In this document: one piece after another, positions 1 through 64,000 of the stretch
Layout of the letters: the number at the start of each line of letters is the position of its first letter
Position numbering within the stretch: the first letter of the stretch is position 1
Sequence record: NC_019505.1
DNA: 64,000 nt
Reading direction: 5' to 3' (one strand)
Origin: Escherichia phage wV7
Position numbers and translations under genes: made by a program
The notes under the pieces: generated by a model
The model's input: only the letters and a program-made list of their open reading frames with translations
Databases searched by the model: none
Told to the model about the DNA's origin: nothing

Positions 1-2178
1 TTAGGCCGCAAGGGCCTTCATAGTTTTAGCGATTTGGGAAACTTCATCATCACTTAAAGAATTGCGATAACCGATGAAGTCGGAAACAATACGGAATTTC
101 TTGGTAAACTCAGCAACCATTTTATCACTGTTTTTTGAAGCATTATTTGATAATACATCAAAAAGATTAGTTACCGTCCAGATGTCATGACCGATGGTAT
201 CTTTTCCACCATTAAAATATACACCGCGCAATGAACTAACTATATTAGCGAGTCGTGTATATTCTTCAGAAACTTCATCTGTACTGAAGTACTTCATCAT
301 AAAATCTAGCTCAGGATACTTGATAATTTTATCAATATATCGTTGAGCTGAACTTGAATAACCTACATACTTATCATAATCTACATCATCAAAAGCATCT
401 ACATATAAATCACGCAAAGCTTCAAAAATACATTGGCACTGACCGAGTTCTTTTACCTTTTTCTGTAAAAGCGGACGAATAACATAAAATTCATTAATGC
501 CAATAAGATTAGCCATACGAATCAAAATATTCATAGATGGATGACAAAGTGATGTAGTACCATCCATAGAGAAAATATCAGAACGATGCATATACGCTAC
601 ATAACCAGTAATTTCATCTGCTTCTGACGTAAGTGTAAATAGTTCCTCTTTTTCCCAACGCCCATCTTTAATTTCAAATTTAAATGCTGTAGCAGCTTTA
701 GGACGAGGAGCTTTACTTTTAACTACCTTTGGAATATAGCTTTTAACTAAAGTTTCAATTTCTGACAGATAATGAATGTTAACTTCATCACTTTCAAACA
801 TTGCCATAATATCAGGTAGTAAATCAATCTGCGATTCTACTTCCGGATTAATAAACAGAAGACGCTCATTGTGATGAATATTCAAAGTGTTATTAAATTC
901 ACTATCATCTAGCGCATGTGCTAATCCACGGACAATATTAACACGATTTTTAATATTATCAATAACGATATTAATTTTTGTTGTATTAATACCAAACAGA
1001 CGATAACTTGATGCAACGGCTGAAGTTTCATGACTTTGCTTAATGCGTTTCAGTCGAGGGTCAAGATTTACTTCATACACCACGCCTGCATTACATAACT
1101 TACTGTCAGGTTCAAACATGCTCTGCATCTTTTTATATGACAGATTTTTAGTCGTGAATTTGACTGAATTACTAATCATATAATCTCGAGCAGAATACCC
1201 CATCTTCATCAATTCACGATATGTGTGACGGGGAGATGTAGATTCTTTAAATCGTTTTACATCTTCATTAAATGCTTTCTCACTAAGCTCTTTAACTCGT
1301 TCAATAATATTTTTACGAGTACGATCATCCAATGAAAGAGCTTCACGTGATGGAGCAATATCAAGTGAACCCATTGGAAACTTAATGTAATTCACTTCAT
1401 TGCGAATGCTTAGCCAGTTACGGTCTCTAATAACGCCATCGATAGGATAAACAATACCGCCATAGATAGCATATAATCCACCACGATCAGGCCAGTATCT
1501 TTCTGGATTTACACCGTAATAATCATCAAAATCCGGAAAATAATCAATTTCACGGTCAAGACCATTAATAATAGCCAAATCTTTGAACGGTCGCATGATA
1601 TAAGAAACTTCATAAGCAAAGTTTCTAAAGTCTTTTTCTTCAACTGGAACTACGATTTCAATACCAGTTTTATCATCTGGACCCATTTCTTTTACGAATG
1701 TAGGTTTAATCTGTGGGCCATCACCATCCATGTAAGCTACATAACCACGAATTTCACCTTTATGATACGAAGTAATACTAAACGTATCAGTATAACTAAA
1801 CGGAGATTTAGAACCTAAACCAAATCCGCCAATGAAATCGTTAGATTCAGCCTTAGATGAACTGAAGTATGAATTATACAAACCAGGAGAATTATCATCA
1901 CCCTGAATATCAAAATCACTCATACCCGGACCAAAATCTCGGCAAACAAATCGTGGATCTAAACGTCCAGGAACTTGAATGATAAATTTTTCAGGATTTC
2001 CATTGAGAGCATGGGCATCAATCATGTTGGTAATCAATTCACGAACAACTGCGCGAATTTTGTTTGTATACAAATCAGATGACAGAATTTTAAATACTTT
2101 AGGAGATGCTGTGATGCTAAATGCTTTTGATTTAGAACCATTACCAAGAATTGTTTCTTTTTCAGTGGTGATAATCAT
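1..2178 (-). CDS. rIIA: rIIA protein (membrane-associated, GHKL-ATPase-like N-terminus)
   Basis: 725-aa ORF ending at window position 1; length and N-terminal sequence match T4 rIIA as recalled; first gene of the T4 map. Confidence 0.9.
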
Positions 2179-2188
2179 AATTTCCTCA

Positions 2189-2392
2189 TTAATTCATATT
2201 ACGCTTAATAACTTCAGCAACTTCTAGTAGTTCATCTTTAGTTGCGGTGTCGGATTGAATTTTATCTCTAATATCTTTAAAGCGGTTTTTAAATTCTTCG
2301 GCTTCTCCCATATCGAAAAAGCGTTGAATGATTCTATATTCTCGATGAACTGCTTTATCAAAAAGTTCTAAATTTACTTTATATGATTTCAT
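2189..2392 (-). CDS. small hypothetical protein (rIIA.1 position)
   Basis: 67-aa ORF immediately upstream of rIIA; T4-type early promoter just upstream. Confidence 0.55.
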
Positions 2393-2417
2393 TCCAATAT
2401 CCTCATTTGCCCAATTA

Positions 2418-2447
2418 ATTATACCACATCCTTGTGGTAAAGTAAAC
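2418..2447 (-). promoter_or_regulatory. T4-type early promoter
   Basis: Minus strand reads GTTTAC, ~17-nt spacer, TGGTATAAT-like -10. Confidence 0.6.
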
Positions 2448-4267
2448 TACTGGCTCATCCATTCTTTACGAAGGTCAGCATTATCTCCCATGAGCATTTC
2501 AAAAAGCTCTTTCCAGTTCTCAGGAAGTTTAACAACATCATATACTGGATTTTGAATCATCTCACGATATTCAGATTTTTCCAAAGAGCCAAGTCCCTTA
2601 ATATAACGGATGCTATGTTTAGGTAGAGCATCTTTAGCACTCTCATATTCAGCGACTGTATAAAACCATTCTTGTTTTTTACCGACCTGGGCGATGATTA
2701 CAGGAGTTTTGACAAAGCGAATTCGTCCTTGCTCAAACAATTCTGGCCAATTACTAAAAAATCCGAGCAGAGAAGGATAAATGCTTCCTAAACCATCATG
2801 GTCAGCATCGGTCATAATAGCAATATTATGATAATTCAAGTTTTCAGCTTTTTCACCAAGAACTAATCCAGTGATTGCGCAAATATCAAATAGTTCTTTG
2901 TTTTTAAGCATATCAGCATATGACATACCCCAACTATTGAGAACTTTACCACGCAATGGATAACCACCGTGAAGTTCTTTATCACGAACATCAATAAGAT
3001 ATCCGATAGCCGAATCACCCTCAGTCAAGAAAAGAGTAGTATCAGCATCTTTACCGCAAAGATTCGCTTTGATATGTTTATGAACCTTAGCTTTAGAAGC
3101 CTTTTTAGCTGCTTTAGTTTCTGCTGCTTTTTCTGCCGCTAATTTACGAGCCAAGGCAGCTTCAATAATTGGCATTAAAATTGCTTCATTGTTTAAAATA
3201 GCGCGTGAAATCTTTTTAGCATCAAGTTGAATATGACTACGAATTTCACCAAATGGAGAAGTCAAACGCTCTTTAGTTTGAGAATCAAATCGCATGTTTT
3301 TCATATCACGAACAAACATAACGATAGTCAAACATTCTTTAACACGTGCTTTAGTTACATCAATTTTGAACTTACGTTTGATTTGTGGAATAAGGTCTTC
3401 ACAAATATCATCCATAACACAGTCAATGTGATGGCCACCATTCTTAGTATGAATGTTATTGACGTACGTCAACTGACGAAAACCATCCGGTGAACGACCA
3501 ACCGCAATAGAACAATTTTCTTGTTCTTGAACGATAGCATGTTCATCATACTGTCGTGCATATTTCTTAAAATTGCCCTGAACCTTTTTACCATTAAAGG
3601 TAAATTGAATATCAGGATAAACAACAGCAAGTGTCTGGAGACGATCTAATGTAATGTCAAGATAAACTTGGGACAGCTCATTAGTTTCAAATGACATAAA
3701 ATCAGGAATGAAAGTAACACGAGTTCCTTTCCATTTTCCAGGAATATCTTCCCATGATTTATTTTCCATGCCATTTGAACAACGAACTACAATATTATTT
3801 TGACCATCACCAGTTTCACCAACAAACATCACAGAAAAAATGTTTGTCAAACTAGAACCAACACCGTTCATACCGCCAGTGACGCGTTCTTTATCATCAC
3901 CGAAGTTACCACCTGCTTTTGGAATAGTCCATGCGGCAACAGGACCAGGAATTTCTTCACCGGTAGGTGTTTTAACCATCGCTTGTGGAATACCACGACC
4001 GTTATCTTCAACTGTTACCTGATTATTTTTAATGGTAACATTAATTTTATTCGCGAATTTAAACTTAGTACGAATACCTTCATCGACTGAGTTATCGATA
4101 ATTTCATCAATAAGCTTAACAAGACCAGGTACATACTGAACACTTTCCCATTTACCAAACAGAAAGCGCTCATGCATTTCATTAGCAGAAGAGCCAATAT
4201 ACATGCCGCTACGCTTTTTGATATGTTCAATATCGCTCAGAATTTTAATTTCATTCTTAATCATCAC
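2447..4267 (-). CDS. 39: DNA topoisomerase II large (ATPase) subunit, gene 39 fused with gene 60 portion
   Basis: 606-aa ORF; GyrB-like GHKL ATPase motif DNGRGIP; single uninterrupted frame of 39+60 length. Confidence 0.9.
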   Translation of the reverse strand: MMIKNEIKILSDIEHIKKRSGMYIGSSANEMHERFLFGKWESVQYVPGLVKLIDEIIDNSVDEGIRTKFKFANKINVTIKNNQVTVEDNGRGIPQAMVKTPTGEEIPGPVAAWTIPKAGGNFGDDKERVTGGMNGVGSSLTNIFSVMFVGETGDGQNNIVVRCSNGMENKSWEDIPGKWKGTRVTFIPDFMSFETNELSQVYLDITLDRLQTLAVVYPDIQFTFNGKKVQGNFKKYARQYDEHAIVQEQENCSIAVGRSPDGFRQLTYVNNIHTKNGGHHIDCVMDDICEDLIPQIKRKFKIDVTKARVKECLTIVMFVRDMKNMRFDSQTKERLTSPFGEIRSHIQLDAKKISRAILNNEAILMPIIEAALARKLAAEKAAETKAAKKASKAKVHKHIKANLCGKDADTTLFLTEGDSAIGYLIDVRDKELHGGYPLRGKVLNSWGMSYADMLKNKELFDICAITGLVLGEKAENLNYHNIAIMTDADHDGLGSIYPSLLGFFSNWPELFEQGRIRFVKTPVIIAQVGKKQEWFYTVAEYESAKDALPKHSIRYIKGLGSLEKSEYREMIQNPVYDVVKLPENWKELFEMLMGDNADLRKEWMSQ

Positions 4268-4316
4268 TTATCCTCGTTTGGTTTCGGGAATATTATACTC
4301 CGGCAATCATAAAGCT

Positions 4317-4335
4317 AAAGGCCCGAAGGCCTTTT
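4317..4335 (-). terminator. UUCG-tetraloop hairpin between lipoprotein gene and gene 39
   Basis: AAAGGCC-UUCG-GGCCUUU on minus-strand RNA; weak U tract. Confidence 0.45.
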
Positions 4336-4603
4336 ATTTAAAACGAATAGTTGAATCCTTAAAGAACAGCCCAGAACATACTGTTCCTTCTACTTTCTGC
4401 CCAGTAGGTCCAATAGCACGAAATCCAGTATGTTGGAAATCATTTTCAGAGCAACCGAACCAGTTATATCCAGTGATTTCAATATTCGTAAAACCACTCG
4501 ATGATAAAATTTTAGTTGCATTATCAGCATCAGTACATCCTACTAAAGATACTGCTAATACTAATGCTGCAATAGAACGATTAATATATTTCATAGTTTT
4601 CAC
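4334..4603 (-). CDS. putative lipoprotein
   Basis: 89 aa; signal peptide with lipobox LVGC. Confidence 0.5.
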   Translation of the reverse strand: MKTMKYINRSIAALVLAVSLVGCTDADNATKILSSSGFTNIEITGYNWFGCSENDFQHTGFRAIGPTGQKVEGTVCSGLFFKDSTIRFK

Positions 4604-4980
4604 TTAAATTTAATGGCTTGAAGGAGACTAATAATTCTCAAACGGCTTCTTTCATCTTTAACTGTAAAAGAAAGAGGGTCGCCAGATTTCATAGTGATAG
4701 TGCATTCAAAATCAAAATCTTCAGGAACTTCTTCGAAGAAGTCAAATTCTTCATCATAAATTAGAACTTCACTCCGCAGACTGTGAAGAATTTTTCCAGC
4801 ATTTCTGCTAGTTGCTGTACTAATCATTGTAACATTATGACCTTTCATATCTTCAACGATAAATTCGCTTGTAGATATTACGGCATTAATAGAACCATTC
4901 CTATTACTAGCAGAAAGTAGATATTTCTTTTCTTCACCTTCGCGAACACGATATTTCTTACCGATTTTAAACATAATCAC
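4600..4980 (-). CDS. hypothetical protein
   Basis: 126-aa ORF; overlaps neighbours by 4 nt; start GTG or ATG 6 nt downstream. Confidence 0.45.
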   Translation of the reverse strand: MIMFKIGKKYRVREGEEKKYLLSASNRNGSINAVISTSEFIVEDMKGHNVTMISTATSRNAGKILHSLRSEVLIYDEEFDFFEEVPEDFDFECTITMKSGDPLSFTVKDERSRLRIISLLQAIKFK

Positions 4981-5153
4981 CCTTTAAGTAAATCGTAAAA
5001 ACCGCCATTCACATGCTTAGGAGCAGAAGGCCGACGAGTAGACAAACGATGACATTTAGGGCAAACATCATTTTCTCGTTCAGAAATCTTTTTAATTTTT
5101 TCATATTCATGCCCGCAATCTTCGGATTGGCATTTATAATCATACATTGGCAT
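4977..5153 (-). CDS. FmdB-family-like zinc-ribbon protein (58 aa)
   Basis: Manual call: MPMYDYKCQSEDCGHEYEKI...CPKCH; MPxYxYKC start and two CxxC pairs; coordinates approximate. Confidence 0.45.
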   Translation of the reverse strand: MPMYDYKCQSEDCGHEYEKIKKISERENDVCPKCHRLSTRRPSAPKHVNGGFYDLLKG

Positions 5154-5155
5154 AA

Positions 5156-5581
5156 TTATTCCTTAAAGTGTGCTTTCAACATCTGATACAAAGACCATGC
5201 CTGTTCATTATTTTCAATAGTAACTTTCATGACCGGGAATTCTGTGAAATCTTCTATTTGTTCTTGCTCTTTCTCTTCCTGCTCTTGCTCTTCAGCTGCC
5301 TGGTATGGATTTTCCACTTCATCAAAGAACACGGCTTCACTCGTTGAAAGCCAGATAAAATCTTCATCCAAAATATCTTTACCAGAAGATAACGCCAATT
5401 TTCCACTAGATGTCACAAGTTTAGTAGGACGACCAAGATAGTCAATATCTGTAACTCTAAAAGGTTCCATACCAAGACGTCGTGCATAAATTCCGTTTTC
5501 AGTATGGTCCTTGATAAAATCTTCTTGAGCTTGTTTATTTTTAAATTGATACCATTTATTAACTTCAAATTTAATAGCCAT
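5156..5581 (-). CDS. hypothetical acidic protein
   Basis: Track ORF 5156..5599 starts at TTG; internal ATG (M7) with AGGAA RBS chosen; acidic [12 protein letters not shown] tract. Confidence 0.5.
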
Positions 5582-5853
5582 TAATAAGTTTCCTTCCAAT
5601 AAGTTGTACCATCTTCAGTAATTTCGCGAAACACACCATAAATTGGTTGTTTATCACCAACTTTTTCGTACACATAAACCGAAGTCAAGTGAGTAAACTT
5701 ATTAGTATGTTCCTTTTGAACTACTACAAGATTTGGATCAAATAATACATCTTCAAATTCGTCATTAGTGCAATTCTGAACAATTTTATGTTTCATTACA
5801 ATTTCCTCATTAATTGAACAGTGGAGCGATGCGTTTAAGAAGAGTAGCAGCAC
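5581..5853 (-). CDS. hypothetical protein
   Basis: 90-aa ORF in operon arrangement. Confidence 0.45.
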
Positions 5854-6079
5854 CTTTAGCGAATTTTACATCATGAAAAACAGTTTCTTCTTCCGTTACA
5901 ACACGAGCTTTAATGTTTTCACAATCCCAATTTTTGCGAACAATCTTCAAAAGCTGCAGTAAATCTTTACATTCAGCAATATCGATAACACATCCACGAG
6001 AATCTTCCATTATCGCACGATAACCGTAAGCCATACCATAATCGTTAAAAGATTGCTCGATGATAATTAAGTTTTCCAT
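5810..6079 (-). CDS. hypothetical protein
   Basis: Start moved to M5 after GGAGAATAAA RBS; early promoter upstream. Confidence 0.45.
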   Translation of the reverse strand: MENLIIIEQSFNDYGMAYGYRAIMEDSRGCVIDIAECKDLLQLLKIVRKNWDCENIKARVVTEEETVFHDVKFAKGAATLLKRIAPLFN

Positions 6080-6103
6080 TTTATTCTCCAAGTTGTTTTC
6101 TGT

Positions 6104-6147
6104 ATCAGTAGTTGATATTGATATAGTACCATAATCAACTACTGATG
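6104..6147. repeat. inverted repeat (13-bp arms) around promoter-like -10 element
   Basis: ATCAGTAGTTGAT ... ATCAACTACTGAT flanking TATAGTACCATA. Confidence 0.5.
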
Positions 6148-6178
6148 TATATAGTTTTATGAAAAAAAAATTTAAACT

Positions 6179-6670
6179 TTATGCATAGCGAGCTTTGCTG
6201 TAGTGTTTAATCCAACTTTCAGGAATGACTTTGTATGTTCCTAAAAATACCGCGTTGTATAACTTAACGCCATCTTCTACCCATTGATCAGTAATGTATG
6301 CACACATAGCGCGAGTACGGTTAACAACACCTTCCTCACCTTCAGTAAATTCAAACTCATAAGGAGCAACGAACTTGATAGCTTGACCGAGTTTCCACTT
6401 AAAGTCTACACCTACATGCGAAGTATCAATCGTTTCAATTCCTTTAGCGGGAACAGCTTTCAAAAACGCAGGCTCAAGAAATTTCCATCGAACATAACCA
6501 AACTGAGGTTTAGACATTCCATCTTTAGGAATGATACGCACTTTTACTTCAGAATCTTCATCTTTAACACCATGTTTAAGCTGAATGCTTACGACTTCAA
6601 CCAATTTTCCTGCTGCCTTAGAACGGGATTTATCAGATACACGAGCAATTTCACCGATATTAATATTCAT
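6179..6670 (-). CDS. hypothetical protein, paralog of 6744..7244
   Basis: 163 aa; C-terminal block YITDQWVEDGVKLYNAVFLGTYKVIPESW shared with upstream neighbour. Confidence 0.55.
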   Translation of the reverse strand: MNINIGEIARVSDKSRSKAAGKLVEVVSIQLKHGVKDEDSEVKVRIIPKDGMSKPQFGYVRWKFLEPAFLKAVPAKGIETIDTSHVGVDFKWKLGQAIKFVAPYEFEFTEGEEGVVNRTRAMCAYITDQWVEDGVKLYNAVFLGTYKVIPESWIKHYSKARYA

Positions 6671-6714
6671 AATTATCTCTCACTTGTTAAAAAGATTTTA
6701 TACTCCGCAGGACC

Positions 6715-6744
6715 ATTATACTCTGGTCCCAAGAGTTTGTAAAC
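6715..6744 (-). promoter_or_regulatory. T4-type early promoter
   Basis: Minus strand GTTTAC ... TATAAT upstream of 6179..6670. Confidence 0.6.
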
Positions 6745-7244
6745 TAGCTTACACGAACATTAATCACTGCGCTGCGAGGAACTACAGAGTACTCTCCAGC
6801 ATGAACTACGTTCAGAAGTTCAACACCATCTTCAATCCACTGATCAGTTACCCAACCGCCAATCGGATTCGCGAATGGACGACGAATATAAACTGCCTTA
6901 CACAACAAATCAGTCGGGTCTTCAATTTTTTCAACTGGTGTTACATACATAGAAACTAAATCCATATCAATATGGGATTTTTCTTGTTCTTCTTTTTCAA
7001 TTTCTGTCAATAAATTGAAATCTTCTTCATAGATGATGAATGATGATACCCTTCCATAATAGTTTCTAATTTCCATGTACACTGTACCAATGAGAATTCC
7101 GCTATTAACACTAATAACAGTAAAAGGATATCCGCCAGTTGTACCAAGAAGTTCCCAAAACTTGCTATCAGTCGTATTCGACATTGTCTGGAAATCAATT
7201 TCAGATGGTTTTTTCATTTGATACGTAGTATTAATTTTAATCAT
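6744..7244 (-). CDS. hypothetical protein, paralog of 6179..6670
   Basis: 166 aa; C-terminal block WVTDQWIEDGVELLNVVHAGEYSVVPRSA. Confidence 0.55.
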   Translation of the reverse strand: MIKINTTYQMKKPSEIDFQTMSNTTDSKFWELLGTTGGYPFTVISVNSGILIGTVYMEIRNYYGRVSSFIIYEEDFNLLTEIEKEEQEKSHIDMDLVSMYVTPVEKIEDPTDLLCKAVYIRRPFANPIGGWVTDQWIEDGVELLNVVHAGEYSVVPRSAVINVRVS

Positions 7245-7253
7245 AATTTTCCT

Positions 7254-7766
7254 TTAATCTAAGGTAATAAAGCCTTTTAATTCGGCATGCGATTTGCGAA
7301 ACATTACTTGATGCCCACCAATGATAACTTGATCATCTGGCACTTCATAAATCGCAATGTACATTCCACGATCTTTTAAGTCTTCACGCTCTTCTCGAGT
7401 AAACCATCTCATTATATCATATTCACTAGCGAAAGCAAAATGATATAATGCAATAAACCACAATGGAATATAATTTTCAATTCGTGAATAATCTTTATTC
7501 CATTTAGTTTTAATAGCATCATTAGCATTTTCAACTAATAACTTATCATCGTGTGGAATAGGAATACTTTCATGACTTTCATAATCATTGCTATGATGAT
7601 GAAATGATGATGAATTAATACCGCAAAATTTTAGCCAAGTTCGAGTTTTCATAGAATCAAATCCACGATAAGGAGTTGATTGAACACATAACTCTTGCCT
7701 AATTTTCATTATACCACTATCATCATTTAATGCGCTAAACGATGATTCAACACGATAAATTTTCAT
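7254..7766 (-). CDS. hypothetical protein
   Basis: Start moved to M14 (GAGGATAATAAA RBS); the longer track ORF would run through the early promoter. Confidence 0.5.
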   Translation of the reverse strand: MKIYRVESSFSALNDDSGIMKIRQELCVQSTPYRGFDSMKTRTWLKFCGINSSSFHHHSNDYESHESIPIPHDDKLLVENANDAIKTKWNKDYSRIENYIPLWFIALYHFAFASEYDIMRWFTREEREDLKDRGMYIAIYEVPDDQVIIGGHQVMFRKSHAELKGFITLD

Positions 7767-7791
7767 TTTATTATCCTCAGTAGCTATGGTG

Positions 7792-7823
7792 TTATAATAC
7801 CACAACTAACCGAGGAAGTAAAC
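7792..7823 (-). promoter_or_regulatory. T4-type early promoter
   Basis: GTTTAC ... TGGTATTAT upstream of 7254..7766. Confidence 0.55.
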
Positions 7824-7829
7824 AACTTT

Positions 7830-8513
7830 TTATCGTTTAGTTGGAAGAGATAGAGGATCGCATTCTTCCTCTGATGGAGCGTCTTCAAGACCCATAGCAT
7901 AGCGCAAAGCATACTTCATCATCAGGATGTCTTTCGCACAGTCATGAATAGAATCATGTGCAACGAATCCATCTAAAGTTCCCTTTGGAAGAGGACATGT
8001 GGTCATATCACGAACAAGTAGAAGTGCTTCAATTCTGGTACGAATATCACGCTGATTCCAGAATTTACACGGTTCTAACTTAAATGTATCAAGCTCATTC
8101 TCGGAAACGCCATTAAGACGTTGAATATCGCGAATGAGATCGACTAAAATTGGAAAATCAAACGACATTCCACGGCACCAGCCTTGAGATTTCCAAGGAT
8201 CGATATTATGTGCATTGATGTAATCGTTGAATTTTGCAATACCATCAATGGTGCTTACATCTTCATCGGATGGTGCAATATTTTTTCGAGCTTCAGGAGA
8301 CTGATTTTTCCACCATTCGATAGTGCTTTTAGTAAAAAGACGATGTCCTTTTTGGCTTTTTAAATCAAATTTGATTTTAATGCCACGTGAAACTAATTCA
8401 TCAAATGTTTCAACAACTTCTGGGTTAGGGTCAAAGGCAATAACAGCCAAATCAATAACCGCTGCTTTTTCACCGCTTCCCATTGTTTCAAAATCTATAA
8501 TAAAATCAAACAT
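7830..8513 (-). CDS. dexA: exonuclease A (DEDDh 3'-5' exonuclease)
   Basis: 227 aa; IIDFETMG exonuclease motif; position upstream of dda as in T4. Confidence 0.85.
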   Translation of the reverse strand: MFDFIIDFETMGSGEKAAVIDLAVIAFDPNPEVVETFDELVSRGIKIKFDLKSQKGHRLFTKSTIEWWKNQSPEARKNIAPSDEDVSTIDGIAKFNDYINAHNIDPWKSQGWCRGMSFDFPILVDLIRDIQRLNGVSENELDTFKLEPCKFWNQRDIRTRIEALLLVRDMTTCPLPKGTLDGFVAHDSIHDCAKDILMMKYALRYAMGLEDAPSEEECDPLSLPTKR

Positions 8514-8755
8514 TAAATTTTCCTTGCTAAATCGCGAATTTGACCTACAGTATAGTCTTGAATATAAACTTTATTAATAGGTTCATCAATAAATTTTGCC
8601 ATAGATTCAATATCTTTTTGCATCTCTTCAAGACTGTATATTATCTTTAAAGCTTTTTCGCGAATAGTAATATTTTCAGGACCCTGATTTTCTTCAATGA
8701 CAGCTTTAACATTTGTCATAAGAGATTTAAACTGGTACCAACTCAATTCAATCAT
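8513..8755 (-). CDS. small hypothetical protein (tandem paralog family)
   Basis: 80 aa; shares LEE-x-x-D...I-x-DY-x-x-G-x-I pattern with 8748..9008. Confidence 0.45.
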   Translation of the reverse strand: MIELSWYQFKSLMTNVKAVIEENQGPENITIREKALKIIYSLEEMQKDIESMAKFIDEPINKVYIQDYTVGQIRDLARKI

Positions 8756-9008
8756 TAATAATCGCCTTATAAAGATAGCTAATTTCGCCTAAAATATAAT
8801 CATTGATTGTAACAGTTTTCACTTCACCACAAAAGAATTCTAACGCAATTAAATCTCGTTCAATTTCTTCTAATTGAAGCATTAACTTTCCAGATTCAAT
8901 TTTTACAGTTTCACGATTTTTACCATGAGCAATTTCATAAATTTCGCTAACTTTATCCTGAAGAAGATAAAACTGATCTTTAGTTATTTCCACGAATAGC
9001 TTCCTCAA
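8748..9008 (-). CDS. small hypothetical protein (tandem paralog family)
   Basis: 86 aa; paralog of 8513..8755. Confidence 0.45.
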   Translation of the reverse strand: MRKLFVEITKDQFYLLQDKVSEIYEIAHGKNRETVKIESGKLMLQLEEIERDLIALEFFCGEVKTVTINDYILGEISYLYKAIIND

Positions 9009-9240
9009 ATTTAATTAGTAATTTACAGACACTTTCATCTAGTGTAATTACCGTATCTGTATTACTGTGATATGATTGTTTTTCAATTCGTTTAATTGCT
9101 AATATAGTATCACTTATAAGATAAAGCTTATGAAGGAGCTCAGCTCCTGTTATCATAACATTAAGATTATCTTGCTTATTAGTATGCTTCCTTATACCAT
9201 CTATTAGACGATTTAAATATTTTGAATTGATGTTAATCAT
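8980..9240 (-). CDS. small hypothetical protein
   Basis: 86 aa; third small ORF between dexA and dda. Confidence 0.45.
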   Translation of the reverse strand: MININSKYLNRLIDGIRKHTNKQDNLNVMITGAELLHKLYLISDTILAIKRIEKQSYHSNTDTVITLDESVCKLLIKFEEAIRGNN

Positions 9241-9246
9241 ATATCC

Positions 9247-10566
9247 TCACACATAAAATACGTCATAACGACCACGGGTAACACCAACATAAAGAAGTTG
9301 TTGAGCCAATTCAGCATCTGCATAATGAATACAAGGCGTATAAATGAAAGCACGGTCTACAGACATACCCTGAGCTTTATGGAATGTTGATGCAGGAAGT
9401 GCTTTCACTTTACTAAACTGTGATTTAGCATCCCAAAAATCACTCCACGGAGCTTTTCCGCCTTTGTTCCAATTTTTATAAGTTTCTGCCGTTTTACCTA
9501 AAAACAGGTTAAACTTATATAGCTCTTCATCAGATGAAATTATTTTAATCTTTTCACGATAATATTCATCATCGCCATAAGTTTCTACTGTTAAATCCCA
9601 ATGACGAATTAAGTATTCTCCAGGAACACCACGGGCTTTAACAAACGTTGATGTATACTCTGCTTCTATAATACGAACTAATTGTCCGTTATTAAAAATA
9701 ATTTCTGACACAGGCTTTCCATCAATTTTATATGTTTTAATTAATGGTTCCTGCATTACAATAATTTCACCTACAATAAAATCTTTATCAGTTTCAAAAA
9801 TCTTTTTACGAATAATGCTATTTAACTTGTCAACAGATTTATTCGTAAATGCCATTACGCGATTTTCAAACAAATCATCTAGAGATTTGACGATTGAAAA
9901 ATAATTTACCATAAAATCGCGTAAAGCGGTATCACCAGTAAATCCACGTACTCCATGCCCGTCAACAACTTTATCATAAATCCACTTACCGTTACGAACG
10001 TCAGTAGCTACATCAATAATAGGAGCATTACTGCGTTTAACTTCAGTGAGTTCACACTGATAAAAATCTTTGTGTGTAAAGAATGGACTGATATAAGCAG
10101 TATTTTCTCCTGGATCAACAGGTCTAATTTGCTTATTATCACCTATTCCAATTATAGTACACCAAGGTGGAATAGTTGAAAGCAGAATTTTAAATAGCTT
10201 TCTATCATACATTGACACTTCGTCGCAGATTAATACCCTGCATTTAGCTAAATCTGGTACTTCCTTCTGTTCAAAAAGAACGTTTTCTTCATACGTAACT
10301 GGGTTAATTTTAAGAATACTGTGAATAGTACTCGCTTCTTTCCCCGACAGTTTTGAAAGAATCTTTTTAGCTGCATGTGTAGGAGCTGCCAAAATGATAC
10401 CAGTTTCGCCTGTTGATATTAAAGCTTCAATGATGAACTTAGTAAGAGTAGTCTTACCAGTACCAGCAGGTCCATTAATAGTTACATGATGTTTCTTTTC
10501 TTTAATAGCCCTCATAACGATGTTAAAGGCATTTTTCTGGCCTTCTGTCAAATCATCAAATGTCAT
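9247..10566 (-). CDS. dda: Dda DNA helicase (SF1)
   Basis: 439 aa; Walker A GPAGTGKTT; length as T4 Dda. Confidence 0.9.
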   Translation of the reverse strand: MTFDDLTEGQKNAFNIVMRAIKEKKHHVTINGPAGTGKTTLTKFIIEALISTGETGIILAAPTHAAKKILSKLSGKEASTIHSILKINPVTYEENVLFEQKEVPDLAKCRVLICDEVSMYDRKLFKILLSTIPPWCTIIGIGDNKQIRPVDPGENTAYISPFFTHKDFYQCELTEVKRSNAPIIDVATDVRNGKWIYDKVVDGHGVRGFTGDTALRDFMVNYFSIVKSLDDLFENRVMAFTNKSVDKLNSIIRKKIFETDKDFIVGEIIVMQEPLIKTYKIDGKPVSEIIFNNGQLVRIIEAEYTSTFVKARGVPGEYLIRHWDLTVETYGDDEYYREKIKIISSDEELYKFNLFLGKTAETYKNWNKGGKAPWSDFWDAKSQFSKVKALPASTFHKAQGMSVDRAFIYTPCIHYADAELAQQLLYVGVTRGRYDVFYV

Positions 10567-10874
10567 CGGAAAGTCCCTGCAATTGGAATACTAACAATAC
10601 GCCCAGTATCTAGAATTCGTTGATATAATCTTTGTGTATCTACATCAGGCTTAACATGTTTAACTTCTATTTTATTAAACCAAAACTTGCGTGGAGTCTC
10701 AACTAGTCTTGGAATTCCCATACCTAAAGCTAGTTTATATTGGTCTTTAAGAGTAGTAAAAACTCTATCAGCAATCTCTCTTTCAAAAAACACAGCAGGA
10801 CGATGTTCATCAAGCGGAACTGGCGCCGTAAATCCGTCTTTGTCTCGGTAAACTATCGCATATACATAAACCAT
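10563..10874 (-). CDS. hypothetical protein (dda.1 position)
   Basis: 103 aa; ATGA overlap with dda start. Confidence 0.5.
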   Translation of the reverse strand: MVYVYAIVYRDKDGFTAPVPLDEHRPAVFFEREIADRVFTTLKDQYKLALGMGIPRLVETPRKFWFNKIEVKHVKPDVDTQRLYQRILDTGRIVSIPIAGTFR

Positions 10875-10875
10875 A

Positions 10876-11622
10876 TTATCCTCGGATAAGTTTAAAAATT
10901 GAACAATTCAGCGGATATCCTCTTTTCAGTTTAAGTTTATCAATAAAAGACAAGTTTTGATACCGCTCTACACCTTGAATAATTTTATCACACATATCAT
11001 ATTGCATTTCTGCTTCTGACAACTTTTTCACAGTTTTCCAATCCGAGCCTTTAAGAAGAACGTTCAATTTAACAACTTCAGCGCCTTCTGCTATACGAGA
11101 ACCATCAATACGAGCTTTAAGTGCTATAATTCTTAGCTTAATGTCAGATGTCTGTTTTGATTTAGAAAGCTGAGAAATGTGTTCAATTCGGTTTTCACGT
11201 TTTTTCTGTATAGCTTTAATTTGATTATAAGTCTTTTTGATTTTAGCCCATTTCTTTTCATCTAAATTTAGTTTATGAACTTTTTTCGCAGATGAACGAC
11301 CAATTCGCAAAGCAAATAAATCACGCTTTTCAATCAACTCTTCTAAAGTATAATCAGAACGAAATGTATTATACTTTTTCTTTACTGCAATAACATTCCC
11401 TTTAATGTATCCAATGTTATTATCAAAACGTTCTAATGATAATTTCTCTCCTTCAATACGATTATCAAAAGGTTCTCCCGAGTAAGCACAAACTTTTTGA
11501 TCTAAAATGTTCTTAATGTAATTGAAGTCTAAGTTAAAATCTTTAGAACGTCTTTTTGCAGATGCCTGAGTATGCTCTAAACGACGTTTAATTTTACGAA
11601 TTTGGTTATTAGACAGTTTCAT
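10876..11622 (-). CDS. srd: Srd-like basic protein
   Basis: 248 aa, lysine/arginine-rich; position downstream of modA as T4 srd; assignment positional. Confidence 0.5.
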   Translation of the reverse strand: MKLSNNQIRKIKRRLEHTQASAKRRSKDFNLDFNYIKNILDQKVCAYSGEPFDNRIEGEKLSLERFDNNIGYIKGNVIAVKKKYNTFRSDYTLEELIEKRDLFALRIGRSSAKKVHKLNLDEKKWAKIKKTYNQIKAIQKKRENRIEHISQLSKSKQTSDIKLRIIALKARIDGSRIAEGAEVVKLNVLLKGSDWKTVKKLSEAEMQYDMCDKIIQGVERYQNLSFIDKLKLKRGYPLNCSIFKLIRG

Positions 11623-11652
11623 ATTTTTCTCACGGACGGTTAACTTACTTAT

Positions 11653-11682
11653 ACTATATCATTTTTACTTCAGCTTGTAAAC
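11653..11682 (-). promoter_or_regulatory. T4-type early promoter
   Basis: GTTTAC ... TATAGT upstream of srd. Confidence 0.55.
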
Positions 11683-11738
11683 AACTTTATGTAAAATGCT
11701 TTAAAACTTTCGTGGTATAATGAATCTAAGTCCTTCCA

Positions 11739-12341
11739 TTATAGATTAAATCCTTCAAAATCAAGAGTATAGATAGTGTATGTTGAATACTTTTTATACT
11801 CATATCTATCTGCAATTCTAAATACACTTCCAGCTGGTATCATTACTTCTTGTTCATCTGAAACTAATTCCATATTACGATAACGATGGCTATCCGGAAA
11901 CTTAAAGTTTGGATTGTATTCTTTACAGCGTAGAGCTTTTATAGCATACTCCTGGAAATTGAATACCATAGGAGCTTTGAATTCAAAAATAACCTGTGTG
12001 TTATACTCTAAACCGGAAGCAAAATGTAGAGCTATATTTTTATCATATGAAGCTGATACGACTTTATCAAATGTAATAATATCAATTCCTTGATTTAACA
12101 CCTGCTTAGTCTCAGCTGGAACACCTCTCCAAAGAGGTTTATCGTTTGGAACCAAACGAGATTTGATTATTTCATTTAACCAAGTATGGTCATCTGGCTT
12201 ATTGGTAATACAATGAATTAAAAGTTCAATTTCAGATAAATTAAACCCTTCAGAAAGCAATTCTTCACGAATAGAAGCACGCACCGATGCATCCATTGAT
12301 TTTATTTTAAAATCTTTTAGTTGCATTACTGAGTATTTCAT
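11739..12341 (-). CDS. modA: ADP-ribosyltransferase ModA
   Basis: 200 aa; R-S-E class ART motifs LWRG, SAS, EQEVMIP; paralog of upstream gene. Confidence 0.8.
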   Translation of the reverse strand: MKYSVMQLKDFKIKSMDASVRASIREELLSEGFNLSEIELLIHCITNKPDDHTWLNEIIKSRLVPNDKPLWRGVPAETKQVLNQGIDIITFDKVVSASYDKNIALHFASGLEYNTQVIFEFKAPMVFNFQEYAIKALRCKEYNPNFKFPDSHRYRNMELVSDEQEVMIPAGSVFRIADRYEYKKYSTYTIYTLDFEGFNL

Positions 12342-12961
12342 TCAACTACCTCAATATCATAAACTTTAAATGTTCCAAATGAATCGTGTAATTTTTCTTT
12401 TGAAATAGAAGTTATTCTATACTTTCTAATTGGAATCATCCATTCTTGTTCATGTACAATCATCATTAAGTTATCAGTTCTTTCTGAATCTAACCCATCA
12501 GTATCTTCATACGTGTACTTAAACTCAGTATTAGGAGAAGAAAGTATAATATCGCTGATATGGTCAGAATAATTAAAAGCTTTATCAGTTTTTAAACGAA
12601 GTATTGTTTCAGTGAAATATTCAGCATAAGAAAAAGAACACGCTGTATGCAAACTAGTAGTAAATGAATCTACCCTGTTCGTTGAAAACACTTCTCCAAC
12701 TTGTAAATCTTTAATAAGTTCTTTTGTCGATTTTGATATACCACGATATAGCTGATAAGGTGATTTAGTTAAATGCTTTTTAACGATTTTATTCAACTGC
12801 CGATGAAGAGCTTCATTCTTTTTGGCTTCCATACATTGCCAAAGAACAGACTGCTCAAAGTCAGTAAATTTTTCACAGACCTTTTTATACATATCATATT
12901 GAAAATCAACGTTTTCAGCTTTTATAGATAACTGTTCAACATCTGCAGGATTAATAATCAT
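12338..12961 (-). CDS. modB: ADP-ribosyltransferase ModB
   Basis: 207 aa; LYRG, FSTN, EQEWMIP motifs; ATGA-type overlap with modA. Confidence 0.8.
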   Translation of the reverse strand: MIINPADVEQLSIKAENVDFQYDMYKKVCEKFTDFEQSVLWQCMEAKKNEALHRQLNKIVKKHLTKSPYQLYRGISKSTKELIKDLQVGEVFSTNRVDSFTTSLHTACSFSYAEYFTETILRLKTDKAFNYSDHISDIILSSPNTEFKYTYEDTDGLDSERTDNLMMIVHEQEWMIPIRKYRITSISKEKLHDSFGTFKVYDIEVVE

Positions 12962-12988
12962 GATAGCCTCCGTATACTTCAGAAGCTA

Positions 12989-13017
12989 TCATATCATCGT
13001 TAGAAAGGAAAGTAAAC
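12989..13017 (-). promoter_or_regulatory. T4-type early promoter
   Basis: GTTTAC ... TATGAT upstream of modB. Confidence 0.55.
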
Positions 13018-13028
13018 AACTTTTTGAA

Positions 13029-13211
13029 TTATTTTGCCCAGGGAGCCCAAGGCGGAGGGTCAAGATGGTATGAAGCTAGTTCTTCTAGAAGAGCATCTGG
13101 GGCTTCAATTCCATAATTCTGTAATACTATACGGTACTCTTTCTTATAATCACTAGAATCATTCTGGATATTCGTAGAATGATTATCTTCTAACATCTCA
13201 AATAAATCCAT
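13029..13211 (-). CDS. small hypothetical protein
   Basis: 60-aa ORF. Confidence 0.4.
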   Translation of the reverse strand: MDLFEMLEDNHSTNIQNDSSDYKKEYRIVLQNYGIEAPDALLEELASYHLDPPPWAPWAK

Positions 13212-13219
13212 ACTAATTC

Positions 13220-13690
13220 CTAGCGATAAAAACCAAATTGACGATTAGCTTCAATAATCTTTCTTTCTTCTTCGGACATTCTCCAGCGTAGTCCAACATC
13301 AAAATGAGCCCAGACCATCTTAACAAATGCATTTATATCTTTAATATCTTCAATAATGAATGTTTTACTTTTAAAAGGCTGACTCGCTAATTTAACTTTA
13401 TCATCTTCAAACAGGTCAAAAAGACCATATTCATGAGCTCTTTTATAGCCTTTAATAGTTAAAGCTTCAGAAGAAGAAAACGGTGAATCAGTATTCTGCA
13501 AAATATCTTCAGTATGCTTTATAATTAGAATAACATTTTCTGGATATTTTCTTTCTTTTATATCTTTAATTAAAAAATCCGGATTTTCTGCTAAAGGAAT
13601 AATCAATGAGCATTTTTTATCAAGTGTATTTACTGATTTACCTTCTTTGGACATAAATTCTATTGAATAATGTTTTGCTACTTCAATCAT
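13220..13690 (-). CDS. hypothetical protein
   Basis: 156-aa ORF. Confidence 0.5.
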
Positions 13691-13847
13691 GTGATTTCCT
13701 TTTGCCTACTAATGGACCGTCAGGAATTTTATTTTCCTGGATATATTTCTCATTTTCTTCCATCATTTTACTGCCAATTTTAAGAAGCAAATCCATTGCT
13801 TCATTTGCTTTAGCCTTTGCCTCTTCTAACGTCATATCTTTGGTCAT
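13683..13847 (-). CDS. small hypothetical protein (54 aa)
   Basis: Manual call [21 protein letters not shown]...; ATGA overlaps at both ends; coordinates approximate. Confidence 0.3.
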
Positions 13848-14047
13848 GATTTATCACCATAGATGTCTCTCATCAATTTAAGCGCTGAGCGTTCTAATTT
13901 CTTTTCTTTCTCAGCACTAATCATTGATTTCATCCATTCTTCTGACTCGTTCTGCATTTCTTTATTTGCTTGTTCAACCCAACCATCATCAATATACATT
14001 GAGTTTGGTCTATTGAACCATTCAAGCATTTTCTTCAGAACTTTCAT
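13844..14047 (-). CDS. small hypothetical protein
   Basis: 67-aa ORF. Confidence 0.45.
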
Positions 14048-14507
14048 TTGTTTTACCTAAAACAATAGTATGGACACCGTCAAATTCATGAATTTTTAGC
14101 AAATTTGGATTTAAATTATTCCATAAAGAGGTAATAAAATATGATAGCGCACTTTCGTCCGTAATTATAAATTTATTTCCTTTATCTATTTTCCAATCAT
14201 ATATTGAATCATATGAATAGAAGGATAACGGTTTATTATTATAATATGCTTCAGCAACATCAATATAGTTAGATTTAGTAAATGCTTGAATTGCCATAAA
14301 TGGAGAATTTTGTACAGTTTCAATAATTCCGATCTTTTTAAGTTTTATTTCAACATCTTCTGGAACTGGCATTGAAATAAAATCTTCTACTAGATACATG
14401 TCATTGTCATATCTTTTATCAATCATTACTGCTACTGTAATTGGAACATCCTTGACAAACGCCATACTAATACTATTGATAGACATTTCAAACAAAATTG
14501 CTTCCAT
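14022..14507 (-). CDS. hypothetical protein (mrh position)
   Basis: 161 aa from M5; size and position resemble T4 mrh; not sequence-verified. Confidence 0.45.
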
Positions 14508-14515
14508 AATTTTCC

Positions 14516-14857
14516 TCAATCACAAGATGTAGATGAACAACTAGAATCACAAGAACTTCCACATGAATCGCCCGTCCATACATGAACAGGAACATTAGTA
14601 TCATATGAATCAGAACTAGACTGTGTATTCTGTGCATTAGATGATGTAGTAGGTACTGACCAGCGCCAAGGATTTTTATAATATTCTTGGGCTTCTTCAT
14701 AAGTCATAGTAACTGCTTCTACTGTTCCATCTCCCATATAAACATACTCAACTACAGTTAAAGGAAGATAGTCATTTGAAATAGGAACTACACCTTCCCC
14801 CGGAGTTGTAGAGAAAAAATCTGTAAAGAAATTTTTAAACCAATTAAAGATAAACAT
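14516..14857 (-). CDS. hypothetical protein with Cys/Ser-rich C-terminal tail
   Basis: 113 aa ending [17 protein letters not shown]. Confidence 0.5.
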
Positions 14858-15063
14858 TACAAAAAGCCTCTTTTGAATTCGACTTGCTTCTCGCCATAAT
14901 CATATCGAATCTCTGCATTAAATTCGACAGAACCATCTGCGTACATCATAAATGAATGCACAACAACTTCTGTGGACCATGGCTGCAGTTCATATTTCTT
15001 CATTACATGCCGTGAAATGATAATATCTAAATCTTCATTTGGTTTAATCCAACGATTTAACAT
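14857..15063 (-). CDS. small hypothetical protein
   Basis: 68 aa; early promoter upstream. Confidence 0.45.
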   Translation of the reverse strand: MLNRWIKPNEDLDIIISRHVMKKYELQPWSTEVVVHSFMMYADGSVEFNAEIRYDYGEKQVEFKRGFL

Positions 15064-15089
15064 AGTGCTCTCCTCTATAAGATAATTTT

Positions 15090-15119
15090 ATTATACCATA
15101 CTCATTTTGGAAAGTAAAC
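15090..15119 (-). promoter_or_regulatory. T4-type early promoter
   Basis: GTTTAC ... TGGTATAAT upstream of 14857..15063. Confidence 0.6.
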
Positions 15120-15127
15120 CGGTAAAA

Positions 15128-15155
15128 TGAAAAAAGGACTCCCTAGGGAGTCCTT
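15128..15155 (-). terminator. intrinsic terminator downstream of soc
   Basis: Palindrome AGGACTCCCTAGGGAGTCCT then U6 on minus-strand RNA. Confidence 0.65.
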
Positions 15156-15161
15156 GAATTA

Positions 15162-15398
15162 TTAACCACCTATTTCTGTAGGCGTAAACATTGCAGCATT
15201 CTTAGTTTTCCAAGTTGCTGCATCGGAAACTACATCAGAATAAGCTGCTTTTTCTGACGGAAAGATTTGATAATGAGAATCTGCAATACGATGCTCGTTA
15301 GAATAGATTTCAAACGGAACAGAAACTTCCATACCTTTAACTTCTTTGCCTTCACCTGCTGGATGAGTAAAGGTCTTGATGTTAACGAAACCACCCAT
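15162..15398 (-). CDS. soc: small outer capsid protein Soc
   Basis: 78 aa; YVNIKTF and HYQIFPSEKAAYS blocks resemble T4 Soc; TATAAATA late promoter upstream. Confidence 0.7.
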   Translation of the reverse strand: MGGFVNIKTFTHPAGEGKEVKGMEVSVPFEIYSNEHRIADSHYQIFPSEKAAYSDVVSDAATWKTKNAAMFTPTEIGG

Positions 15399-15429
15399 AA
15401 TAAACTCCTTTATTGTTTAATTACAGGTG

Positions 15430-15437
15430 TATTTATA
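15430..15437 (-). promoter_or_regulatory. late promoter (soc)
   Basis: Exact TATAAATA on minus strand ~30 nt upstream of soc ATG. Confidence 0.65.
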
Positions 15438-15579
15438 ACTTACAATTTAGCGGCTTTCCAGAGTTGTTCAATAATCTCTTGGTCTATTTCTTTAGTTATT
15501 TCATTACGTAATAAAGCAATAAGGGCTTTCGCCCTTTTCTTATTCAACTTTTTGAGTTGACGTTTATTTAAACGAGACA

Positions 15580-16098
15580 TTAATAACCTCGGTCCTGACG
15601 AGCAAAGTTCTCGGCATTTTTCAGATAATAAAGTTTAAAGATTTCTTCTGCTGTAAGACCAAGACCTTGGAACATGTTCAGAACGAAATGGAGAATATCA
15701 ATCATTTCAAACTTAATTTCCAGTTGGTCTTGTGGAGACAAATCAGTAATCAGAGTTTCACGACGTTCACCATGCTGCGACTTCCAAGGTTTCCATACAG
15801 CAGATGCGTCTTTTTCACCATTACTCATACCACCAAGAGAAGTCAGAAGTTCACGGAATTCATCATCAATATAATCTTTCTGATTACGCAGCCAATCAAC
15901 AACTTCACCTGCAGTAGCCAAATCATCAGGATGACGGTTATATTCAGGTTTATCTTTAGCTAAACGAACCTGTAAAGATTTCTGCATATCAAGCATAACT
16001 TGCAGCGGGTCTTTTTCATCACCGAGAATATCCCAATATTCATTTTGAGCTTTATCAGCGCCTTCAATCAGTTGTGAACATTCGTTAAAGTAAGCCAT
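15580..16098 (-). CDS. 56: dCTPase/dUTPase gp56 (MazG-like)
   Basis: 172 aa from M32 (MAYFNECSQL); length and sequence match T4 gp56 as recalled. Confidence 0.85.
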   Translation of the reverse strand: MAYFNECSQLIEGADKAQNEYWDILGDEKDPLQVMLDMQKSLQVRLAKDKPEYNRHPDDLATAGEVVDWLRNQKDYIDDEFRELLTSLGGMSNGEKDASAVWKPWKSQHGERRETLITDLSPQDQLEIKFEMIDILHFVLNMFQGLGLTAEEIFKLYYLKNAENFARQDRGY

Positions 16099-16132
16099 TA
16101 TTTTTCCTTTCAATTCATGGGTTAGTAGATTA

Positions 16133-16157
16133 ATTATACAATAAATATATAAAGCAA
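16133..16157 (-). promoter_or_regulatory. MotA-dependent middle promoter candidate (gene 56)
   Basis: MotA box TTGCTTTA, 11-nt spacer, TATAAT. Confidence 0.5.
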
Positions 16158-16169
16158 TAAGGAGGACAT

Positions 16170-16370
16170 ATGGTACAAAAATTAATGGCACTTGTTAATG
16201 CCATCAAAGGTAATAAGAAACGTATAGCTTTTACTATTTCTGCTATGGTAGGAATTTTACTCTGGAACTTTATTTTATCACCAATTGCAATTGCACATGG
16301 TGTTAATATTCCAGTAGTTACTCTTGATACATTTGTAGATTTAGCATTTGCTTTAGTTGGGTTAATTTAA
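16170..16370 (+). CDS. small hydrophobic protein on opposite strand (2 predicted TM segments)
   Basis: 66 aa; AAGGAGG Shine-Dalgarno 5 nt before ATG; convergent with gene 61 with overlapping stops. Confidence 0.4.
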   Translation: MVQKLMALVNAIKGNKKRIAFTISAMVGILLWNFILSPIAIAHGVNIPVVTLDTFVDLAFALVGLI

Positions 16371-17395
16371 ATCTTAGCATATTTAGATAACCGCATTTTA
16401 GCCATCAACCCCTGGGCAATATTATTTTTCATATATTCCATAATTTGTTCAGGGGTTGCACCTTCCTTTCTAATCATATCATTAACATCTTTTGATTTCC
16501 AGGGAGATTTATCCCAAAACATAACCCTTTCTCCTGCATCAACTAATTTAGTCATTCGTTTGATAGTGTCAGGGTGACGAGGTTCATTATCTAAAACCCA
16601 CACTCGTCTATCTTTAAATGGAACAATTTCTAGGTCTAATTGACCGCCAGTAATGGCTATACCATTTTCAATAAAAAGTGAATCTATAGGTCCTTCTAGA
16701 ACATATACATCGCCATCTTTAACTCGTTCGACTCCATATATTTTTGTTGCCTCAGGATAAGCTTTAATGGTGATATATTTTTGAGGAGCATCTTTCTTTA
16801 ATGCACGTCCTTGAAAAGACTCAGCTTTTCCATTAGCATTATAAATTGGAATAACAAGACGAGGCTCAGAAATTTCCTTTTTATATGTTCCTGGTGCTAT
16901 GCTATTAACTAATTTAGGCCATTCAGTTGTAAACCAAAGATATTTCCATTTATCCTTTGGAATACAACGAGCTTTTACGTATTTTATAATTGGATGGTCT
17001 TCCGCCAGTTTATCTAATCTAACACATGACGGAAGAGATTTAATTATTTTCTTCTCAGGTTGTTTAGGAAGTTCTTTAGGTTTTTCTACTGGACGACTTT
17101 TACCTTTTTCTTTTCTTATTTCAAAGATATACTCACGATATAAATCAGGTTCAAACTCCTTTAAATATATTCCGATTGGTGCATGATAGTTACAGTTATA
17201 ACAATGAATATTTCCTTCATTATTATCACCATAATACCATCCACGAGCTTTATTCTGGTCGGTTTTTGAATCTCCACAAACAGGGCATCTAAACCGTAAT
17301 TTAAAAGTTGAACTATTATTTACTTGTGTGAATTTAGGTAAATGAGCTAATGCACGGTATGCAAACTCATTATCAATCCAAGGTATTGATGACAT
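16367..17395 (-). CDS. 61: DNA primase gp61
   Basis: 342 aa; zinc ribbon CPVCGDS...CYNC; TOPRIM-like EGPIDSLF. Confidence 0.9.
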   Translation of the reverse strand: MSSIPWIDNEFAYRALAHLPKFTQVNNSSTFKLRFRCPVCGDSKTDQNKARGWYYGDNNEGNIHCYNCNYHAPIGIYLKEFEPDLYREYIFEIRKEKGKSRPVEKPKELPKQPEKKIIKSLPSCVRLDKLAEDHPIIKYVKARCIPKDKWKYLWFTTEWPKLVNSIAPGTYKKEISEPRLVIPIYNANGKAESFQGRALKKDAPQKYITIKAYPEATKIYGVERVKDGDVYVLEGPIDSLFIENGIAITGGQLDLEIVPFKDRRVWVLDNEPRHPDTIKRMTKLVDAGERVMFWDKSPWKSKDVNDMIRKEGATPEQIMEYMKNNIAQGLMAKMRLSKYAKI

Positions 17396-17397
17396 TT

Positions 17398-17562
17398 TTA
17401 CTCTTCTTTTTCTTTAGATTCCTCTTTTTTCTTTTTAGGAATCTGTTCAGGACCTTTATTTACTACAGCGCCTGATGTTGTTCCAGTAGAGATATTTTCA
17501 GGATTACCACCTGAATCTCCAGCGACCATATCTTCTTTGATAAATTCTTTATATGTTTTCAT
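17398..17562 (-). CDS. small lysine/glutamate-rich protein with capsid-targeting-like N-terminus
   Basis: Manual call, 54 aa: MKTYKEFIKEDMVAGDSGG...KKKKEESKEKEE; N-terminus resembles T4 internal-protein CTS MKTYQEFIAE; coordinates approximate. Confidence 0.35.
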   Translation of the reverse strand: MKTYKEFIKEDMVAGDSGGNPENISTGTTSGAVVNKGPEQIPKKKKEESKEKEE

Positions 17563-17608
17563 ATTAACCTCTATTCATAAAAGCATTAAAAATTTGGTCA
17601 TCAATAGA
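17560..17608. repeat. direct repeat copy 1 (~49 bp)
   Basis: Near-identical to 17918..17966; spans stop of upstream gene and last 13 codons of downstream gene. Confidence 0.6.
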
Positions 17609-17920
17609 TGGAATAGCAACCTTTTCGGCATCATTTAGCAAATCATTAATTTCATCAGATAACATAACATATGTGCCTTTATTTCCTGTAATTGTTACTG
17701 CACAATTACGAACGTTTTCTTTATCAAATTTTAGGTTAATATTTTCGTAGTGAAAATCCTTTAATGCCGAATATATCTTTAAAATGAAATTGTCTTTTAC
17801 TACAATAAACCCAACCTCACTATTAAAACATGGTTCATGGAAACTGTAATAAACCTTTTCATCTATAAAATCGTATGAAATTTTTTCCATTTTTAAATAT
17901 GAAAATTCAGAACTATACAT
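17564..17920 (-). CDS. hypothetical protein (61.x cluster)
   Basis: 118 aa; C-terminus SIDDQIFNAFMNRG shared with upstream neighbour. Confidence 0.5.
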   Translation of the reverse strand: MYSSEFSYLKMEKISYDFIDEKVYYSFHEPCFNSEVGFIVVKDNFILKIYSALKDFHYENINLKFDKENVRNCAVTITGNKGTYVMLSDEINDLLNDAEKVAIPSIDDQIFNAFMNRG

Positions 17921-17966
17921 ATTAACCTTTATTCATAAAAGCATTAAAAATTTGATCGTCAATAGA
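17918..17966. repeat. direct repeat copy 2 (~49 bp)
   Basis: ~4 mismatches to copy 1. Confidence 0.6.
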
Positions 17967-18563
17967 AACATTTACTTTAGACTGTTCTTCAAACGGTAAT
18001 TCATATCCACATATTACAATTTTGTGATCGATACCAAAATACACAGAAGCAATATGATTAATATTATTTTCAGTGAAATCTAAATCAACATCAATATCTT
18101 TTTGACTAACGCTCAAAGGATAATTAATACGAATAATTCGATTATCTTTAACAAAGATTCCACCGACATACTCTGTGTTGCGTTTAAAGTTTACACGTTT
18201 CCTAAATGAAAAATATTCAGGTTCTTTATGAGCCCGACTCATAGGACACAATGAGTAGCTAGAATAAGAGATGTCAAATCCTACACCTTCAATATGAGCC
18301 AACGTGTCATGATTAAACCAATTATAATCATATGCCAAATCCATTATATTGTAATATGTGAAAGGCACCGGATTAACATCATGTGTTGTACCTTTAAAAT
18401 CTGCCCAGGCAACGATTTCGTTATCTTTAACAATTACAAAAATTGTGCCAATAAGATATCCACGGTTATTTTCATCAGGCGTTATATTATAACATTGCGC
18501 ATCAGGAAATTTACCGTATTTAAACGGTGGATTTTTGTGCATATAATAAATCATATTATTCAC
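17922..18563 (-). CDS. hypothetical protein (61.x cluster)
   Basis: 213 aa; C-terminus SIDDQIFNAFMNKG. Confidence 0.5.
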   Translation of the reverse strand: MNNMIYYMHKNPPFKYGKFPDAQCYNITPDENNRGYLIGTIFVIVKDNEIVAWADFKGTTHDVNPVPFTYYNIMDLAYDYNWFNHDTLAHIEGVGFDISYSSYSLCPMSRAHKEPEYFSFRKRVNFKRNTEYVGGIFVKDNRIIRINYPLSVSQKDIDVDLDFTENNINHIASVYFGIDHKIVICGYELPFEEQSKVNVSIDDQIFNAFMNKG

Positions 18564-18849
18564 CTGTGATTTCGGTTACGATATTTTTGTTATTAAAGTT
18601 TTTATCGCAATACAGAACATAATTATACTGCATTACACCACCTGATTTAAGCTGTTTTTGTACTTCAACTTTCATATTGGGGCGATCACGCTCAACGATA
18701 TTCATAATATCCGCTTCAATTTGAGTTTCAACTTCAGTCTGATCTGCAGTCATAGACCATTCACACAAGTCTTTATCATATCCTGCCATAGCAGGCTGAG
18801 CAGCACAAGAAGCCAAAGTAAAAATTGTAGCAAAAATAAATTTTTTCAT
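18556..18849 (-). CDS. sp: Spackle-like periplasmic protein
   Basis: 97 aa with signal peptide; size and position between 61 and 41 as T4 sp. Confidence 0.65.
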   Translation of the reverse strand: MKKFIFATIFTLASCAAQPAMAGYDKDLCEWSMTADQTEVETQIEADIMNIVERDRPNMKVEVQKQLKSGGVMQYNYVLYCDKNFNNKNIVTEITGE

Positions 18850-18876
18850 GATAATCTCCTCAGTAGTTTATGTTTA

Positions 18877-18907
18877 TATAGTATCTCAATTTCCAACAAA
18901 AGTAAAC
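18877..18907 (-). promoter_or_regulatory. T4-type early promoter
   Basis: GTTTAC ... TACTAT upstream of sp. Confidence 0.55.
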
Positions 18908-18909
18908 AG

Positions 18910-19221
18910 CTATTTTAAAACTTCTGTGTAATCACATGTTACAAACTGTTTCTCTAGCTTAACGATCTTACGAAAATACCTTTTACACTGACGAATCTGC
19001 CTCTTCGTAGGACGTACAGCAAACTTAATAAATTCCACTCGACCAAATGGAGGACTTTCTTCTGCTGGAATATCTAACACCAATTCCCACGTATCCGCAA
19101 TAAGTGCTTTGAATTGAGTATTTTTCCTGACGTTATACGGAGTAGGTTTAAATAAAACAATATGCATATTATCCTCGGCAATCCACTTCGCACACTTTCT
19201 TGTCATCAATGAAAGCTTCAA
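18910..19221 (-). CDS. hypothetical protein
   Basis: 103-aa ORF downstream of dmd. Confidence 0.45.
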   Translation of the reverse strand: MKLSLMTRKCAKWIAEDNMHIVLFKPTPYNVRKNTQFKALIADTWELVLDIPAEESPPFGRVEFIKFAVRPTKRQIRQCKRYFRKIVKLEKQFVTCDYTEVLK

Positions 19222-19351
19222 CTAATGCTTTATTAACTTCAGCATATTGAGTAGTAGCCCATTGAACGTCATCTTTCATCATTGCGATTTCTTTAGTAAA
19301 CATGCTTTCATTCTTAAACCACCCCATAAAAACTACCTTTACCAATTCCAT
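19169..19351 (-). CDS. dmd: Dmd (discriminator of mRNA degradation)
   Basis: 60 aa MELVKVVFMGWFKNESMF..., near-identical to T4 Dmd as recalled; own early promoter. Confidence 0.7.
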   Translation of the reverse strand: MELVKVVFMGWFKNESMFTKEIAMMKDDVQWATTQYAEVNKALVEAFIDDKKVCEVDCRG

Positions 19352-19380
19352 AACAATCTCCTCATTTAACCAACAAGACT

Positions 19381-19410
19381 ACTATACCATAGTCTTGTCA
19401 GCTTGTAAAC
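19381..19410 (-). promoter_or_regulatory. T4-type early promoter
   Basis: GTTTAC ... TGGTATAGT upstream of dmd. Confidence 0.6.
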
Positions 19411-20837
19411 TAAAATTTTAATTCATTTGCCAAAGCATCTAACTGAGCTCGAGCTGATTCGTTTCTTTGATAGCGATTCTGTTCAGCCTGAATCTGTTGT
19501 GAACCTGCTACTTCACTCACTTCGGTTGGAGTAGAATCTTGTTCAATTTCTACCCATTTTTGATTTCCTTTTTGAACACCCATCAAAAACTTATTCCACT
19601 TATTCTTATCACCATATCGTGATTTGATTTGCTTAATGAGTTGTTGTTCAGCAGCTGCTAGCTCCTCGGTTTCAATGACCGCAAGCATAAAATCAGCTGT
19701 TGCTGGAAGACCAGCAGATTCTGCAATATCGCTCATGTTAACATCGGAAGAGTCCCAAGCTTGTTTACCGACCTGTGCTGCAGTCCAAAGAACAGTTTCG
19801 GTTTCAACAGCCAGAGCACGCAATTCCTCTGCAATAGCTTTAACAGTTGTGTAACTATTTTCTGAATAAACTCGGATGCGACAAGATTTACAAATACCCA
19901 GATAGTCGACAATAATGATTGTTGGAACAAAATTCTTTTTGAGCTTCAATTCATTCAAGAGAGACCTGAATGTATTAGCATCTGCTCCACCAGTAGGGTA
20001 CTGTTTAACGATTAAACGACCAAGAGTAGATTTCTCACGCCATTTTTCCATTTTTCCTTTATACTCAGCGTAAGAAATATGTCCATCATCAATATCGTCA
20101 AGAGAAACATCGAGCATGTTAGCATCAATACGTTTAGCGCAGACTTCTTCTGCCATTTCCATAGAGATATAAAGAACGTTATGACCAAGCTGCAAATAAT
20201 CTGCTGCTAATGAACAAAGTCCTAATGATTTACCAACGTTAACGCCAGCCATTAAAACGTTCAGTGTTCCTGTCTCAGCTCCGCCTTTAGTAATTTTGTT
20301 TAGAATTCTGAGTTTAAATGGAACTTTACGAGCTTTATTCATATAAGATAGCCAGCGTGCTTCGTAGTCATCCATCCAATCATGACCAACGTAGCTATCA
20401 AATGAAATTGATAATGCTTGACGCATGATGTCAGGAATAGCACCAACATCCGGCATTTTCTTATTTCGTTTTTCCGGAGGAAGCTCAGCATTAGTTTGAA
20501 TTTCGATTATTTTAGACGTAGCATTAAACATCGCCCTTTGCTGAACATATTTTTCTGTTTCTTTTACTAACCAGCTGTGGTCTTCCGGAGAATCAGCTAG
20601 TTTTGAAATAAGTGTTTTTACACCAGAATATTCTGTTTCAGTAAATGAACTATTTTCTAATGCAACATTTAACGCATTAATAGATGGAACGCTATGATAC
20701 TCGTTGACATGAGATTTAATTAATTTGAATGTATTTTTAGCTGGACCACTTTCAAAATATTCTGAATCCATATATGGCCAAACTTTTGAAAAATAAGCTT
20801 GATCAAATATGAGATGAGAAAGAATAATTTCTACCAC
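19410..20837 (-). CDS. 41: replicative DNA helicase gp41 (DnaB-like)
   Basis: 475 aa; Walker A GVNVGKS. Confidence 0.9.
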   Translation of the reverse strand: MVEIILSHLIFDQAYFSKVWPYMDSEYFESGPAKNTFKLIKSHVNEYHSVPSINALNVALENSSFTETEYSGVKTLISKLADSPEDHSWLVKETEKYVQQRAMFNATSKIIEIQTNAELPPEKRNKKMPDVGAIPDIMRQALSISFDSYVGHDWMDDYEARWLSYMNKARKVPFKLRILNKITKGGAETGTLNVLMAGVNVGKSLGLCSLAADYLQLGHNVLYISMEMAEEVCAKRIDANMLDVSLDDIDDGHISYAEYKGKMEKWREKSTLGRLIVKQYPTGGADANTFRSLLNELKLKKNFVPTIIIVDYLGICKSCRIRVYSENSYTTVKAIAEELRALAVETETVLWTAAQVGKQAWDSSDVNMSDIAESAGLPATADFMLAVIETEELAAAEQQLIKQIKSRYGDKNKWNKFLMGVQKGNQKWVEIEQDSTPTEVSEVAGSQQIQAEQNRYQRNESARAQLDALANELKF

Positions 20838-20846
20838 ACTTACTCC

Positions 20847-21209
20847 TTAAAAGAATTTAAACTTTTTCTTTGACCTTTTATTAAATGCATCTTGTAGTTG
20901 CATTGTAATACATTTTTCTACATGAGGAGCTAACTCAGCTTTTCTTTCTTGGTCAAGAACAGCAAAGTCCATTACGACTTTTCCATCAACCCAATCTAAT
21001 TTTGTCACATACACAATGTGTGTAGAACCATCTTCTAGTTTAATGACAATCTCCTGGATAACATTTTCCATGGCAGATTTAATTATCTTAAGAGATTCAT
21101 TAAAAAGACGTTCTTTTCTTTCTTCTTCCCCCTCCGAAGAGGGGGATTCATCGATAATTTCTAGATCTAAATCTAAATCATCTTTATTCATTAAATTCTT
21201 CCATATCAC
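20847..21209 (-). CDS. 40: gp40-like protein
   Basis: 120 aa between 41 and uvsX; assignment positional. Confidence 0.5.
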   Translation of the reverse strand: MIWKNLMNKDDLDLDLEIIDESPSSEGEEERKERLFNESLKIIKSAMENVIQEIVIKLEDGSTHIVYVTKLDWVDGKVVMDFAVLDQERKAELAPHVEKCITMQLQDAFNKRSKKKFKFF

Positions 21210-22365
21210 TTAACTGCTCGAGGTCAGTTTCTAAATCAGCAGCTGATTTACTTTTACTTTCTGGAGATTTAAATTTTTCAACCTTTGAGTTAATCAATTC
21301 ATCAACTTCAGCTTCAACAATTTCATTACTATCAATAGCACCTAACTGATAAGCACGCTTAATAGCATCTCGGAATGGTTGATGCTTAAATAAAGGACCC
21401 CAGAATGTGGTGCAGTTAGTATCTTTTGCACGCCAAGATTTTTCTTCGCGAATCATCTCACCGGTTTCTTCATCAAGAAATTCACGAGCATACCAACCAT
21501 TTTTAGGTTTTACCACGAATCCTAATTCTAGAGCCATATCTAACAATCCAGAATAAGGATCGATACCGCCGTCAAATTTAACATCAATAAAGAATTTACT
21601 TTTTTCTTTAACGGTACGAGATTTTTCTACATTTAGAACAAATTGATACCCTTGAAGATCAGAACCATCTTTAATCTGACGTTTACCGATAATGAATACG
21701 GTATCAGCCGAATACATTACGCCTGTACCACCTGTCATCACGGTTTTACTAAACATTTCAATTGTTTCAATTGTATGGTTAACCGCAACGCATGGAATAT
21801 TTTTAATGCTAAAGTAAGGAGTAACAATACGAAATAATGACTTCAGTGATTTAGCACGAGTCATATCTGCCACAGATTTTTCATTCAAGGCATCTTCCGT
21901 TTCTTTCTTAGAAGCCATATTACCGATTGAATCGATGAATACAATGACTTTTTCACCGCGCTCAATAGCTTCAAGCTGATTCACCATATCAATTTTCAGC
22001 TGTTCAACTGACTGAATCGGCGTATGAATTATTCGTTCCGGGTCAACTCCCATGGATCGCAAATAAGCTGGAGTAATACCAAATTCGCTATCATAGAATA
22101 GACAAACCGCGTCAGGATATTTGTTCAAATATGCCGCAACCATAGTCAAAGACATATTTGATTTAAAGTGTTTAGAAGGCCCTGCGAAAATAGTTAAACC
22201 AGACTGCATGCCGCCATCAATCGCACCAGAAATAGCAATATTAAGCATTGGAATTTTTGTACGAATTACATCCTTTTCATTAAAGAATTTAGATGTAGTC
22301 AGTTCAGCAGTCATTTTAGAAGTGGAAGCTTTAATCAAACGGGATTTTAAATCTGCAATAGACAT
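21184..22365 (-). CDS. uvsX: UvsX recombinase (RecA-like)
   Basis: 393 aa; strong similarity to T4 UvsX as recalled. Confidence 0.9.
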   Translation of the reverse strand: MSIADLKSRLIKASTSKMTAELTTSKFFNEKDVIRTKIPMLNIAISGAIDGGMQSGLTIFAGPSKHFKSNMSLTMVAAYLNKYPDAVCLFYDSEFGITPAYLRSMGVDPERIIHTPIQSVEQLKIDMVNQLEAIERGEKVIVFIDSIGNMASKKETEDALNEKSVADMTRAKSLKSLFRIVTPYFSIKNIPCVAVNHTIETIEMFSKTVMTGGTGVMYSADTVFIIGKRQIKDGSDLQGYQFVLNVEKSRTVKEKSKFFIDVKFDGGIDPYSGLLDMALELGFVVKPKNGWYAREFLDEETGEMIREEKSWRAKDTNCTTFWGPLFKHQPFRDAIKRAYQLGAIDSNEIVEAEVDELINSKVEKFKSPESKSKSAADLETDLEQLSDMEEFNE

Positions 22366-22442
22366 TCATTTTTTCCATAGGCATCATTATATTTTCCTCA
22401 CTGGTTAAAGATAGAGTAATTATAACACAATAAATTTAGGCA

Positions 22443-23291
22443 TTAATCAACTGCTATCGGATGAATAGCATTAAACTTATGAAATGCTTCTGATTTTTCT
22501 TTACGCGAAACGCACATGCGAAGAACCTTTAATGGCTCGTTTTCTTCACCCAACGATTTTCGTTTTTCAATATTAGAAGTTTTCCAACGAGCTTGCTCTG
22601 GAAACTCTCTATTGATTTGCTCAAGCGCTCTATTATGTTTAGAATTACTACGAATTGAACTGCACCCGCCAGGAGCTTGTGCTTTTCCAGATACAACCAG
22701 ATATTTGAACAAGGCCAAATGCGGATAACCTTGATTAATTAAATTGAGAAATGCATACATATCTTCGCACAAATCAATTTTTCCATACCCAATTTGTTCT
22801 GTCGTAAGTTTTCCGAGGTCATACCATGTATTCGTGAATCCATATGAATTTTCACGATAATTACCCCAAGATGAAGTAATTTTAAAAATAGGTAGACGAG
22901 CATGGCCATGATAATACCCGCAATCCATGGCATCTTCAACGTATTGAATCAATTCATAGAACTGTTCACGGGTTAATTGATTGACTTTATCTACACAACG
23001 ACGGTCATCTCTTTTTCGCATTGAACTCATACGAATAGTAGTATCATCGTCAATCATCCAGATTCGTTGACCTGCATACATATCAGTAATTGCTTTACGA
23101 GTACCGGCAATTCCATTTACGTCATCAGGAATAGTTATAATTTTAGCTCTAGACCCATAGGCATCATAATAAGCTTTTTCTTCATGTTCACGCACTACAA
23201 TATGGGGTTCATAATCAGTCGGAAACATATCAAGGGCAGAAACTGCCCCGACACGCTGATAACTTGGAATTACGAATTGAATCATTTCCAC
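22443..23291 (-). CDS. GT-A-fold glycosyltransferase (probable HMC-DNA glucosyltransferase)
   Basis: 282 aa; VIPSYQR N-terminal motif and IWMIDDD DXD motif; occupies the T4 beta-gt locus but is not T4 beta-gt. Confidence 0.55.
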   Translation of the reverse strand: MEMIQFVIPSYQRVGAVSALDMFPTDYEPHIVVREHEEKAYYDAYGSRAKIITIPDDVNGIAGTRKAITDMYAGQRIWMIDDDTTIRMSSMRKRDDRRCVDKVNQLTREQFYELIQYVEDAMDCGYYHGHARLPIFKITSSWGNYRENSYGFTNTWYDLGKLTTEQIGYGKIDLCEDMYAFLNLINQGYPHLALFKYLVVSGKAQAPGGCSSIRSNSKHNRALEQINREFPEQARWKTSNIEKRKSLGEENEPLKVLRMCVSRKEKSEAFHKFNAIHPIAVD

Positions 23292-24022
23292 TCACCTTTA
23301 TAGTCTTTTTTCACAATATGAGTTTCTCCAGTATTCCACCAATGATCAACCAAGTAAAAATGACGAGAATATACATGAAGACTTCCGACATTCCATATAA
23401 TAGAACCTGCTTTATACTGACGAGTTGAATCGCCTGCATTCAAATCAGATACTAATTTATCTAATACGTATTTTTGCCATGCATAATCATTACGGAATCC
23501 GAAGACCACGTCATTTGAGCGCATGCTTACTACTGCATTGACTTTCTTATCACGAATCAGGTACTGTACTGTATTAGTACACATGAAATCTGACATACCA
23601 TCTTTATTGTAATCAAATTGCATGGATGGACGAGTATAAATCATGATACCACGTCGAGAATCAGGATTTTGACCAAGTTCAGCTAAACACATATCATACT
23701 GGGCATAGTTATCTTCTGACCAAATAGCCCAACCATAATTCGAGTTAATTTCGCCTTTAGAAGATGCTACCTGCTGCCAAATCTTTGGTGTTTCACCTGG
23801 AATATCTTTAACAAACAAACTCTTAGATTTATACCATTCAAGTTCGCGCTGAATGTATTCATCATTAAGAGCGCCAAAAATAAACGGTTCATCTGCTACA
23901 AATGATGCGCCAATAATTTCAATAGTTTTAACACCGGTTTTATCAACTACGAAATCTTTTTCTTTTAATGCAAGCCCCAAATGAAGACGGATTTCTTCAA
24001 CTGTCATAGAGTCACTAATCAT
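23282..24022 (-). CDS. 42: dCMP hydroxymethylase gp42
   Basis: 246 aa; matches T4 gp42 length and sequence as recalled. Confidence 0.9.
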   Translation of the reverse strand: MISDSMTVEEIRLHLGLALKEKDFVVDKTGVKTIEIIGASFVADEPFIFGALNDEYIQRELEWYKSKSLFVKDIPGETPKIWQQVASSKGEINSNYGWAIWSEDNYAQYDMCLAELGQNPDSRRGIMIYTRPSMQFDYNKDGMSDFMCTNTVQYLIRDKKVNAVVSMRSNDVVFGFRNDYAWQKYVLDKLVSDLNAGDSTRQYKAGSIIWNVGSLHVYSRHFYLVDHWWNTGETHIVKKDYKGEWK

Positions 24023-24029
24023 TTAAACC

Positions 24030-24179
24030 TCAATTGATACATTCATATTTAACTTGTAACAGTAATAAGCTCCAACCTAAAATAATAGTTGGAATCATAA
24101 GAGGAACCGTTACACTATAGTATATACTTATTATAATCATCAAGATTAAAAGCAACACTGTTATAATTTTGCTTTTCAT
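24030..24179 (-). CDS. small hydrophobic peptide (49 aa)
   Basis: Manual call MKSKIITVLLLILMIIISIYY...; ATGA overlap with imm stop; ends 7 nt before gene 42; coordinates approximate. Confidence 0.4.
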   Translation of the reverse strand: MKSKIITVLLLILMIIISIYYSVTVPLMIPTIILGWSLLLLQVKYECIN

Positions 24180-24427
24180 TCCTTCTCTCTGATGATAATT
24201 ACCTGATTTGGCTGTGCAGACTTTTTAGTTTCACCCGCAATTGACCAAATAAATGTAATAAACCAACCAATAATTGACCAGTTAAACAGTAAAGACGTGA
24301 AAAAGATTCCTACTGTTGATTTTGACCCACGCATCAAGGCGATGAACCATGGAAGCATGTATATAATAATAGCCAACACACCTGAAACTAAAACCATAAA
24401 AATTGAACCTGCTACTAAAGTTTCCAT
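24176..24427 (-). CDS. imm: Imm superinfection immunity membrane protein
   Basis: 83 aa, two hydrophobic segments; length and position as T4 imm. Confidence 0.8.
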   Translation of the reverse strand: METLVAGSIFMVLVSGVLAIIIYMLPWFIALMRGSKSTVGIFFTSLLFNWSIIGWFITFIWSIAGETKKSAQPNQVIIIREKE

Positions 24428-24434
24428 GTTTTCC

Positions 24435-24815
24435 TCACTTAGTCAAATTTTTTACACATGAATTATAAGAATTCACTACATACTCCATCGGAGCATTTTT
24501 ACCAGTACGCCATTGGTAATTATTAGCCCAATTAGCCCAAATTTCGGCGCAGTAGTTTTCAATTTTTTCTTCGCGTGTAATTACATCAGAATTACGATAT
24601 GCTTGAGCAGATTCATCTGGACGAATAGCTTCGTCAAAATTTGCCTGCATTTGTTCTACTGTTTGCTTTGGAGCTTCTTTATAACACTTGACATTAGGAT
24701 TATAAAACTTGCTTGAACAGTTTACAATTTTTCCTACATCAGACTGATTTACTACCGGTCCTTGAGCTACACAACCAGTAAGACCTAATGCAATAACCAA
24801 AATAGCGATTTTCAT
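24435..24815 (-). CDS. putative lipoprotein
   Basis: 126 aa; signal peptide with lipobox LTGC. Confidence 0.5.
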   Translation of the reverse strand: MKIAILVIALGLTGCVAQGPVVNQSDVGKIVNCSSKFYNPNVKCYKEAPKQTVEQMQANFDEAIRPDESAQAYRNSDVITREEKIENYCAEIWANWANNYQWRTGKNAPMEYVVNSYNSCVKNLTK

Positions 24816-24825
24816 AATAATTTCC

Positions 24826-25062
24826 TCAAATGCAAGTAGTAATTACTCCAGTAGTGCTTATGCAGGTATTACCCATTTGCACACCTAAAGATCCATTTGT
24901 ATTCACATGAAGATTATCGTCAATTTTAACTGATATTTTACCATTAGTGTGAATAACGGTGCTAGATTTAATCACAGGTTGAGTATCATTTTCAACACTA
25001 ACAAATGGAACTGCTACTAATGCAACTAAACAAACTGCTAAGCATCCCATAACAATTTTCAT
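24826..25062 (-). CDS. small secreted protein
   Basis: Start at M5 after GGAGAATAAA RBS; N-terminal signal peptide. Confidence 0.45.
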   Translation of the reverse strand: MKIVMGCLAVCLVALVAVPFVSVENDTQPVIKSSTVIHTNGKISVKIDDNLHVNTNGSLGVQMGNTCISTTGVITTCI

Positions 25063-25098
25063 TTTATTCTCCAAATCTGTATCAGTAGTTGATAGTTG

Positions 25099-25129
25099 TA
25101 TAGTACCATAGAAGAACAGGGATGTAAAC
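25099..25129 (-). promoter_or_regulatory. T4-type early promoter with conserved leader
   Basis: GTTTAC ... TGGTACTATACAACTATC module. Confidence 0.55.
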
Positions 25130-25209
25130 AGTTTTGTGAAAATTTTTTAGGGAATTCTAAAGGTCCAGAATCATCTGTTTTTCATAAGTATAGATTTATA
25201 TTACTTGTA

Positions 25210-25233
25210 TGAAAAAGGGACCCGGAGGTCCCT
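25210..25233 (-). terminator. intrinsic terminator downstream of gene 43
   Basis: GGGACC-UCCG-GGUCCC then UUUUUCA. Confidence 0.65.
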
Positions 25234-25245
25234 AGATTTATTCTA

Positions 25246-27942
25246 TCAGCCAAACAGGAAGTCTAACGAAGCTTTTTCTTCATAGTCCATACCAGCCGAT
25301 TCACACATGCCTGCAAGCGGTTTAACAAACGATTTTTGGAACAAAGTTGAGTAGTCAATCCAAGACAGTACGTCAGAACGAATTTCTTTTGGAAGTTCTG
25401 TACCCGACGGCCAAGCAATGCATTTGTCACCAAATGGATTTCCTTCACGCAATGGAAGAACCATTACTTTATTTCCATCCAAAATTGGAGCTACACCTAA
25501 ACCGCTAACAGCTCGACGATAAGTTAGCACACCACGAATATGGAACGGGCATTTAAATCCTGGCCAACCTTTATCATCATATTTCGCTATATCGTTCGCA
25601 GTTTTTACTTCAGCAATAACTTTATAGTCGAGTTGACGATATTCTTTCTCGAAGTTCTTGTAATATTCTTGGACAGACTCTTCGCCTTCCTGAAGAATAC
25701 GACGAATACTTTCTTCGAGAGCTTCTTGGACCGCTTTAGGCGTTGAACTCTGCTGAGTTTCCATACCCATGATTTTTAGATGCGGTTCAGCAAATCGCTT
25801 ATCTTCCATATCATAAACGTTCAGAGCATAACGCTTTTTCGCTTTCCAAAATCCACCAACGCCCTTTGAACCAAGTGGAGGGCAAGAAATAGCTTCACGG
25901 TCCATATGCATCAGATGCTCGCGGTTATTCATATAATCACATAACTCACGATATGCAACATCAATCATAGGTTCCATCTTTTTCTTACCGAACTGATTCA
26001 TGAATTCAACTAAATCGTTCTGCTCTTTGAATCGGTCAAGACCAACTTTTTCAATAACTTTATCTACACAAACATATACCGAATCAGTATCACCTGCTGC
26101 AATGAAATCTTCGCCATTAGTTCCGCACACTTTATTCAGATACTCATTAATTTTACGAGCAATCCACTGAATACCAACTTGGCCGAAAATTGTGATAGCA
26201 GTAGCATTTCGCAAATCATAGTAACGGAAATGAATATTACCAAGAGCACCGTAAAGGCTGTTAATAAGAATTTTACGGTTCAGCTGATTTGTATTAGCAA
26301 GTGTAGCCGCTTTTTCACATTCTTCAATCAAACTATTGAGAACAGATTCAGTATAATTCGATAGTTCATTTAAGAAATCATCACTGAACTTAACATATCG
26401 TTCAACTTCAGGTTTAGTTGAACAAGACCCTGCGCCTTTCATAATAATCTTTTTAATAGCTTCGGCATTCATTTCTTCAGCGAACATTTTCTTTTTCCAA
26501 TCTTTACGCTGGAAAAATACTTTAGCGATTTCCTTTGGAATGATACCTTCTTGATGCTTATCGTACATCCATCCATTCGGAGAACAAGAATATTCATCAC
26601 TCGGTTTAGGAGCTGTTCCTGCGATATATTCATGAATTGGATGAACTTTAAACTGACCACGAATAGTCTCAGGACTAATGTTAACCTGACGAATAATGCT
26701 CGGATACAGAGACGTCAAGTCAAAACTCATAATATATCGACGAGCAATTGGTTTAGGTTCAAACACAAATGCACCCGGAAAACTCTGTTTAACATGCGAA
26801 CCTTGTTGAGGAATAACCTTATGTTCACCTTTCAATGAGTTAAAAATAATAGCATCCCAGGTTTTAATAGGACTCATTACACCAGAAAAAGGCATTTTAG
26901 CGTAATAAGACATACTTAAAACTAGATCGATAAACCCGCGAATTTTATCAATTGCTTGAACTGATTCTACGTCAATGATGTTATAACTAATGTATCGTTG
27001 ATGATTAGTCTCACGAAGTTTATTAATAGGACCGTCGTATGGTAATTTACCTTTTTTGGTTTCATGCTGAGCAACTGATTCCAAAGAGAATGACGGCAAA
27101 TTAGTAAATGCGAATTTCTTATACAAATCTAAATAATCAAGAATAGATACGCCATCAATAGAATAAATTTCTTTGCTACCGTACATATTTTGGATAAGTT
27201 TAGATTTTACTCGACCGATTGGAGAGAAGCGTTTCATACTACGTTCACCGAGAACCATTTTAACGCGATTCATGATATACGGAACGTCAAATCCCTCAAT
27301 ATTCCAACCAGTAAAAATAGCAGGTCGTTTCTGTTCCCAGAGATTGATATATTCCATGAGCATATCACGCTCATTATCGAATGGCATATAAATTACTCGG
27401 TCAAGAATTTCTTGAGGAACTTCATCACCACCTTCACAGTCAAGCTTAGCAGCTAACTTTGCATCCCATTTTGATACTGAACCATACATTGAATTCAAAA
27501 GGTCGAAAACATAAAAACGATCATCAATTGAATCGTAATGAGTGATAGCATCAATTTCATATTCAGCTTTCATTGGGTCAGGAAATTTATCACCAGTAAC
27601 CTCAATGTCACAGTTAGCTACACGAACAAATTTTCGGTCATAAACAATTTCTGAACCGTATGTATCACTGATATAAGCGAGTTTAAAATCGTTCATACCG
27701 AGAGCTTCGAGACCGATGTCTTCCATTCGTTTCATCCAATCTCGAGCATCTTTCATTGATGGAAATTTTTGAGGAGCGCAGTTTTTACCATAGATGTCTT
27801 TGTATTTTGACTCTTCCTTACAATGCCTAAACATAGTCGGAAGATATTCTACTTCACGAGTACGTTCCTTTCCGTTTTCATCAATATAACGTTCAACAAT
27901 GTTATTTCCAACTGTTTCGATAGAGATATAAAATTCTTTCAT
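25246..27942 (-). CDS. 43: DNA polymerase gp43 (family B)
   Basis: 898 aa; same length as T4 gp43; operator hairpin at its RBS. Confidence 0.95.
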   Translation of the reverse strand: MKEFYISIETVGNNIVERYIDENGKERTREVEYLPTMFRHCKEESKYKDIYGKNCAPQKFPSMKDARDWMKRMEDIGLEALGMNDFKLAYISDTYGSEIVYDRKFVRVANCDIEVTGDKFPDPMKAEYEIDAITHYDSIDDRFYVFDLLNSMYGSVSKWDAKLAAKLDCEGGDEVPQEILDRVIYMPFDNERDMLMEYINLWEQKRPAIFTGWNIEGFDVPYIMNRVKMVLGERSMKRFSPIGRVKSKLIQNMYGSKEIYSIDGVSILDYLDLYKKFAFTNLPSFSLESVAQHETKKGKLPYDGPINKLRETNHQRYISYNIIDVESVQAIDKIRGFIDLVLSMSYYAKMPFSGVMSPIKTWDAIIFNSLKGEHKVIPQQGSHVKQSFPGAFVFEPKPIARRYIMSFDLTSLYPSIIRQVNISPETIRGQFKVHPIHEYIAGTAPKPSDEYSCSPNGWMYDKHQEGIIPKEIAKVFFQRKDWKKKMFAEEMNAEAIKKIIMKGAGSCSTKPEVERYVKFSDDFLNELSNYTESVLNSLIEECEKAATLANTNQLNRKILINSLYGALGNIHFRYYDLRNATAITIFGQVGIQWIARKINEYLNKVCGTNGEDFIAAGDTDSVYVCVDKVIEKVGLDRFKEQNDLVEFMNQFGKKKMEPMIDVAYRELCDYMNNREHLMHMDREAISCPPLGSKGVGGFWKAKKRYALNVYDMEDKRFAEPHLKIMGMETQQSSTPKAVQEALEESIRRILQEGEESVQEYYKNFEKEYRQLDYKVIAEVKTANDIAKYDDKGWPGFKCPFHIRGVLTYRRAVSGLGVAPILDGNKVMVLPLREGNPFGDKCIAWPSGTELPKEIRSDVLSWIDYSTLFQKSFVKPLAGMCESAGMDYEEKASLDFLFG

Positions 27943-27982
27943 AGATATTCCTTAGTTTATAGCCCGAGTTATTAGGCTCTTG
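27943..27982 (-). promoter_or_regulatory. gene 43 translational operator (gp43 autoregulation site)
   Basis: mRNA reads GAGCCUAAUAACUCGGGCU hairpin then AAGGAAUAUCUAUG; matches the T4 gene 43 operator as recalled. Confidence 0.6.
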
Positions 27983-27989
27983 ATATATT

Positions 27990-28019
27990 ATACTCCAAAT
28001 AAGGGGCCGAAGCCCCTTT
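27990..28019 (-). terminator. UUCG-tetraloop hairpin upstream of gene 43 operator
   Basis: AAAGGGGC-UUCG-GCCCCUU then UAUUUGG. Confidence 0.5.
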
Positions 28020-28022
28020 GCT

Positions 28023-28310
28023 TTAAATTTCTATTGTACAACGCGATATAACGGACTTGCCATCTTTATTTGTGGTTTTGATAATCGCATGAAATGCGCG
28101 TTGGCGTGGGTAAACTAATCGTTGGAATTCTTTTTGGAATTCTATTTGTTTATCTTCCGGGAGGTCAAAAACCAGTTGGGTAGAAGACAGACCATATGTT
28201 TGTTTTAGATTTTCGAATATTAGAAAAGCTTCGGTAAACTGAATCTCTGATTGTGTCATATAATTTACCTTAATTACCAATCGTATATTTAGGAACGAGT
28301 TTCCATTCAT
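28023..28310 (-). CDS. hypothetical protein between regA and 43
   Basis: 95-aa track ORF overlapping regA 3' end; likelier start at internal M18 (78 aa); terminator hairpin downstream. Confidence 0.35.
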   Translation of the reverse strand: MNGNSFLNIRLVIKVNYMTQSEIQFTEAFLIFENLKQTYGLSSTQLVFDLPEDKQIEFQKEFQRLVYPRQRAFHAIIKTTNKDGKSVISRCTIEI

Positions 28311-28638
28311 GTTTTTGTTTAAAAGAAATAACTCGGAAGTTATTAGTTAAATCTTTCATAAAAGTTCTTTGACCAGGAACGATTTCAATCAGTCCCCAAT
28401 CTTCTAACAGCCATGCAATCGAATCACGACGAACTTCATCTTCTTCTGTCATTTCAACTTGACGGCCATCCATACGAAGCATTTCTTTAAAATGAACGAT
28501 ATAGTATAGTCCTTTTTTCTGAAGAATATGACAGGACTGATACAGAACTTTATCTTTATTATTAGCAATTCCCATACGAGTCAAAGTTTCTTTTACTTTC
28601 AGAAAATCTTCAGGTTTTTTAAGAGTAATTTCAATCAT
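28270..28638 (-). CDS. regA: RegA translational repressor
   Basis: 122 aa; position between 62 and 43. Confidence 0.85.
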   Translation of the reverse strand: MIEITLKKPEDFLKVKETLTRMGIANNKDKVLYQSCHILQKKGLYYIVHFKEMLRMDGRQVEMTEEDEVRRDSIAWLLEDWGLIEIVPGQRTFMKDLTNNFRVISFKQKHEWKLVPKYTIGN

Positions 28639-28639
28639 T

Positions 28640-29203
28640 TTACCATTCCAATGCTAGTTTTTTGAGTTGTTTCTGTTCTTTTACGTTCTTAGTCACTTCT
28701 TTCAAAAAATCATCCGTGACTAATCCTTTAAGTTCTTTTAATACTAAAGGTAGTTTTCCATTTTTAGTAAGAATTGATTTATAGTTAATTGCATCATTTG
28801 TATTAACTTGATAACGCTTAGCAAGTAACTTAATAATCAATACTTCGGTGGAATCTTCAACTAGTTTTGCCCATTTACCATATCTTTTACCACGAGGAAC
28901 TGCAGCCATTAGATAATTAAAATGAGCTTCATCACTTAATCCAGAACCGATTAAATTCATAGCATATACAGCTGGCATGCACTCTGGAAATTGTGATAAT
29001 GCATTTTCAACCATGAATTTTGAATAATCTTTTTGAGCAATAGAGCATTTAGTTTTATTATTAATAGCTCCAATTATTTCAAAAAACTCATTTTCAGCTT
29101 TTTCTTTAAAAGAATCAGCAGCGGATTGGACAGCTGTCCAATCTTTTGAATACCAAGCAACTTGATGCTCGTTTAATTGAATATCATCTTCAAATAAGCT
29201 CAT
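28640..29203 (-). CDS. 62: clamp loader small subunit gp62
   Basis: 187 aa from M8 ([10 protein letters not shown]). Confidence 0.85.
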
Positions 29204-29204
29204 A

Positions 29205-30164
29205 TCACTTCCACTGCATTTCACATGCTAACTGAATGAAAAGATAAGCTAAATGCAATTCAGTATTAGCTGCAATACCATGATACTGATTATTTTCGCC
29301 GACAATTTCGTACATACGAATAATACTCTGTGGAGTTACACGTGAATAGATTTCTTCGGCAAGTTTACCCACGAACCACGAATAATCGGCTGCATATTTT
29401 GGTGCTAAAGCTCTGAGTTGTTTAACATCTTTATTTTTGAGAGACTCAAGAACATCATCAATAGCACCACGATCGTTAGTAACCAGTGATAAAATACCAG
29501 CATCCAAAACACCTTTAGATGAATAACTATCGAGCTCGCCAATAGTTTTACGAAAATCAGGAAAATTCTTTTTAACCAAAGCTGCTACAACTTTCATATC
29601 AGCTATAGCAATTCCTTCATGCTTGCAGATTTCAGTCAATCGACGAATCATCTGCTTCATCATTTCAATTTTATCTTCATCGGTCGGTTGACCGAACGTA
29701 ATAACTCGGCAGCGTGACTGAAGTGGTTTAATAATACCATCAATATTGTTAGCAGTAATAATAATACTACAGTTTGAACTATAAGCTTCCATAAAGGAAC
29801 GAAGATGTCGCTGAGACTCTGCTAGCCCTGAACGGTCAAATTCATCAATAACGATTACTTTTTGACGACCATCAAATGAAGCTGCGCTGGCAAAATTAGT
29901 CAAAGGACCGCGAACGAAATCAATTTTACAATCTGACCCATTCACAAACATCATATCAGCATTTACATCATGACACAATGCTTTTGCTACAGTTGTTTTA
30001 CCTGTTCCTGGAGAAGGAGAATGAAGAATAATATGTGGAATCTTACCTTTACTTGTAATAGATTTAAAGGTTTCTTTATCAAAGGCGGGAAGAATACATT
30101 CATCGATAGTAGATGGACGATATTTCTGTTCAAGAATGTGTTCTTTTTCATTTACGGTAATCAT
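29205..30164 (-). CDS. 44: clamp loader large subunit gp44 (AAA+)
   Basis: 319 aa from M6; Walker A GTGKTT; SRC motif; track start was TTG. Confidence 0.9.
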
Positions 30165-30187
30165 AATTTCCTCATTCAAGTTTTAGT

Positions 30188-30213
30188 GTAAATTATAAAG
30201 GGCCGAAGCCCTC
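30188..30213 (-). terminator. UUCG-tetraloop hairpin between 45 and 44
   Basis: AGGGC-UUCG-GCCCU immediately after gene 45 stop. Confidence 0.45.
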
Positions 30214-30215
30214 TA

Positions 30216-30902
30216 TTAAAAATCGTGGGTAGAATCAGCTTCAAGAGCTACTACATAATTCGCGTGTTCACCTTCAAATTTAGCAGCACCTTGTTTACCT
30301 TTTGCCCAGAGCAGAAGTTTATAATTTCCTGGTTGCATTTTCATATTTGCCATATTGATAATAAAATTAAATGTATTTTCACCATCATAATCACCAAGAG
30401 TCAAAGAATATTTAACACGGGTCAGAGCAGAATCTTCTACTTTATTAAAACCGTTAATTACGATTTTACCTTCTTTTACCGTGATAGCAATTGTATCAAT
30501 TTGCAGACCACGAGATACACGCAACAGTTGTTGAAGGTCTTCAGCTTTAATTTCAGTAACAACAGATGCTACCGGGAATGGAATTGGTTTATTAGGAGCA
30601 ACTACTGTACTCGGATCGGCTGCTGGCCAAAAAATTGTTGAACGAGCATCAGCAATTTTAATATTACCATCTTCTGACTGGGAAATTTCTGCATCATCAT
30701 TAACTAGAGACAGAATACCGAGAAAACCGTTCAAATCGTAAATTGCTACATCAAAATCAATAACGTCAGAAATATTCGCTTCTGCATAAGTTGTACCATT
30801 AACCGCACGAGTCATAATAAATTGACCGGATTTAAGCATAATACCAGAGTTAATAGTAGCGAAATTTTTCAGCAGAGCAGTAGTATCTTTAGACAGTTTC
30901 AT
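30216..30902 (-). CDS. 45: sliding clamp gp45
   Basis: 228 aa; matches T4 gp45 as recalled. Confidence 0.9.
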   Translation of the reverse strand: MKLSKDTTALLKNFATINSGIMLKSGQFIMTRAVNGTTYAEANISDVIDFDVAIYDLNGFLGILSLVNDDAEISQSEDGNIKIADARSTIFWPAADPSTVVAPNKPIPFPVASVVTEIKAEDLQQLLRVSRGLQIDTIAITVKEGKIVINGFNKVEDSALTRVKYSLTLGDYDGENTFNFIINMANMKMQPGNYKLLLWAKGKQGAAKFEGEHANYVVALEADSTHDF

Positions 30903-30931
30903 GTAATTTCCTTCAATTCAAATGAGATTTA

Positions 30932-30957
30932 ATTTTATAACTAATTAAATAAAGCAA
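30932..30957 (-). promoter_or_regulatory. MotA-dependent middle promoter candidate (gene 45)
   Basis: TTGCTTTA, 12-nt spacer, TAAAAT. Confidence 0.5.
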
Positions 30958-31347
30958 TTAACGATTAAAATCAGCTGCGATTGTTTCGGCAACAATTTGA
31001 GCAGCAACAATTAGACGTTCATCTGCATTACCGCAATATTCATCTTCAAGGCGTTCACCACATGAAGTCATAATAAATTTAGCACCGGCGTTTAGGGATT
31101 CTGTAGTATGTTTGCGCATTAGTTCAATCCATTTATTACTTACTTCACGATCGATAGCTTCATAATACGCATGACGAGCAGGTGCAGATTTAATTTTATT
31201 CTGAATAACTTCCATTGCGTTATCAGAAAGAGACAAAACCCATGCTCGACGAATTTTATTTTGGTTTTGCGGATTTGAGTCAGAACGCACGTGTTTTGGC
31301 TGAATATCTTTTACATCAACAGTATAATTCACAGTAATTTTAGTCAT
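30958..31347 (-). CDS. rpbA: RpbA-like RNA polymerase binding protein
   Basis: 129 aa between 46 and 45; positional/size match. Confidence 0.6.
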
Positions 31348-31356
31348 AATACACCT

Positions 31357-31545
31357 TTAGTCATAATAATCAGTAACAGTCCAAGCTTCATTTCTATTGG
31401 ACATTATTTTTGTATATTCTGCTTTAAATGCATTCCTAAGCATAGATTCAGTAACTATATGCTCTTCATTAGAAAAATTATTTCTCAGAATATATCGTTT
31501 TATTTCAGGAATAGTTAATAGATGTTGTCCAGTTGAATATTCCAT
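31357..31545 (-). CDS. small hypothetical protein
   Basis: 62 aa; MotA-type promoter upstream. Confidence 0.45.
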   Translation of the reverse strand: MEYSTGQHLLTIPEIKRYILRNNFSNEEHIVTESMLRNAFKAEYTKIMSNRNEAWTVTDYYD

Positions 31546-31562
31546 GTTTTTCCTCCATAGAG

Positions 31563-31587
31563 ATTATACTCTAATAAATTAAAGCAT
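31563..31587 (-). promoter_or_regulatory. MotA-dependent middle promoter candidate
   Basis: ATGCTTTA, 11-nt spacer, TATAAT upstream of 31357..31545. Confidence 0.5.
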
Positions 31588-31600
31588 AATCTCTTATAAA

Positions 31601-33283
31601 TTAAACCATTACAGTAAATCGACCAACTTTCTTCATTTGAAGATGCTGACCGTATGCTTGCGGGTCATGGTCTCTATGCGAAATAACAAAAACATTAGTA
31701 TTTTTTAAACTATCTAAAATAGTTGAAATAGCTTTTACACCTTCAACGTCGGTCGCTGAATCAAAAACTTCATCAAGAATTAGTGTGTTTATTTTAACAC
31801 CTGAAACTTTTTCAGCAATATCACGCCAAGTAAATAAAAGAGCAATATCAATTCGCGCTTTTTCACCTTGACTGAATGAAGCATAACTAAAATCTTCACG
31901 ACCACGGGATTTAATTGTCTCATTAAATTCTTCATCTAATGTAAACACATAATCCGCTTCCATTATTTTAAGATAATGGTTAATCTGCTTATTAAATAAT
32001 GGAATGTACTTTTTAATAATAGCACCTTTAATACCAGAATCTTTGAGCATATCAGTCAAAATTCCTCGGTGGTATTTTTCCATTACTAAATTAGTTTTTG
32101 TCTTAACAATTTTATCAAGTTCTTCTTGAAGCAGTGCTATTTCATCAGCATGGTCAATAAACTCAGAAGATGCTTTTTCTATAGCTGCTTTAACTTTTTT
32201 AGCTTTATCTACCGTCGTGATTAGAGATTGCTTTTTATTGCGAATATCATTTGCCAACGACTGCTGAGTTTTAATATTATCTCGGTATTCATCAACAAGA
32301 ACTTTTAAATTATCACGGTGTGTTGAAAGCTGTTCAAACGAATGCGTACATTCAGAAACTTTATCTTTAATTTTAGAAACAACTTTATCACCGGAACTTA
32401 ATTGTGACAAACAGGTTGGACATAATCCACCTTCGTGATACATATTAATGACTTTATTGTACGAGTCAATTTTTGATTTAATTAAAACTGCTTCTTGACC
32501 GATTTTATTAAATGCATCAGTCGGGTCTTCGTCTAAAACAATATTAACTAATCTTTCATTAGCTTCTTCTATTTCCGATTTTAGCGTTCTAGCTTCTTTT
32601 GCCAAATCATCGTACATATTCTGCAGACGAGTAAGATTGTCACCCGTTAATTTTTTCTGGCGTTCAACGTTATCATTATATATTTTAATTTGTTGGATAA
32701 TACTATCTTTTTTAACATCAAGCACTTGGTTCTGCGAATTTAATTCGCGTATTAGTGCTTTATTAAGCTTATCCATTTCAGCTAATGTTCCTACCTCAAG
32801 CAGGTCTTCCACAAGCTTTCTTCGTGCAGGGGTCGACAAACCCATGAAAGGGGTATACCCTGCTGTACCAAGGACAACAATCTGCTTGAAACTGGCATAT
32901 GACATTCCGATAAGCTGTTCAAATTCTGCTTGGAAATCTTTACTGCTGGCAGATTCATTAAGACGTGTACCATTAATGGTGATTTCGAAAACGTTTGGTT
33001 TTTGTCCTCTTTTGATATAGTACTTTTTCTCATCATATTCCATCCACAGTTCAACTAAAAGTTCTTTCTTATTTGTGCTGTTTATTAATTGACCTTTCTT
33101 TACATCACGAAATGGCTTGCCAAAAAGCCCAAATGTGATGGCTTCTAACATAGTAGACTTACCACCGCCATTTCGTCCAGTAATAAGAGTTTTTTGAACC
33201 TTATCTAATTGAATGTCAATAGGATTTCCACCTACTGACATTATATTTTGATACCTAACTCGGTTTAGTTTAAAATTCTTCAC
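31601..33283 (-). CDS. 46: recombination endonuclease subunit gp46 (Rad50/SbcC-like)
   Basis: 560 aa; Walker A GRNGGGKST, zinc hook CPTC, ILDEVFD. Confidence 0.9.
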   Translation of the reverse strand: MKNFKLNRVRYQNIMSVGGNPIDIQLDKVQKTLITGRNGGGKSTMLEAITFGLFGKPFRDVKKGQLINSTNKKELLVELWMEYDEKKYYIKRGQKPNVFEITINGTRLNESASSKDFQAEFEQLIGMSYASFKQIVVLGTAGYTPFMGLSTPARRKLVEDLLEVGTLAEMDKLNKALIRELNSQNQVLDVKKDSIIQQIKIYNDNVERQKKLTGDNLTRLQNMYDDLAKEARTLKSEIEEANERLVNIVLDEDPTDAFNKIGQEAVLIKSKIDSYNKVINMYHEGGLCPTCLSQLSSGDKVVSKIKDKVSECTHSFEQLSTHRDNLKVLVDEYRDNIKTQQSLANDIRNKKQSLITTVDKAKKVKAAIEKASSEFIDHADEIALLQEELDKIVKTKTNLVMEKYHRGILTDMLKDSGIKGAIIKKYIPLFNKQINHYLKIMEADYVFTLDEEFNETIKSRGREDFSYASFSQGEKARIDIALLFTWRDIAEKVSGVKINTLILDEVFDSATDVEGVKAISTILDSLKNTNVFVISHRDHDPQAYGQHLQMKKVGRFTVMV

Positions 33284-33543
33284 AAAAGATTCCTTTTAAT
33301 GTATCTTTTAGACCATTCTATCATATCATCATAATCTAAAAAGTATTCATCAAATTCAGCCATGCAAACAACGCCTTGTGCTGCTTTTGATGTGATATAA
33401 ATTATTCCAACATATCTAGAATCTTCTTCTGTATAATCAATGTTTGCTATGAATTCATCATTAATGTCAAATGTCGAAAACTTCACAGTATGCATCCTTA
33501 ATACAAGATACAGCCATATCTCGTAATGATTTAGGTGTGTCAT
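33280..33543 (-). CDS. small hypothetical protein
   Basis: 87-aa track ORF overlapping upstream ORF; start uncertain. Confidence 0.35.
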   Translation of the reverse strand: MTHLNHYEIWLYLVLRMHTVKFSTFDINDEFIANIDYTEEDSRYVGIIYITSKAAQGVVCMAEFDEYFLDYDDMIEWSKRYIKRNLL

Positions 33544-33730
33544 TATCTAAAATGTTGAAGTTAAAAGATACAGCCCAGTCAGTGCAGACTGTAACCTTTT
33601 TAATACAATTATCTTCAACCTCTAACGGTTCAAACCAATATTCAATAATTTCTTTATGCCCAATATCATCTTTTACTTCGCATTCAAAATGCTGACTCAT
33701 CATAACATTTTTAAATTCATCAAAAGTCAT
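33467..33730 (-). CDS. small hypothetical protein
   Basis: 87 aa; Cys-containing; between 47 and 46. Confidence 0.45.
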   Translation of the reverse strand: MTFDEFKNVMMSQHFECEVKDDIGHKEIIEYWFEPLEVEDNCIKKVTVCTDWAVSFNFNILDNDTPKSLRDMAVSCIKDAYCEVFDI

Positions 33731-34746
33731 TGTGTTGCCTCTACATATAGCTGATTTGCATATTGAATAAGTGCTTCGCGGTCAGAATCAGTGATGTCTG
33801 GAATTGCATTAATGTATTCTTCCATTAATGTCTGAAGCGATTGAACTTCAACTTCTTCACTGTCATCTGACTCGACAGAGTTATCAATCTTTGACACAAC
33901 TCGTAATGAATGCACAACTTTTTCTAGTTCAGATTCGAACTTCGTCAGATTTTTGTCTACTTCAGTTACTATAACACGTACTGATAGATTTGTAAAATCT
34001 TTATAGTCAATTTTTCCTTTAAATGGATAATGAATTCTACGATGCCAGGTAGTATTGTTTGGAATAAATTCCATTCGTTCTGTTTCTGTATCAAACATCC
34101 AGAACCCGCGAGGGTCATTCTCGTCACCTGCAGTTAGTGTCCATGGTGTCCCAATATATCTGACGTTTGCAGCCTCAGAAATAGTATGGAAGTGACCAGA
34201 CCACACTTCTTTATAAGTCTTAAGGAAATCAGGTTCAAGACCGTGAGATTTCATTCCTTTATAAAAATAAAATCCATTCAGTTCCCAGTGACCAACACAA
34301 AAAGAAGCAGATGAAGTTTTGATGTGTTCAAGAATTTCACCAGTATTTTCTTCACACATCCAAGGAATTAAATCAATCAAACATCCGTCAAAATCTACTG
34401 TAGTAGGCTTATCATATACTTTAACATTAGGATATTTAGCCAAAAGCTCAGTAGAGGCATTTGGATGCATTACATTTTTGTAGTGGAGATCGTGATTTCC
34501 TACAATAGTATGTAATGTGATTCCAGCATCATCAAGCATTTGAACTATTTCACGAGCAAACTCCATAGTTTTATGCGTGATTGCTTTTCGCACATCAAAA
34601 ATATCACCGTATTGAATCCAGGTAGTAATTCCATTTTTCTTAGAATATTCTATCGCTTGCTTAATTCCATCCAACTGAATGGATTGAACCCACTCATCAT
34701 CGGCTTTAACGCCTAAATGCCAATCACCTAAATTTAAAATTTTCAT
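33727..34746 (-). CDS. 47: recombination endonuclease subunit gp47 (Mre11-like)
   Basis: 339 aa; phosphoesterase motifs GDWHLG, GDIFD, GNHD. Confidence 0.9.
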   Translation of the reverse strand: MKILNLGDWHLGVKADDEWVQSIQLDGIKQAIEYSKKNGITTWIQYGDIFDVRKAITHKTMEFAREIVQMLDDAGITLHTIVGNHDLHYKNVMHPNASTELLAKYPNVKVYDKPTTVDFDGCLIDLIPWMCEENTGEILEHIKTSSASFCVGHWELNGFYFYKGMKSHGLEPDFLKTYKEVWSGHFHTISEAANVRYIGTPWTLTAGDENDPRGFWMFDTETERMEFIPNNTTWHRRIHYPFKGKIDYKDFTNLSVRVIVTEVDKNLTKFESELEKVVHSLRVVSKIDNSVESDDSEEVEVQSLQTLMEEYINAIPDITDSDREALIQYANQLYVEATQ

Positions 34747-34883
34747 ATATCAAGAACCGTCATTGAAATGCAAAATAAAATTATTGAAATAAATCCATCT
34801 GGAGTGCTAAAGAACCCAATCCAACATGCTCTAGTGAATAGATAAAATGCAAGAAAAAGTATCACATATCCAAGAAATATCAT
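34743..34883 (-). CDS. small hydrophobic peptide (46 aa)
   Basis: Manual call MIFLGYVILFLAFYLFTRACW...; GGAG RBS; stop overlaps gene 47 ATG; coordinates approximate. Confidence 0.35.
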   Translation of the reverse strand: MIFLGYVILFLAFYLFTRACWIGFFSTPDGFISIILFCISMTVLDI

Positions 34884-34907
34884 TATATCAAACTCCGTAT
34901 AAAGCTA

Positions 34908-34925
34908 AAGGGCCGAAGCCCTTTA
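34908..34925 (-). terminator. UUCG-tetraloop hairpin downstream of a-gt
   Basis: AAAGGGC-UUCG-GCCCUUU directly after a-gt stop. Confidence 0.45.
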
Positions 34926-36125
34926 TTTTGTAATAATGTCAAACTGTTCTTTAAAGCAGAAGCTTGAATCTTGATGCTGATACAAAAATTCATATGCTTT
35001 TTCTCGCTCACGGTCATAAAGAGCTCGGTCAGATGACAGTTCTTTAATACGTTCAAACGTTGATTCCATATCATTTTCATCAAACCAAACGATACCGCTA
35101 TCATGCGAAATTAGCGGAGTATTATCAACACGGAATTTTAAATTTTCGCCAGTAGATTTCCAAAATACCGGAATTGTTCCACATGCACCAAGCTCGAGAT
35201 GAGTATATTCTAAAGAACGCTGTAGATATTTTTTATCCAACTTACTCAGCTGATAACCAAATCCGGATTTACTCATGCGTTCAAGCATTTCGCTATTTAC
35301 ATAACGGTCAAGAATTTGCGTTGGCAAATTAGGAGCAATTTTAATTTGGTCTACTTGATGAAGACGATAATACTCGTATGGAATTCCTTTTTCTTTAATA
35401 GGAATGAACGCTGGAGAACGTTCCAGACCTTCCATAATAGTACTTAGTCCTGCAGGTTTAAGATGTTTTTCGTGAAAATCAAACATCTGATAAAAACCTT
35501 TCCATGTAGTCGTACGACCAATCCAACGGTTGATATTCATGTTAATTTCAGAAACATCTTTCCAGTAGGTTGATCGAACCTTCGCAATATCCATAGGAGG
35601 CTGAAAGTTGTATACGGTCGGTGCTTCTTCAATATCATCAAACAGAGAAACTGTTTCTGGATACCATTCTTTCATCAGAACTTTATTAAAATCGCCATTA
35701 TCAGAATGACTAAAAATAACATCAGCTCGACGAACAGTTTCTTCTAATCCCAAATTTCGGCGCAAAGAAAGAGAAGAATGGTCATGTTGATAAACTACAA
35801 CACGAACCGAAGGTTTAATGTTATCAATAATTTTTTTATAGTTATTAATGGTGTCTTCTTCTACTGAAGTAGCAGGAACTGAATTGATAATTAGAATATC
35901 ACAATCATTTACCAGCTTAAGTGTTTTATCGTATTCTTTTGCCAATAAAACTGGAATTGAAAATGACTTATAATCATGCGCGCAATTACGAGTAAATGAT
36001 TTATCTTTAGCATAAACCAAAGTTACTTCATGACCATTTTTAATAAACCAATCACGCTGCTCAAGAGAAAATTTAGTTACACCGCAACCTTCAAGACCTC
36101 GAGCCATAAAAATACATACTTTCAT
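34923..36125 (-). CDS. agt: DNA alpha-glucosyltransferase
   Basis: 400 aa; near-identical N-terminus to T4 alpha-gt as recalled. Confidence 0.9.
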   Translation of the reverse strand: MKVCIFMARGLEGCGVTKFSLEQRDWFIKNGHEVTLVYAKDKSFTRNCAHDYKSFSIPVLLAKEYDKTLKLVNDCDILIINSVPATSVEEDTINNYKKIIDNIKPSVRVVVYQHDHSSLSLRRNLGLEETVRRADVIFSHSDNGDFNKVLMKEWYPETVSLFDDIEEAPTVYNFQPPMDIAKVRSTYWKDVSEINMNINRWIGRTTTWKGFYQMFDFHEKHLKPAGLSTIMEGLERSPAFIPIKEKGIPYEYYRLHQVDQIKIAPNLPTQILDRYVNSEMLERMSKSGFGYQLSKLDKKYLQRSLEYTHLELGACGTIPVFWKSTGENLKFRVDNTPLISHDSGIVWFDENDMESTFERIKELSSDRALYDREREKAYEFLYQHQDSSFCFKEQFDIITK

Positions 36126-36149
36126 TTAATATCCTCTTTGTTTTGGTTT

Positions 36150-36174
36150 ATTTTACCAAAAATTTATAAAGCAA
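36150..36174 (-). promoter_or_regulatory. MotA-dependent middle promoter candidate (a-gt)
   Basis: TTGCTTTA, 11-nt spacer, TAAAAT. Confidence 0.45.
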
Positions 36175-36191
36175 TATAGGAGCCGAAGCTC

Positions 36192-36365
36192 CTATCCGCA
36201 TAATACGCCATACAGAGGCTCATTAGAGCTTCTAAATTTTATGCGCTTATATGTTATAGTTCCTTCTGCTTTAGCTTTATCATGAGACTCTTTAAAGCGT
36301 CTCATCATTTCCTCTTTAGAGGAACGAATTTTATTATAATCTATTTCAGAAGTCTGGATGTTCAT
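36192..36365 (-). CDS. small hypothetical protein (57 aa)
   Basis: Manual call MNIQTSEIDYNKIRSSKEEMMRR...; stop lies inside a UUCG hairpin; weak RBS; coordinates approximate. Confidence 0.3.
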   Translation of the reverse strand: MNIQTSEIDYNKIRSSKEEMMRRFKESHDKAKAEGTITYKRIKFRSSNEPLYGVLCG

Positions 36366-36368
36366 CTT

Positions 36369-36575
36369 TCACAGTTGCCACCATTTTTTGACTTGATAAG
36401 AATCAACCCACACTTTCATATTAGGGTCTGCTCTTACAATAGGAGGATTAACTTCTTTAATTGAACTATCATGGTATTCTTTTTCAGAAATTTTCACACA
36501 AAGATGACCATTCAAAGATTCAGTAAATCCTGCATTAATTTTAAGACGCTTGAATTTTACGTGTGTAAGCATCAA
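36369..36575 (-). CDS. small hypothetical protein
   Basis: 68-aa ORF. Confidence 0.4.
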   Translation of the reverse strand: MMLTHVKFKRLKINAGFTESLNGHLCVKISEKEYHDSSIKEVNPPIVRADPNMKVWVDSYQVKKWWQL

Positions 36576-36858
36576 TCATATCCTCAATCTGCGATCTAGT
36601 AGTCTTCCAAAGAATACTGATGAGTTCATCGTTATATGGCTGTTTTAGAATATCCCGACTTTTCTTGATAGCATATTCGTATTGAGCAAAATTATTGTTT
36701 TCAGCTGCAATCTGAGCGTGCTTATAAAGACGATTCAGTTCACGTTTGTTTTTAGACAATAACTTATTTGCTTTTCTTTCTGCTTCAAGACGGTTCTTTT
36801 CTTCAATAGAAGAAATAAGCTTTTCCACTTCATCATTAATTTCGGGTTTATCAGTCAT
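36541..36858 (-). CDS. hypothetical protein
   Basis: 105 aa, predicted helical. Confidence 0.45.
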   Translation of the reverse strand: MTDKPEINDEVEKLISSIEEKNRLEAERKANKLLSKNKRELNRLYKHAQIAAENNNFAQYEYAIKKSRDILKQPYNDELISILWKTTRSQIEDMIDAYTRKIQAS

Positions 36859-36859
36859 A

Positions 36860-37078
36860 TTATTTCTCTAATATAAAATAAAAATCATCATCTGTTAAAT
36901 GATACCGATAGTTTAATTCTACACCATTAGATTTAAAAGCGGTATCATACGGATTTTCTGGATCAATATCAATGTCAAGAGCTAAAACTTCCCTGAGATA
37001 CATTTTAAGTAAATAGGGAATAGCTTCAACTTCAGGTATTTCTTCCAAGAATCCGGAGAGGTTAATCGTTAGCCTCAT
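36860..37078 (-). CDS. small hypothetical protein
   Basis: 72-aa ORF directly downstream of gene 55. Confidence 0.45.
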
Positions 37079-37619
37079 ATAAAAAATCCAAACTAGGAGA
37101 ATCGTCTACAACACTTTTCTTTTCAGCCCCTGGTGTTCTATAGGTTGATTCTTCGTAATGCGTCATTTTATCGTAGATGTCTTGAATAAAAGTTTCATCT
37201 ACTAACGCAACCATATCGTCGTCACGACTGTCATAGACATTGTGAACGAAGTAACTATATTTCTTTGCAACTTCCTTACGTTCTTTTTTAATACGTTGGA
37301 CGAATGCATTAAAACAAGCTTGAGTTATATATGCATGCGGGTTTTTATATTTCGTTTCATCAAAATTATGAAGCCCCTTAATAGAAGCTTCTATACCATC
37401 TGCAATCATTTCTTGTTTCCAAGACTGGGTGTATCCTGAAAAGTTGAAACGTTTAGATAAGCCTTCTGCAATAAGCATAATGGCTAATCCGATAGTATCA
37501 TTCTGACGAACTACTTTATTTGGGTCTTTATTATTTGCTAATTCTGTTTTCCAATCAATAATAGCTTGTAAAAGCTCTTTATTGTTTACGTAATTATATT
37601 TAGGCTTAGTTTCTGACAT
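37062..37619 (-). CDS. 55: late-transcription sigma factor gp55
   Basis: 185 aa from M3 ([17 protein letters not shown]), as T4 gp55. Confidence 0.9.
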
Positions 37620-37697
37620 TTTCACCTCTTAGCTCAATTCATAGATCTATTATATCATAATATTTGAAGATCTATCTTAAAGCATAGAGGATATCAG

Positions 37698-37967
37698 TTA
37701 TCTAAGTAAGCAGTATGCTTGGAACACTTTCTCCATCATCTTTTTAAATTCATGAATATCTATATAATGACTAGTTAAATCAGCATGATATAAAAAGTCT
37801 AAAAACTTTTCATGTGTGCTAACATATTCACTTTCATTTAATTCAGAAATATGACTTTCCCAATATCCAACACCAGTCTTATTTGGGAAAAATGAAATTT
37901 TCATGCATTGATCAACATAGAAAATGCCATAATTTTCAATAGTAATAGAAATATTAATAAATTTCAT
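37698..37967 (-). CDS. hypothetical protein
   Basis: 89-aa ORF. Confidence 0.45.
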   Translation of the reverse strand: MKFINISITIENYGIFYVDQCMKISFFPNKTGVGYWESHISELNESEYVSTHEKFLDFLYHADLTSHYIDIHEFKKMMEKVFQAYCLLR

Positions 37968-38179
37968 ACATTCATCAACTTAGCCGCTTCAAGAGCTGCA
38001 TCTAGTGAATCAAATTGGTCAACATATTCAATCAATTCGCCGTAATTGGCATATAACCACCATTGGCTAAATTCATACTCAAGGATGAATCCGTTTCCTT
38101 CAATTTGAGTTAAACCAATGCCATTTGTATTTACTTCATACCCAGCAAGACGTAAATCGTTAATAAGAGCTTCGTTCAT
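37964..38179 (-). CDS. small hypothetical protein
   Basis: 71-aa acidic ORF. Confidence 0.45.
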   Translation of the reverse strand: MNEALINDLRLAGYEVNTNGIGLTQIEGNGFILEYEFSQWWLYANYGELIEYVDQFDSLDAALEAAKLMNV

Positions 38180-38181
38180 AA

Positions 38182-38508
38182 TTATACCTTAGTAATTTTC
38201 AGGTCTGCAAATTTTTTCTTGCGTTGATTTTTCATGCGACGAATAGTCTTATCGGAAATTTCATGCTTTTGATAAGCTTTAGATTCTACGCCAAAAGCTT
38301 TAACATCAAATTCTGACAAGATATATTGAACCAACAATTCACGGACAGTATTGCGTCCAATCTTCTGATCATTCTGTTTCATCATTTGATGAAGATCTTT
38401 TTCCCATTTATCCAAAATTTGAGGAGTTACAATATCGCCTTTTTCTAGCAAAGAAACTACTTTATCATATGCGTAAGAATTAATGACGTTTTTAATTTGA
38501 ATAGTCAT
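38182..38508 (-). CDS. hypothetical protein
   Basis: 108-aa ORF. Confidence 0.5.
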   Translation of the reverse strand: MTIQIKNVINSYAYDKVVSLLEKGDIVTPQILDKWEKDLHQMMKQNDQKIGRNTVRELLVQYILSEFDVKAFGVESKAYQKHEISDKTIRRMKNQRKKKFADLKITKV

Positions 38509-38542
38509 ACATTATCCTCAATTACGTTAAAATTTTATTATC

Positions 38543-38565
38543 CAAAAAAGGGCCGAAGCCCTTAG
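38543..38565 (-). terminator. intrinsic terminator
   Basis: AAGGGC-UUCG-GCCCUU then UUUUUUGG. Confidence 0.6.
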
Positions 38566-38762
38566 CTAAACTTTTTGGCACCCTTCCAGCCTTCGTACAT
38601 CATTGCGACTGACGATGACAAAGCTCCTTCACATGCTGCATACTTATTATTCCAGAACCAATTTAGAAAAACTTCATCCTCAATACCATTGTGTTTCATG
38701 TTCTGGAAAAATTTGGCGCGTTCTTCAGCAATTCGCTGCGATAATTTAGATTCAGGATTCAT
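38562..38762 (-). CDS. small hypothetical protein
   Basis: 66 aa; terminator hairpin at its stop. Confidence 0.45.
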   Translation of the reverse strand: MNPESKLSQRIAEERAKFFQNMKHNGIEDEVFLNWFWNNKYAACEGALSSSVAMMYEGWKGAKKFS

Positions 38763-38894
38763 TTAAATTTCCCAATTACCATTTTCATCAATAAATTTAA
38801 TCCAGTCATTTACTGACCACTTAGTTGTATCGCCTTTTGGAGTAGCATTTAAAGTATATAGCCCTTGCTTAAAAAGCATTCGTTTGATATTCAT
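38763..38894 (-). CDS. small hypothetical protein (43 aa)
   Basis: Start at internal M29 with GAGGAA RBS; longer track ORF overlaps upstream gene. Confidence 0.35.
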   Translation of the reverse strand: MNIKRMLFKQGLYTLNATPKGDTTKWSVNDWIKFIDENGNWEI

Positions 38895-38901
38895 ATTTTC
38901 C

Positions 38902-39195
38902 TCAGCTGTAACGATAACACTCGTTTGATTTACGTTTAGCAACTCGTTGAGAAGTATTATAATCAAAATCATCATCAATGTAAACTGATTTTTTCAACTT
39001 TCTTACTTCACCGCGTAATTGACGATTTAACTCATCTTTAACTTCTGAATCAATACCTTTCATTCTACGCCATTTATCTGAGCGAAAAATGTTTTCAACC
39101 ATATCTTTATGACTTACCCCATCAGGAGCTTTACGCTTTCCGAAATAGTCATAATCACGCACTTTTAAGTCTTTACGACGATACGTTTTACCCAT
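38902..39195 (-). CDS. basic hypothetical protein
   Basis: Start at M16 (MGKTYRRKDL); K/R-rich. Confidence 0.45.
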   Translation of the reverse strand: MGKTYRRKDLKVRDYDYFGKRKAPDGVSHKDMVENIFRSDKWRRMKGIDSEVKDELNRQLRGEVRKLKKSVYIDDDFDYNTSQRVAKRKSNECYRYS

Positions 39196-39370
39196 GGAGT
39201 TTAATTTCCTTAGCAACTGAACTAAATGCAGCACGATCACAAATCATGTGTTTATGTAACTTAAGTATAAGATAATAAACATCATAACCATTTACGTAAG
39301 TAACGCGAACAGCATTACCATTAATAAGATAATACTGTCCCTTTTTAATTTCTTTATCAACCACAACCAT
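39188..39370 (-). CDS. small hypothetical protein
   Basis: 60 aa; early promoter upstream. Confidence 0.45.
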   Translation of the reverse strand: MVVVDKEIKKGQYYLINGNAVRVTYVNGYDVYYLILKLHKHMICDRAAFSSVAKEIKLHG

Positions 39371-39401
39371 ATCAAATCCTCAAAGGCAATTCATGTGTTA
39401 A

Positions 39402-39430
39402 TAATACCACGGTTTGAACTTGTTGTAAAC
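39402..39430 (-). promoter_or_regulatory. T4-type early promoter
   Basis: GTTTAC ... TGGTATTAT upstream of 39188..39370. Confidence 0.55.
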
Positions 39431-39502
39431 AACTTTGTGAAAATTATTTTAGGGAATGATAAGAAGGGAACGATAGCTTAGAATGGTAATATACAGAATG
39501 TA

Positions 39503-39526
39503 AGAAAGAAAGGCCCAGAGGGCCCG
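39503..39526 (-). terminator. hairpin terminator downstream of nrdH-like gene
   Basis: GGCCCUCUGGGCC then UUUCUUUCUU. Confidence 0.5.
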
Positions 39527-39528
39527 TC

Positions 39529-39852
39529 TTAGTCTTCTATGATATCTCTATCATATCCAAGTGAAATGAGAGTTTCTTTGAAGTGTTTAATGTTCTTTTG
39601 TCTAGAATCATTGATGAAAATGACTGGATAACGAATGTTAAGAGATGTGAATCCGGCGCGTTTAGCAAGAGATACAATCAGTGGACGATCATACTCAATC
39701 TTACCATTATTTGTAAGAACTTTATAGAAAGTAAAAGGAGCATTGAGCTCCTTTAGAAGTTTTGTAACTGATTGACATCCAGGACAACGACCTACTTCAT
39801 CTGGAATTCCATAGACTTCAATCTTATTCTTTAAGTTCGAGTTTTGTTCCAC
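39529..39852 (-). CDS. nrdH: glutaredoxin-like protein (NrdH-like)
   Basis: CPGC redox motif in thioredoxin-fold context; start set at GTG with AAGGA RBS; start uncertain. Confidence 0.5.
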   Translation of the reverse strand: MEQNSNLKNKIEVYGIPDEVGRCPGCQSVTKLLKELNAPFTFYKVLTNNGKIEYDRPLIVSLAKRAGFTSLNIRYPVIFINDSRQKNIKHFKETLISLGYDRDIIED

Positions 39853-40135
39853 GAGAAATAATTCCTTGGTAAGCCCAATAAGGAGGATTAACAGAATCAT
39901 TACCAGAATTTTCTTCAGGGAAATAAACCTGGATAACGAAGCCGGATTCATCAAAGGTGAAATAAGTAGTAGGCAGTTCACCTAACAAATCAGCACGAGC
40001 GTTGATTTCTTCGAGGTCTTGTTCACGTCCAGCCCAGAAGCTTGGGTTCAGACTACATTCATAGAAATAATAGTCATTACCGAACATATCAAAACCATTC
40101 CAACTCTCTACTACATACCGCTCAAAACTAATCAT
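39824..40135 (-). CDS. hypothetical protein
   Basis: 103-aa ORF. Confidence 0.45.
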   Translation of the reverse strand: MISFERYVVESWNGFDMFGNDYYFYECSLNPSFWAGREQDLEEINARADLLGELPTTYFTFDESGFVIQVYFPEENSGNDSVNPPYWAYQGIISRGTKLELKE

Positions 40136-40137
40136 AA

Positions 40138-40353
40138 TTAAGCCTTTTTATCAAGAACAGCATTCAGCTTGTTAGTAATTTTATCCAGACGCTCATTGAA
40201 CTCACTAGAAGATAAGCCTTTTTCTGGAGAAATTAAGCTAATCACGAAAAATACAACAATAAAAGGAATAAGGAAAATAGCTCCAACTGCCATAAACAGA
40301 AAGAATGTTACAGTTGTAAGAAAATCAGCTAAACCTTTACGAAATTTATACAT
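40138..40353 (-). CDS. small membrane protein
   Basis: 71 aa with long hydrophobic stretch. Confidence 0.45.
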   Translation of the reverse strand: MYKFRKGLADFLTTVTFFLFMAVGAIFLIPFIVVFFVISLISPEKGLSSSEFNERLDKITNKLNAVLDKKA

Positions 40354-40468
40354 ATTTTACCCTTAATTGATTAACCAAGCATTGATAAGCACTAAACTAT
40401 ATTGGGAATAAAATTCTGGACCAAAATGAAAAATCATATCATTTATAGTATCCATAATATAATTCAAT

Positions 40469-40939
40469 TTAATCATGTTTCCACACCCCATCGGTATTTG
40501 ACCAAAGTCGCTGATTGTCTGATCCTCGCCACAGCTTTTTGGTCGGAAGATTTTTCTCATACTTCCCATCAATAATAACATCAACATATTTAAGCATTTC
40601 TAGTTGTTTAATATCTTCAAACTTATATCCTGTCCACAACCAAATGCTTTTATTGGGATAAAGATTTTTAATAGTTTGAACCACAGAGTGAATCACGTCT
40701 CTGTTATCAGGATAAAGAGGGTCTCCTCCAGTTATAGTTAATCCTTCTATATAATCATTATTCAAACACTGAATCAGTTTTTCTAATGTCTCTCCGGTGA
40801 ATGGAATACCATTTCTAGCATTCCATGTTGATTTATTATAACACCCTTCGCATTTATGCAAACAACCTGTAACGAAAAGAACGACCCTGCAACCAGGGCC
40901 ATTCACAAAATCACAAGGATAAAATCTATCATAATTCAT
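40469..40939 (-). CDS. nrdG: anaerobic ribonucleotide reductase activating protein NrdG (radical SAM)
   Basis: 156 aa; CLHKCEGC radical-SAM cysteine motif. Confidence 0.85.
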   Translation of the reverse strand: MNYDRFYPCDFVNGPGCRVVLFVTGCLHKCEGCYNKSTWNARNGIPFTGETLEKLIQCLNNDYIEGLTITGGDPLYPDNRDVIHSVVQTIKNLYPNKSIWLWTGYKFEDIKQLEMLKYVDVIIDGKYEKNLPTKKLWRGSDNQRLWSNTDGVWKHD

Positions 40940-42753
40940 TGATGCTTAACCCTATGCATGATTTCTTTATTTTTACCGAGATTAAATCCGCGCTCGTTCG
41001 GATTTCCCAAATAACCACATGTTCTTCTTATTGTATTCATCTTTTTAGGATCAGTTTCTCCACAAATAGAACAAACAAATCCGTTTTCAGTAGGAGTCAT
41101 TTCATGGGTACTTCCGCATGTAAAACATTTATCTACTGGCATATTAACACCAAAATAATCTAAATGTTGTGCAGCATAATCCCATACGGCCTCAAGGCCT
41201 TTTAAGTTATTTTTCATATCAGGAAGTTCAACATAAGAAATGTGACCACCTGTCGCAATGAAATGATATGGCGCTTCACGAGAAATCTTTTCAAACGGAG
41301 TAATATTTTCTTCTACTGAAACATGGAAACTGTTAGTGTACCAACCTTTATCGGTAACATCTTTTACGCTTCCATATTTTTCTGTATCGAGTTTACAGAA
41401 GCGATAACAAAGGTTTTCAGCAGGAGTCGAATATAAACTAAAAGCAAATCCGGTTCTTTCAGTCCACTGTTTAAGATGAGCATTCATTTTAGTTAAAATT
41501 TCTCGTCCAATATCACGACCGACAAGAATATTCAATTCGTGAATACCAATGTATCCTAAAGACACTGAACTTCTACCATTTTTAAATAACTCAATTATAT
41601 CGTCATCAGGTTTAAGACGAACCCCGAATGCACCTTCTTGGTAAAGAATAGGAGCAACAGTAGCTTTAACTCCTTTTAAGGAACTAATTCTACACATCAA
41701 AGCTTCAAAACATAAATCCATTCGTTCATTAAATAGCTCAACAAATTTCTGTTCATTGAACTGTGTTCCAATATAAGAATCTAACGCGATGCGAGGAAGA
41801 TTCAGTGTTACAACACCAAGATTATTACGTCCATCAAGAATTTCATTACCAGTCGAATCTTTCCATACGCTCAAGAAACTACGGCAACCCATTGGAGAAA
41901 CAGGAACAGATGAACCAGTGATAGCTTTATTGTTCTTAGCTGAAATAATATCAGGATACATCCTTTTGCTTGCACACTCTAGAGCAAGCTGCTTAATATC
42001 ATAATTCGGATCGTCTTTGTAAAGATTAACGCCTTCTTCGACGAACATAACAAGCTTAGGAAAAATAGGAGTTATCCCATCACGACCGAGACCTTTAATG
42101 CGGTTTTTAAGAATTGCCTTCTGAATCATTCGTTCAGTCCAGTCAGTTCCCGTACCAAATGTAATTGTTACAAAAGGCGTTTGTCCGTTTGAACTAAAGA
42201 GAGTATTTACTTCATATTCATAAGCTTGGAATGCATCGTATACATCTTTTTCTGTTTTAGATTGAGCATAATTTAACGCATCAGCGATTTGCCATTTTTC
42301 TGCATCCTCAATATGTTTTGCATAGGTGCGTTTAACATAAGGAGAAAGTACTTTATCTACATTAGCAAAAGTCGTTCCGCCATATTGATGGGAAGCAACT
42401 TGCGCAGTAATTTGTGCCATAATTGCAGTAGCAACGCCAATTGATTTAGGAGTTTCAATCTGTGCATTACCAAGCTTAAATCCGTTCTCAAGCATTCCTT
42501 TTAAATCTACTAAACAGCAATTAGTAAATGGAAGAGCAGGGGAATAATCAATATCATGGAAATGAATAATTCCGCTTTCATGCGCTTTCATAATAAAAGA
42601 CGGGACCATATTTTTGGCAATGTGTTTAGACACAATACCAGCCATAAGGTCCCGTTGAGTTGGAAAAACACGAGAATCTTTATTAGCATTCTCGTTTAAA
42701 AGGTCTTTATTAGTTTTATGAATCAATCCTTCAATTTCTTTTTCAATTGTCAT
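40936..42753 (-). CDS. nrdD: anaerobic ribonucleotide reductase NrdD (glycyl radical enzyme)
   Basis: 605 aa uninterrupted; C-terminal glycyl radical motif RRTCGYLG; zinc ribbon CFTCGS...CSICG. Confidence 0.9.
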   Translation of the reverse strand: MTIEKEIEGLIHKTNKDLLNENANKDSRVFPTQRDLMAGIVSKHIAKNMVPSFIMKAHESGIIHFHDIDYSPALPFTNCCLVDLKGMLENGFKLGNAQIETPKSIGVATAIMAQITAQVASHQYGGTTFANVDKVLSPYVKRTYAKHIEDAEKWQIADALNYAQSKTEKDVYDAFQAYEYEVNTLFSSNGQTPFVTITFGTGTDWTERMIQKAILKNRIKGLGRDGITPIFPKLVMFVEEGVNLYKDDPNYDIKQLALECASKRMYPDIISAKNNKAITGSSVPVSPMGCRSFLSVWKDSTGNEILDGRNNLGVVTLNLPRIALDSYIGTQFNEQKFVELFNERMDLCFEALMCRISSLKGVKATVAPILYQEGAFGVRLKPDDDIIELFKNGRSSVSLGYIGIHELNILVGRDIGREILTKMNAHLKQWTERTGFAFSLYSTPAENLCYRFCKLDTEKYGSVKDVTDKGWYTNSFHVSVEENITPFEKISREAPYHFIATGGHISYVELPDMKNNLKGLEAVWDYAAQHLDYFGVNMPVDKCFTCGSTHEMTPTENGFVCSICGETDPKKMNTIRRTCGYLGNPNERGFNLGKNKEIMHRVKHQ

Positions 42754-43223
42754 TTTAAACTCTTTCTAAGCTGCTTCTTAAATGAAGCTATTAATTGTGT
42801 TTTAGTGTCAGATTCATTATATTCAAATCCTCTTTGAAGCATCTCAGCCATCATTTCCTCTTTTCCTAAACGAGAAAATTCCTTTGATTTATCTCCAACA
42901 AAGTTAGGATGAATATTATTTTGGGTGTAATCGGATTTTAAATAAGTAAGTAAATTTTCTAACCATTCAAGATAATCAACACCTTGCCCCTTTAAGCCAG
43001 AACGATTAAATTTATGTTTCATTTGACCTTCTGCGGCATTGCAGAGATTACAAAGCAATCCACGCACCTTTCCTGCTTTTGGTCCATTTAATTCATGGTC
43101 ATGATCAAGATGATTAGCTTGAACATCAGGATTTAGTTCTCGTTGGCAAATTAAGCATTTACCGTTTTGTGCATTATAAAATTTTTGTTTTTCTTCTTTG
43201 TATAATTTGCCAGTCAATAACAT
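42750..43223 (-). CDS. 49: endonuclease VII gp49 (Holliday junction resolvase)
   Basis: 157 aa; near-identical to T4 endo VII as recalled; Cys/His zinc site CLICQ...HLDHDH. Confidence 0.9.
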   Translation of the reverse strand: MLLTGKLYKEEKQKFYNAQNGKCLICQRELNPDVQANHLDHDHELNGPKAGKVRGLLCNLCNAAEGQMKHKFNRSGLKGQGVDYLEWLENLLTYLKSDYTQNNIHPNFVGDKSKEFSRLGKEEMMAEMLQRGFEYNESDTKTQLIASFKKQLRKSLK

Positions 43224-43265
43224 AATAAAACCCTTACCTTAAATAGATAAGGGTATTTATTATTT

Positions 43266-43751
43266 TCAAGTATTGAAAAACATTTGATTCAATCGCTTAT
43301 ATTGCCGAATCTTTTGGTCAGAAAAAGAAATTTGGGTTTCAAGCCATTCAATATATTCTGCCGCAGCTTGCATCAAATTTCCTTCATAGCCATCGTTATT
43401 TTCTTGTGCAGCTAATTTAGCTAATGCGTATGAAATACGTTCACCTTGAAAATCAGCTTTAGGCTTCTGAACAACTTGATTAGTTCTCTCTACAACTTCT
43501 TCAATTTCGCCATTTTCTACTGATTCAGTATTCCACAAGCACCAATACGTAATTGGCTTATCGTAGATGTTAATAATCTTTCCATCAGAAAGTTCAATTT
43601 CAATAATTCCAGTATCAGGTTCTATATCATCTTCACATTCTTTTGCAAGTTCACGAACTTTAAAGACAGTACCTGCACTAAGTTCCGGCCAGTAATTACA
43701 CAGCCCTGTATCAGCACGATTAATTCTAAACCACTTATCTACTGTAATCAT
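43266..43751 (-). CDS. pin: Pin-like protein (Lon protease inhibitor position)
   Basis: 161 aa from M7; size and position as T4 pin. Confidence 0.6.
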   Translation of the reverse strand: MITVDKWFRINRADTGLCNYWPELSAGTVFKVRELAKECEDDIEPDTGIIEIELSDGKIINIYDKPITYWCLWNTESVENGEIEEVVERTNQVVQKPKADFQGERISYALAKLAAQENNDGYEGNLMQAAAEYIEWLETQISFSDQKIRQYKRLNQMFFNT

Positions 43752-43874
43752 GTCCCATCTCCATATCAATTAAGTCATTTATCGTTGGTTCATTATATAT
43801 TGTTTCTTCATCAGTGTAAACCGGTTCTTCCGGCTCTGGCTCTACAGTTTCCCATCTAGCCGCCCACCAAGGTT

Positions 43875-44195
43875 TTATAGCGTAATCCATTCTCGTACTA
43901 TCTGAGTTACTACACGTTCATGGGGCTCGACTAGTTCAACAGTCGGAACTGCATAATACCAGTCAGAATGATAAGAACCTGACCGAGATTCATTTACCGC
44001 TACATGTACATTATGTTTTGGACTAAAGTAAACACACTGACGATATTGACATTTACCATCTTGCACCCAGTCTTCTATTTCGACAGGTTTAAGATAATCG
44101 GAAAAATCGAAATCATAGTTTTCCGAAAATGCATCATGGTCTTCAATGATTTCGCTCAGAACTGCATCAACATCTAATTTATTTTCAATAGTCAT
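43875..44195 (-). CDS. hypothetical protein
   Basis: 106-aa ORF. Confidence 0.45.
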   Translation of the reverse strand: MTIENKLDVDAVLSEIIEDHDAFSENYDFDFSDYLKPVEIEDWVQDGKCQYRQCVYFSPKHNVHVAVNESRSGSYHSDWYYAVPTVELVEPHERVVTQIVREWITL

Positions 44196-44205
44196 TTTTC
44201 ACCAA

Positions 44206-44376
44206 TTAATTTCGCAATTTATTAAGTTCTTCATCATCAATCCAGGATTCTAGTCCTGATGGCAGGGCACATTCAATTTCCCAAAGAAGTTCTTCAATTT
44301 TCTGAAGACGTTCTAGTTCTTCGGCTGGAATAGTAACCATTGACGGAGCTCGTGATACATTAATATCGTAAATCAT
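44206..44376 (-). CDS. small acidic hypothetical protein (56 aa)
   Basis: Manual call MIYDINVSRAPSMVTIPAEELERL...; starts 5 nt after upstream stop; coordinates approximate. Confidence 0.3.
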   Translation of the reverse strand: MIYDINVSRAPSMVTIPAEELERLQKIEELLWEIECALPSGLESWIDDEELNKLRN

Positions 44377-44378
44377 AT

Positions 44379-44594
44379 TTACCCCAATTTAACCATACAA
44401 TCGCCGTATTTCCACTTAGAAATAGACTTTTCACCATTAGAATAATAAACTTCGAGTTTAGCACGATTATTTTTAATTTGAATAACCTTGGCTGTCATCA
44501 AAGTTCCATACCCATAATAAACTGCAACTTCATCACCTACATATACCGCGCTTCCGCGGTAATCATGAATATAGTCAGTTCCTTCGAGCATCAT
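44379..44594 (-). CDS. small hypothetical protein
   Basis: 71-aa ORF overlapping nrdC stop. Confidence 0.45.
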   Translation of the reverse strand: MMLEGTDYIHDYRGSAVYVGDEVAVYYGYGTLMTAKVIQIKNNRAKLEVYYSNGEKSISKWKYGDCMVKLG

Positions 44595-44854
44595 TTAAAA
44601 TATTCTCGCAGTTGGTCAAATCCACCAATATGACTTCCATCAGGAGCAAATACCTGGGGCATTGTCAAGCCGATTTGAGTATCACGACCTAGTTTAGTCA
44701 GAAGCTCAGCGATTTTCTCATCATCAAAAACACCTTTTTCCGGCATAATGTTGATAAATTCAAACGGCTGTTTCTTCACGGTCAAAAGACGTTTTGCATT
44801 ATCGCAATACACACATTTATGAATGTTGCTATCATAACCATATACTTTAAACAT
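44591..44854 (-). CDS. nrdC: thioredoxin/glutaredoxin NrdC
   Basis: 87 aa; CVYC active site. Confidence 0.85.
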   Translation of the reverse strand: MFKVYGYDSNIHKCVYCDNAKRLLTVKKQPFEFINIMPEKGVFDDEKIAELLTKLGRDTQIGLTMPQVFAPDGSHIGGFDQLREYFK

Positions 44855-44855
44855 A

Positions 44856-45098
44856 TTATTCCTTAATTCCTAGTACTTGTTTAAAAGTCTCGTCGTAATC
44901 AAGACTTTGGCCCGTTTGTTCTTTATGTTTGTATATAATATCACTTACTTCTGATAGCATATTTTTATATGAACGAGTTAAAGCAGATTTAAGCACGCTG
45001 TATCTATCAGGAAATTTACCATGTTCATTATAATAAGCTATTGCTAATTCACGGACTGCCTTTTCAGCAGCCTCCATATATTCTTTACGCTTGGTCAT
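44856..45098 (-). CDS. hypothetical protein
   Basis: 80-aa ORF. Confidence 0.45.
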
Positions 45099-45100
45099 TT

Positions 45101-45490
45101 TTAATCCAAAATATTATTAGGCATTGGTTGAACACTCACAAGTTCTTTAAAGAACTCAGTAGAGTCAGGCAATTTAACCATTTCCGGAGCATGCTTACTG
45201 AATTTATGTTTACATTGACGGCATTTATATTCAAGCTCTGGTTTACGCCAGTTAATCAACTGAACTTGTTCAGTACCGCATTCAGGGCAATTAGGAACGT
45301 TTTTAGAAGCTCTTTCACGTCGTTCAACCATAGCCATAATAGCATCCCATGCTGGAGGTTTAAAATCTAAATCGTCGCAGCCGTGAATCTTTCCACGCAT
45401 TTCCATATCATCTTCCTCACCAGCCATAATAATTTTAATTAAACTGGAATTACTTGAAGCTGCAATGTCTTCTAATAAACGCTTTTTCAT
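45101..45490 (-). CDS. zinc-ribbon protein
   Basis: 129 aa; CPECGTEQ...CRQCKHKF four-cysteine motif. Confidence 0.5.
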
Positions 45491-46413
45491 TTCAATACCT
45501 CAATAGCATTACGTAAACCATTTGCTTTGGCGGTTAAAGCCTTAAGAACTTTAGTATGCTCTTCAATTTGTTTTTCAACTTCAGTCAAACGGACATTGAG
45601 ATATTCACGTTCTTCTTTCATAGTATCATTTCCATGATTGGATTTTGGTATAGGTTTAAATTCACTAGGGTCCTTTAATTTAATAACAAATTTAGTTTCA
45701 AACAGTGAAAGACCATAATTCGTATTATCATCAAAGGATTTGACTACATCCATATCAGATAATAACACGCGCAAATTATAAGCCAAAGAACTAATAGTTT
45801 CATTGTGTTTATTAGCTTCGCGTGGTTTCATATACGGAAGATTTTTATATATCTCATGCGGAGCGCAAACGATAATTGACAATTCAAATTGTCCATTCTG
45901 GGACAATGGAATGAATTTAGCCGTAACCCAGTCTTTTACATTCACATTAATAGTACGGTTATCACCATGACAAAACAGTCTACGAGAATGCTTAAAAAGC
46001 ATATTCACGTTATTATTGAATTCGTGTGAAAATTCACTAGCAAATTTTTCTTTACTATCTTTAGAAAACCATTCTTCTAAATAAGTTCTTTTCACGTCGT
46101 TAATAATATTAAATGTAACAACACTAGCATTTGATACATTAGTCTTAATGTAGCTTGGATACATAAATTTTTTAACATTATTAACAGCTATCACAGAAGA
46201 TAGTAATCGGGAACGTTTGAACCACTCGAGCAAAGAACCAAGAGAATGTGAATACGCATTTTGTGTATCTTTACAAATATGGTTTTCCCATCCAATATAG
46301 TCTAAAAAATCACGAAGAATATTATTGATTACTGCTCTGTGTCCGATTTGATAATTACGGTGTTTAGTAATAAGACTGTCAAAATAATCAATATAATGTT
46401 TACGAGTTTTCAT
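45487..46413 (-). CDS. hypothetical protein with C-terminal coiled coil (array member 1)
   Basis: 308 aa; heptad-like C-terminal ~40 aa. Confidence 0.5.
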   Translation of the reverse strand: MKTRKHYIDYFDSLITKHRNYQIGHRAVINNILRDFLDYIGWENHICKDTQNAYSHSLGSLLEWFKRSRLLSSVIAVNNVKKFMYPSYIKTNVSNASVVTFNIINDVKRTYLEEWFSKDSKEKFASEFSHEFNNNVNMLFKHSRRLFCHGDNRTINVNVKDWVTAKFIPLSQNGQFELSIIVCAPHEIYKNLPYMKPREANKHNETISSLAYNLRVLLSDMDVVKSFDDNTNYGLSLFETKFVIKLKDPSEFKPIPKSNHGNDTMKEEREYLNVRLTEVEKQIEEHTKVLKALTAKANGLRNAIEVLK

Positions 46414-46465
46414 GTTCTTCTCACTTGGTTAATGATTTATACTCCGAGCCATCCTTGGCTTTAAA

Positions 46466-47467
46466 TTACTTAATTAACTGTAAAGCTTGTTCAAGACGAT
46501 CAAGACGATTAACGGATTCTTCCCAAATCTTTTTAGCCTGCTCATATTCTTTCTGCGCTTTATTAGAAATTTCTAGAACTTCTTTATAAGCTTTTTCTAG
46601 TGCAATAACTTCTGGACGAATTTCTACCGGTTCAGGTGAATCATCAAGATTATCCATTAGTTCCTCAAGGGTAGTTTCTTCTTTAGGAGTATTCACAATT
46701 TCATCACATTTTTGTTGGTAAATTTCTTTATCAGTAGGTGAATAAGCACATTTCACTTCACGAAGACTAACTACAATTTTATATCCTTCCCAGCCGCATA
46801 TATTCTTAAAAGGATAAGTATGAATATTTTCTACTGTTTCCATACAGCCCAAAACCGCCTCTAATTGATAAGTTATAGTGCTAGCAATTGAGAAAAATTT
46901 ATTAATATTCTTTTGGTTAGCGTTTGGTGTAAAAAATCCATAATTCACAAAAATAGCTACTTTATTTTCATCAAGCTCATATTCTTTTACGATAATCATA
47001 TCAGAAGCCAAAGGATGAATTTGACGATAATCGCCATAACATAATTTAGAAGCTGATTTTAGAATTTGTCCTTTGAAAAGTCTGAAATTACTAATCCAAC
47101 GACGAGTAAAAATATTCTCAGGGTCTTCTTTATTATTAAGATGATAAGAATTAACATCACCGAACCAATTATATCCTACTACATCTTTAGTTCGTTTAAT
47201 TTCTTTCCCAAATTTACTAAGAATATCTCTGTTGACTAAGTATGAAAGAAGACGAGACCCTTTAAAGGTTTTCTTAATGTCATCTTTATCTGTACGACTA
47301 GAAATTTTACGAACTTCATGAATAAATTTGCCGGAAGAAACAATACTTGCATCAGTATTATTGAGCCATTGATTGATAATAGAAATCACACTATTCTTAC
47401 TAGACATAGGTTTAACTTTATCATCAATAACGCTGTTGAACGATTTAATATATTCGTTGCGAGTCAT
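46466..47467 (-). CDS. hypothetical protein with C-terminal coiled coil (array member 2)
   Basis: Start at M11 with GAGGAG RBS; shares W...LF-x-Q-x-LK-x-AS-x-L block with member 3. Confidence 0.5.
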   Translation of the reverse strand: MTRNEYIKSFNSVIDDKVKPMSSKNSVISIINQWLNNTDASIVSSGKFIHEVRKISSRTDKDDIKKTFKGSRLLSYLVNRDILSKFGKEIKRTKDVVGYNWFGDVNSYHLNNKEDPENIFTRRWISNFRLFKGQILKSASKLCYGDYRQIHPLASDMIIVKEYELDENKVAIFVNYGFFTPNANQKNINKFFSIASTITYQLEAVLGCMETVENIHTYPFKNICGWEGYKIVVSLREVKCAYSPTDKEIYQQKCDEIVNTPKEETTLEELMDNLDDSPEPVEIRPEVIALEKAYKEVLEISNKAQKEYEQAKKIWEESVNRLDRLEQALQLIK

Positions 47468-47495
47468 ATTAATCTCCTCAGTAGAAAGTAAGAAC

Positions 47496-47525
47496 ATTAT
47501 ACCACATCCTTGTGGCGAAGTAAAC
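47496..47525 (-). promoter_or_regulatory. T4-type early promoter
   Basis: GTTTAC ... TGGTATAAT upstream of 46466..47467. Confidence 0.6.
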
Positions 47526-48544
47526 TAGTTTAGTGCATTTAGTGCATTGTTCAGTTTAGAACGTTGCTTTGTCAGATTTTGAACCCTTGACTGAGCTTGT
47601 TCTAACACCTTTTCAGCTTCTAGCACTTCATTGGTCGCTTTAACGAGTTCATCATCTACTGCCTTAAGAGACTTCTCAATCGCATCCGCGTGCCATTTTT
47701 CAACAGGTTTAAGACTCGGATTTTCAATAGGAAGAAAATTCACTTTATTAAATTTCCATGCATCTTTATTACCTGAGCTATACATCCAAAATTTAGGATC
47801 GTTTGATGAGCAATTAGATAAATTTAAGTTATCTTGCACTTCCTGCTTTTTCTCTTGCGGGACTTCATCCTTTCTCAAAAAATCGTATTTAAATGAAACG
47901 ATCATATCAAGTTCATACGTTGTTGTATGTTCCCAATTTCGCTCAAAATGAGGTAAAATCTTAGACCGAACAGCGGCAACAACATCCATATACTTAAATG
48001 CTTCTGTCAACTGTGATTTAAGGCATTCACAAATTGAAAGAGAATTTTTTGTATTAGGTTTAAAGCTAATTCGTGCAGTTCTATTATTTTCTTTTAATGG
48101 TCTTACTTCCATCTGAAGAGTATAACCATCAAATTTCAGGTTCTTTAAGTTAATGTCAGAACCTTTTAATCGACTAGCCGTCGACAAAATTTGCTTTAAT
48201 TGTTTACGGAATAGAGCAATAAATCTCCATTCAAGACGGTAATGATTTGGATTAAAAAATCCTGTTGATAAATCAACCTTACTCTGACCAACGCCTTGAA
48301 CAAATAGAGGATTTTTATAATCAATAGTTTTACAGAAATCGGTGAGCTGTTCGCGAGCAGTCATTTGCGTAATATATCCAGCTTTATCAAAATGTCGCAG
48401 CCATTCACTGCTATTCATATACTTAAAGTGAATGGAACTATTAACTCTATCAGGGTCTAAATTATTTTGGCACAAAAATGTCATAACATCACGAGTATAG
48501 CTGGCATTACGAACCATATCTTCAATTTGAGAACGAGTTTTCAT
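47525..48544 (-). CDS. hypothetical protein with C-terminal coiled coil (array member 3)
   Basis: 339 aa; begins MKTR like member 1. Confidence 0.5.
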   Translation of the reverse strand: MKTRSQIEDMVRNASYTRDVMTFLCQNNLDPDRVNSSIHFKYMNSSEWLRHFDKAGYITQMTAREQLTDFCKTIDYKNPLFVQGVGQSKVDLSTGFFNPNHYRLEWRFIALFRKQLKQILSTASRLKGSDINLKNLKFDGYTLQMEVRPLKENNRTARISFKPNTKNSLSICECLKSQLTEAFKYMDVVAAVRSKILPHFERNWEHTTTYELDMIVSFKYDFLRKDEVPQEKKQEVQDNLNLSNCSSNDPKFWMYSSGNKDAWKFNKVNFLPIENPSLKPVEKWHADAIEKSLKAVDDELVKATNEVLEAEKVLEQAQSRVQNLTKQRSKLNNALNALN

Positions 48545-48552
48545 GGTGTTCC

Positions 48553-49440
48553 TTAAGATTTAAGTAAATCAACAATTTTAATTAATTTTTCACGTTCAGA
48601 TTTAGCTTTACTACTCAATCCAGATAGTCTGAATATTTCATCATCATATTGTTGAATAGAAATATTTAGCTCTTCAATTTGCTTATTAAAATAATCAATT
48701 TGTTCAGAATGTTTTTCGTTACTACGAACTGGTACAGGTTTTGTAGGTAATTTAGATGAACTGGATTCATCCGGGCGATAAATTAAAATACAACTTGAAC
48801 CAATTGGACATTTTGCACCAGATGAATATTCTAATGTTCCGGCTTCTTTTAAAACTTCAAAAGCTAAACAGAGATGATGCCCCATATTAACATAATCTGT
48901 AGAGCGAGCTCTGACGTAATAATCATCTCCGCGAATACTAAATTTAAAGCATTTAAGGTCTTCTGTATTATTTGTCTTAAAAATCATTTGTTTATCTAGA
49001 CCTTTAGCTAATCGAGCGCCTAATGCTAATAATCGTCGTTGATTTTCCCACAAATCAGCGATCATTTGGTCAAATGATAATTTCGGCATTAGTCGACCAT
49101 AAAGGTCATATCCTTTATTATAATTGCGAAGGATTTCACTCGCATTAATACGAGACAACGCTCCAATTTTATTAAGGGCTTTCATGATGCGATTAGATAA
49201 ACCCATTCCAGACCCGTTTGTTCGTTGTAAATGTTTATCTAATCCAAACCCAATATCAACTTTAAATTTATCTAAAATTTCAGCATGAACATCTCTGTCA
49301 ATAACATTCAAATCCAAAGTTGGGTTAAATCTATGAAAAAATTTATCTGGCTCTCCACGACGAAGTATAGTCCATTCATTTAATTTTTTATTAACTAAAG
49401 ATTTAATTACTGTATTGACATTATTAATTACTACTGACAT
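48553..49440 (-). CDS. hypothetical protein with C-terminal coiled coil (array member 4)
   Basis: Start at M6; C-terminal coiled coil. Confidence 0.5.
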   Translation of the reverse strand: MSVVINNVNTVIKSLVNKKLNEWTILRRGEPDKFFHRFNPTLDLNVIDRDVHAEILDKFKVDIGFGLDKHLQRTNGSGMGLSNRIMKALNKIGALSRINASEILRNYNKGYDLYGRLMPKLSFDQMIADLWENQRRLLALGARLAKGLDKQMIFKTNNTEDLKCFKFSIRGDDYYVRARSTDYVNMGHHLCLAFEVLKEAGTLEYSSGAKCPIGSSCILIYRPDESSSSKLPTKPVPVRSNEKHSEQIDYFNKQIEELNISIQQYDDEIFRLSGLSSKAKSEREKLIKIVDLLKS

Positions 49441-49451
49441 ATTTTTCTCAC

Positions 49452-49856
49452 TCAATTTTCAATTTTACTAAATACACAGAATATGATGGAAAAGACTATA
49501 TAAGCACTGCATACAGATTGAACTAATACCATTCCAAAGAACCAAACAATATTATCAAACCATGTCTGTTTTACGTCGAAAGGACGTAAACTTACAGTAA
49601 TATTATCGCCTTTTTCTATTGATGAATACATCTCTGGTGAAATATATTCGCTAAATCTATAACCGTCTTTGAGTTCATATACGGCAATAAACGATAAACT
49701 AGACCCCTTTCCTTGAGTTCCTGTAAAGGTATTAACTACAGTAACATCATAATCTTTATAATGCATATAATCATTAATTGCGTAATAACCATATGCAATT
49801 ACTATACATAAACAACATATCAATAAATTCAATCTTTTAATTATCAACTGTTTCAT
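49452..49856 (-). CDS. membrane protein (N- and C-terminal TM segments)
   Basis: 134 aa; hydrophobic segments at both ends. Confidence 0.5.
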   Translation of the reverse strand: MKQLIIKRLNLLICCLCIVIAYGYYAINDYMHYKDYDVTVVNTFTGTQGKGSSLSFIAVYELKDGYRFSEYISPEMYSSIEKGDNITVSLRPFDVKQTWFDNIVWFFGMVLVQSVCSAYIVFSIIFCVFSKIEN

Positions 49857-49911
49857 AATAATCTCAATTAAAAGGGCTTAGAACCATTATACCATCCTTG
49901 GTATAAAGCGG

Positions 49912-50439
49912 TTATGCGAGTACCGTCTTTAACCGTTCTTCAAACTTCCGAAGAGTATTTTGGCGTTCAGCTCTTTGCTTTTTGTAAGTTTCAATACGCT
50001 CTGAAATGAGAGTGTATCGTTCATTTACTGATTCTTTCATAAAATCAGGAATTTCACGAGAAGCTTTAATCTCATCAAATTTATCAATAACAGCTTGCTC
50101 TTCAGCAATTAAGTTATCATACATCAAAATATCTTTCTTGATGAACTCAATATCTTCTTGAGTTACACGAGATAATTTAGATGCTTTATCCTTTTTGTAC
50201 TGTTCGTTAGTATCACGAGACCAGTGTAATGTACGATTTTTATTCGTATTCTTGTAAATTTCTACAATACCAATCTCATCAATAATAACGATCCAATTCC
50301 AACGGGATTTGTAAATTTGTCCTCCATCAACTGTGATTTCACCTCCGATTGAGATGTCATTAAAGAACTTGCTTTGTGCTTCAGATTTAAATTTACCATC
50401 GTTGTAATTTACCAGGTTGAAAATATCTTTAGCGTTCAT
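49912..50439 (-). CDS. hypothetical protein
   Basis: Start at M21 with GGAGG RBS; track N-terminal extension runs through the promoter. Confidence 0.5.
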   Translation of the reverse strand: MNAKDIFNLVNYNDGKFKSEAQSKFFNDISIGGEITVDGGQIYKSRWNWIVIIDEIGIVEIYKNTNKNRTLHWSRDTNEQYKKDKASKLSRVTQEDIEFIKKDILMYDNLIAEEQAVIDKFDEIKASREIPDFMKESVNERYTLISERIETYKKQRAERQNTLRKFEERLKTVLA

Positions 50440-50467
50440 TTTGTGTTCCTCCGTAGTTGATAGTTGT

Positions 50468-50497
50468 ATAGTACCACAGAGGAACGGTCTTGTAAAC
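50468..50497 (-). promoter_or_regulatory. T4-type early promoter with conserved leader
   Basis: GTTTAC ... TGGTACTATACAACTATC module. Confidence 0.55.
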
Positions 50498-50499
50498 AA

Positions 50500-50802
50500 C
50501 TAAAAGAAACTTCTTTCACAATTTTTTCCACTGAACCACGCACTCACTGCTTTCTTAGTCTCAGGAGCAGTGTTATCCATAAACCATTCAAAGGCAGCCT
50601 TTTTATGATTCTGGAGGGCTTCTCGGGCTTTAATCTGCTCACGGTCTATTAACACTAACATATGAGCCTTTCTTGTCACCAGGGGCTTCTTATGATTTTT
50701 TGAATACTCCCAATCATTTGTCCATCGCATCGTTGTTGCGAATTGAAGTACAGCTTCCTTAATCTTAGTTTCGTAAATTTCACGAGCCTTTGAGTATAAC
50801 AT
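50500..50802 (-). CDS. hypothetical protein
   Basis: Start at M5 with GGAGG RBS. Confidence 0.45.
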   Translation of the reverse strand: MLYSKAREIYETKIKEAVLQFATTMRWTNDWEYSKNHKKPLVTRKAHMLVLIDREQIKAREALQNHKKAAFEWFMDNTAPETKKAVSAWFSGKNCERSFF

Positions 50803-50903
50803 CACTACCTCCATTTACCAGTTTAATTCTAGTCATCTTTTTGATGGCAGTCCATATAATCTATTTCTGAACTGCCTTTTTGTCATAGAAGTCCTCTTAT
50901 GAA

Positions 50904-51872
50904 TTATTTCAGAAGAGTAACCTCAGCGATTTCTTCCCAACCGTTTTTGTCGGTCATAATAAAGTCAGCAAGATAAAGAGCAGTACGCAGTGAAACATTG
51001 CGTAAACGATTAACATTGACTTTCATCCATGATAATGCTTTATAAGTTTCTTCATCAGAAAGACCGCGTTTTTGCATCATGTCAGTTGAAAGAATAACAT
51101 CTTCAACCCTGACCATAATTTCTTCATTAGTGTGAACACCCAAATCCAAATAAACTGAGCGGGACACTAGTGCTTGTAAATGTGGAGCAAGTTTAGTACC
51201 ACGGTCTAATTCGCGGTCAATGTCAACGTTTGTGATAAAAACAATCGTTCCTTTAAATTCAAACTCACGCTCAATGCCTTTTTCTTCTAAGTAAGAAGAT
51301 GCAGTGCTCCAGCAGACTTTACGGGTCTCTCCAGTGTCCAGAGCAGCTTTCAGAAGATTAAGAATGTCCATATCAGAGAAAACATCCACATCATCAATCA
51401 AAAGGACAGAATTCTCTTCACGATTATTCCAAAGCTGTTCATAAAGACCGATACCAGAGATTTTACCATTAATGCTTTTATACTCAATGTATCCAATATC
51501 ATTTGCTTTATTTAAAGCTTTATCCAAAGAATACGTTTTACCAATACCTGCCGCACCAGAGATAATTAATGAACGAATGTTTCCGTTAATAATACCATTC
51601 GTCATCATTCCCATAACATTAAATCTTTTATTAATGCGGGTTTTCATATCTTCATATGATTCTTTAACTTCTTCAACTTTTACACCATCATATGAAATGT
51701 CTGATTTGTAAACCCAAACACCGCGACGTTTACCGTCAATTTCAACAAAAACTTTACCATCTCCTTGTGCATCTACCGGAGCATTATCTGGGAACCATTC
51801 ACCTAAGAGCTCAAAAGTTCCAGAGATTTCTTTACCAAAGTAGATACCCTTATTGATAGTTACAGTTTTCAT
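50904..51872 (-). CDS. P-loop NTPase (AAA-like ATPase)
   Basis: Walker A SGAAGIGKT and Walker B VLLIDDVD; ~90-aa N-terminal domain; start at M5. Confidence 0.55.
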   Translation of the reverse strand: MKTVTINKGIYFGKEISGTFELLGEWFPDNAPVDAQGDGKVFVEIDGKRRGVWVYKSDISYDGVKVEEVKESYEDMKTRINKRFNVMGMMTNGIINGNIRSLIISGAAGIGKTYSLDKALNKANDIGYIEYKSINGKISGIGLYEQLWNNREENSVLLIDDVDVFSDMDILNLLKAALDTGETRKVCWSTASSYLEEKGIEREFEFKGTIVFITNVDIDRELDRGTKLAPHLQALVSRSVYLDLGVHTNEEIMVRVEDVILSTDMMQKRGLSDEETYKALSWMKVNVNRLRNVSLRTALYLADFIMTDKNGWEEIAEVTLLK

Positions 51873-51906
51873 TTTATTCTCCAAATCCGTATCAGTTGAT
51901 AGTTGT

Positions 51907-51936
51907 ATAGTACCATAAAGCTTTATGCTTGTAAAC
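51907..51936 (-). promoter_or_regulatory. T4-type early promoter with conserved leader
   Basis: GTTTAC ... TGGTACTATACAACTATC module upstream of the ATPase gene. Confidence 0.55.
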
Positions 51937-51957
51937 CGTTTTGTGAAAAATTTTTGA

Positions 51958-51985
51958 AATAAAAAAGGGAGCCCGAAGGCTCCCT
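51958..51985 (-). terminator. intrinsic terminator downstream of nucleotidyltransferase-like gene
   Basis: GGGAGCC-UUCG-GGCUCCC then UUUUUUAUUU. Confidence 0.65.
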
Positions 51986-51986
51986 A

Positions 51987-53000
51987 TCATTTATAATAAC
52001 TTCGATGGTTTTCAAGATAGACCTTCTCAAGGAAGTCATCCCAGAAACCCATGTCTACTTTTTGCTGCATACCGTTCTTAGAAGCTTCAATAGATGCTGC
52101 TTCTACTTGATCGACCACATCTTCCAAAAACTCTTGAACCGTTTTAAATGGATGTTTACCCAACTTCACGTCGAGAATAAATGGAGCATCTTGAAGTGGA
52201 TAAATCAAGTCGCCAGTTTTGTAAATTTCCAATAGTTGGAGTCCACCACGACAAGCATGGCTCAGAGCTTTCCAGTCAATACCTTCATTGGCTTCAGCCT
52301 TACGAGCGCGTTCACCATATTCAGCATCTAATTTGTTCAGTGACTGCTTAAGCTCAATAAGAGAAAGCGTTGTCTGATATTTACGACCCAATACAGTGTA
52401 GAACGTTTGTGGGCCTGTTTTCTCATGATTATGGAACACCCATTCACAGAATTCGTTTTCTGGAAGACGATGCTTAATATCTTCAACTTTAGTGCGACGC
52501 TGCTTAATAGAACCATCTTCTTGGTAATCAATCCACTGCTCAGGGATTTGATTAACTACTTTCAATACATCGCGTAATGCAGCCAAACGAGAACCCTTGA
52601 CGCCGTATTTAGAAGCTTGCTTGCGGACATATCCTAAATATGATTTCATGTTAGTCGTATAAAAACGATAACGGTTGTCTTGAATAAACTTCCACACATC
52701 AGGCAAATCAGATTTAACCACTAGCTCAGGTGGGGTGTGAAGCATATCTAATGCTACAGTTTCACCATCTGCTGCTAATTTAAAGAAATATTTAAGACTG
52801 TATAGTTCATGGTCAATATCATCTTTAGTGTTTTTAGATGATGTGTTGTTAGTGTTTTTACTCATGTGCTCTTTAACGTTTCCGATAAGAATATCACGAG
52901 CAGGAGGAACAAAGATTTCTTTAAAATCTACATCAGATTCTGGAGTAGAAGTTCCATAAAGATGACTACCAAAATAGCTTTTCATTACTGTTTTCATCAT
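51987..53000 (-). CDS. Pol-beta-superfamily nucleotidyltransferase-like protein
   Basis: 337 aa; N-terminal GSHLYGTSTPESDVDF matches the GS-x(9-13)-DxD NTase signature. Confidence 0.5.
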   Translation of the reverse strand: MMKTVMKSYFGSHLYGTSTPESDVDFKEIFVPPARDILIGNVKEHMSKNTNNTSSKNTKDDIDHELYSLKYFFKLAADGETVALDMLHTPPELVVKSDLPDVWKFIQDNRYRFYTTNMKSYLGYVRKQASKYGVKGSRLAALRDVLKVVNQIPEQWIDYQEDGSIKQRRTKVEDIKHRLPENEFCEWVFHNHEKTGPQTFYTVLGRKYQTTLSLIELKQSLNKLDAEYGERARKAEANEGIDWKALSHACRGGLQLLEIYKTGDLIYPLQDAPFILDVKLGKHPFKTVQEFLEDVVDQVEAASIEASKNGMQQKVDMGFWDDFLEKVYLENHRSYYK

Positions 53001-53458
53001 TCAGCCTTATATTCAATAACAGGACATACTTTAGCTTTACGAGCTTTTAAAAATTCAACGATAATCGATTTCTTGGGTTGAATAGGAGGTAAACCTTTAT
53101 TTTTCCTATCAATGTTTTCTACGTGTAAAGCATAATCCTTTTTCCATTTATAATCTTTATATTTTTCACGCAAATGTGCAGGAATAACAAATGAACCGAT
53201 AATAAGTAAAACAACCAAAAGCGCAAGTATAAATGCCGATGGAAGAAGAGCCCATAAACTACCGAAAATAAGCCAACGTTGTAGGCTTTCTGCACAAATA
53301 ATTGTTAACCCTACGAGTATAGCACACCCAAAAATAGAAACGAAAAATGTAGGTATGGCAATAGACCAAAAATATGCGCATAGTGTCTTAGGTCGTTGCC
53401 ATTCATCGTTAAACAATTTGAATAATTTATAGTGCCAAGAGTTTTCATTAATAATCAT
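52997..53458 (-). CDS. membrane protein
   Basis: 153 aa; 2-3 predicted TM segments. Confidence 0.5.
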   Translation of the reverse strand: MIINENSWHYKLFKLFNDEWQRPKTLCAYFWSIAIPTFFVSIFGCAILVGLTIICAESLQRWLIFGSLWALLPSAFILALLVVLLIIGSFVIPAHLREKYKDYKWKKDYALHVENIDRKNKGLPPIQPKKSIIVEFLKARKAKVCPVIEYKAE

Positions 53459-53460
53459 AA

Positions 53461-53982
53461 TTATCCTTTCATTGAAGGCGTAACGGTTGTTAAATACTTA
53501 ATCATAGCTTCAGCTTCTGATTTTGATAGTGAAATTTCTTCACCGTTTTGGCGAATAGAAACAAAATCTGGATGACGATCACCACCAGCTTTTAAAACAC
53601 ACATATAAGTATCAGCTTCGCCTTCAATATTTGAAATGATTGAAGCAGTTCCACACGAATGTGGTTTTTGATAAATCAATACAGCTTTTCTTCCACCATT
53701 TGACTGTTCATAGGCTTTTAATACATCAAACAAATCAGTTCTTTTATCAATAGCTAAAATGTTATTTTCATCTTCAATGTTAAATCCTTCGGATACTTCA
53801 TAAAGCGTTACCCATAAATCGCCAATATCAATAACAGCATTTACTTTTCCACGGCTTTCAAGAGTATGACAAATTTTCTTGATTTCGTCATAACTCATTT
53901 TAATAATATCATCTCCTTGACTAAGAAAGATGTCATTTTTAAATTCAACACGAATTAAACCGCTTCCACTTGAAATAAACAT
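53461..53982 (-). CDS. hypothetical protein (paralog pair)
   Basis: 173 aa; C-terminus IKYLTTVTPSMKG similar to upstream neighbour. Confidence 0.45.
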   Translation of the reverse strand: MFISSGSGLIRVEFKNDIFLSQGDDIIKMSYDEIKKICHTLESRGKVNAVIDIGDLWVTLYEVSEGFNIEDENNILAIDKRTDLFDVLKAYEQSNGGRKAVLIYQKPHSCGTASIISNIEGEADTYMCVLKAGGDRHPDFVSIRQNGEEISLSKSEAEAMIKYLTTVTPSMKG

Positions 53983-53988
53983 ATTTCC

Positions 53989-54543
53989 TCACTTTGAAAT
54001 CATAGTTGGAATAACAGAATCAAGATAAGTCTTTAGTGCAATAGTTTCGTCTTTGGTAAATGTGACAATATGTGCTCGAAAATCATCAATTTGACGAATA
54101 GTTAAGACATCTCCATCTTCATAACATTTTGATACGTTTAAAACAGTTTCATCATTCTGATTGCAAGCGTTAGTAATAATAGCATTGCAATTTTTAAACC
54201 ATTTTAAACTATGTTTTCTTTCATTAGAATAATAAAAATATTTAATCTTATCTATAAAACTATCCCAATGGATAACTGATAAGCATATTGACTCGCTTTC
54301 AATATTAAATCCTGGGCATGAAGAATAAAAATGAATTTTATGCTCATCATTAATGCTTATAATTTTATCAGTATAAGGATTTTCAATTTTGGTTAAATGA
54401 ATGATTTCACTAGGCGTAAAATACAGCATATCGTCTTCTTGTGTCAAACGATACATATTATTTACTTTTTCTATAGCCAATTCACCAAAAAGTGAACTAA
54501 CTTCTAATACTAATCGTTTCATATTAATCCTTTTTAATGGCAT
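53989..54543 (-). CDS. hypothetical protein (paralog pair)
   Basis: 184 aa; C-terminus LKTYLDSVIPTMISK. Confidence 0.45.
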   Translation of the reverse strand: MPLKRINMKRLVLEVSSLFGELAIEKVNNMYRLTQEDDMLYFTPSEIIHLTKIENPYTDKIISINDEHKIHFYSSCPGFNIESESICLSVIHWDSFIDKIKYFYYSNERKHSLKWFKNCNAIITNACNQNDETVLNVSKCYEDGDVLTIRQIDDFRAHIVTFTKDETIALKTYLDSVIPTMISK

Positions 54544-54802
54544 GAATTTGTTCTAAAATTTTAGAGTATTCCTTTATATCAGATTTACGTACAATCGATA
54601 CACTATAAGGCATACTATCGGTGTCTTTTATAAAGCGTTCCAAATGACACTCTAACAAAATTTCTGGATTATAAATCGTGTACATCAAATTACCTGTTGC
54701 TCCACGATATTGACAGATTTCTACTGATTGAGCATCATTCCACAATTTTGTTAAGACTAAATCACCTACTTCTAATTTAGGAAAGCCCATGTTATTCACC
54801 AA
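54524..54802 (-). CDS. hypothetical protein
   Basis: 92-aa ORF. Confidence 0.45.
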   Translation of the reverse strand: MVNNMGFPKLEVGDLVLTKLWNDAQSVEICQYRGATGNLMYTIYNPEILLECHLERFIKDTDSMPYSVSIVRKSDIKEYSKILEQIHAIKKD

Positions 54803-54977
54803 TTAAAGTTTCAATATAAGAATCAAGATTTACTTTAGCTTCTTCCATAAGAGTTTTGTATTTAATCTTGATAGCATGTCCGGAGAAAGCTGATTCATCA
54901 ATAACTGTTGCTGTATGAACAGCTTTGCTATATGTTTCAATTAATTCTCTTAATTTAAAAGCCTGCTCACTCGTCAT
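54792..54977 (-). CDS. small helical protein (family member)
   Basis: 61 aa MTSEQAFKLRELIETY...; member of ~60-aa family. Confidence 0.45.
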   Translation of the reverse strand: MTSEQAFKLRELIETYSKAVHTATVIDESAFSGHAIKIKYKTLMEEAKVNLDSYIETLIGE

Positions 54978-55108
54978 TACATACTCCTCTGAATCATATC
55001 AATAATGTTGTTCACCAGATTATAAGTAAACATTGGGTAATTATATTGAATCACCACATACACAACAAACAAAACTTTCATTCTCTTCTCCTGGCAGTTG
55101 ACAAGATT

Positions 55109-55138
55109 ACTATACCATAACCTTGCCAACTTGTAAAC
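55109..55138 (-). promoter_or_regulatory. T4-type early promoter
   Basis: GTTTAC ... TGGTATAGT. Confidence 0.55.
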
Positions 55139-55140
55139 CA

Positions 55141-55314
55141 TTAAATGACGTTTTCAATAAAATTCTGAAGCTTTGTGTGAGCATCAACCATGATTTTCAT
55201 TTCTTCTTTTGCGAAAGCTGTACCTCTTTCCCGAGCAGAATACTCATAGTCAGAAACTGCATTAGCGTATTCTTCAATTAGCTTCATTAAAAACATCTGC
55301 TTTTCAGTTTTCAT
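55141..55314 (-). CDS. small helical protein (family member, 57 aa)
   Basis: Manual call MKTEKQMFLMKLIEEYANAV...; GGTGGA RBS; coordinates approximate. Confidence 0.45.
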   Translation of the reverse strand: MKTEKQMFLMKLIEEYANAVSDYEYSARERGTAFAKEEMKIMVDAHTKLQNFIENVI

Positions 55315-55498
55315 TATTCCACCTAATCATTTCAAGATATTGAACTAACTTAGCTTTGGATTTATCCAAATCTCTTTTAGCTGCTTCTATACCGTCGTAT
55401 GAATATCCTTCACAATGCTCAACTGCTAATTGGTATGAATCTATTTCAATATCACGTGCTAATTTAATGATTTTTTCAAACTGTTCACGTGTTAGCAT
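55304..55498 (-). CDS. small helical protein (family member)
   Basis: 64 aa MLTREQFEKIIKLARDIEID... Confidence 0.45.
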   Translation of the reverse strand: MLTREQFEKIIKLARDIEIDSYQLAVEHCEGYSYDGIEAAKRDLDKSKAKLVQYLEMIRWNNEN

Positions 55499-55500
55499 AC

Positions 55501-55692
55501 TTAAACTCTCGTATTATGATCGATAATTTCATCAAGAAACATATCTAACGCTTCTACAGCATTATTAAATTTAGCTTCAAATTCTTCAATACCTGATAAA
55601 CCTGATAAGGCAAAGTTAATGCGTTCCTCATCTGCTTTACGAATTAAAGCTACCAATTCCTTAATTTTATCCGCTTGTTCGATACTAATCAT
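55501..55692 (-). CDS. small helical protein (family member)
   Basis: Start at M13 ([17 protein letters not shown]), 63 aa. Confidence 0.45.
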   Translation of the reverse strand: MISIEQADKIKELVALIRKADEERINFALSGLSGIEEFEAKFNNAVEALDMFLDEIIDHNTRV

Positions 55693-55880
55693 TATTCCAC
55701 CACATATGAAAGAGAGAATATTGCACACGCCATGTGAGTTGCAACTTCATCACACATATTATAACGTTTCTTAAGAAGTTCTACAAGTTCTTCACTAGTA
55801 ACTTCATCCATGTCGACGAAAAAATCACCATTAATGATGACGTAGATATTTCCTTCTTGATTGAGTGCTTCAATTTTCAT
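55692..55880 (-). CDS. small hypothetical protein
   Basis: Start at M16 with GAGGAG RBS; track extension translates the promoter. Confidence 0.45.
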
Positions 55881-55908
55881 GATGTTCTCCTCTTTATCCG
55901 ATAGTTGT

Positions 55909-55938
55909 ATAGTACCACAGCTCAAACGGAAAGTAAAC
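55909..55938 (-). promoter_or_regulatory. T4-type early promoter with conserved leader
   Basis: GTTTAC ... TGGTACTATACAACTATC module. Confidence 0.55.
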
Positions 55939-55946
55939 CGGTAAAA

Positions 55947-55971
55947 TGAAAAAAGTCTCCCGAAGGAGACT
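55947..55971 (-). terminator. intrinsic terminator downstream of rI.-1 gene
   Basis: GUCUCC-UUCG-GGAGAC then UUUUUUCAUUU. Confidence 0.65.
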
Positions 55972-55975
55972 AATG

Positions 55976-56362
55976 TTATTCGAGGGAAAGAAGATACTTA
56001 CTCTGGTAAAACATTCCAGTAATATCATCTATCGTGCTTTGGATGGCTGGAGGCATTTCTTTATAAATGCTGTTAGATTGGTCTAGTATGCGATCAATCA
56101 TTTTAATTGTGTCGGTAGGAAGTTTACTGGCATCTGGAATTGAAGGTGTGTATTTTCTACCAGAATACCCCAAATATTGCTCACCAAATTTATCAATCAA
56201 ATCTGGCAACTCGGAGAAAATAAAATCGTATGCTTTGTGTCTAGCATAATTTTTAGTTTCAAAATGCGCAGAATGAAAATAAGCTTGTGCAGCCATTAAT
56301 AAACCTAAGTATTCATCTGCCTTTGAAGGTTTTCCACTTTGTGAAAAGTCGCTGAATTTCAT
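55976..56362 (-). CDS. hypothetical protein (rI.-1 position)
   Basis: 128 aa immediately downstream of rI. Confidence 0.5.
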
Positions 56363-56652
56363 TCAGTCTCCAATTTAATGTTCATAATTCTAGCGTATGA
56401 TTGTGCCATCTCCGCGCCTCGCTCTATACATTCAAAATCAGAAGAGCACGGGTCATTTTTATAGGTCGTTCTCATAAAACTATAGAATTGTTCAGACGAT
56501 TCTACGCTTTTATTTTCAAAAAGCATATAAACGTGCCTAATACCAGATTCCATAAATTTATCAAAATGAGGATCGACATTCGCTTCAATTGGTGGAGATA
56601 AAGCAAACGCTAATCCTAGCATGGCAAATAGTGCCGTTGCTTTTAAGGCCAT
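56359..56652 (-). CDS. rI: RI lysis-inhibition regulator (periplasmic antiholin)
   Basis: 97 aa with N-terminal signal-anchor; near-identical to T4 RI as recalled. Confidence 0.8.
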   Translation of the reverse strand: MALKATALFAMLGLAFALSPPIEANVDPHFDKFMESGIRHVYMLFENKSVESSEQFYSFMRTTYKNDPCSSDFECIERGAEMAQSYARIMNIKLETE

Positions 56653-56664
56653 AAAGGCCTCCTA

Positions 56665-56877
56665 TCATTTTTGTCCTGTATTTACTTTATGCCGATGCAC
56701 GGCCTTAACTTTATCAAGGTATTTTTCAAAATTTCGCAATCTAGTATAGTCTGCCGGAGATTGGTTGAGTGATACTTCTCGACGCAAAGCTGAAATGATA
56801 TTTCCAACTTCCCTACGAATTTCATCTAATTGAAGCACAGTAAGATTGCGAAGTTGCTTTTCAGTTAATTGTAGCAT
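56665..56877 (-). CDS. small hypothetical protein (rI.1 position)
   Basis: 70-aa ORF between tk and rI. Confidence 0.45.
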
Positions 56878-56919
56878 ATATACCCCTTTAGTTAGATAAA
56901 CCTATTTATAACTTTTGCA

Positions 56920-57501
56920 CTAACCGAGCTTTTTAGTTAATTCATTCCAATGTTTTCTACACAAAGAAACATAAATTTCATCACCAATACAGATTTGATT
57001 ACCTTCTTTAACTGGTGTTCCATCTTCCATTAATCGAGCTGTCATAATCGCTTTTTTGCCGCAATGACAAACTGCCTTTAGTTCAATAAGTTTATCTGCA
57101 ATCGCTAAAAGTTCTTTAGAACCTTCAAACAATTTTCCAGCGAAATCAGTCCTTAATCCATAAGCCATAACAGGAACATTATATGTATCAACAATTCGGC
57201 TCAATTGATGCACCTGTTCAGTTTTTAAAAACTGGGCTTCATCTACAAATACGCAATGAATATCTTTTTGTGCTTCAGCCCATTTATAGAACTCGAAAAT
57301 ATCCATATCATCTGTAATAATATTTGCTTCCTGCCTAATTCCAATGCGAGAAACGACTTCACAGACAGAATCGCGAGTATCAATAGCAGGCTTAAGAACT
57401 AATACACTCATTCCACGTTCTTTATAATTGTGCGCAGCAGTCAAAAGAGAAGCAGATTTTCCAGCATTCATTGCTGCATAAGTAAAAATTAAACTCGCCA
57501 T
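56920..57501 (-). CDS. tk: thymidine kinase
   Basis: 193 aa; Walker A AAMNAGKS; zinc site CHCGKK...C. Confidence 0.9.
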   Translation of the reverse strand: MASLIFTYAAMNAGKSASLLTAAHNYKERGMSVLVLKPAIDTRDSVCEVVSRIGIRQEANIITDDMDIFEFYKWAEAQKDIHCVFVDEAQFLKTEQVHQLSRIVDTYNVPVMAYGLRTDFAGKLFEGSKELLAIADKLIELKAVCHCGKKAIMTARLMEDGTPVKEGNQICIGDEIYVSLCRKHWNELTKKLG

Positions 57502-57502
57502 C

Positions 57503-57691
57503 TTAGTCCTTAGTTAAATTTTCTAAATATGTTTCTAAATCATTTTCAGCTTTATCGATAGATTTTACTAATTCGTAATATGTTTCGGCATCTCCATATT
57601 CAGAAGATATTTCAAAAGACAAATCCTTTTCTAAACTAATAATTTCACCAACTAAAAATAATATTTCGTTCTTTTGTTCGCGAGTAATCAT
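57503..57691 (-). CDS. small helical protein (family member)
   Basis: 62 aa MITREQKNEILFLVGEI... Confidence 0.45.
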   Translation of the reverse strand: MITREQKNEILFLVGEIISLEKDLSFEISSEYGDAETYYELVKSIDKAENDLETYLENLTKD

Positions 57692-57873
57692 AAGGAATTT
57701 ATATAATCAATGAGTTCTTGTTCTTTATTATCGAATTCTTTAGAAAGTTCTTCGTATTCGTCAGTATTAAAAGGACCGCATTCATTACAAACTTTTTCCA
57801 ATTCACTATTTTTATCCATAACTTCGTGGATAAGAGAAAAGAGTTTGTCTTTTTGTTCTTTGCTTAGGCTCAT
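57688..57873 (-). CDS. small helical protein (family member)
   Basis: 61 aa MSLSKEQKDKLFSLIHEV... Confidence 0.45.
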   Translation of the reverse strand: MSLSKEQKDKLFSLIHEVMDKNSELEKVCNECGPFNTDEYEELSKEFDNKEQELIDYINSL

Positions 57874-58039
57874 ATATTAATTTCCAGAAGTTTTAAAATA
57901 ATTCGCTTTTGCTTAAATATTTCCATAGTTAAATGATCAGTATCTTTTTGACCAATTCCAATGGCAAAACCTTTATTAGCAGCGAGTTCAATTAAATTAT
58001 CAAGTTCACGTGACACTTCATATTGTAACTCAGAACTAT

Positions 58040-58252
58040 TCATTTCGGTTTACCTTCTTTAACGAAATCTGGATAAGGATAAAATCCCGAATAAAATCCT
58101 TCACCTTTATGATTGATGCATCCTTTATTAGAACAATAGCACCAATAATCGAAATCACAAGCCATTTCATCGTTGCATAAAGCAAAAACAACTGGCCATT
58201 TACACTTTTCACAATGGGCATTTTTAAGAATACTAGTTTGGCTCATAACCAT
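58040..58252 (-). CDS. small cysteine-rich protein
   Basis: 70 aa with 9 Cys (CEKC, CNDEMAC, CYC, GC). Confidence 0.45.
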   Translation of the reverse strand: MVMSQTSILKNAHCEKCKWPVVFALCNDEMACDFDYWCYCSNKGCINHKGEGFYSGFYPYPDFVKEGKPK

Positions 58253-58470
58253 GTAACCTTTAAGCAGTATTCTTCTACATGCTGTTTACGACCTTTCTTA
58301 TCAATAAAGGTATATTCAACGAATGTTCCAATGTAGTCTTTATCTACATCATGTGGACTATTAATTGGACATTTAGTACGGCAAATGCGTTCCCATTGAC
58401 GAATAATTACTGCCTTATTCTTTTGGTCATATGGATGTGGATAATGTATATTCATAATAATGGTTCCCAA
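58243..58470 (-). CDS. small hypothetical protein
   Basis: 75-aa ORF. Confidence 0.45.
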   Translation of the reverse strand: MGTIIMNIHYPHPYDQKNKAVIIRQWERICRTKCPINSPHDVDKDYIGTFVEYTFIDKKGRKQHVEEYCLKVTWL

Positions 58471-58919
58471 TCAACAATCACAATTTCTAATTTAGAGGAA
58501 TATGTATCTAAAATCCCCTCAATAATATCCCAGTTCCTTTTACCTATGCCTGCACCAATCCTAGGCATATAGATTGTAGGTTTAGTCAGTTTATTTTCAC
58601 CAAACTCATTTAATTCTAACATACAATTCATTAAAGCGGAATACTCAAAATTTGGCCCTGGTTGAAATTGAGTATAAAGATTAAAGCAGTAAGCTTTATG
58701 AGTCCTAAAGTATTTTTCATAGACTGAGTAAGAACCAAGTTTAGTTACATCACCCCATTCAGTCTGTAGTTTATCAGCTTCCAGAATTTTAGGGAAAGCT
58801 TTGGTTAATTGACCTGCGACTCCAGCTTTCATCGTATGAAAACAATTACATCCATGCGCAATATTTTTACCTTCAGTGAAAAGGGCGACAATATCGCCCT
58901 TGATATATTTTACAATCAT
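58452..58919 (-). CDS. macro-domain protein, TARG1/OARD1-like (putative ADP-ribose hydrolase)
   Basis: 155 aa; KGDIVALFTEGKNIAHGCNCFHTMKAGVAGQL and YMPRIGAGIGKRNWDIIEGIL resemble recalled TARG1 motifs. Confidence 0.6.
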   Translation of the reverse strand: MIVKYIKGDIVALFTEGKNIAHGCNCFHTMKAGVAGQLTKAFPKILEADKLQTEWGDVTKLGSYSVYEKYFRTHKAYCFNLYTQFQPGPNFEYSALMNCMLELNEFGENKLTKPTIYMPRIGAGIGKRNWDIIEGILDTYSSKLEIVIVDWEPLL

Positions 58920-59263
58920 CTAGTACTCAATCCTCGATTATAAGAATCTACCAAACGGTCAACCATTGAATGACAAGCGGCTTTATCTTTTTCCTCCGCA
59001 ACTGAACATTCTAAGGTATTCCACTTTTTAGCATATCGTTTTAACAATGTATCATTTTTGTATCTGCTTGATTTATCTCTTTCTCCGTCTTTATATGCAT
59101 ATATTAATTTCTGCGCAAATTCAGCTTGACATGCTTTATTTTTCCCACAATAATCCGCGGCAGTACGGTTTACATACTCTCTAATTTCAGTATATGATGT
59201 ATCTGCTAACGCAGAAGCAGAAAATGAAATTAATCCTATACATAAAACCAAAATTTTAGTCAT
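58916..59263 (-). CDS. secreted/periplasmic hypothetical protein
   Basis: 115 aa; signal peptide; 4 Cys. Confidence 0.45.
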   Translation of the reverse strand: MTKILVLCIGLISFSASALADTSYTEIREYVNRTAADYCGKNKACQAEFAQKLIYAYKDGERDKSSRYKNDTLLKRYAKKWNTLECSVAEEKDKAACHSMVDRLVDSYNRGLSTR

Positions 59264-59801
59264 TTACTATTTCCAAAAGTTTATTATTTTTAAGGTAATT
59301 AGCCTTTTCTAGGACTTCAGAAGCATATTTAGAACCTGCTTTAACATTCCATCCCGAATTATAAGAGGATATCGCCTTTCTTATATCGCCCTTATGTATA
59401 TTTAACCAATAAGAAAGTTCAATGTACGCCCAGGAAGCTGAATTGGACCGTTTATTCAACATTCTTTTTATTTCAGCATCGGTCATATTATAACCAAGTT
59501 CCTTAACTCTTGCTCGCATAGTAGGCAAATAATTTTGGAACATTCCGTAGGCGTGATGCTTTGGTTTAGATTTTAAATTAACTCCGCCAGAGCTTTCTTG
59601 CCATAAAATAGCAGCCATTATATGACCTAATCCACTCTTGTGGATGTTTTTGTGTGTTTTATATTTTCCATCCTTAGAAAATTGTTCCCCGAATTGATAC
59701 GCGTAACGCATGTTATCGAGTTGGACATTACTGAAAGTATGCTCGGAGCTATGTGCCATCATTGAAATGGCCAATAGACCAGCGAGTAGTGCTTTTCTCA
59801 T
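59256..59801 (-). CDS. lytic transglycosylase (SLT domain), secreted
   Basis: 181 aa; signal peptide; SLT motifs ILWQESSGG...AYGMFQ and SSYNSGWN. Confidence 0.65.
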   Translation of the reverse strand: MRKALLAGLLAISMMAHSSEHTFSNVQLDNMRYAYQFGEQFSKDGKYKTHKNIHKSGLGHIMAAILWQESSGGVNLKSKPKHHAYGMFQNYLPTMRARVKELGYNMTDAEIKRMLNKRSNSASWAYIELSYWLNIHKGDIRKAISSYNSGWNVKAGSKYASEVLEKANYLKNNKLLEIVND

Positions 59802-59808
59802 GCTTACC

Positions 59809-60270
59809 TCATTGAGTTTTAATTACTGCTTTAGAAGCCTTTCCTGGTAAACGACGACTGTTGATAATTGCCATTCTACATTGAAGTGACGGGTCTTTGA
59901 ACTTCGCATTAGGTTTACAAACCGTAAATCCAAGCCAAAGATTTCCATCTGTAATTTCCAAACGCCCAGGACGATATTCAACCCCATCAATAAAATCCTC
60001 GTCAATGTCAGGACGCGGAGGCATACTCAGGAATTCATTAACTTCTAAAACATGGTCTTTTATTTTGTGGAATAATTCAAAAACATATGTCTCATCAATC
60101 TCCCGTTGAATTGCACGATCAAGAAGATGTTGAGAATATTTTAGATGAAACGATGAGACTCCTGCTGCTTTTGATGCCTCACGAATCTCATTGTTAATTT
60201 GACGAAACTCCGACTCAAAATGACGACGAAGCTTATTTCGACGGATAAAAACTTCTGTATTGATAGTCAT
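59809..60270 (-). CDS. regB: RegB site-specific endoribonuclease
   Basis: 153 aa; matches T4 RegB as recalled; early promoter upstream. Confidence 0.8.
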   Translation of the reverse strand: MTINTEVFIRRNKLRRHFESEFRQINNEIREASKAAGVSSFHLKYSQHLLDRAIQREIDETYVFELFHKIKDHVLEVNEFLSMPPRPDIDEDFIDGVEYRPGRLEITDGNLWLGFTVCKPNAKFKDPSLQCRMAIINSRRLPGKASKAVIKTQ

Positions 60271-60297
60271 GTTGTTCTCCTCTTAACTGATAGAAAA

Positions 60298-60327
60298 ATT
60301 ATACCACAGTCAAGAGGAAAAGTAAAC
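60298..60327 (-). promoter_or_regulatory. T4-type early promoter
   Basis: GTTTAC ... TGGTATAAT upstream of regB. Confidence 0.6.
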
Positions 60328-60329
60328 AG

Positions 60330-60650
60330 TTATTCTTTAAATCTAATCAATTTATTCATAGACTTTGAAACTTCTGCACGAACCTCGTGTAGATTTTTAA
60401 GCTGTTCAAGACGTTGCTCATAGTAAGCAATTTCATCTTCTTCGAGGCAGTCCTGTGAATCTTCTTTAAGATAACGTGCATAGTCCTGGAAAGCTTTACG
60501 GACTACTTCCTGGAAATCATCAAGACTTTGAATTTTCTTAGGAGCAACAGATACACGACGAGGGGCAGTATAATACTCATAACCAAACCCTGCGCTTAAT
60601 TGAGCCATTAGTATTTTTCCTCTGGTTGGAACACTGCGCGACAAGCCCAC
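60330..60650 (-). CDS. hypothetical protein
   Basis: 106-aa track ORF; likelier start at internal M15. Confidence 0.4.
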
Positions 60651-60910
60651 ATACTAGCTTCTTTGAGTTTCGTTTTAGCAATAGTTAACTGATCGAGGCT
60701 TTCAGCATAATTCTTCGCGAGTTCATCATCTTCACAGCTATCGAATGCTTCCCAGAATTCATCGTATAAAGCATCAAAGATAAGTCCTAAACGAACTTCA
60801 GCGTCTTTGATAGCATTCACTTTACCGATTTTCTCTTCAGTATGCGGCTTATAACCTTTAATGTCTTCAATCATATTTGACTTCCTCACCAGTACATAAA
60901 TCATATTCAA
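60608..60910 (-). CDS. hypothetical protein
   Basis: 100-aa ORF; acidic. Confidence 0.4.
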
Positions 60911-61088
60911 CTAAACGAATAGGTTCATGAATGCCATATCCTTGAACAGAAATTTCTGTCGTAGGATAAATTCCATCAATATCACCCATATTCCAGGCTT
61001 CATTAAATTGCTGTTCGCCTGAATTACTAAACCACTCGGCGAAAGCATTTAGCACATCTTTAGAACCTTCAATAATTATCTTTGCCAT
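60867..61088 (-). CDS. small hypothetical protein
   Basis: 73-aa ORF. Confidence 0.45.
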   Translation of the reverse strand: MAKIIIEGSKDVLNAFAEWFSNSGEQQFNEAWNMGDIDGIYPTTEISVQGYGIHEPIRLVEYDLCTGEEVKYD

Positions 61089-61450
61089 TACAAACTCTCA
61101 GTAAAGGTACGAGCGATAACGTCGCGCTGCTGTTCCGGAGTCAGAGAGTTAAAGCGAACTGCATAACCGGATACACGGATGGTCAGCTGCGGATATTTTT
61201 CCGGATGCTTAACTGCATCTTCCAGAGTTTCACGACGCAGAACGTTAACGTTCAGGTGTTGACCACCTTCAATTTTAACTGTAGGTTGTGTTTCAATTTC
61301 AATTTCACGGGCATGCAAACCGTAGAAAATTTCTGGGTCTACAAAAGAGTCCTCTTTAAAGGTTTTAGAGACAATAATTCGTGCTTGAATACCATCTTCA
61401 AAATAAATAGTACCTTTATGTGTGCCTTCAAGAATTTGATATGCTTTCAT
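61088..61450 (-). CDS. autonomous glycyl radical cofactor-like protein (GrcA/YfiD-like)
   Basis: 120 aa; C-terminal RVSGYAVRF glycyl radical signature. Confidence 0.7.
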
Positions 61451-61457
61451 ATAAACC

Positions 61458-61787
61458 TCAATTAGAAAATAAATTTATCCAAGATTGTTCTTTAATTAAA
61501 AATGGCTCAGAATCATATGCCATTAAACTTTGGGTGATTAGTCCTTTAAAAGGTCCATCAATAAATTCCATGGTAAAATATGGAATTTTATTCATTAACT
61601 GCGCGTTAGGAGCAGTGCACAAAACTCTGCATCCTTTGAATACGCCTTTTTGTAATTTGTATTGCTTGGGATAAAATTCGCTCAAAATGTTATTATTTGC
61701 CAAAATTTCAAAATGATTCACCAATTTATTTTTAATAGTTTTTGGCGAAAAATAAAGATATTCGAAAAGCTGTGTGTCTGTCATCAT
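61458..61787 (-). CDS. hypothetical protein
   Basis: 109-aa ORF. Confidence 0.45.
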
Positions 61788-62326
61788 TGCATTCCAATCA
61801 CAAAAAATTGAGGACGAACTGTTTCACCTGTTTCAGCATTATAGCTTCGACAACAGTGTTGTACCGTTTTAATATGGATATTGTAAATCTTATCCATATC
61901 AGGAGCTTTAATAGGTTCGTCAATTATGTACAAGATACGAGAAAGCGATAACCCACGGAATTTATGACCTTCATTACCGATAAAACTACGGACAGAATCA
62001 GTAAATAAACGGAATCGAATATCATCATTAGAATAACGCGAAAATTCCTTTTTAATGTTATTTGCAGAAATTTTAGCGTAAGCTGAAGTATTAGAAAGAA
62101 CAATAACTGTTCCGCCATCATACAGCCAATTAGCAGCAAAGTTAGTCACAGCAATTGATTTACCGGATTGACGTCCACCATCTATACGAAGTGTGCAGTA
62201 CTGTTTGAGCACATCTTCCATTGGTGGAAGATAATCATTCTTACAAATTTCTTCTACTCTAGCATCAGAATGGTGTGTAAAAGCATTCATCAGGGATAGA
62301 TAAGGACCAGTTAAAAATGTTCTCAT
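61784..62326 (-). CDS. small P-loop NTPase-like protein
   Basis: Start at M17 with GAGAGAATAAA RBS; Walker A-like DGGRQSGKS and Walker B-like ILYIIDEP. Confidence 0.45.
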   Translation of the reverse strand: MRTFLTGPYLSLMNAFTHHSDARVEEICKNDYLPPMEDVLKQYCTLRIDGGRQSGKSIAVTNFAANWLYDGGTVIVLSNTSAYAKISANNIKKEFSRYSNDDIRFRLFTDSVRSFIGNEGHKFRGLSLSRILYIIDEPIKAPDMDKIYNIHIKTVQHCCRSYNAETGETVRPQFFVIGMQ

Positions 62327-62467
62327 TTTATTCTCTCTAAGTTTGGGCCATTCCGTGGCGCATGAATTGTCCATTTCTGTATTTACCCATTACCGCACTT
62401 GGGCTCGACCTTATCACAGGTTGGCGGGAATCCCTCACAGAATCATGAGGTCCAGGTTGTTCCCATA

Positions 62468-62941
62468 TTATTTGAACGATTTAACGTACTGAATAGAACC
62501 CTTACTATTCACAAAGGCAATTTTACCATTTTTATTATACATGGTAGCAGTACGCTGATAACCATAGGTTTGTTTACCAGATTGATAACCAACTAATGCA
62601 AAATTATCTTCACCCATTTTATTCTGTTTAGCGCGAATGCGTTCATGACCATGTGCCATAAGAACCTTAGCATCACCAGTTGCAATGGATCGACGAGTTT
62701 TTTCATCTTCAACTGCATTAACAAAGTCGTCAAATGAATCAAATTTAGCATGAGATTTATTATACAATTTTCCATCTACTGCATAATTATATCCCTGTAC
62801 ATCCATCTCAACTTCTGTACCATCATCCAATACAGCAGTAATTTTTTGACCTTTTTTAAATTTCAAAAGATCAGTAAAAGATTCAGCAATAATTTGAGAA
62901 TTAATAGCTGCTTCAGTGATAAATTCTTGATATGTTTTCAT
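62468..62941 (-). CDS. internal protein with capsid targeting sequence
   Basis: 157 aa; N-terminus MKTYQEFITEA matches the T4 internal-protein CTS. Confidence 0.6.
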   Translation of the reverse strand: MKTYQEFITEAAINSQIIAESFTDLLKFKKGQKITAVLDDGTEVEMDVQGYNYAVDGKLYNKSHAKFDSFDDFVNAVEDEKTRRSIATGDAKVLMAHGHERIRAKQNKMGEDNFALVGYQSGKQTYGYQRTATMYNKNGKIAFVNSKGSIQYVKSFK

Positions 62942-62950
62942 GGGTTTCCT

Positions 62951-63367
62951 TTAAATGTAAATATTTTTACCGTAATACTTATACCAATGCGGTTTCATTA
63001 AAATTTTTTCATCAAGTCGTTGTTGACTCAATTTAATAGCTGATTTGCATGGATTATAATCATTTTTCCATTCTATTGGAATATCGCTGATGTCAGGAAC
63101 TTCAGTATCTTTTATACTGAACCCGCGTTTTAAGCATTCCGTTATAATGTCTAATTGACGCTTTCGCAAAAATTCTAACTTATCGTAAAAGAACGTAACA
63201 TGACCAGAACCTAAAATAAACTCGGAAGATATTTTAAAATCTTTAACGCGCTTACCGTTTGCCACATGCTTACGAACTATACCAAAAACACGCGGCAATT
63301 CACGGTATTCTGCGATTAAATGTTGATCAGCAAGTTCAGATACTAAAGTCAAATTAATACGAGTCAT
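62951..63367 (-). CDS. denV: endonuclease V (pyrimidine dimer DNA glycosylase)
   Basis: 138 aa; [18 protein letters not shown]-terminus as T4 DenV. Confidence 0.9.
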
Positions 63368-63392
63368 TTTATCCCTCCAAGTAACTGTGAAT

Positions 63393-63422
63393 ATACTATC
63401 ACAATTCTAGGAGAAAGTAAAC
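63393..63422 (-). promoter_or_regulatory. T4-type early promoter
   Basis: GTTTAC ... TAGTAT upstream of denV. Confidence 0.5.
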
Positions 63423-63426
63423 AACT

Positions 63427-63972
<546 letters not shown>

Positions 63973-64000
63973 TCATTATTCGGTAAAGTGAAGGACCCAT

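Follow-up and report, generated by a model that had tools for sequence, protein, structure and literature searches.

The four consecutive genes nrdC.3, nrdC.4, nrdC.5 and nrdC.6 of Escherichia phage wV7 appear to be ancient, highly diverged paralogs, and the most attractive reading, given a probability of roughly 60%, is that each product binds directly to its own host immune protein and neutralizes it. In the proposed mechanism, each of the four would be built from a small bundle of helices at the N-terminus, an α/β core, a flexible linker and, at the C-terminus, a coiled-coil helix that is conserved. The fast-evolving globular domain would bind one host immune protein per paralog, and the terminal helix would provide oligomerization or a common docking function. 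Direct binding, the role assigned to the coiled coil and the anti-defense role of NrdC.3, NrdC.4 and NrdC.6 are what we infer from the evidence below, and NrdC.5 could also affect its target by an indirect route. These are long-annotated T4 genes and so already known; the view of them as one superfamily is modestly new. T4 is a reference phage, and yet a function is known for only one of the four.

The nrdC.3-nrdC.6 locus

The DNA analyzed here (the window) is a stretch of 64,000 nucleotides from sequence record NC_019505.1. It matches KP869105, from the Tequatrovirus E. coli O157 typing phage 7, at 100% identity, and T4 and T2 at about 94%. The first-pass annotation had marked four consecutive genes encoding proteins of 295-339 aa, and the open reading frames were found at exactly those limits: all four lie on the minus strand between window positions 45487 and 49440 and encode, by rising coordinate, 308, 333, 339 and 295 aa (members 1 to 4). 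The gene order between nrdC.2 and nrdC.7 is that of the RB14 and T4 annotation, so that orthology holds by both sequence and position, and the four genes are the Tequatrovirus block nrdC.3-nrdC.4-nrdC.5-nrdC.6. Protein identity to T4 for the first three members is 89-96%, depending on the region compared.

Member 1 (45487-46413, minus strand) is nrdC.3 in the RB14 and T4 annotation, with 91% identity to T4 NrdC.3 and a match to PHROG 1435 at 1e-98. Member 2 (46466-47467, minus strand) is nrdC.4 by the same annotation and matches PHROG 1435 at 1.5e-167; its homologs carry PF26897 (Phage_T4_Y04OP). A longer open reading frame for this gene extends to 47497. A sigma-70-like promoter match (TTTACT-17-TATAAT with TG; 47496-47524, minus strand) lies just upstream of the nrdC.4 start, but because promoter and terminator counts in a scan of the region were no higher than in shuffles, this match is taken only as consistent with a start at 47467. 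Member 3 (47525-48544, minus strand), about 92% identical to T4 NrdC.5, matches Pfam DUF7235 over its full length (409 bits, E 1.9e-122; gathering score 30 bits). The same model gives member 1 only 13.7 bits, on the tail and below the gathering score, and has no match in members 2 and 4. Member 4 (48553-49440, minus strand) is the nrdC.6 ortholog, assigned to PHROG 2257, and its homologs carry PF26899 (Phage_T4_Y05B); a TTG at 49455 offers an alternative start.

Paralogy of the four proteins

In the family libraries used, NrdC.3 together with NrdC.4 (PHROG 1435), NrdC.5 and NrdC.6 fall into three separate Pfam/PHROG families, which are linked here as one superfamily. When the four proteins and their neighbors were compared pair by pair with BLASTP, only NrdC.3 with NrdC.4 scored significantly (E 4e-5) and all other pairs were non-significant, arguing that pairwise BLASTP is too insensitive for this family. 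Profile-profile comparison with HHalign, carried out with the tails removed, gave a probability of 98.5% (E 1.6e-15) for NrdC.3 with NrdC.4, 92.7% (E 4.2e-7) for NrdC.4 with NrdC.5, and 31% (E 5e-4) for NrdC.3 with NrdC.5. Comparison of their sequence profiles thus shows that these three proteins form one superfamily and are paralogous in the globular domain, not by way of the coiled coil; the similarity goes beyond composition. The first-pass annotation had suggested a diverged paralog family from a block common to members 2 and 3 and from the MKTR that opens members 1 and 3. The profile comparison aligns the block residue for residue, and the MKTR is real, being part of a wider N-terminal motif, M(K)TRxxYI, that is present in NrdC.4 as well. 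The motifs FKxSRLLSxxV...L..FGK and ILKxAxKL..GD are also common to the members, and are aligned in NrdC.6.

For member 4 the case is mainly structural. The best HHalign result of NrdC.6 against the other three is marginal and not significant (probability 13.7%, E 0.002), and the alignment concerned pairs structurally equivalent helices of NrdC.4 (residues 62-150) and NrdC.6 (residues 83-152). In the AF2 models of NrdC.4 (pLDDT 83.7) and NrdC.6 (pLDDT 77.8), helices and hairpins follow one another in the same order, and a Foldseek search with the NrdC.4 model matched the BFVD model of JS10 NrdC.6 (E 3.8e-5, probability 1.00, TM 0.36/0.42), so that the two predicted structures share a fold. The matches to the NrdC.4 model include NrdC.3-like and NrdC.6 proteins as well as proteins of 300-370 aa across Straboviridae. 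Based on these predicted structures and the marginal sequence score, NrdC.6 is probably the fourth and most divergent member. NrdC.8 was considered as a fifth member on account of its coiled-coil-like tail and was rejected, with HHalign probabilities of at most 1.2% against every family.

The C-terminal helices

The four proteins were also described in the first-pass annotation as ending in heptad-like, charge-rich segments suggestive of coiled coils. A simple heptad score over the last 50 residues was 0.73 for NrdC.3, 0.58 for NrdC.4, 0.77 (the highest) for NrdC.5 and 0.74 for NrdC.6, against a median of 0.29 and a 90th percentile of 0.52 for the 78 putative genes in the window. All four are within the six top scores of these 78 genes; the only comparable tails elsewhere in the window are those of Pin (0.60) and NrdC.8 (0.62). 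The heptad-like segments are real in all four; comparison with shuffles divides them. NrdC.3 (residues 263-308; 45490-45627, minus strand), NrdC.5 (residues 283-339; 47528-47698, minus strand) and NrdC.6 (residues 242-275) rise above the 95% null from shuffles of their own sequences. The NrdC.4 tail does not (0.61 against 0.64) and its heptads are irregular, though the AF2 model assigns a helix to residues 285-332 (the segment 285-333 is encoded at 46469-46615, minus strand). This 48-residue terminal helix is preceded in the model by a disordered linker at residues 273-283. In the NrdC.6 model the tail is a pair of helices, residues 242-271 and 276-294 (48556-48717, minus strand). A long C-terminal helix with heptad periodicity is predicted for each of the four. 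The description of the tails as charge-rich fits NrdC.3, NrdC.4 and NrdC.6, with 36-40% DEKR in the last 45 residues versus 26-29% overall, but not NrdC.5 (29% versus 27%).

The C-terminal helix is better conserved than the N-terminal part in all four families, as seen for NrdC.3 in a column entropy of 0.36 bits for the tail versus 0.53 for the N-terminal part. The final 23 or so residues of NrdC.4 are nearly invariant, even in homologs with 33% overall identity, and the DDEIFRL motif of the NrdC.6 tail is invariant in 22 homologs. Conservation of the helix extends to exposed positions, and a similar L-x-x-A-h-x-x-L-K motif closes it in all four proteins. For a pure arms-race protein it would be unusual that the tail is better conserved across genera than the globular domain, and this counts against the binding model and hints at a conserved partner other than a variable host sensor.

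Counter-defense function

The one member with a known function is NrdC.5. T4 nrdC.5, an early gene, restores infection of cells that carry the sirtuin defense Dsr1, and when supplied on a plasmid it complements a T4 deletion clone on such cells (Srikant et al. 2022, PMC9391042). The wV7 protein occupies the same position as this T4 protein and, at the identity given above, differs from it in nothing material, and is a putative anti-Dsr1 factor; members 1, 2 and 4 are distant paralogs that fall below the DUF7235 threshold. The earlier description of the whole array as being of unknown function thus holds for nrdC.3, nrdC.4 and nrdC.6 but not for nrdC.5. The activity proposed for NrdC.5 resembles that of DSAD1, an inhibitor of DSR2 from SPbeta-group phages, in that both would counteract a defense-associated sirtuin (PMC11087589). 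The targets are different, DSR2 and Dsr1, and the likeness drawn here is one of activity.

The surrounding genes point in the same direction. Published work shows that the neighbors gp49.2 and NrdC.1 counter OLD and Septu, respectively, and that bas37_0203, which is NrdC.8 by position and length, counters Druantia III; the stretch from gene 49 to nrdC.11 is dense in counter-defense genes. The first-pass annotation had proposed a host-interaction or anti-defense role for the whole array, and T4 nrdC.5 bears this out for member 3. Because NrdC.5 acts against Dsr1 and the neighbors act against OLD, Septu and Druantia III, NrdC.3, NrdC.4 and NrdC.6 would be good candidates for new anti-immunity factors, and it is membership in the superfamily that makes them specific ones.

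Transposon insertion data (HIDEN-SEQ) are available for T4 and Bas37; used here are the sheets on essentiality and, for each phage, the first of the comparisons. All four genes are classed as "Non-essential" in both libraries, with near-saturating insertions, and can thus be dispensed with on laboratory hosts. None of the four is named in the main text of that study. In the first comparison sheets, the four genes are not significant in T4 (adjusted p 1.0), nor is the NrdC.6 ortholog in Bas37 on CFT073 (adjusted p 0.81).

Distribution and variation

Of 507 phage records matched by megablast, 460 carry 80% or more of the block in a single stretch. Gene content varies: Mosigvirus lacks nrdC.4, Dhakavirus and Gaprivervirus lack nrdC.3, only nrdC.6 remains in ACG-C40, and phage Manna retains nrdC.3 and an NrdC.6::NrdC.4 fusion. 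Natural deletions and in-frame fusions occur, the latter including NrdC.6::NrdC.4 and NrdC.5::NrdC.3, and the NrdC.6 of the T4 reference has lost its tail by frameshift. Divergence of the block also outpaces that of its flanks. Within one genus, the alleles of nrdC.3 fall into two classes, at >90% and about 60% amino acid identity.

This variation bears on the idea that the four proteins form one hetero-oligomeric complex through their C-terminal helices and serve one common function, Dsr1 evasion being one of its read-outs. The adjacency of the genes, their joint presence in most records, the conserved terminal helix with its similar closing motif, and the conserved exposed positions, which suggest a specific partner, would all suit such a complex. 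It is nonetheless an unlikely arrangement, because gene content varies freely in the phages just named, the T4 reference NrdC.6 has no tail, and plasmid-borne nrdC.5 is enough to rescue the deletion clone, which may retain some of the other paralogs.

The same locus holds the family across Straboviridae, from Tevenvirinae to Twarogvirinae. In Acinetobacter phage Acj61, two adjacent genes encoding 330 and 304 aa lie between nrdC and nrdC.10, and their lengths and consecutive accessions agree with two BFVD matches. One of the two proteins scores 4.7e-7 (hmmsearch) against the superfamily profile, with an HHalign probability of 49.5% (E 1.7e-4). The presence of the family at this locus in Acinetobacter phages suggests that it is an old and general Straboviridae module.

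Relation to known families

PF26897, PHROG 1435 and PF26899 have no described function. Run exhaustively as an HMM against 1.84 billion representatives, the NrdC.4 profile gave seven matches and no wider relatives by sequence; the seven comprise the NrdC.4 family, three short fragments and one protein that is probably NrdC.3-like. Searches of PDB sequences with NrdC.5 and with the NrdC.4 and NrdC.6 profiles turned up nothing beyond designed helical repeats and a ribosomal protein (E 0.33), and the PADLOC and NCBIfam HMMs gave only weak coiled-coil matches (BrxC, E 0.0027; PgrA domain, E 0.0063).

Tail terminator and tail completion proteins have a lambda gpU-like fold (for example 3fz2, 8bcp, 9khy and 6tba), and a putative core of this kind in NrdC.3-NrdC.6 figures in another explanation, namely that the family has mainly a conserved phage-internal or host-takeover role, for example by acting on a conserved assembly of the phage or the host, with the Dsr1 effect as a side effect. 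The constancy of the locus between subfamilies and the conservation of the tail relative to the rest of the protein are in its favor. However, all four genes tolerate near-saturating insertions and are lost in natural isolates, and nrdC.5 is described as an early gene (PMC9391042), which is at odds with a morphogenetic role, and this explanation too seems improbable. NrdC.3-NrdC.6 also differ from tail terminators, which are essential late structural proteins, in being non-essential accessory gene products in T4 and Bas37, in the coiled-coil tail and additional helical domain that they carry, and in showing no sequence similarity to them.

A variant of the binding model would put such a fold to use as a decoy. 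Made before the real structural proteins, a globular domain derived from a tail-terminator-like fold might fill the pocket of a host pattern-recognition sensor of the TPR, Avs or Dsr type, which detects conserved structural folds of phages, and the conserved coiled coil would keep the bound sensor in a non-signaling assembly. This seems quite doubtful; if true, NrdC.3, NrdC.4 and NrdC.6 would inhibit sensors that have yet to be assigned.

Finally, it is very unlikely that these are four unrelated proteins of like size with convergent coiled-coil tails and compositional similarity, as the single BLASTP pair and the lack of a significant profile score for NrdC.6 might suggest, since profile similarity of the globular domains persists once the tails are removed, the structural matches have an identical order of elements, and four neighbors would hardly be among the six highest tail scores by chance; for NrdC.3, NrdC.4 and NrdC.5 the idea is largely refuted.

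The pairing of a variable globular domain with a conserved coiled coil offers a simple design for domain dissection, with the natural NrdC.6::NrdC.4 and NrdC.5::NrdC.3 fusions as material.

Identity of the array genes

On the minus strand at window 45487-49440 lie four consecutive ORFs of 308, 333, 339 and 295 aa, separated by gaps of 52, 57 and 8 nt, and thus the tandem array of four proteins of about 300-340 aa described in the first-pass annotation holds. These are the already known T4 genes nrdC.3 to nrdC.6, so named in the RB14 and T4 annotations, flanked by nrdC.2 and nrdC.7 and located within the gene 49 to nrdC.11 segment; the window orthologues of NrdC.3, NrdC.4, NrdC.5 and NrdC.6 are called C3, C4, C5 and C6 below. 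E. coli O157 typing phage 7 (KP869105) carries the array stretch without a difference (100% identity), T2 and T4 carry it at about 94% DNA identity, and in all 507 phage records match it, nearly all Tequatrovirus. A sigma-70-like sequence match (TTTACT-17-TATAAT, window 47524-47496, minus strand) agrees with the annotated start of nrdC.4 (47467) and would favor it over a longer ORF, with promoter-like matches overall being no commoner than in shuffles. Many GenBank records matching window 45400-49500 carry a widespread mis-annotation of nrdC.3-nrdC.6 and their neighbors as "thioredoxin", a label that apparently spread from the gene-name prefix nrdC; no thioredoxin domain was found in nrdC.3-nrdC.6 or in the mis-annotated neighbors.

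Probable paralogy of the four proteins

The array had been proposed to consist of diverged paralogs, and for C3, C4 and C5 this is very likely correct. BLASTP among the members detects only C3 with C4 (25% identity over 165 residues, E 4e-5). With family alignments built from database homologues and six related phage loci, HHalign gave probabilities of 98.7% for C3 and C4 (E 3e-16), 93.5% for C4 and C5 (E 2.4e-7) and 71.7% for C3 and C5 (E 3.5e-5). Because the values hold when the C-terminal helices are removed (98.5%, 92.7% and 31%, respectively), the similarity comes from the globular domain and not from the coiled coils. The internal block reported as common to members 2 and 3 is borne out, since the C4/C5 alignment superposes RRWISNFRLFKGQILKSASKL and RLEWRFIALFRKQLKQILSTASRL. 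C3 and C4 also share PHROG 1435, and the name of the Pfam family of C4, Phage_T4_Y04OP, suggests that it covers C3 as well.

The fourth member is joined to the others by predicted structure rather than by sequence profiles, where the HHalign probability of C6 with the other families never exceeded 17%. Its best comparison was with a merged C3+C4+C5 profile (E 0.002), in which C4 62-150 aligned with C6 83-152, pairing FKGSRLLSYLV..DIL..FGK with LNKIGALSRINA.EIL..YNK and ILKSASKL..GD with LLALGARLAKGLD; in the AlphaFold2 models of the two proteins these segments correspond to the same helices. Both models predict, in the same order, a helical bundle, short strands, three helices, a hairpin, a long helix, a hairpin, a linker and a terminal helix, and Foldseek matches the NrdC.4 model to the BFVD (viral protein) model of JS10 NrdC.6 (E 3.8e-5, probability 1.00). 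The modeled structures support membership of NrdC.6, and we consider C6 a probable member of the family. New here is the joining of the four genes into one old superfamily, whose globular core may be tail-terminator-like. NrdC.8 was rejected as a member (HHalign at most 1.2%). In Shigella phage Sf25, about 83 residues (IRAHSTDY...QIEEL) are duplicated in tandem inside NrdC.6 (P0123, 378 aa).

The C-terminal tails

For each of the 78 putative window genes of at least 90 aa, heptad periodicity was scored over the C-terminal 50 residues (median 0.29, 90th percentile 0.52). C3, C4, C5 and C6 scored 0.73, 0.58, 0.77 and 0.74, and the nearest other scores were those of Pin (0.60) and NrdC.8 (0.62) only; with four neighbors within the top six of 78, a chance pattern is unlikely. 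The heptad-like tails claimed earlier are also significant against shuffles of the same protein in C3 (263-308), C5 (283-339) and C6 (242-275), but the heptads of C4 are irregular and do not pass this test. For NrdC.4, AlphaFold2 (pLDDT 83.7) predicts a single helix at 285-332 preceded by a disordered linker at 273-283, and for NrdC.6 (pLDDT 77.8) helices at 242-271 and 276-294. Charged residues are enriched relative to the remainder of the protein in the tails of C3, C4 and C6 but not in that of C5, so the description of the tails as charge-rich applies to three members. The 175-aa neighbor nrdC.8 (window 49912-50439, minus strand) likewise has a charge-rich, heptad-like tail.

In all four families the C-terminal helix is better conserved than the N-part, with column entropies (helix/N-part, in bits) of 0.36/0.53 for C3, 0.71/1.20 for C4, 0.98/1.13 for C5 and 0.71/0.92 for C6. 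Cross-genus identity agrees (for example, 70% for the C6 helix versus 44% for its N-part), and the conservation extends to solvent-exposed positions. This coupling of a variable domain to a conserved tail is new here.

Compared with window 48553-49440, the T4 reference nrdC.6 (NC_000866, L002 3967-4794) lacks 1 nt near codon 258, so that 17 unrelated residues stand in place of the coiled-coil tail and the protein has 275 aa rather than 295. The DNA downstream of the deletion remains conserved, and the HIDEN-SEQ T4D genome annotates nrdC.6 as an 891-nt gene; the deletion is a frameshift specific to the strain, or else a sequencing error.

Distribution and evolution

Among 50,697 phage records, tblastn found C3 in 652, C4 in 552, C5 in 580 and C6 in 740, all from enterobacterial Tevenvirinae, and an exhaustive search of 1.84 billion representatives with a C4-profile HMM matched only 7 proteins. 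More distant relatives escape sequence search: Foldseek finds uncharacterised proteins of 300-370 aa in phages of Yersinia, Pectobacterium, Enterobacter, Klebsiella, Erwinia, Serratia and Acinetobacter; its match in Aeromonas phage Aeh1 is weaker (E 0.024). Acinetobacter phage Acj61 (Twarogvirinae) has adjacent genes for 330-aa and 304-aa proteins between nrdC and nrdC.10, agreeing in length and consecutive accessions with two of these BFVD matches. Both proteins have coiled-coil-like C-terminal tails, and the merged profile recognizes one of them (hmmsearch 4.7e-7; HHalign 49.5% probability, E 1.7e-4). This adjacent pair argues that the tandem family predates the split of these subfamilies; synteny of the family in distant Straboviridae is likewise new.

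Within Tequatrovirus the array diverges faster than its flanks (86-98% versus 96-99% DNA identity), and nrdC.3 falls into two allele classes, of >90% and about 60% amino acid identity. Comparison with phage ECO07P3 reveals mosaic patches of low DNA identity in nrdC.3, where the patch is a replacement (46250-45500, 51-80%), and in nrdC.2 (45050-45200, 37%), the remainder being 90-99% identical. Two fusions were found: an in-frame joining of the NrdC.6 N-part to the NrdC.4 C-part at a common DEI in Salmonella phage Manna (L007 5215-6252), and an NrdC.5::NrdC.3 metagenomic protein (P0056) with its junction near NKVN/NNVN. The nrdC.2 product is 129 aa in the window, with a weak zinc-ribbon match, and 104 aa in T4. 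A hydrophobic-looking 71-aa ORF lies between nrdC.6 and nrdC.5 in Gaprivervirus, Dhakavirus and one metagenomic contig (L005 4844-5059, L006 4856-5071, L011 5777-5992) and is missing from the window.

Function of the array and its neighbors

The array had been described as of unknown function and possibly involved in host interaction or anti-defense. The former does not apply to nrdC.5, and the latter is confirmed for it: deletion of dsr1 restores infection, and T4 nrdC.5 expressed alone allows the phage to plate again on MG1655 carrying dsr1 (Srikant et al., PMC9391042). Window NrdC.5 is about 92% identical to the T4 protein. Nearby products also act on defenses; gp49.2 inhibits OLD (PMC13096335), NrdC.1 inhibits Septu (HIDEN-SEQ preprint), and bas37_0203 inhibits Druantia type III (HIDEN-SEQ preprint) and is taken as the NrdC.8 orthologue because it lies seven genes past the nrdC.1 orthologue and is 528 nt long.

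The earlier interpretation was thus largely right. Our working model, to which we assign a probability of about 0.6, is that the four proteins would be paralogous inhibitors, each directed against a different host immune protein, with a common C-terminal helix for oligomerization or docking. There are two main alternatives. The proteins might form a single hetero-complex, against which speaks the variable gene content: all four genes occur in Tequatrovirus, C6, C5 and C3 in Mosigvirus, and C6, C5 and C4 in Gaprivervirus and Dhakavirus, and in ACG-C40 most of nrdC.3-nrdC.5 is gone (L003 6802-7213) and only nrdC.6 remains. Or they might serve a conserved function other than anti-defense, against which speaks that HIDEN-SEQ scores nrdC.3-nrdC.6 and their Bas37 orthologues as non-essential, insertions having been recovered at 91-100% of the sites. 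In the one HIDEN-SEQ comparison covered per phage (T4 and Bas37), none of the four is significant.

Further along the segment, NrdC.10 (window 50904-51884) has weak P-loop AAA/STAND-like matches below the Pfam thresholds, and NrdC.11 (51987-53000) matches the RlaP nucleotidyltransferase family. Acj61 also annotates nrdC.10 and nrdC.11, separated by about 0.9 kb that holds two small ORFs, and so the two may work together.

Follow-up and report, generated by a model that had tools for sequence, protein, structure and literature searches.

The tk.4 gene and its surroundings

An ORF of 155 codons with an ATG start is present on the minus strand of the analysed stretch of Escherichia phage wV7 DNA (NC_019505.1; 64,000 nucleotides, hereafter the window; coordinates in Table 1). 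Comparison of its product with the T4 orthologue Tk.4 (NP_049723.1) showed 150 of the 155 residues to be identical (97%). The five differences, from wV7 to T4, are T15A, K31G, A32S, T112I and R128G; the location between vs and tk.3, the start and stop codon overlaps and all conserved motifs are shared by the two phages. Over the 4 kb surrounding tk.4, identity is 100% with Escherichia coli O157 typing phage 7 (KP869105.1, a Tequatrovirus) and approximately 98% with T6 and a large number of further T-even phages. The same Tk.4 protein sequence has been deposited for typing phage 7 and for wV7. In KP869105.1 the ORF is annotated as 'macro domain protein' (AKE46129.1), and in other phage records the labels 'phosphatase', 'macro domain-containing protein' and 'high-affinity ADP-ribose binding module protein' are found.

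Table 1. Coordinates of tk.4, its sequence features and other genes discussed in the text (positions in the window).
Feature	Position	Strand	Basis
tk.4 / adfM CDS, 155 aa, standalone macro domain	58452..58919	-	ATG-initiated ORF; T4 orthology; annotation; Pfam Macro; AF2 model
ADP-ribose-binding loop 1, residues 22-35, HGCNCFHTMKAGVA; H22, N25, G-x-G (here K31-A32-G33)	58815..58856	-	conservation and hhalign
K31 codon	58827..58829	-	
Catalytic-position motif N-L-Y-T-Q, residues 80-84	58668..58682	-	agreeing alignments to TARG1, TaqDarG, PhiKZ AdfM, SCO6735 and BT1257
Phosphate-binding loop 2, residues 119-130, PRIGAGIGKRNW; G124 (SCO6735 G128), G126 (TARG1 D125 position)	58530..58565	-	alignments
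R128 codon (AGG)	58536..58538	-	
ATGA overlap, vs stop codon / tk.4 start codon	58916..58919	-	ORF coordinates; same arrangement in T4
ATGA overlap, tk.4 stop codon / tk.3 start codon	58452..58455	-	KP869105.1 CDS coordinates mapped onto the window
tk.3	58246..58455	-	tblastn match
ORF of 57 aa between tk.2 and tk.3	57870..58043	-	
ORF of 68 aa between tk.2 and tk.3	58040..58246	-	
regB	59809..60270	-	
Candidate sigma-70-like promoter just upstream of regB	60298..60326	-	TTTACT-17-TATAAT, extended TG, 10/12 matches
CDS at the vs.4 position, 267 nt	~60608..60874	-	synteny with PP01
modA	11742..12341		
modB	12341..12961		
T4 gp61.2 (adfA) orthologue	17925..18554	-	

On one side tk.4 is flanked by vs, vs.1 and regB and on the other by tk.3, tk.2, tk.1 and tk, each 93-100% identical to its T4 counterpart (98.6-100% for vs, vs.1, regB, tk.3 and tk). 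tk.4 and its neighbours are all encoded on the minus strand, and the order of transcription is regB, vs.1, vs, tk.4, tk.3 and, at the far end, tk. The original prediction had placed the gene downstream of tk, which is the case in plus-strand coordinates only; with respect to transcription, tk.4 is upstream of tk. The ATGA overlap of vs and tk.4 suggests translational coupling of the two genes. A consensus scan of the coding strand gave a single good sigma-70-like candidate, the best one on that strand, just upstream of regB. This site could possibly be the start of a regB-to-tk transcription unit, and a lone good candidate at this place fits co-transcription of the whole block. Promoter-like sites in the tk.4 region were not enriched over shuffled sequences (17 found, 16.6 expected) and the promoter and terminator scan gave nothing beyond shuffle level, so no dedicated tk.4 promoter is claimed.

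The ORF is a real gene and not a chance ORF, since tblastn found relatives of Tk.4 in 2765 phage records and the T2 orthologue has been seen by proteomics (bioRxiv 10.64898/2026.06.19.733364). In that study, which labels T2 tk.4 'putative thymidine kinase', the host sRNA ArcZ and other sRNAs were found by RIL-seq to be paired with tk.4 mRNA in T2-infected E. coli, and the level of Tk.4 protein during T2 infection was the same after deletion of arcZ (bioRxiv 10.64898/2026.06.19.733364).

In KP869105.1 the label 'Endoribonuclease RegB' has been wrongly spread over the CDSs neighbouring regB (vs.1, vs.3 and others; approximately 59256-61800 in the window); the true regB of wV7 is only the CDS listed in Table 1. 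The two small ORFs between tk.2 and tk.3 have no T4 equivalent, and their counterparts in PP01 are 91% (57 aa) and 96% (68 aa) identical. The cysteine-rich 68-aa product (CEKC ... C ... C ... CYC ... C) is possibly a zinc-binding protein. A further CDS lies at the position of vs.4. T4 Vs.4 is presumably the anti-CBASS sponge Acb2; in that case, several counter-defence genes (vs.4 and tk.4) would be clustered in this early region.

Macro-domain fold and active-site residues

Tk.4 matched the Pfam Macro profile (PF01661) over profile positions 2-113 of 118 with 24.4 bits (gathering cut-off 22; E 2.9e-5). AlphaFold prediction from the sequence by itself had too low a confidence to be used (pLDDT 38.8); it was replaced by an AF2 model based on an alignment of 118 sequences (pLDDT 93.2), in which the predicted fold is the alpha/beta/alpha macro fold. 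The best Foldseek match of this model was human TARG1 / OARD1 (PDB 4J5R; E 3e-10, TM 0.72-0.79). With hhalign, the Tk.4 family aligned to SCO6735 of Streptomyces coelicolor (PDB 5E3B) with a probability of 98.4% (E 8e-15) and to Bt_1257 (PDB 2FG1/2AFC) with 98.8% (E 5e-17), the latter being the top score of all. The closest structural and profile neighbours are thus members of the ALC1-like / TARG1-like class. The macro domain that had been proposed from the sequence is borne out by the gathering score and the fold, and the proposed TARG1/DarG-type assignment stands at the level of the class. The motifs on which it had been based (KGDIVALF, NIAHGCNC, KAGVAGQL and YMPRIGAGIGKRNWDIIEGIL) are all present in the product; they had been called diagnostic of TARG1, but are really the loops with which macro domains in general bind ADP-ribose.

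Conservation was counted in 118 homologues. In loop 1, conservation is 95% or higher for H22, G23, C24, N25, C26 and M30 and complete for G33 and A35; according to hhalign, H22 corresponds to H24 of SCO6735, and N25 to N27 of SCO6735, N22 of TaqDarG and N23 of the PhiKZ protein. In the motif N-L-Y-T-Q, Y82 and Q84 are found in all 118 sequences, N80 in 117, and T83 is invariant or nearly so. P119, I121 and G124 of loop 2 are invariant, and position 126 is Ala in 89 homologues and Gly in 29, wV7 among the latter. The three residues equivalent to those of SCO6735, N25, H22 and G124, are conserved in 117, 113 and 118 of the 118, respectively. As the invariant residues are those of the active site and the ligand-binding loops, they point to selection on catalysis. 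The Y-T-Q motif was also found in 77 of 80 bacterial homologues, which had been collected with search patterns that left this motif out; two more have S-Q, so that 79 of the 80 match [YI][TS]Q.

Both HMMER and hhalign place Q84 at the site of K84 in TARG1, and both TARG1 alignments put G126 on D125; with hhalign, Q84 also falls on K80 of DarG and Q85 of SCO6735. In the hhalign alignment to TaqDarG, N-L-Y-T-Q lies over N-F-P-T-K80, and in that to PhiKZ gp104, T83-Q84 lies over T77-K78. The TARG1 lysine and aspartate, which the original prediction had proposed to look for, thus have an invariant Gln and a Gly or Ala in their place, and because both equivalents are missing, the Lys-Schiff-base mechanism of TARG1 cannot apply to Tk.4. 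TARG1 resembles Tk.4 in size and loop architecture, but differs in these two residues (D125 being Gly in wV7 and Ala in most homologues) and in a serine that is replaced by N25. This serine is presumably Ser35 in the numbering of the 152-residue protein. In the paper on SCO6735 the same residue is called Ser26 (PMC9411070). TARG1, too, removes dT-ADPr (PMC8501950).

Similar differences were found with the DarG macrodomain (TaqDarG, PDB 5M31/5M3E; MtbDarG, PDB 5M3I), whose conserved active-site Asn (N22 in TaqDarG) is matched by N25, whereas its catalytic Lys is Gln in Tk.4. The C-terminal DarT-binding domain of DarG is absent from Tk.4, which consists of a macro domain only and is encoded between vs and tk.3 with no darT beside it. 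Against the NCBIfam DarG equivalog model NF048014, Tk.4 scored 23.6 bits (cut-off 250) over model positions 2-146 of 338. On the catalytic residues and this cut-off, TARG1 and DarG were both rejected as labels for Tk.4.

SCO6735 and Bt_1257 are ALC1-like macrodomains of the Gln type. SCO6735 is a standalone protein that strips off the thymidine-ADP-ribose made by DarT and rescues cells from DarT; its activity was abolished in the Q85A and Q85E mutants and nearly so in N27S, and its mechanism is based on mutagenesis and molecular-dynamics simulation (PMC9411070). Gln85, which is also the Gln of Bt_1257, corresponds to Q84, and Asn27, His24 and Gly128 have equivalents in Tk.4 as well. However, the mobile loop of SCO6735 and Bt_1257 contains Lys89 and exceeds that of DarG and TARG1 by five residues, and in SCO6735 this loop and K89 matter for activity on DNA (PMC9411070). 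The hhalign alignments of Tk.4 to both proteins show a gap of 5-6 residues after Q84-F-Q-P and no equivalent of K89. As this long loop defines the subclass, full membership is not claimed, and Tk.4 is described as SCO6735-like in its predicted action only.

The anti-DarTG2 record and the origin of the T4-type family

The tk.4/adfM gene is already CHARACTERISED and on record, together with its domain and its role against DarTG2. The A1pp/macro match of tk.4 orthologues has been known since at least 2006 (PMC1524935) and is also given in the T4 RefSeq note. LeRoux and colleagues found that T4 keeps its resistance to DarTG2 when adfA and adfN are both absent, and inferred a third factor (PMC11257639). 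When a T4 transposon library was screened on a DarTG2 host by HIDEN-SEQ, tk.4 was the sole significant hit, and a clean deletion of tk.4 made T4 sensitive to DarTG2; the authors renamed the gene adfM (anti-DarT factor, macrodomain), proposed that it removes ADP-ribose from DNA and regarded AdfM as homologous to the DarG macrodomain of M. tuberculosis, with the catalytic residues left undiscussed (bioRxiv 10.1101/2025.11.20.689424). The conditional essentiality on DarTG2 hosts is known for T4 only and comes from this preprint. The original prediction knew of no characterised macro-domain gene at this locus in T4, but T4 tk.4 had been both annotated and characterised genetically. An enzymatic assay of T4 Tk.4/AdfM was not found in the searchable literature.

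As a discovery the present analysis therefore adds little. What appears to be new is an active site of the Gln type, like that of SCO6735 rather than of TARG1 or DarG, and an apparent recruitment separate from that of PhiKZ AdfM. The record would be refined in that, where DarG has its catalytic lysine, T4-type AdfM resembles SCO6735 in having a Gln, and this Gln is invariant. This calls for caution in passing labels such as 'DarG-like' or 'phosphatase' on to the Tk.4 family, which is very common in phages (relatives in over 2700 records).

PhiKZ gp104 was independently named 'AdfM' in 2026 in Cell Reports; it removes DarT2 marks in vitro and its active-site residues are N23 and K78 (PMC13309987). 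It is a true DarG-like enzyme of the Lys type, matching MtbDarG with an E value of 9e-25 and keeping the lysine. With the PADLOC DarG model, Tk.4 reached 26.6 bits and PhiKZ gp104 132.9, and these low and high scores on DarG models place the two AdfMs in different subfamilies. Judged from their alignments, the T4 and PhiKZ proteins belong to different subclasses with different catalytic residues and look like separate recruitments; Q84 implies that the two proteins named AdfM would differ in chemistry and would have arisen separately.

The nearest 'bacterial' homologues of Tk.4 proved to come from contigs of T4-like phages that had been assigned to MAGs. Two of these, in a Bacilli MAG (JBOFGC010000414.1) and a Culicoidibacterales MAG (JBOFQK010000158.1), carry genes for T4 Rnl1, PNKP, dCMP deaminase, a Dda-like helicase and the T4 spanin around the macro gene. 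True bacterial homologues are 34-42% identical and were found at 454 loci or more, as standalone genes of approximately 150 aa in unrelated contexts. Using a single DarT2 sequence as query (phmmer, E <= 1), no DarT2 homologue was found within 4 kb at any of 80 bacterial loci, and an origin of the Tk.4 family from an orphan DarG or a DarTG operon was rejected on this one-sequence search. This contrasts with AdfN, for which an orphaned-antitoxin origin has been proposed. Apparently conserved neighbour clusters at the bacterial loci were antisense or shadow ORFs and were rejected. Ten real flanking genes had unrelated housekeeping or mobile-element functions, and one more encoded a microbial PARG. 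The latter was found in Pleionea sp. CnH1-48, where a Tk.4-type gene (4001-4456) and a microbial-type PARG gene (4486-5355; PF10021, E 2e-49) share the same strand, with the PARG gene 30 bp downstream. Such a pair was present in one of the ten loci inspected and may be a two-enzyme module for removal of ADP-ribose.

Within the phages, tk.4 varies differently from its surroundings. PP01 is a phage of the same genus, and its regB, vs.1, vs and tk share 98-99.5% identity with those of wV7, whereas tk.4 (compared at 2501-2980 of the PP01 locus) is 54.7% and tk.2 54.1% identical. The reverse was seen in the Mosigvirus WFbE185, where the flanks are 67-82% identical to wV7 and tk.4 (at 2501-2968) 83.9%. 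Among the 2765 records with a tblastn match, identity was at least 95% in 214, 80-90% in 159 and below 60% in 2381, with 11 records between these bands. Such cassette-like exchange of tk.4, which is evident from these identities, is what one would expect of a counter-defence locus.

A wider scenario, to which we give roughly even odds, is that T4-type AdfM was recruited independently from a widespread family of standalone bacterial macrodomains (HGCNC ... YTQ ... IGAGIAGGDW) and is not a captured DarG. It would remove dT-ADPr in a Gln-dependent and Lys-independent way, as SCO6735 does; AdfM would then have evolved at least twice (T4-type with Gln, PhiKZ-type with Lys), and the allele swaps would reflect adaptation to DarT2 variants, possibly through toxin contact as well as catalysis.

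Proposed function and alternatives

The explanation that we favour, with a probability of about 0.8, is that Tk.4 is a small standalone macro domain from the regB-to-tk block that would protect replicating phage DNA from host DarTG2 by hydrolysing thymidine-ADP-ribose with Gln chemistry of the SCO6735 type. It builds on the orthology and fold described above and on the knockout phenotype demonstrated by others in T4; the hydrolase activity and its chemistry are what we infer. DarT2 of DarTG2 puts ADP-ribose on thymidines of single-stranded DNA, by which replication is blocked. Tk.4 would bind the thymidine adduct and hydrolyse the bond between ribose and thymine, with the invariant Q84, held by N25, orienting the distal ribose so that water can cleave the bond; in TARG1 and DarG a lysine is used at this position instead. 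By analogy, the chemistry is predicted to be that of SCO6735. An anti-DarT eraser had been one of the functions suggested in the original prediction, and at the level of a counter-defence role this matches the genetics of the 97% identical gene of T4 (bioRxiv 10.1101/2025.11.20.689424). Counted against our explanation are the lack of the five-residue mobile-loop extension and K89 of SCO6735 and, in the wV7 allele, the G31K and G128R substitutions at conserved loop glycines.

Neutralisation of DarT2 by Tk.4 could also be mainly non-catalytic, through direct binding to the toxin or shielding of ADP-ribosylated DNA, similar to the inhibition by interaction known from DarG, and the catalytically dead Q85A mutant of SCO6735 did indeed still inhibit DarT in vitro, more than DarG K80A or TARG1 K84A (PMC9411070). 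The swapping of tk.4 alleles independently of their flanks, as in PP01, is moreover a pattern often seen in proteins in contact with a variable host partner. We nevertheless consider this unlikely: the residues that are invariant in the family (G33, A35, Y82, Q84, P119, I121 and G124) are those of the active site and ligand binding, Tk.4 does not have the domain with which DarG binds DarT, and its bacterial homologues are not located beside any DarT within 4 kb at the 80 loci.

The allele shared by typing phage 7 and wV7, which has G31K and G128R at conserved glycines, one in each ADP-ribose-binding loop, could be functionally impaired because of G128R in the phosphate-binding loop. K31, replacing the first Gly of G-x-G, is probably tolerated, because it recurs in 5 of the 118 sequences, distant lineages included (Gly in 102), and it was set aside as a defect. 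R128 is unique to wV7 among the 118 (Gly in 110, Leu in 7) and results from one base substitution (AGG, against the GGN codon expected from Gly in T4); all motifs retrieved from the 80 bacterial homologues have Gly at this position. In SCO6735, another glycine of the same loop is sensitive to substitution (G128E; PMC9411070), and loop 2 is the part of the model with the lowest confidence (mean pLDDT 71). On the other hand, the ORF is intact and every invariant residue is otherwise kept, TARG1 and DarG have Leu at position 128, so that a side chain is tolerated there, the same sequence was recorded for both phages, and the added positive charge could favour DNA binding. A functional impairment thus has only a small chance of being correct. 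The G128R loop variant and the strong allele mosaicism could be used for studying specificity towards DarT2 variants.

Action of Tk.4 on small ADP-ribose derivatives, as a 'phosphatase' or O-acetyl-ADP-ribose deacetylase like Poa1p or on ADP-ribose-based immune signals, with the DarTG2 phenotype being indirect, is very improbable. The 'phosphatase' labels were inherited from domain names, the sole reported phenotype is specific for DarTG2 (bioRxiv 10.1101/2025.11.20.689424), and SCO6735, the closest characterised relative by profile, is a hydrolase of dT-ADPr on DNA. Yeast Poa1p (PDB 6LFQ), an ADP-ribose-1''-phosphate phosphatase acting on a small molecule from tRNA splicing, is approximately 25 residues longer than Tk.4 and in a pairwise alignment has Ser, not Gln, at or near the catalytic position.

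The original prediction had also suggested that the protein regulates the ADP-ribosylation carried out by the phage itself, and ModA and ModB are, as it said, encoded in the window. Arginine-specific macrodomains do exist, MavL being one (PMC10951314); yet erasing or tuning of the modifications that Alt, ModA and ModB make (protein ADP-ribosylation or RNAylation) found no support and can hardly be the function of Tk.4, as these enzymes modify arginine (PMC8120803), cleavage of Arg-ADPr is unreported for any macrodomain of the ALC1-like class found here, tk.4 insertions in HIDEN-SEQ were depleted specifically on the DarTG2 host (bioRxiv 10.1101/2025.11.20.689424), and tk.4 is unlinked to modA and modB, at a distance of approximately 46 kb.

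The orthologue of T4 gp61.2 (AdfA, the anti-DarTG1 factor) is only 74% identical to that of T4, and dmd, srd, dda and modA near it are 97-99% identical to their T4 counterparts. A second anti-DarT gene in the window is thus also unusually divergent.

Follow-up and report, generated by a model that had tools for sequence, protein, structure and literature searches.

The window, a stretch of 64,000 nt (64 kb) of Escherichia phage wV7 (NC_019505.1), contains a run of genes on the reverse strand, transcribed in the order e, denV, Ip4, and vs.8. The genes, motifs, and signals of this run are as follows (a slash marks a cleavage position):

63948..63955, reverse strand: T4-type late promoter consensus TATAAATA, 27 nt before e, the sole one near Ip4 on this strand
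63427..63921, reverse strand: e, lysozyme (Pfam/PHROG phage lysozyme), first gene of the e-denV-Ip4 run
62951..63367, reverse strand: denV, endonuclease V (Pfam Pyr_excise, PHROG endonuclease V), immediately upstream of Ip4
62945..62952, reverse strand: ribosome binding site AAGGAAA, 3 nt before the Ip4 ATG and overlapping the denV stop codon, read from ...ATTTAAAGGAAACCCATG
62468..62941, reverse strand: coding sequence of Ip4 (ipIV), 157 aa with the targeting sequence, stop codon included in the coordinates (ORF list, Pfam, PHROG)
62912..62941, reverse strand: capsid targeting sequence (CTS), residues 1-10, MKTYQEFITE, ending in the prohead-protease motif I-T-E/A
62882..62890, reverse strand: second [I/L/M]-x-E motif, I18-A19-E20/S21, in which E20 is nearly invariant (motif scan)
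62381..62464, reverse strand: conserved RNA-like element, starting 3 nt after the Ip4 stop codon (covariance model R1, 81.6 bits, E=5e-17)
61784..62326, reverse strand: vs.8 (PHROG 1488), with the 180-aa start used in RB51 and typing phage 7

The product of the open reading frame at 62468..62941 (reverse strand) begins MKTYQEFITEAAINSQ and matches Pfam PF24183 (DUF7412; E=9.4e-96, 318.7 bits against a cut-off of 27, residues 1-157 on 158 profile positions) and PHROG 3155, ‘internal virion protein’ (E=1.2e-101, 1-157 of 157). Over the 2.3 kb that surround the gene, E. coli O157 typing phage 7 (KP869105.1) has the same sequence (100% identity), and RB51 and RB68 reach 99%; the RB51 record labels the gene ‘Ip4’ and adds ‘similar to T2, RB70 Ip4’, PP01 names it ipIV, and the BFVD entry ‘Ip4 [Enterobacteria phage K3]’ (UniProt Q38388) is 98% identical to the protein found here. 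It is the same gene as Ip4 of K3, T2, RB70, RB51, and PP01 (DUF7412, PHROG 3155): it shares its length and its slot between denV and vs.8 with the T2, K3, and RB51 genes, has 99.0% DNA identity to RB51, and shows no difference of substance from them. Judged by its sequence, the gene is not a new one: it encodes Ip4, an internal head protein of T2-type phages that already has its name. An earlier note on this DNA, made from the letters alone, had called the protein a divergent internal protein, and the novelty that this implied does not stand, since the gene is the long-named Ip4/ipIV, nearly identical to its T2 and K3 counterparts and placed in the commonest Tequatrovirus arrangement. Databases and papers already contain the gene and its name, the class to which it belongs, and the hypothesis of an anti-defence role.

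We found Ip4 homologues in 469 phage records by tblastn: 305 at 95% identity or more, T2 among them (99.4%), and 160 at 60-80%, from Klebsiella (Jiaodavirus) and Salmonella (Gelderlandvirus) phages. A search of 5.8 billion proteins gave a family of 14 clusters, with 61-99% identity throughout. The profile search returned seven matches in 1.84 billion representatives, three of which are true distant relatives; all three carry variant leaders (MNFxxFLNES), and one distant metagenomic relative (E=1.8e-21) lies directly downstream of a denV-like gene. There are 49 invariant and 23 nearly invariant positions in the family, with many tyrosines, histidines, asparagines, and glutamines among them. Between Tequatrovirus and Gelderlandvirus, identity is 70.9% for Ip4 vs. 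67% for e. The PADLOC and NCBIfam libraries gave nothing meaningful for Ip4, and outside the 10-13 residue targeting sequence no structural relative of the protein was found.

The position of the gene sets it apart from the internal protein genes of T4. As the earlier note stated, ipII and ipIII of T4 lie between denV and e (the order in NC_000866 is e, ipIII, ipII, denV, vs.8); here denV and e are separated by only 59 bp (63368..63426; about 60 bp had been estimated), a gap with no ORF of 30 aa or more that carries a targeting sequence, and the slot of the CTS gene is a different one, between denV and vs.8. The placement of the gene “upstream of denV” is right in plus-strand coordinates but not in the direction of transcription, in which Ip4 follows denV. 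After Ip4 there is a 141-bp stretch without an annotated gene, and then vs.8. Between e and vs.8 we observed five different arrangements, each a set of CTS genes, with denV present in some and missing from others. By phage, the layouts are:

T4: e-ipIII-ipII-denV
This window, T2, and RB51: e-denV-Ip4
PP01: e-ip10-ipIV, without denV
Shigella phage SH_GT: e-IP-denV-Ip4
G4507: e, then internal-protein fragments
Jiaodavirus and Gelderlandvirus: e-Ip4, in some cases with IPII; Ip4 directly adjoins or overlaps the e stop codon

Ip4 lies within the same interval in RB51, PP01, SH_GT, NP4, ValerieMcCarty01, ValerieMcCarty03, and the metagenomic relative. Among records in which at least 80% of the query is covered, 304 have the e-denV-Ip4-vs.8 arrangement and 22 have the T4 arrangement; T4 is therefore the phage with the unusual order, and the absence of ipII and ipIII from the window is the norm. 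The stretch from e to vs.8 is an interval of interchangeable internal-protein genes in T-even phages.

The N-terminus MKTYQEFITEA had been read as a T4-type capsid targeting sequence, and comparison with the NC_000866 translations agrees: the leader is identical at 10 of 11 residues to T4 IPII and IPIII, since both of these start MKTYQEFIAEA. The description of the gene as an internal-protein-type gene with a CTS is borne out. M1, K2, F7, and E10 are nearly invariant across the Ip4 family, and I8-T9-E10/A11 is the same tetrapeptide as the I-T-E/A cut site of T4 IPI, which has a mature size of 76 residues (Rao and Black, PMC3012670). In T4 record X04567, IPII and IPIII are likewise annotated as precursors (‘AA -10 to ...’), that is, with a 10-residue leader. 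The second motif, I18-A19-E20/S21, is a possible cleavage site as well, but it is probably unused. The predicted mature Ip4 is a lysine-rich protein of ∼16.5 kDa with a pI of ∼9.1; in composition, Ip4 (pI 9.1-9.3, 12% lysine) is comparable to the T4 internal proteins (pI 9.0-9.65, 13-16% lysine).

When all six frames of the 64-kb window were scanned for MK[TSQ][YF]x[ED]F, two ORFs only matched, Ip4 and the 54-aa gene 61.1. The latter (17398-17562, reverse strand), directly upstream of the primase gene 61, starts MKTYKEFIKED; this CTS-like N-terminus with an I-x-E motif is followed by an acidic, lysine-rich tail, and the gene is conserved in 1227 phage records, Acinetobacter and Aeromonas T4-likes included. 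Two more CTS-type genes, annotated as hypothetical, are found outside the window in KP869105.1 (86658-87131 and 89934-90191, both reverse strand). One lies between trna.4 and 57B, in the ipI slot, and encodes 85 aa (MKTYKEFATETIITE...); the other, which encodes 157 aa (MKSYTQFLNEAVLNEASSTE...), lies between e.8 and the tRNA cluster. Neither product is similar to T4 IPI.

The signals around Ip4 would fit transcription together with e. The late promoter consensus TATAAATA has three matches in the whole window, and apart from the copy before e, the next nearest on the same strand is at 56903. T4 has the same layout, with TATAAATA upstream of e only and none before ipIII or ipII. Between e and Ip4 we found no terminator-like site, and no TATAAATA that could serve Ip4 as a late promoter of its own; TAAAAATA, ∼22 nt before the Ip4 ATG, has one mismatch and was not counted as such. 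Since the sole nearby TATAAATA precedes e, as in T4, and no terminator separates the two genes, late expression of Ip4 from the predicted e late promoter is plausible. The e-denV spacer (63370-63426, reverse strand) also contains, by eye, GTTTAC and then TAGTAT/TATATT 17-18 nt on; this resembles a T4 early promoter, which would serve denV and Ip4, and is absent from the list of a generic sigma-70 scan.

We also checked virion data for a homologue of Ip4. Protein gp127 of Klebsiella phage ValerieMcCarty03, which is 70% identical to Ip4, was abundant in virions of two phages purified on CsCl (66/66 peptide-spectrum matches, PSM; PMC13119998, Table 3), in a data set from Klebsiella phages that also detected many non-structural proteins. 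The earlier note's expectation that the internal protein is present in virions is thus borne out for this homologue; the data do not come from wV7 itself. According to the supplementary peptide table, the tryptic peptide of the gp127 CTS, TYQEFLNESR, accounts for 0 of the 66 PSM, the adjoining peptide, LATVGVMTESVGSNLLK, which runs across the second [ILM]-x-E motif, has 3 PSM, and no semi-tryptic SVGSNLLK occurs among the 66. These peptides fit cleavage at Glu10 and not at Glu20/21, with the reservation that a missing peptide is weak evidence.

Two alternative readings of the gene are addressed by these comparisons. One is that Ip4 is a diverged T4 IPII/IPIII allele that moved across denV, as might be thought from the N-terminal 10-11 residues and the neighbourhood that both have in common. 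The similarity to T4 IPIII found by BLASTP stops at residue 13, however, the alignment to T4 IPII has low identity (31%) and is carried by the CTS, and the PHROG models of the other internal proteins match residues 1-13 or 1-21 of Ip4 only; moreover, Ip4 and a true IPII homologue are adjacent in ValerieMcCarty03. BLASTP, the PHROG models, and this coexistence refute the reading, whose probability we consider close to nil. Because similarity ends past residue ∼13, Ip4 is not an IPII/IPIII allele, the point that the earlier note's alignment check was to decide: likeness to IPI, IPII, and IPIII is confined to the CTS. (A 29% alignment of mature Ip4 with IPI* also included the CTS, and was gone once the leaders were removed, E=10.) The other reading is that the CTS-like N-terminus of Ip4 is not a packaging signal and that the protein stays in the cytoplasm, for which one could cite gene 61.1 (17398..17562), a gene with the same N-terminal motif (MKTYKEF) that is not known to encode an internal protein. 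That is very improbable, given the 66 PSM of gp127 in purified virions, the [I/L]-x-E motif that directly follows the Ip4 leader, and the internal-protein slot that the gene occupies.

What Ip4 has in common with T4 IPII and IPIII, then, is the CTS (10 of 11 residues), the I-x-E motif that ends in Glu10, a basic and lysine-rich composition, and a place in the e-to-vs.8 interval, in the same direction and downstream of the e late promoter. In their mature parts the proteins have no sequence similarity, and the T4 genes occupy the space from e to denV, Ip4 that from denV to vs.8. T4 IPI*, which is injected and inhibits GmrSD-CT596, is also a small basic protein whose precursor has the site I-T-E/A; IPI* and Ip4 are alike, too, in that each has a fold of its own, without relatives.

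We consider it likely that the gene encodes a T-even internal protein in the full sense, which is packaged, cleaved, and injected with the DNA. Following what is known of T4 head assembly, the Ip4 precursor would dock on the scaffolding core of the prohead through its targeting sequence, and the prohead protease gp21 would cut it after Glu10. The mature protein (∼16.5 kDa, basic, and lysine-rich) would then sit among the packaged DNA and, as in T4, would be ejected into the cell along with it. There, by analogy, Ip4 may bind and block a nuclease that attacks glucosyl-hydroxymethylcytosine DNA, or another DNA-sensing defence.

The analogy comes from the proteins that share the CTS. Ip1, Ip2, and Ip3 act on GmrSD type IV restriction enzymes, each inhibiting a single one without cross-protection, and T4 IPII and IPIII are the inhibitors of GmrSD-ECOR21 and GmrSD-ECOR17 (PMC12373910); the CTS protein Bas37_0260 inhibits McrBC (bioRxiv 10.1101/2025.11.20.689424). 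Since all T-even CTS proteins with a known target block type IV restriction, anti-restriction is the best guess for Ip4. Bas37_0260 is like Ip4 a CTS-bearing accessory protein of a Tequatrovirus, and it counters a type IV restriction system, but it is encoded at the ipI locus and its mature sequence is unrelated by its authors' account. The Dar proteins of phage P1 (DarA, DarB, Hdf, etc.) are also packaged in the capsid, injected with the DNA, and protective against restriction; they are unrelated to Ip4, use another packaging route, and act against type I restriction.

Our literature search found no experiment on Ip4 itself. Silas et al. assayed ip4-10 against additional GmrSD variants and obtained no reproducible inhibition. 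Phage T2 is restricted by both GmrSD-ECOR21 and GmrSD-ECOR17 (PMC12373910), although it carries an Ip4 that is 99.4% identical to the one studied here; because T2 is restricted by the targets of both IPII and IPIII, Ip4 is no substitute for either. Because the GmrSD panel was negative, T2 is restricted, and Ip4 is as conserved as e, we give roughly an even chance to the proposal, made by analogy, that Ip4 blocks a host nuclease directed against glucosyl-hydroxymethylcytosine DNA or another DNA-sensing defence. Conservation at the level of e is not what a fast arms race on the sequence of an inhibitor would predict; it suggests a conserved target, or else a more general role in the head.

Three functional readings can be weighed on this basis. 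The first, to which we give somewhat less than an even chance, has Ip4 as an injected protein that inhibits some defence other than the GmrSD variants examined to date. Alternatively, Ip4 could be mainly a structural, DNA-associated internal protein that neutralises the charge of DNA and aids packaging or ejection, with no specific host target. The basic, lysine-rich mature protein would suit such a role, as lysines of T4 internal proteins touch DNA phosphates (review PMC3012670), and so would the negative GmrSD panel and conservation at a housekeeping rate over four or more genera. On the other hand, four of the four T-even CTS proteins whose role is known are specific defence inhibitors; T4 and many other phages lack Ip4, and unrelated CTS genes take its place, which suits an accessory function; and a specific folded surface is suggested by the number of fixed positions (49 invariant, 23 nearly so). 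We regard the structural role as rather unlikely, though worth keeping in mind. It is less probable still that Ip4, instead of being a stoichiometric inhibitor, is an enzyme like Alt, injected to modify some component of the host. Alt of T4 is a CTS-bearing ADP-ribosyltransferase, so that CTS-mediated delivery is used by an enzyme as well, and Alt was detected in the same virion mass spectrometry as gp127; the invariant polar core residues of Ip4 (H64, H99, R101, K105, E111, and D112) would also be compatible with catalysis.

Returning to Ip4 as an injected inhibitor, its occurrence at 61-71% identity in Escherichia, Klebsiella, Salmonella, and Serratia phages, together with recognisable metagenomic relatives that still adjoin denV, suggests, from sequence comparison, that the target may be conserved across Enterobacteria. 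If this is true, the target is unlike the strain-specific targets of Ip1-3, and candidates would be a widespread modification-dependent nuclease or some other sensor of incoming hypermodified DNA. Internal proteins enter the cell before any other phage protein, and the four whose targets are known all disarm type IV restriction; among the occupants of the slot, Ip4 is the most widespread, with ∼470 sequenced phages, many of which are therapy candidates. The target of Ip4, which others are already pursuing, would explain part of the difference in host range between T2-type and T4-type phages.

The 141-bp gap between Ip4 and vs.8, which is ∼50% GC, is nearly invariant in T4, PP01, G4507, and this phage, whatever cassette lies upstream. 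It holds the RNA-like element, which occurs as a single copy in the window according to covariance model R1 (the wider region is 62330-62464, reverse strand) and which is the fixed downstream border of the variable internal-protein slot, outside Ip4. The T4 copy is at L003:3856-3939, further copies are at loci L014-L043, and by blastn the segment is present in 1000 or more phage records. The element lies in the gap just upstream of vs.8 in Gelderlandvirus, Dhakavirus, Roskildevirus, and Jiaodavirus; this gap is unannotated in three of the four genera, and in Roskildevirus the CDS at the vs.8 position is annotated slightly into it.

The core of the element is an invariant 34 nt, ACCUGU-RNN-AAGGUCGAGC-NN-AAGUGCGGUAA, which we found in 25 IMG/VR contigs and in 0 of 185,579 bacterial and archaeal genomes. 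The rV5-like phages have it too, as do two viral contigs (47 and 70 kb; L022 and L024); at the four of these loci that were scanned for tRNAs, the core is on the same strand as the tRNA genes, 250-730 nt from them. The 3′ arm of a 5-bp stem ends exactly 4 nt before the core. This stem is perfectly Watson-Crick paired in 20 of 23 distinct sequences, with seven different arm pairs (shuffled sequences gave a mean of 3.5 and a maximum of 9), and in alignment A4 all five stem pairs change on both sides, never on one alone, with 97% of the cells paired. Folding of the stretch after Ip4 as a single sequence was no better than shuffles (z=0.7). An Rfam 15 search (E≤1) matched nothing in this stretch of the window or in five related loci, ARAGORN found no tRNA in the GC-rich stretch after Ip4, and a comparison with T4 rnaC and rnaD revealed no similarity. 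We found no description of the element in the literature, and it looks like a candidate for a structured RNA not described so far, which could act as a leader of vs.8 or be a small stable RNA.

T4 annotates the RNA-like element as the N-terminus of a 219-aa vs.8, a frame that is closed in the window, and this T4 annotation is probably wrong. The 180-aa start of vs.8, at 62326, fits the conservation pattern better than the longer versions. The longest vs.8 ORF in the window (61784-62374, reverse strand, 196 aa) runs into the element, as does the 219-aa version of T4. The vs.8 protein has a Walker-A-like motif, GGRQSGKS, and in PHROG it weakly matches the ATPases of terminase large subunits (E=6.6e-5).
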